Notes: generated from the sequence alone by a model not told the origin. DNA of 8,143 bases from Promethearchaeota archaeon (GCA_048939465.1 JBHLPL010000087.1:1-8143), one strand, 5' to 3'. Numbered from the stretch's first letter, positions 1 to 8,143 are shown. Translations and numbers: made by a program.

Positions 1-2
1 GA

Positions 3-431
3 GGGCTGGCCCAACTGGTGGCTGGGATGTGGGAATTCAAGAAAGGAAATACGTTCGGGGCAACTGCCTTCAGTTCTTTTGGCTGTTTCTGGTTTGCTTT
101 TGCTTTCATATTGTTGTTCGAATCTCTTGGCATAATTCAACCAGTTCCTCCAGAAGGGCTGGCGATTTTCCTGGGTGGCTGGGGACTTTTCACAGGTTAT
201 ATGACGATAGGTACGTTTAGAATATCTGTAGCAATACAGGTAGTCTTCATAACTCTTACGATACTGTTTTTCCTGTTAGCAATAGGCCAATTCATTCCAA
301 TCCTTCATACAATCGGTGGATGGGAAGGAATCTTCTGTGGCTTCAGCGCTCTCTACACTTCCGCCGGGATTGCCATAAATGAAACTTGGGGAAAAGAGCT
401 TGTGCCGCTGGGACATGTGAAGAAAGAATAA
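3..431 (+). CDS. satP: Acetate/succinate uptake transporter, SatP (GPR1/FUN34/YaaH) family; 5'-truncated by window edge
   Basis: Frame is open from base 3 (GLAQLVAGMWEFKKGNTFGATAFSSFGCFW), matching the family's GxxQxxAG..GNTFGxTAFxSxGxFW segment. Several hydrophobic TM stretches follow; TAA stop at 429-431. The track start at 18 is internal. Confidence 0.9.
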   Translation, partial: GLAQLVAGMWEFKKGNTFGATAFSSFGCFWFAFAFILLFESLGIIQPVPPEGLAIFLGGWGLFTGYMTIGTFRISVAIQVVFITLTILFFLLAIGQFIPILHTIGGWEGIFCGFSALYTSAGIAINETWGKELVPLGHVKKE

Positions 432-493
432 GACTACTATCTCCCCCTTCTTTTGACGGTCTTTCTATATCTTAAGGCGACAAGGATCCTTCT

Positions 494-700
494 CTATCCA
501 CAGTGGTAGCAAGTTGTCCTGTCAAACTCTACAATTATATCTGAAATCTTTCTTTTTTGCTCGCTTGTGAATGTTATCTTTCCGCATTTGGGACATTTCA
601 AACAATCGACATCATGAAAAACTATAATGCCGAATCTGAATTCCGTTTTGCCTTCTTTGAGTTCAGTATTGCAATCAGAACACTTCGGGGAGTCCGTCAA
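494..700 (-). CDS. Small YgiT-type (MqsA N-terminal-like) zinc-finger protein
   Basis: CSDC...(HDVDCLK)CPKCG spacing resembles YgiT-type Zn ribbons, with an extra C-terminal CYHCG. I prefer the TTG at 700 because GAGGTGA (712-706) is a Shine-Dalgarno-like motif just upstream; the track start is 721. Confidence 0.7.
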   Translation of the reverse strand: MTDSPKCSDCNTELKEGKTEFRFGIIVFHDVDCLKCPKCGKITFTSEQKRKISDIIVEFDRTTCYHCG

Positions 701-769
701 CCTTTTCACCTCTTGAAACAAGAGTGCCTGCGATTTAGACAGCTGACTAATGACTTAATGACAAAAGCA

Positions 770-785
770 CTTTTAAGCCTTTTAG
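770..785 (-). promoter_or_regulatory. Putative archaeal BRE/TATA promoter for the zinc-finger gene
   Basis: Minus strand reads CTAAAAGG-CTTAAAAG (purine-rich BRE-like, then TATA-like), about 70 bp upstream of the preferred start. Confidence 0.45.
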
Positions 786-841
786 TTACTTCTCCAAGAA
801 GTCTGGCACGCAATCTTGTCACAGTCCGGCTGGAGAAATTG

Positions 842-853
842 GAACATATGTTC
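842..853. promoter_or_regulatory. Perfect 12-bp palindrome GAACATATGTTC, candidate transcription-factor operator
   Basis: Self-reverse-complementary intergenic sequence with partial extension in the AT-rich flanks (836-859). Confidence 0.3.
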
Positions 854-871
854 TAAATTCCCCGACCGGAT

Positions 872-900
872 AATAGGGATATACTATACCCTATTTTTTT
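872..900 (+). terminator. Stem-loop followed by T7 (terminator-like on + strand), overlapping the phosphatase stop codon
   Basis: AATAGGG (872-878) pairs with CCCTATT (889-895), with an inner 3-bp stem, and T run 894-900. The T run is also the antisense of the phosphatase's terminal Lys-Lys codons, so it may be incidental. Confidence 0.25.
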
Positions 901-1754
901 GTGACCGGCAGGATTCCCAAGCTGCCATCTTCGTCCAGCTCTGCGATTTTTGCGTCTATTGGCTTTGCGTAATTCTTGGCTGAGAATATACTCAAAATCC
1001 TATTGCCAAAAAAGAAGCGATACCCGTCCGATAAAGCCTGATGTGCTCTGATCAGCAAATCTAGCTCATTCTTCTCTGCAAATTGATTGAAGGCATCCTC
1101 GCCAAAGCAAAAGATTTCTAACCCCCTCATGCTTTCGACGAATCCCTTAACACCCTCGATGGGGTCATTCCATAGGATTTGGTATGCAATCGGATCCGTT
1201 ATTGTGACCTGCCTTGGAATTTGCCTCAATTGATCTATACTATTGAGTTGCTTGGCAAGGCCCCCATGAAGGCATAGTACTCTTTTGCCGATTAGGCAAC
1301 TGTAGGGTAGATATGAAAATAGGTTGTTGTACGATCTATAGAATTCTTGAGTCAGATTCTTCATGACTGCGTCAAGAAAGCCGTACCGTGAATTAGTCTC
1401 AGGGGTCTCATGATTTCCTCTGAGCAAAACAACCCTTTGTGGATAAAGAAGTTTCAAACACAGAATGTAGTTCATGTTCTCGATTTGATGGCGTCCACGG
1501 TCGACGTAATCTCCGAGAAAAACTATATGTCTATACCCCTTATCCAGGAACCTCTTGGCGATTGATACTGTCGATTCCAAGTCTCCATGAGTATCTCCTA
1601 CAAACAGGGTTTTTACATTATCAAACTCAACAAGAGCCGGTTCTCGCCCAAGTACGCTTAGAGTTCTGTCGATTAGGAGAGCAATCTCTCCTCTTTTGAG
1701 TTCAAATATCTGCTCGGGATTTTCCAGTATCTCTCTTAATCTCGAATCAAACAT
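891..1754 (-). CDS. PPP-family Ser/Thr protein phosphatase, PP1/PP2A-like (calcineurin-like metallophosphoesterase fold)
   Basis: All PPP signatures in order: GDTHG, GDYVDRG, LLRGNHE, YGF, CLHGGL, LWNDP, RG..FG, RAHQ..DGYRFF, SIFSAKNY (cf. PP1 GDIHG, GDYVDRG, LRGNHE, HGG, WSDP, RAHQ..DGYEFF, FSAPNY). Confidence 0.93.
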   Translation of the reverse strand: MFDSRLREILENPEQIFELKRGEIALLIDRTLSVLGREPALVEFDNVKTLFVGDTHGDLESTVSIAKRFLDKGYRHIVFLGDYVDRGRHQIENMNYILCLKLLYPQRVVLLRGNHETPETNSRYGFLDAVMKNLTQEFYRSYNNLFSYLPYSCLIGKRVLCLHGGLAKQLNSIDQLRQIPRQVTITDPIAYQILWNDPIEGVKGFVESMRGLEIFCFGEDAFNQFAEKNELDLLIRAHQALSDGYRFFFGNRILSIFSAKNYAKPIDAKIAELDEDGSLGILPVTKK

Positions 1755-1816
1755 TGTTTACAGAGCCTCGCATCCGATTCAATAGGATCATCGCATTCCG
1801 ATCTCCTTTGCCCAGG

Positions 1817-2662
1817 CTAGGATTCAATAAGGGATCTTAATACCCGTAGGTTCTCAACGTAGCTTATTTCTCCGCCTGGGGTCTCCAAGATCATTGGTAT
1901 ATCTTGAAGCCTCCTGTCGTTAACCAGCAATCTAAACCCCTCAAGGCCGATCTCTCCACTTCCAATATTCTCGTGCAAGTCCCGTCTGCTGCCGAGTGGC
2001 TGTTGGGTGTCATTAAGATGAATCACTTTAAGCTTGTCGATCCCCAAAATACCGTCGAATTCATCCATTGTGGTATTATAGGCTTCTTCTTCTCTCAGGT
2101 CATATCCCGCTCCGAAAACATGGCATGTGTCAAAACAGACGGCAACCCTGTCTTTGCATTCAACGAGATCTATTATGTCTGCAAGCTGCTCGAATGTGTA
2201 GCCAAGGCTTGTTCCTTGACCTGCTGTGGTTTCAAGTAAGGTCTGTAGCTCGGACCCTTCGTCTCTGTTTAGTACTTCGTTCAAAGCTCTGGCTATGCGA
2301 TATACGCCTGCCTCTTCTCCCGATCCCATATGGGCTCCCGGGTGGAACACCAGATACCGTATGCCCAAGGCCTCAGCTCTGACCATCTCCTCATAAAATG
2401 CCTCAACTGATCTCCTATACAGCTCGGCATTTGGACTCGCCAAGTTTATCAGATAGGTGTCATGAACTACTGCTTCTCTCAATCCGGTATTGATCATTTC
2501 ATTCTTGAAATTGAGGATTTCATTTTGAGTCAGAGATCTTGCATACCACTGTCTTTGGTTCTTGGTGAAGATCTGTATGGATTCGCATCCGAGTTCTTTG
2601 CCTCTGCTCGGGGCCCTGTCTATTCCGCCTGAGATTGAAACGTGGGCACCTAACCAACCCAT
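1817..2662 (-). CDS. nfo: Endonuclease IV (AP endonuclease, deoxyribonuclease IV)
   Basis: GAHVSI, QIFTKNQRQW, HDTYLINLAS, HPGAH, LETTAGQG, CFDTCH, HLND, DLHENIG and ILETP are the canonical EndoIV metal-binding motifs; 281 aa. Confidence 0.96.
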   Translation of the reverse strand: MGWLGAHVSISGGIDRAPSRGKELGCESIQIFTKNQRQWYARSLTQNEILNFKNEMINTGLREAVVHDTYLINLASPNAELYRRSVEAFYEEMVRAEALGIRYLVFHPGAHMGSGEEAGVYRIARALNEVLNRDEGSELQTLLETTAGQGTSLGYTFEQLADIIDLVECKDRVAVCFDTCHVFGAGYDLREEEAYNTTMDEFDGILGIDKLKVIHLNDTQQPLGSRRDLHENIGSGEIGLEGFRLLVNDRRLQDIPMILETPGGEISYVENLRVLRSLIES

Positions 2663-2696
2663 AAAAGATCCCTATTGATTAGGACATCAAAAACCA

Positions 2697-2717
2697 CTTA
2701 AAAAGATTCTATCTTTC
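2697..2717 (-). promoter_or_regulatory. Putative BRE/TATA promoter of nfo, with overlapping 6-3-6 inverted repeat
   Basis: Minus strand GAAAGATAGAATC-TTTTTAAG ends 35 bp before the ATG at 2662. AAAGAT-tct-ATCTTT at 2702-2716 is an inverted repeat. Confidence 0.5.
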
Positions 2718-2925
2718 AATCGATACTTTTCTGTCAGATCAACCTACGTGAATCTTACGAATAACGTTCTAACGTTTAGCGCTGGAATCCGCAACCCGAC
2801 GAGCATTCTTAGCCGCCTGCTGGGCTCCCTAGAAGTAGGTTCTTTAATAGCCTCTTATTATCTCCCGTATTCTGTTGTTTTCTCCCACAAGAGAATGAGG
2901 TTTTTGGTTACTTATCTCTGCAATG

Positions 2926-3387
2926 TTACTCTAGCTTAAGAAAGGTTAAATCATATGAGTCTAAATGCAACTGCCTCAAGCCCCCTGTCTCCAGAGATTT
3001 ATGGCATAGAAGTGCGAAAATGTCCTCAAAACTTATCTGCTCATATTGATCAAACATTTTTGCTCGAATGTATGTTATCCATTCTTCATCTGCATATGTC
3101 GGAGAGAATCTCTGAGTTTCCAGTATCTTGTACGCGTGTTGCATGGCTTCTTCAAGCCTTTCAAACTTCATCTCTATGAGTTTCAATGGGTCCGCATTGA
3201 CAAGCTGAAGAACAATTTCTTTATGTTCTCCTGAATTATGAGAAGCCAAGGTAATCTTGTTCTTAGGGTAAATTCTGTTCACGAGAATAAGAGATAGTTC
3301 CTTTTGGGATACCCTCATTTTGTCAAGTTTTGGTGTTTCCCAGAATGTCTCAACCCTTTGAAGATTTATGGGCTTTTTTGACACCAT
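2926..3387 (-). CDS. Hypothetical protein, 153 aa, no recognised family
   Basis: Long ORF filling the space, ATG preceded by GAGGAAATGAAAT, globular-protein-like composition. Overlapping + strand ORFs are shorter and less plausible. Confidence 0.7.
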   Translation of the reverse strand: MVSKKPINLQRVETFWETPKLDKMRVSQKELSLILVNRIYPKNKITLASHNSGEHKEIVLQLVNADPLKLIEMKFERLEEAMQHAYKILETQRFSPTYADEEWITYIRAKMFDQYEQISFEDIFALLCHKSLETGGLRQLHLDSYDLTFLKLE

Positions 3388-3451
3388 ATTTCATTTCCTC
3401 GCAGTTCTTCTGCAGGGAGGGGCACGACTTTGGTCTCGGCCTCTTGACGGG

Positions 3452-3510
3452 GTGCTTATATTGCTTGATCCTCCGACATATGGTTGTGTTGCCCCAATAC
3501 TTAAATTCCG
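3452..3510. promoter_or_regulatory. Divergent promoter region between the orphan (-) and the GTPase operon (+)
   Basis: CTTATATT at 3455-3462 reads as TATA-like on both strands (AATATAAG on -). A second AT box, ACTTAAAT, lies at 3499-3506. Confidence 0.4.
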
Positions 3511-3514
3511 CTAA

Positions 3515-3943
3515 ATGGAGGGAGCTGTTATACTCGAAGGAATTTCCGTAGGAGACAAGCAAACCAAACTGGAGGAGATACTGGATAGATTAAAGCGCAA
3601 CGCCGCACTCCTCGATGTTGTTTATGCGTCAAATGAAGGTATGACAATCGCTTATTCTTCGACCCTGCCAGAGACCAAGATTGACCTGATCTCGGCTTTG
3701 GGAGCTGCCAAAATATCGCTTGCGAATGACTTTTCAACCAATGTGTATAACTCCTCGACTCCCGCTCCGTTCAGGAAACTCATCCTTGAACATGACGATC
3801 CTAGGAGAATGAATGGCTGCAGACGTGTAGTTCTCATGCCTCTTCTGGAAGGCATTCTCATAACTTTGTCTTCTGAGGTCAATCTGGGGCTCGTTCTTTT
3901 GGAAATGAGAAAAGCTGCACAAATAATCAATCAAATCATATAG
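3515..3943 (+). CDS. Roadblock/LC7 (MglB-like) domain protein
   Basis: Helix LEEILDRL, beta pair VVYASNEGMTIAYS (x-S-x-E/D-G), helix DLISALGAAKISLA, three strands, then C-terminal VNLGLVLLEMRKAAQII, the typical roadblock NLG..LEM..AA ending. It lies directly upstream of a small GTPase. Confidence 0.88.
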   Translation: MEGAVILEGISVGDKQTKLEEILDRLKRNAALLDVVYASNEGMTIAYSSTLPETKIDLISALGAAKISLANDFSTNVYNSSTPAPFRKLILEHDDPRRMNGCRRVVLMPLLEGILITLSSEVNLGLVLLEMRKAAQIINQII

Positions 3944-3953
3944 AGGATAAGAA

Positions 3954-4499
3954 ATGAGGCACCTTTACAAAATACTTGTGATAGGAGAAAGCGGAGTCGG
4001 AAAAACGACCTTTCTGTTGAGGTTTCAAACTGGGAAATATGTCCCAGCAACTTCTACGGTCGGGCTGAAGCCCATGATAATCGGGTTAAGAAACGGTTAC
4101 GGAGACGTGACTAATCTTCAGATTTGGGACTTCGGCGGTCAGGAACATTTTCGCTTTTTTCAGGATAGCTTCTGCAGAGGTGCACACGGAGCAATAATAG
4201 TGTTTGACACTACCGATAATTTCTCTTTCATCAAGATTGGTGGTTTTTGGCTCAACTTCGTTAAGAGAAATGCAGGATGCATACCTGTGATCTTGGTGGG
4301 AGCCAAGATTGATCTCTTCGATCGTCGGCTTATCTACGAGGAAGATGTTGAGCCACTGCATCAAGAAAACAATGAAATCAAGAAAGTGATATTCCTGAGT
4401 TCTAAGATTTCTCCCCCTGGGGTCATTGTTTCGGTATTTCAAGATTTAGTGGATTTTATCGACAAAGAGGGGATAAAAGCATGGACAATGAACAGGTGA
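3954..4499 (+). CDS. Ras-superfamily small GTPase, Rab/Roc-like
   Basis: G1 GESGVGKT (3984-4007), G2 T35 in STVG, G3 WDFGGQE, RabF-like NLQIW/FCRGA/IVFDTT, G4 AKID, G5 SSK; 181 aa. GAGG SD-like motif upstream. Confidence 0.95.
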   Translation: MRHLYKILVIGESGVGKTTFLLRFQTGKYVPATSTVGLKPMIIGLRNGYGDVTNLQIWDFGGQEHFRFFQDSFCRGAHGAIIVFDTTDNFSFIKIGGFWLNFVKRNAGCIPVILVGAKIDLFDRRLIYEEDVEPLHQENNEIKKVIFLSSKISPPGVIVSVFQDLVDFIDKEGIKAWTMNR

Positions 4500-5443
4500 T
4501 TCGATCGAAACTCATAAAGTGGGATGAAAAGCATTACAGGATGGAATGTCCTATTTGCGAAAGAAAGATACCTTTCAAGCTGAATTGGGACCAACATATG
4601 AAGAATATCAGAGAGACAGATGGCAACCCATACGGAATATCAATCATCCATGGCGAGGGAGATAGTGTTCATGCCCTGACCGTCTTTGTGGACAGGGAAG
4701 GAATTACGAGACGAGGAAATGTGTCTGATAGAGTCCTCATAGTGACTAGAAAAAAGCTTGCGAAAAAGAGAGAGGAGTCAGAATCCCCGGAGTCTGATGC
4801 TCTGACAGTTCCATCTCCGTCGCCGAAAAGAACATGGCTCCAGGTCTTTCAGGAGGATCCTGAGGCCAATGTGGAGCTAATAGTCTTCAACAGGAACATG
4901 AGGAGCTATGGAGGTTTCTACAGAGAATTACGCCCCTCGAAATTCTTTGAACTAGTCAGTTCATCGATTAACGGACCGATCCAGCTCATGAACGAAGGAA
5001 TTGTCCACATAATTCCTGCAGAGAAACATACGTTTGTTTTGAGGGACGGAAAGAATATCAAGAGAATAGAACCACTAGTACGTTTCTTCAACAAGATTGA
5101 CAGCGTGACATCAATCGAAAGACTTCATAGAACGATCCTAAGAATTCTTGTACAATATATTTCACTTCCATCAGAAGCCTTCCTTGATGACGCGTTAATC
5201 ATGGTCAAGGATCTGCACAAATTGGTCCGAATCGATTTTGATGACATTCCTGAGTCGGCTTGGGATACGGTTCTGGGAGCGCTTGGAAAAGTATTGTCGT
5301 CCAAAAGACTGGAAGAAAAAGTGTGGAATATGGAGCTCTACAGACTTCTAGAGATGCTCCCTCTAGATGACTCTGTCTTATTTGGTGACGTAATCAAAAA
5401 CTACCCAAATCTAAAGAGTTTGGGGATTATCCGTGCGTGGTGA
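4481..5443 (+). CDS. Hypothetical 320-aa multidomain protein: N-terminal CxxC/His putative Zn-binding domain, charged Ser/Pro linker, alpha/beta (possibly longin-like) domain, helical C-terminus
   Basis: CPIC (4547-4558), HG and H-ALTVFVD (H at 4670); low-complexity linker KKREESESPESDALTVPSPSPKR. Overlaps the GTPase stop by 19 bp, consistent with translational coupling. Confidence 0.8.
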   Translation: MDNEQVIRSKLIKWDEKHYRMECPICERKIPFKLNWDQHMKNIRETDGNPYGISIIHGEGDSVHALTVFVDREGITRRGNVSDRVLIVTRKKLAKKREESESPESDALTVPSPSPKRTWLQVFQEDPEANVELIVFNRNMRSYGGFYRELRPSKFFELVSSSINGPIQLMNEGIVHIIPAEKHTFVLRDGKNIKRIEPLVRFFNKIDSVTSIERLHRTILRILVQYISLPSEAFLDDALIMVKDLHKLVRIDFDDIPESAWDTVLGALGKVLSSKRLEEKVWNMELYRLLEMLPLDDSVLFGDVIKNYPNLKSLGIIRAW

Positions 5444-5444
5444 T
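5439..5444 (+). promoter_or_regulatory. Shine-Dalgarno-like GGTGAT overlapping the upstream TGA stop
   Basis: GGTGAT lies 5 nt before the ATG at 5450 and matches the archaeal SD consensus (GGAGGTGA). Similar GGGGTGA and GAGGTGA motifs precede the HD and Zn-finger genes. Confidence 0.55.
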
Positions 5445-5449
5445 TAAAT

Positions 5450-6505
5450 ATGGCGATTGAAGGATTAAGTCGAAAAATAAGAACATGGAGATTTTTGATA
5501 GGAACAGGGCGCAAGCTCTCAAAGGAGAATGTTGGTAGTAAACTGACCATACCGGAATTCTATAGGGGGGTTAGGAAATCAGGATTCTGGGAGTATCTAG
5601 GCGAATCCAACCCAAAAACCGTCGAAGAGGTAATTGAGAGGTTCGGAATCCAACGGAAAGACTACTTGCGCAGGGTTTTTGATCTTCTAGTAGATAAGCA
5701 AGTGTTGACACCGATGCTCAACGATAAGGGAGAGAGAGCCTATTGTGTGAACAAGAAAGGACTCAAAAAATGGCTAAAGCTATCTGCGACTTATGAGAAA
5801 TCCTTTGCTCCATTCTTCGAATCATCAGAAGAGCACGAATTAATGATGCGATATTTACAGGGAAAAAAAACAGCGTTTGCCTCCCGCGATGAAATGATAA
5901 AGTGGTATAAAACTCTGAGTGAGGAGTTCCACGAAACTGGAAGGGAGCTACTTATGACTTTTGGAGGCAGTGAATCTTTCAGAGGCAAGCACATTCTTGA
6001 CCTCGGATGCGGTTTTGGTGACGAGATCCAGCAGCTCTATGAAAGATTCGATGGAGACTGTAAGATTACGGGAATAGATTTTGATAGCTCACTGGTCGAA
6101 ATTGCCAAGAGAAGGGAAGTCTACGATCAGAATGGAAAAATCAAGCGATTAGGTGATCTTCAGAACGTCAGAATAATAGCTGTGGATATAGGAAAACCGT
6201 TTCCACTTGATGACGAATCCGTGGATACGGTCTTCTGTTTCGCCCAGTTGTATTGGCCAAAACCTGAACAACAGAAGCTGGAGGTACAAGAATCTTGTCG
6301 AGTGCTCAGAGCCGGTGGAAAGCTACTTGTCGCAGGAGTATTTGATCCAGACCATCCCTTGGTTCTCTGGGTCCAACCACACGGAGGATACGGATATGTC
6401 TCAAGAAAGAGCTTCACACAATGGTGCAAAGATGGTGGATTGGAAAAGCAATCGTTTGGTGTCCTCGGTGGCTTATTCGTTGGTGAGAAGACGCCAATGA
6501 ACTGA
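5450..6505 (+). CDS. Class I SAM-dependent methyltransferase with N-terminal winged-helix-like domain
   Basis: Motif I ILDLGCGFG (5993-6019), acidic post-I ITGIDFD, PFPLDDESVDTVFC and CRVLRAGGKLLV. The N-terminal TVEEVIERFGI..DYLRRVFDLLVDKQVL pattern is wHTH-like. Confidence 0.9.
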   Translation: MAIEGLSRKIRTWRFLIGTGRKLSKENVGSKLTIPEFYRGVRKSGFWEYLGESNPKTVEEVIERFGIQRKDYLRRVFDLLVDKQVLTPMLNDKGERAYCVNKKGLKKWLKLSATYEKSFAPFFESSEEHELMMRYLQGKKTAFASRDEMIKWYKTLSEEFHETGRELLMTFGGSESFRGKHILDLGCGFGDEIQQLYERFDGDCKITGIDFDSSLVEIAKRREVYDQNGKIKRLGDLQNVRIIAVDIGKPFPLDDESVDTVFCFAQLYWPKPEQQKLEVQESCRVLRAGGKLLVAGVFDPDHPLVLWVQPHGGYGYVSRKSFTQWCKDGGLEKQSFGVLGGLFVGEKTPMN

Positions 6506-6531
6506 GGAAATGAATCTTCCTTAACCTATCC

Positions 6532-7155
6532 CTAAATTGTCAGACCGCCCAGCCTGAGCTCCTCGAATAGCTGTTGCGCGAATGATCTTACTAGCTTTGA
6601 TCTTTCTGCTGAGATCTTTCTGCCCGCAGCCGTCTTAAAATCGCTTAAGAGCTCGCATCGCCACTTTATCTTGGCGATAATATGATCCCATCCTGCTCCC
6701 TTTACTATGGCACTAAGTGCTGTCCTGAGAAGTCCAACTGCCCCTACCATATCTAGTCCATCTGCATCATATATGACCTTGGCCTCTAGAGATTTAGGTG
6801 TTTTCAGGCTGGAGATTCTACTGTGAGACTCGATGCATTCGATAACTTGTTCAATCATTTTCTCATCCGTGCCAAACTCGCTGAGAACACTGCGAGCGAT
6901 TTCTGAACCAATAATCGTGTGTGATCGCCCTTCTTTCATTTCGGCTCTTTTTCCTATGTCATGAAGAAGTGCTGATAATCTGACGATGTTTTCGTTGGCC
7001 CCTTCCTTTCTAGCAATCCGTATTGCATACGCTTCCACTCTTCTTGCATGCCAGTAATCGTGATGAAGATCCTCTGCCAAATTAGCTCGAACATATTCGT
7101 CAACTTTTTTGATGATGCTTTCAATATCACTTCTTGGTGCCCCGCTCAATATCAC
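6532..7155 (-). CDS. HD-superfamily metal-dependent phosphohydrolase
   Basis: HDYWHARRV, ALLHDIGK, SHTIIGS, IESHS and YDADGLD give the H...HD...H...H...D pattern. Start is GTG 7155 or TTG 7149 after GGGGTGA. Confidence 0.92.
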   Translation of the reverse strand: MILSGAPRSDIESIIKKVDEYVRANLAEDLHHDYWHARRVEAYAIRIARKEGANENIVRLSALLHDIGKRAEMKEGRSHTIIGSEIARSVLSEFGTDEKMIEQVIECIESHSRISSLKTPKSLEAKVIYDADGLDMVGAVGLLRTALSAIVKGAGWDHIIAKIKWRCELLSDFKTAAGRKISAERSKLVRSFAQQLFEELRLGGLTI

Positions 7156-8143
7156 TCACCCCAGATCTTATCAAATATGTTCCAAGAACTCTCTTTGAGC
7201 CAGCCGGTATACTAAACTCTGAGACCATGACGGTCCTATTAGCGAAAATATCAATCAAATTGAAGGAATTGCCATATGGATCTTGATACTGTTTCCTGCA
7301 CAGTGTTCCAGAATTGATAACCAAGCAACCGTCTACCATTAGACAAGAAGAAATACTTCTGTCCCCGGTTAGAACGATGTCTGCATTTCCTATCATGTTC
7401 CTCAAAACATCAGCTGTATCCTCAAGGACTTCTTCTTCCCTAACGTAAGGTAGCGGCATTAAATGATGGTGAAACGCAACGAGTTTGACAGTCTTTTTAC
7501 CTGCTTTGTTTAGCTTTCCAAGAATTCTCTCAAGATTCTTGCGGCCGATCACACCTCCCGTATAATCCCTTTGAGAACTGTTGACTCCAACAATTATGAT
7601 ATTCTCATTTTGGAAAAGCGGGTTTAGTCCTCCCACATAATCCTCAAAAACTAGGTCTCCGATATTCATAAGATCGTGAGGACCTGGTACGGCGATTAAT
7701 GGTGTCTTGACCTTCTTTAAGAGCTTCTCAGCTTCCTCAAATGTCTCATGCATTCCATCTTCGGTAATATTACCACAGTGAGCTACAACATCTGGCTTTA
7801 ATCTATTAATGATTGTGGTAGCAACATCATACACTCTCCGGTCAAACAAACCGTCACCCATAAAATATGTATCGGATATCTGTATTACTCTGGCGATTCT
7901 AGGCAATTTCACTTGAACGAGTCTTTCTACTCGTCTTGCTTTCTTTATATACTCTTCTTTGTGGTCGATATCTAATCGCCTTACTATGACTCGAACCCCC
8001 TTGTCAGAGACTTTTATCAAATTGTAACTCCTTCCGTGATATCCCCTTGTTTTGAAGTGAGACAATGTTCCAGTGCTTATTATAAGTGCATCCTCCACTC
8101 CATGAATACTATAAACATGACGATGCCCATTAAGAACAATATC
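7127..8143 (-). CDS. Tandem (two-domain) Icc/CpdA-like metallophosphoesterase; 5'-truncated; C-terminal domain degenerate
   Basis: Frame is open from the window end: DIVLNGHRH (intact GHxH, 8128-8117) closes domain 1. Domain 2 has QISDTY, HCGNIT, VPGPHD, FHHHL and VLTGDRS at the five calcineurin-like motif positions. The track start at 8098 is internal. Confidence 0.85.
   Translation of the reverse strand, partial: DIVLNGHRHVYSIHGVEDALIISTGTLSHFKTRGYHGRSYNLIKVSDKGVRVIVRRLDIDHKEEYIKKARRVERLVQVKLPRIARVIQISDTYFMGDGLFDRRVYDVATTIINRLKPDVVAHCGNITEDGMHETFEEAEKLLKKVKTPLIAVPGPHDLMNIGDLVFEDYVGGLNPLFQNENIIIVGVNSSQRDYTGGVIGRKNLERILGKLNKAGKKTVKLVAFHHHLMPLPYVREEEVLEDTADVLRNMIGNADIVLTGDRSISSCLMVDGCLVINSGTLCRKQYQDPYGNSFNLIDIFANRTVMVSEFSIPAGSKRVLGTYLIRSGVSDIERGTKK

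Follow-up and report, generated by a model that had tools for sequence, protein, structure and literature searches.

A four-gene Asgard locus as a probable lineage-specific version of a recurrent GTPase, zinc-domain protein and methyltransferase module

The locus described here lies in a stretch of 8,143 nt from a Promethearchaeota/Hodarchaeota archaeon of the Asgard group (GCA_048939465.1 JBHLPL010000087.1:1-8143; hereafter the window). Judged from gene order and sequence profiles, it is best explained as a lineage-specific four-gene version of a putative Asgard-wide three-gene module. We define this trio by gene order: a Ras-family GTPase gene, immediately followed by a gene for a zinc-domain protein and then immediately by a methyltransferase gene of the family represented in the window by protein P0004. 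The arrangement is present in the window and recurs in at least 12 Asgard genera belonging to five families. Asgard archaea contain dozens of eukaryote-like small GTPases, whose partners are, to our knowledge, almost unknown. Because the GTPase genes of the cultured Asgard archaeon MK-D1 are generally not located in operons with genes for roadblock, longin or TRAPPC3 proteins (Tran et al., PMC10933270), pairing a GTPase with its regulators is difficult. The trio represents a rare case in which, from the genome, a likely partner can be named for an archaeal small GTPase together with an enzymatic output, and it yields concrete protein pairs and a methyl-transfer read-out suited to purified proteins. 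In the literature searched, we found no description of an Asgard module combining GTPase, zinc protein and methyltransferase; our work adds this trio (12 or more genera), an unnamed domain adjoining GTPases, and a dedicated roadblock gene in the genus of the window.

Layout of the locus and its roadblock, GTPase and methyltransferase genes

ORF calling identified four genes in one direction on the plus strand at positions 3515-6505, coding for proteins of 142, 181, 320 and 351 aa (genes 1 to 4). The gaps of 10, -19 and 6 bp agree with the initial annotation, the negative value representing a 19-bp overlap of genes 2 and 3. On the left, a 153-aa ORF on the minus strand (2926-3387) is separated from gene 1 by a divergent intergenic region of 127 bp (3388-3514), which is presumed to contain the promoter and shows a TATA-like TTATAT motif at about 3453-3460. 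On the right, an HD-domain gene on the minus strand (6532-7155) converges on gene 4 at a distance of 26 bp, which confirms the divergent and convergent borders noted before. The SD-like motifs assigned to the junctions were also found, all on the plus strand and preceding genes 2 to 4: GAGGA (3943-3947), sharing the last base of the gene 1 stop codon, 6 nt 5' of the gene 2 ATG (3954); GAGGGG (4467-4472), within the 3' end of gene 2, 8 nt 5' of the gene 3 ATG (4481); and GGTGA (5439-5443), overlapping the gene 3 stop codon, 6 nt 5' of the gene 4 ATG (5450). A scan for bacterial-type promoters and terminators stayed at chance level and is uninformative in an archaeal host. Two genomes of the same genus (G001 and G002) have the identical gene set and order. 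Because the pairwise dN/dS values are 0.05-0.13 across all four genes (0.12, 0.05, 0.10 and 0.05-0.07 for genes 1 to 4, respectively), indicating purifying selection, we regard all of them as real coding genes. The DNA datasets carrying the sequence are sediment and mangrove metagenomes, and RNA datasets were listed neither for the stretch nor for gene 3.

Gene 1 (3515-3943, plus strand) codes for P0001, a divergent roadblock/LC7 protein of 142 aa. Its direct match to Pfam Robl_LC7 (PF03259) is below the threshold (E = 0.062, 13.5 bits vs. a cut-off of 23), and the assignment is based on a profile-profile match between its family (A5) and 11 Asgard roadblock proteins (A6; hhalign 98.8%, E = 1e-16, 120 columns), all 11 of which match PF03259 (best E = 3e-18). 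The roadblock identity proposed earlier from the sequence is thereby upheld.

Gene 2 (3954-4499, plus strand) codes for P0002, a small GTPase of 181 aa whose match to Pfam Ras (96.8 bits, cut-off 21.6) and G motifs place it in the Ras superfamily, and whose nearest solved structures are Ypt1, Rab35 and Rab1 (E = 7e-24), in agreement with its first description as a Ras/Rab-like GTPase. The motifs are GESGVGKT (G1), T35 (G2), DFGGQ (G3), AKID (G4, with Ala replacing the usual Asn of NKxD) and a G5-like SSK; residues K17, T35, D59, G62, K118 and D120 are invariant in an alignment of 42 sequences. The C-terminus (...KEGIKAWTMNR) contains no Cys and hence no prenylation motif, which sets P0002 apart from the Rab family proper. 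'Rab-like' serves here as a description of the sequence, and membership of the family is not claimed. By its Ras-profile score, P0002 ranks about ninth among the 18 Ras-family matches in its own genome.

Gene 4 (5450-6505, plus strand) codes for P0004, a protein of 351 aa consisting of an N-terminal helical, wHTH-like extension (residues ~1-165, 5450-5944, plus strand) and a Rossmann core (residues ~170-300, 5957-6349, plus strand) with motif I LDLGCGFG. It matches Pfam Methyltransf_31, _25 and _11 with 59, 55 and 50 bits, each above the cut-off. The 23 homologues aligned conserve LDLGCGFG and the acidic residue after strand 2 (D210), and residues D184, G186, G190, D255, D259, W269, E281, R284 and G290 are invariant among them. 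These features identify P0004 as a class I SAM-dependent methyltransferase, as had been proposed. The nearest solved chain is AmxMT1 (8hd2; E = 9e-7, residues 37-298), and because this is a C-methyltransferase of the small-molecule/ACP-linked type, it gives no hint of a signalling role of P0004. A PADLOC search for defence systems gave a generic match to a methyltransferase domain alone (mad2), which lends a defence function no support.

Recurrence of the trio in Asgard genomes

Outside the genus, 16 of 21 full-length homologues of P0004 are encoded immediately downstream, on the same strand, of a gene for a 270-320-aa protein with a CxxC...H...H pattern, at distances of -23 to +57 bp. The other five comprise one with the zinc protein downstream, three solo genes and one at a contig end. 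In this first sample, all cassettes outside family f7 carry a Ras-family GTPase gene beside the zinc protein (35-42 bits, cut-off 21.6). We obtained a replicate sample of 16 further loci chosen by a match to the zinc-protein profile alone, 11 of which contain the full order of GTPase, zinc protein and methyltransferase; the rest are one reordered trio, three pairs of GTPase and zinc protein alone, and one pair of zinc protein and methyltransferase alone. Ras-family genes number 18-38 per genome, corresponding to ~1% of genes.

None of the ten methyltransferase cassettes in family f7 is preceded by a GTPase gene, suggesting that the zinc protein and the methyltransferase can work without an adjacent GTPase, and among full-length relatives, the f7 zinc proteins stand nearest to the one in the window. 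P0002 falls outside the Ras clade of the GTPases in the Thor-type trios, and therefore the arrangement in the window may have been assembled separately.

The unit of four genes envisaged by the initial annotation stood in part: the GTPase, 320-aa protein and methyltransferase genes are co-located in other Asgard families, so that the lack of synteny named beforehand as refuting was not observed for these three, whereas, among the loci examined, a roadblock gene upstream of the trio was found in this genus only. Inclusion of the roadblock in the conserved core is thus not supported. An early tblastn search with the four window proteins had returned no partners at 20 methyltransferase and 27 GTPase loci; this negative result was false because of sequence divergence, and profile searches later recovered the partners.

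The zinc-domain protein and its relatives

Gene 3 (4481-5443, plus strand) codes for P0003, a protein of 320 aa for which searches of Pfam (E <= 0.1) and NCBIfam returned no family. A word-indexed single-sequence search gave 4 proteins, and an exhaustive phmmer search of 1.8 billion representatives gave two matches, one near-identical and one a fragment of 102 aa. Profile comparison indicates that gene 3 is not an orphan: P0003 is homologous over its full length to the proteins of 270-320 aa whose genes precede members of this methyltransferase family elsewhere in the Asgard group, and its family profile (A1) aligns with nine sequences of f7 over residues 1-318 (hhalign 97.2%, E = 3e-11, 257 columns). 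The relation to f7 was missed by hmmsearch and recovered by hhalign: leave-out HMMs built from methyltransferase-linked zinc proteins of other genomes, one for the f7 and one for the Thor-type group, failed to recover P0003 with hmmsearch.

The N-terminal part of P0003 (residues ~17-85, 4529-4735, plus strand) forms an unnamed zinc-ribbon-like domain of predicted Cys2His2 type. The putative ligands C23 (4547-4549), C26 (4556-4558), H57 (4649-4651) and H64 (4670-4672), all on the plus strand, were assigned by their invariance in sets of 57 and of 21 sequences, and zinc binding by two Cys and two His is predicted accordingly. A domain HMM built without this genus recovered the ORF of the window at E = 5.7e-17, and the domain also aligns with a GTPase-linked family of 150-aa proteins (hhalign 97%, E = 5.5e-11). 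An alignment-based AF2 model gave pLDDT values of 75-87 for residues 11-85, with a predicted α/β structure of a strand hairpin, a helix and further strands, and below 55 for residues 89-320, so that the N-domain alone is modelled; single-sequence AF2 was unusable (mean pLDDT 37.7). According to the model, the domain of ~65 aa would contain a β-meander and have both His on a β-hairpin (HGx2-7H).

The 'longin-like' label first given to the 320-aa protein found no support in the searches. The modelled N-domain showed weak matches to small zinc-ribbon/CPxCG-type proteins, and no longin or roadblock chain was found among the matches listed in the structure searches. It lacks the closing helices of the longin fold, and the matches of the VIA search were filled by the helical C-terminal part of the protein. 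A Foldseek search of the PDB with the alignment-based model gave nothing below E = 0.08, profiles A1 and A7 did not match any PDB sequence, and a shape search of the Atlas returned unnamed Asgard clusters alone, while the scores of 0.85-0.86 from an ESM Atlas feature search serve as leads only. The P0003 family profile, and likewise its C-terminal part, showed no similarity to V4R.

In other Asgard genomes, a gene for a protein that starts with the zinc domain usually comes directly after one for a Ras-family GTPase, and the domain adjoins GTPase genes far above the background of ~1%. The parts following the shared N-domain differ, being wHTH-like, TPR, methyltransferase-linked or fused to DegV. 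Both the 150-aa wHTH-like proteins, which are followed by a V4R gene, and the TPR proteins of ~740 aa usually have a Ras-family GTPase gene immediately before their own; for the DegV fusions, no neighbouring GTPase gene was seen. Because the neighbouring GTPases represent several Ras clades, the link to GTPases follows the zinc domain and not one GTPase lineage. We tentatively propose, at somewhat less than even chances, that this domain serves throughout the Asgard group to dock on GTP-bound Ras/Rab-like GTPases and heads otherwise unrelated effectors. With the same reserve, these effectors might comprise methyltransferase-coupled proteins, pairs of wHTH and V4R/Bet3-fold proteins, TPR scaffolds and possibly DegV lipid-binding proteins. 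If this were true, the domain would be a prokaryotic counterpart of the Rab/Ras-binding domains of effectors, gene order would reveal GTPase-effector pairs in the archaea closest to eukaryotes and provide a route to mapping GTPase wiring in Asgard genomes, and the window would contain a complete chain of regulator, switch, adaptor and enzyme.

A partial parallel is offered by the Rab5 effectors EEA1 and Rabenosyn-5, whose N-terminal C2H2 zinc fingers dock to GTP-bound Rab, according to the passage of PMC7036122 that cites Mishra et al. 2010. As described there, these also are small N-terminal Cys2His2 modules heading otherwise unrelated proteins; the likeness is an analogy only, since the His pair of the Asgard domain is predicted on a β-hairpin instead of a helix, in a domain of ~65 aa with a β-meander. 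Closer to the window are the Asgard sets of GTPase, 150-aa adaptor and V4R (Bet3-fold) genes, in which the adaptor shares the zinc domain of P0003 and follows a Ras-like GTPase gene. They differ from the window in the output gene, which is a methyltransferase here, and TRAPP is a distant eukaryotic reference for them.

Possible working of the locus and its alternatives

We infer that the four proteins act as regulator, switch, adaptor and effector, and give about even chances to the reading that the zinc protein couples the state of the GTPase to the methyltransferase. The roadblock protein would set the nucleotide state of the Rab-like GTPase, either as a GAP like MglB or as a GEF platform. 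In its GTP-bound form, the GTPase would bind to the zinc domain at the N-terminus of P0003, the remainder of which would hold the methyltransferase, whose gene appears translationally coupled. The state of the GTPase would thereby place or turn on the methylation of a substrate. A complex prediction with GTPase, methyltransferase, P0003 and GTP scored 0.01, the partner's own fold being uncertain, and speaks neither for nor against binding. The gene neighbourhood fits methylation as the output of the switch or as its input alike.

With methylation as input, the zinc protein would be a Trm112-like activating or substrate-recognition subunit, and the GTPase or its GTP-state complex would be the methylation substrate, with methylation tuning the switch; we consider this rather unlikely. 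The pairing of zinc protein and methyltransferase is the most constant link (17 of the 21 cassettes, including those without a GTPase), and Trm112 is a small zinc-binding α/β activator of class I methyltransferases. Its holoenzymes include Mtq2-Trm112, which acts solely on a GTP-bound GTPase complex (PMC3152332, PMC6144793), namely eRF1-eRF3 with GTP but not GDP (PMC3152332). Fusions of a Trm112 domain and a methyltransferase occur in Asgard genomes, and the N-domain weakly matches an AlphaFold DB cluster named 'Trm112 family protein' (E = 2e-2, TM 0.55 by the hit, rmsd 9.6). However, the single match of Pfam Trm112p (PF03966) in this genome is sub-threshold and lies on contig C32; P0003 was not matched, which does not support its placement in that family, and PF03966 is absent among the 25 families listed of the 44 matched by the 57 domain members. 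With hhalign, the common region covers the CPxC knuckle alone (10 columns), the Trm112 alignment being of poor quality. P0003 shows no detectable sequence likeness to Trm112 outside this knuckle, is predicted to use Cys2His2 instead of the Cys4 of Trm112, has a large additional part within its 320 aa and is paired with a different methyltransferase family. The N-domain is also present in proteins with a GTPase gene upstream but no methyltransferase nearby, which speaks against a Trm112-like subunit.

A known operon of similar gene order is an Asgard set of LAMTOR1-like roadblock, Rab-like GTPase and DENN genes, proposed as a GTPase regulatory module by Liu et al. (bioRxiv 10.1101/2020.10.19.343400). 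The first three genes of the window show the matching order, with a third Asgard-specific protein in one tight unit. By this analogy, in which the third protein is a candidate GEF, P0003 could be a GEF or GAP for the GTPase and the methyltransferase an effector binding the GTPase directly, which appears improbable to us. P0003 has a zinc-ribbon-like N-domain and no DENN or longin signature detectable by Pfam or, among the matches listed, by fold searches. The conserved fourth gene codes for a SAM methyltransferase, and the core consists of GTPase, zinc protein and methyltransferase, the roadblock being genus-limited. In 61 Asgard genomes, Pfam DENN produced no match reaching its cut-off; we therefore take this model to be unable to detect the Asgard DENN proteins that Liu et al. 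describe. As the zinc domain is joined to very unlike C-terminal parts (wHTH-like, TPR, DegV), a docking module fits better than a catalytic regulator.

Roadblock genes adjoining small GTPase genes are also found in the MglA-MglB system, where MglB represents the roadblock type of GAP partner for MglA, and in the actinobacterial conservons (CvnA-D). The latter include a sensor-kinase-like CvnA, an additional small protein of the wHTH type (DUF742) and, in some cases, an enzyme gene. Unlike a conservon, the window has no sensor kinase (no kinase gene was found in the 8.1-kb contig), and its GTPase is Ras/Rab-like, not of the MglA type. Weak similarity to DUF742/HTH_47 was found for the 150-aa relatives of gene 3 only, not for P0003, and membership of the conservons was rejected.

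We consider it quite improbable that the zinc protein acts as a regulator that binds DNA or RNA, combining a zinc ribbon with a helical wHTH-like end, and that the clustering reflects co-regulation instead of a complex. Domain members weakly match Pfam Zn_ribbon_Brz, a zinc ribbon of transcription regulators (11 of 57), and DUF7560 (13 of 57), the 150-aa relatives weakly match HTH_47, Sigma70_r4 and DUF742, and an AlphaFold DB match bears the name 'Transcriptional regulator'. However, every such Pfam match is below the curated cut-off, profile comparison revealed no likeness between the C-terminal part of P0003 and the wHTH of the 150-aa relatives, and repeated translational coupling to GTPase and methyltransferase genes is atypical of a stand-alone regulator. 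That the four genes are neighbours lacking a common function is extremely improbable, as the order recurs in 12 genera and five families against a background of ~1% GTPase genes.

The four-gene unit and its surroundings

The window is the whole of contig C12 (8143 bp). It belongs to a metagenome-assembled Asgard genome of 1.96 Mb and 91% completeness, and its nearest named protein match came from a 'Candidatus Hodarchaeota archaeon'. The initial annotation had described a self-contained unit of four co-oriented genes, which we confirmed: on the plus strand, genes for a roadblock protein (gene 1, 3515–3943), a GTPase (gene 2, 3954–4499), a zinc-domain protein (gene 3, 4481–5443) and a methyltransferase (gene 4, 5450–6505) are spaced by 10, −19 and 6 bp, with the SD-like motifs GAGGA, GAGGGG and GGTGA lying 6–8 nt upstream of the start codons of genes 2, 3 and 4, respectively. 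A divergent gene flanks the unit on the left and a convergent gene on the right. The order of the four genes is unchanged in two congeneric genomes, and dN/dS amounts to 0.05–0.13 per gene.

Gene 1 matched the Pfam family Robl_LC7 with an E-value of no better than 0.062, and its roadblock identity was borne out by profile–profile alignment of its family with 11 Asgard roadblock proteins, all of them Pfam-positive (98.8% probability, E 1e-16). On these sequence grounds, gene 1 codes for a divergent roadblock protein. Its ATG directly follows a TAA (3512–3517) and is replaced by ACG in both congeneric genomes (L002:532–540 and L003:3412–3420, minus strand). Codons 2–42 nevertheless evolve as coding sequence in these genomes, with synonymous to non-synonymous changes of 14:7 and 11:6, a ratio as in the remaining gene.

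The Rab-like assignment of gene 2 held up as well, with a Pfam score of 96.8 bits for the Ras family and Ypt1, Rab35 and Rab1 as best solved relatives. Its G motifs are intact except for G4 (4302–4313), where AKID takes the place of NKxD, and an alignment of 42 GTPases shows invariant K118 and D120 in this region. The product contains no C-terminal cysteine; the source genome has 18 Ras-family matches, this one included. Gene 4 codes for a class I SAM methyltransferase, as indicated by Pfam and by SAM-binding residues kept across 23 homologues, and its core is preceded by a helical, wHTH-like N-terminal part that is also conserved. The nearest solved relative, AmxMT1 (8hd2), is a C-methyltransferase type whose substrates are small molecules linked to ACP, and it gives no pointer to the substrate of gene 4.

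The window further contains a GPR1/FUN34/YaaH transporter fragment (18–431), a calcineurin-like phosphoesterase (891–1754), an AP endonuclease 2/xylose isomerase-like TIM barrel protein (1817–2662), an HD-domain protein (6532–7155) and a metallophosphoesterase (7127–8143). The divergent ORF of 153 aa (2926–3387, minus strand) matches no Pfam or NCBIfam family; both congeneric genomes contain an ORF in its place, the likeness being one of size and position. Metagenome runs of at least five studies, on sediment and mangrove samples, contain DNA near-identical to positions 3400–6600; no RNA run was among those listed.

The zinc domain of gene 3 and the recurrent trio

The product of gene 3 belongs to no Pfam or NCBIfam family, and single-sequence searches returned near-identical proteins only, while a profile of gene 3 sequences matched residues ~17–90 in many Asgard proteins. 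In an alignment of 57 sequences of this domain, C23, C26, H57 and H64 are invariant and G58, T67, D71 and R77 nearly so; putative zinc binding via Cys2His2 is well supported by this conservation. An AF2 model based on the same alignment combines a helix with a strand hairpin and other strands at pLDDT 75–87 for residues 11–85, and falls below 55 elsewhere. Among the fold searches, the one against PDB yielded no significant match; weak matches linked the model to unnamed archaeal proteins of small size and to zinc-ribbon miniproteins of the CPXCG, CpXC and Trm112 types, and weak Pfam matches (DUF7560, Zn_ribbon_Brz, Cys_rich_CPXG) point the same way. The earlier label "longin-like" found no support in these searches.

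Several Asgard families encode full-length homologues of the methyltransferase (22–36% identity), and multiple copies per genome are common. A protein of 270–320 aa that begins with the CxxC...H...H domain is encoded directly upstream on the same strand in 16 of 21 copies, with gaps of −23 to +57 bp; the remaining copies have the zinc protein downstream (1/21), stand alone (3/21) or are truncated by a contig end (1/21). The zinc proteins of Asgard family f7 are full-length homologues of the gene 3 product (hhalign 97.2%, E 3e-11, 257 columns) and share with it the C-terminal motif KNYxxLKNxGII. Outside f7, the zinc protein of every cassette is adjoined by a Ras-family GTPase of 185–232 aa with intact G motifs.

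We replicated this analysis with 16 further loci, selected solely by their match to the zinc-protein profile. The order GTPase, zinc protein, methyltransferase was found in 11 of them and a reordered trio in one, while three had the GTPase and zinc protein alone and one the zinc protein and methyltransferase alone. Because related genomes are not independent samples, we tallied the trio by genera and families rather than by loci, which gave 12 genera in five families for both samples combined. Of the proposed four-gene association, the GTPase, 320-aa and methyltransferase genes thus recur, but the roadblock gene does not: a roadblock profile found none upstream of the trio or cassette loci of other genomes in either sample. 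Our early tblastn screens had wrongly suggested that syntenic partners were absent; the sequences are too divergent for that method, and profile searches later found them. Two complete trios stand in tandem in a genome of the Thor-type group (G074, L036:5144–10624), and a GTPase/zinc-protein pair is tandemly duplicated at L149.

Zinc domains beside GTPases with other partners

The zinc domain also opens proteins of 150 aa with a weak wHTH/DUF742-like end, which are followed by a 203-aa V4R-domain gene, as well as TPR proteins of ~740 aa and DegV fusions. That the gene 3 product shares this domain is supported by hhalign against the 150-aa family (97%, E 5.5e-11) and by a domain HMM built without sequences of the source genus, which matched the window ORF with an E-value of 5.7e-17. 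The 150-aa and TPR types are usually preceded, without an intervening gene and on the same strand, by a gene for a Ras-family GTPase, and Ras-family genes make up ~1% of the genes in the genomes examined; no GTPase gene was found in the flanks examined of the DegV fusions. In a tree of 42 GTPases, the zinc-domain-linked members are scattered over several clades: those of the Thor-type trios form a long-branched clade of their own (support 100/100), and the window GTPase falls into a set of Rab-like sequences to which zinc-paired GTPases of families f13 and f16 also belong. Judged from this distribution, the association goes with the zinc domain and not with a single GTPase lineage.

The Thor-type sets of GTPase, 150-aa and V4R genes represent a conserved gene trio (L095:916–2546, L102:2950–4609, L104:2627–4283, L113:3051–4689, L116:2819–4487 and L117:2722–4595). 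V4R is the prokaryotic relative of TRAPP Bet3, and its matches in these sets lie below the Pfam cut-off (E 1e-7 to 1e-4). The TPR-type proteins (~740–760 aa; L150:2404–5251, L151:1569–4671, L152:2145–7353) each have a Ras-family GTPase gene directly ahead, and two stand in tandem at L152. The DegV fusions (365–376 aa) belong to family f27 (L105:3250–4359, L111:3466–4563, L094:949–2079), their fatty-acid-binding part being Pfam-confirmed for L105 only.

Proposed working and comparison with known systems

The most parsimonious interpretation has the zinc domain docking on the GTPase, with the output carried by the variable remainder. For the window, this output would consist of the remainder of the gene 3 product together with the translationally coupled methyltransferase, and the genus-specific roadblock protein may act as regulator. 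N-terminal Cys2His2 fingers can act as Rab-binding modules, as EEA1 and Rabenosyn-5 illustrate (PMC7036122), which offers an analogy to the zinc domain rather than a homology. Against docking stand the f7 cassettes without an adjacent GTPase gene, and gene neighbourhood does not distinguish whether methylation is an output or an input.

As the main alternative, the zinc protein may have a Trm112-like role. Trm112 binds zinc and activates class I methyltransferases, and the Mtq2-Trm112 complex acts solely on eRF1-eRF3-GTP (PMC3152332); however, we looked for a sequence relationship to Trm112 and detected none beyond a CPxC knuckle. Separately, a 332-aa Asgard protein (L163:1486–2484) begins with a zinc knuckle of the Trm112 type, which is joined to the core of a class I methyltransferase (VLDIGCGVG), and several similar open frames of ~330 aa in other genomes match Pfam Trm112p.

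In the literature searched, we found no description of the trio or the zinc domain. The nearest described system is an Asgard operon for a roadblock protein, a Rab-like GTPase and a DENN protein (bioRxiv 10.1101/2020.10.19.343400). It shares its first two gene types with the window, whereas the third protein of the window carries no detectable DENN signature (the Pfam DENN model being blind to Asgard members) and is followed by the methyltransferase gene.
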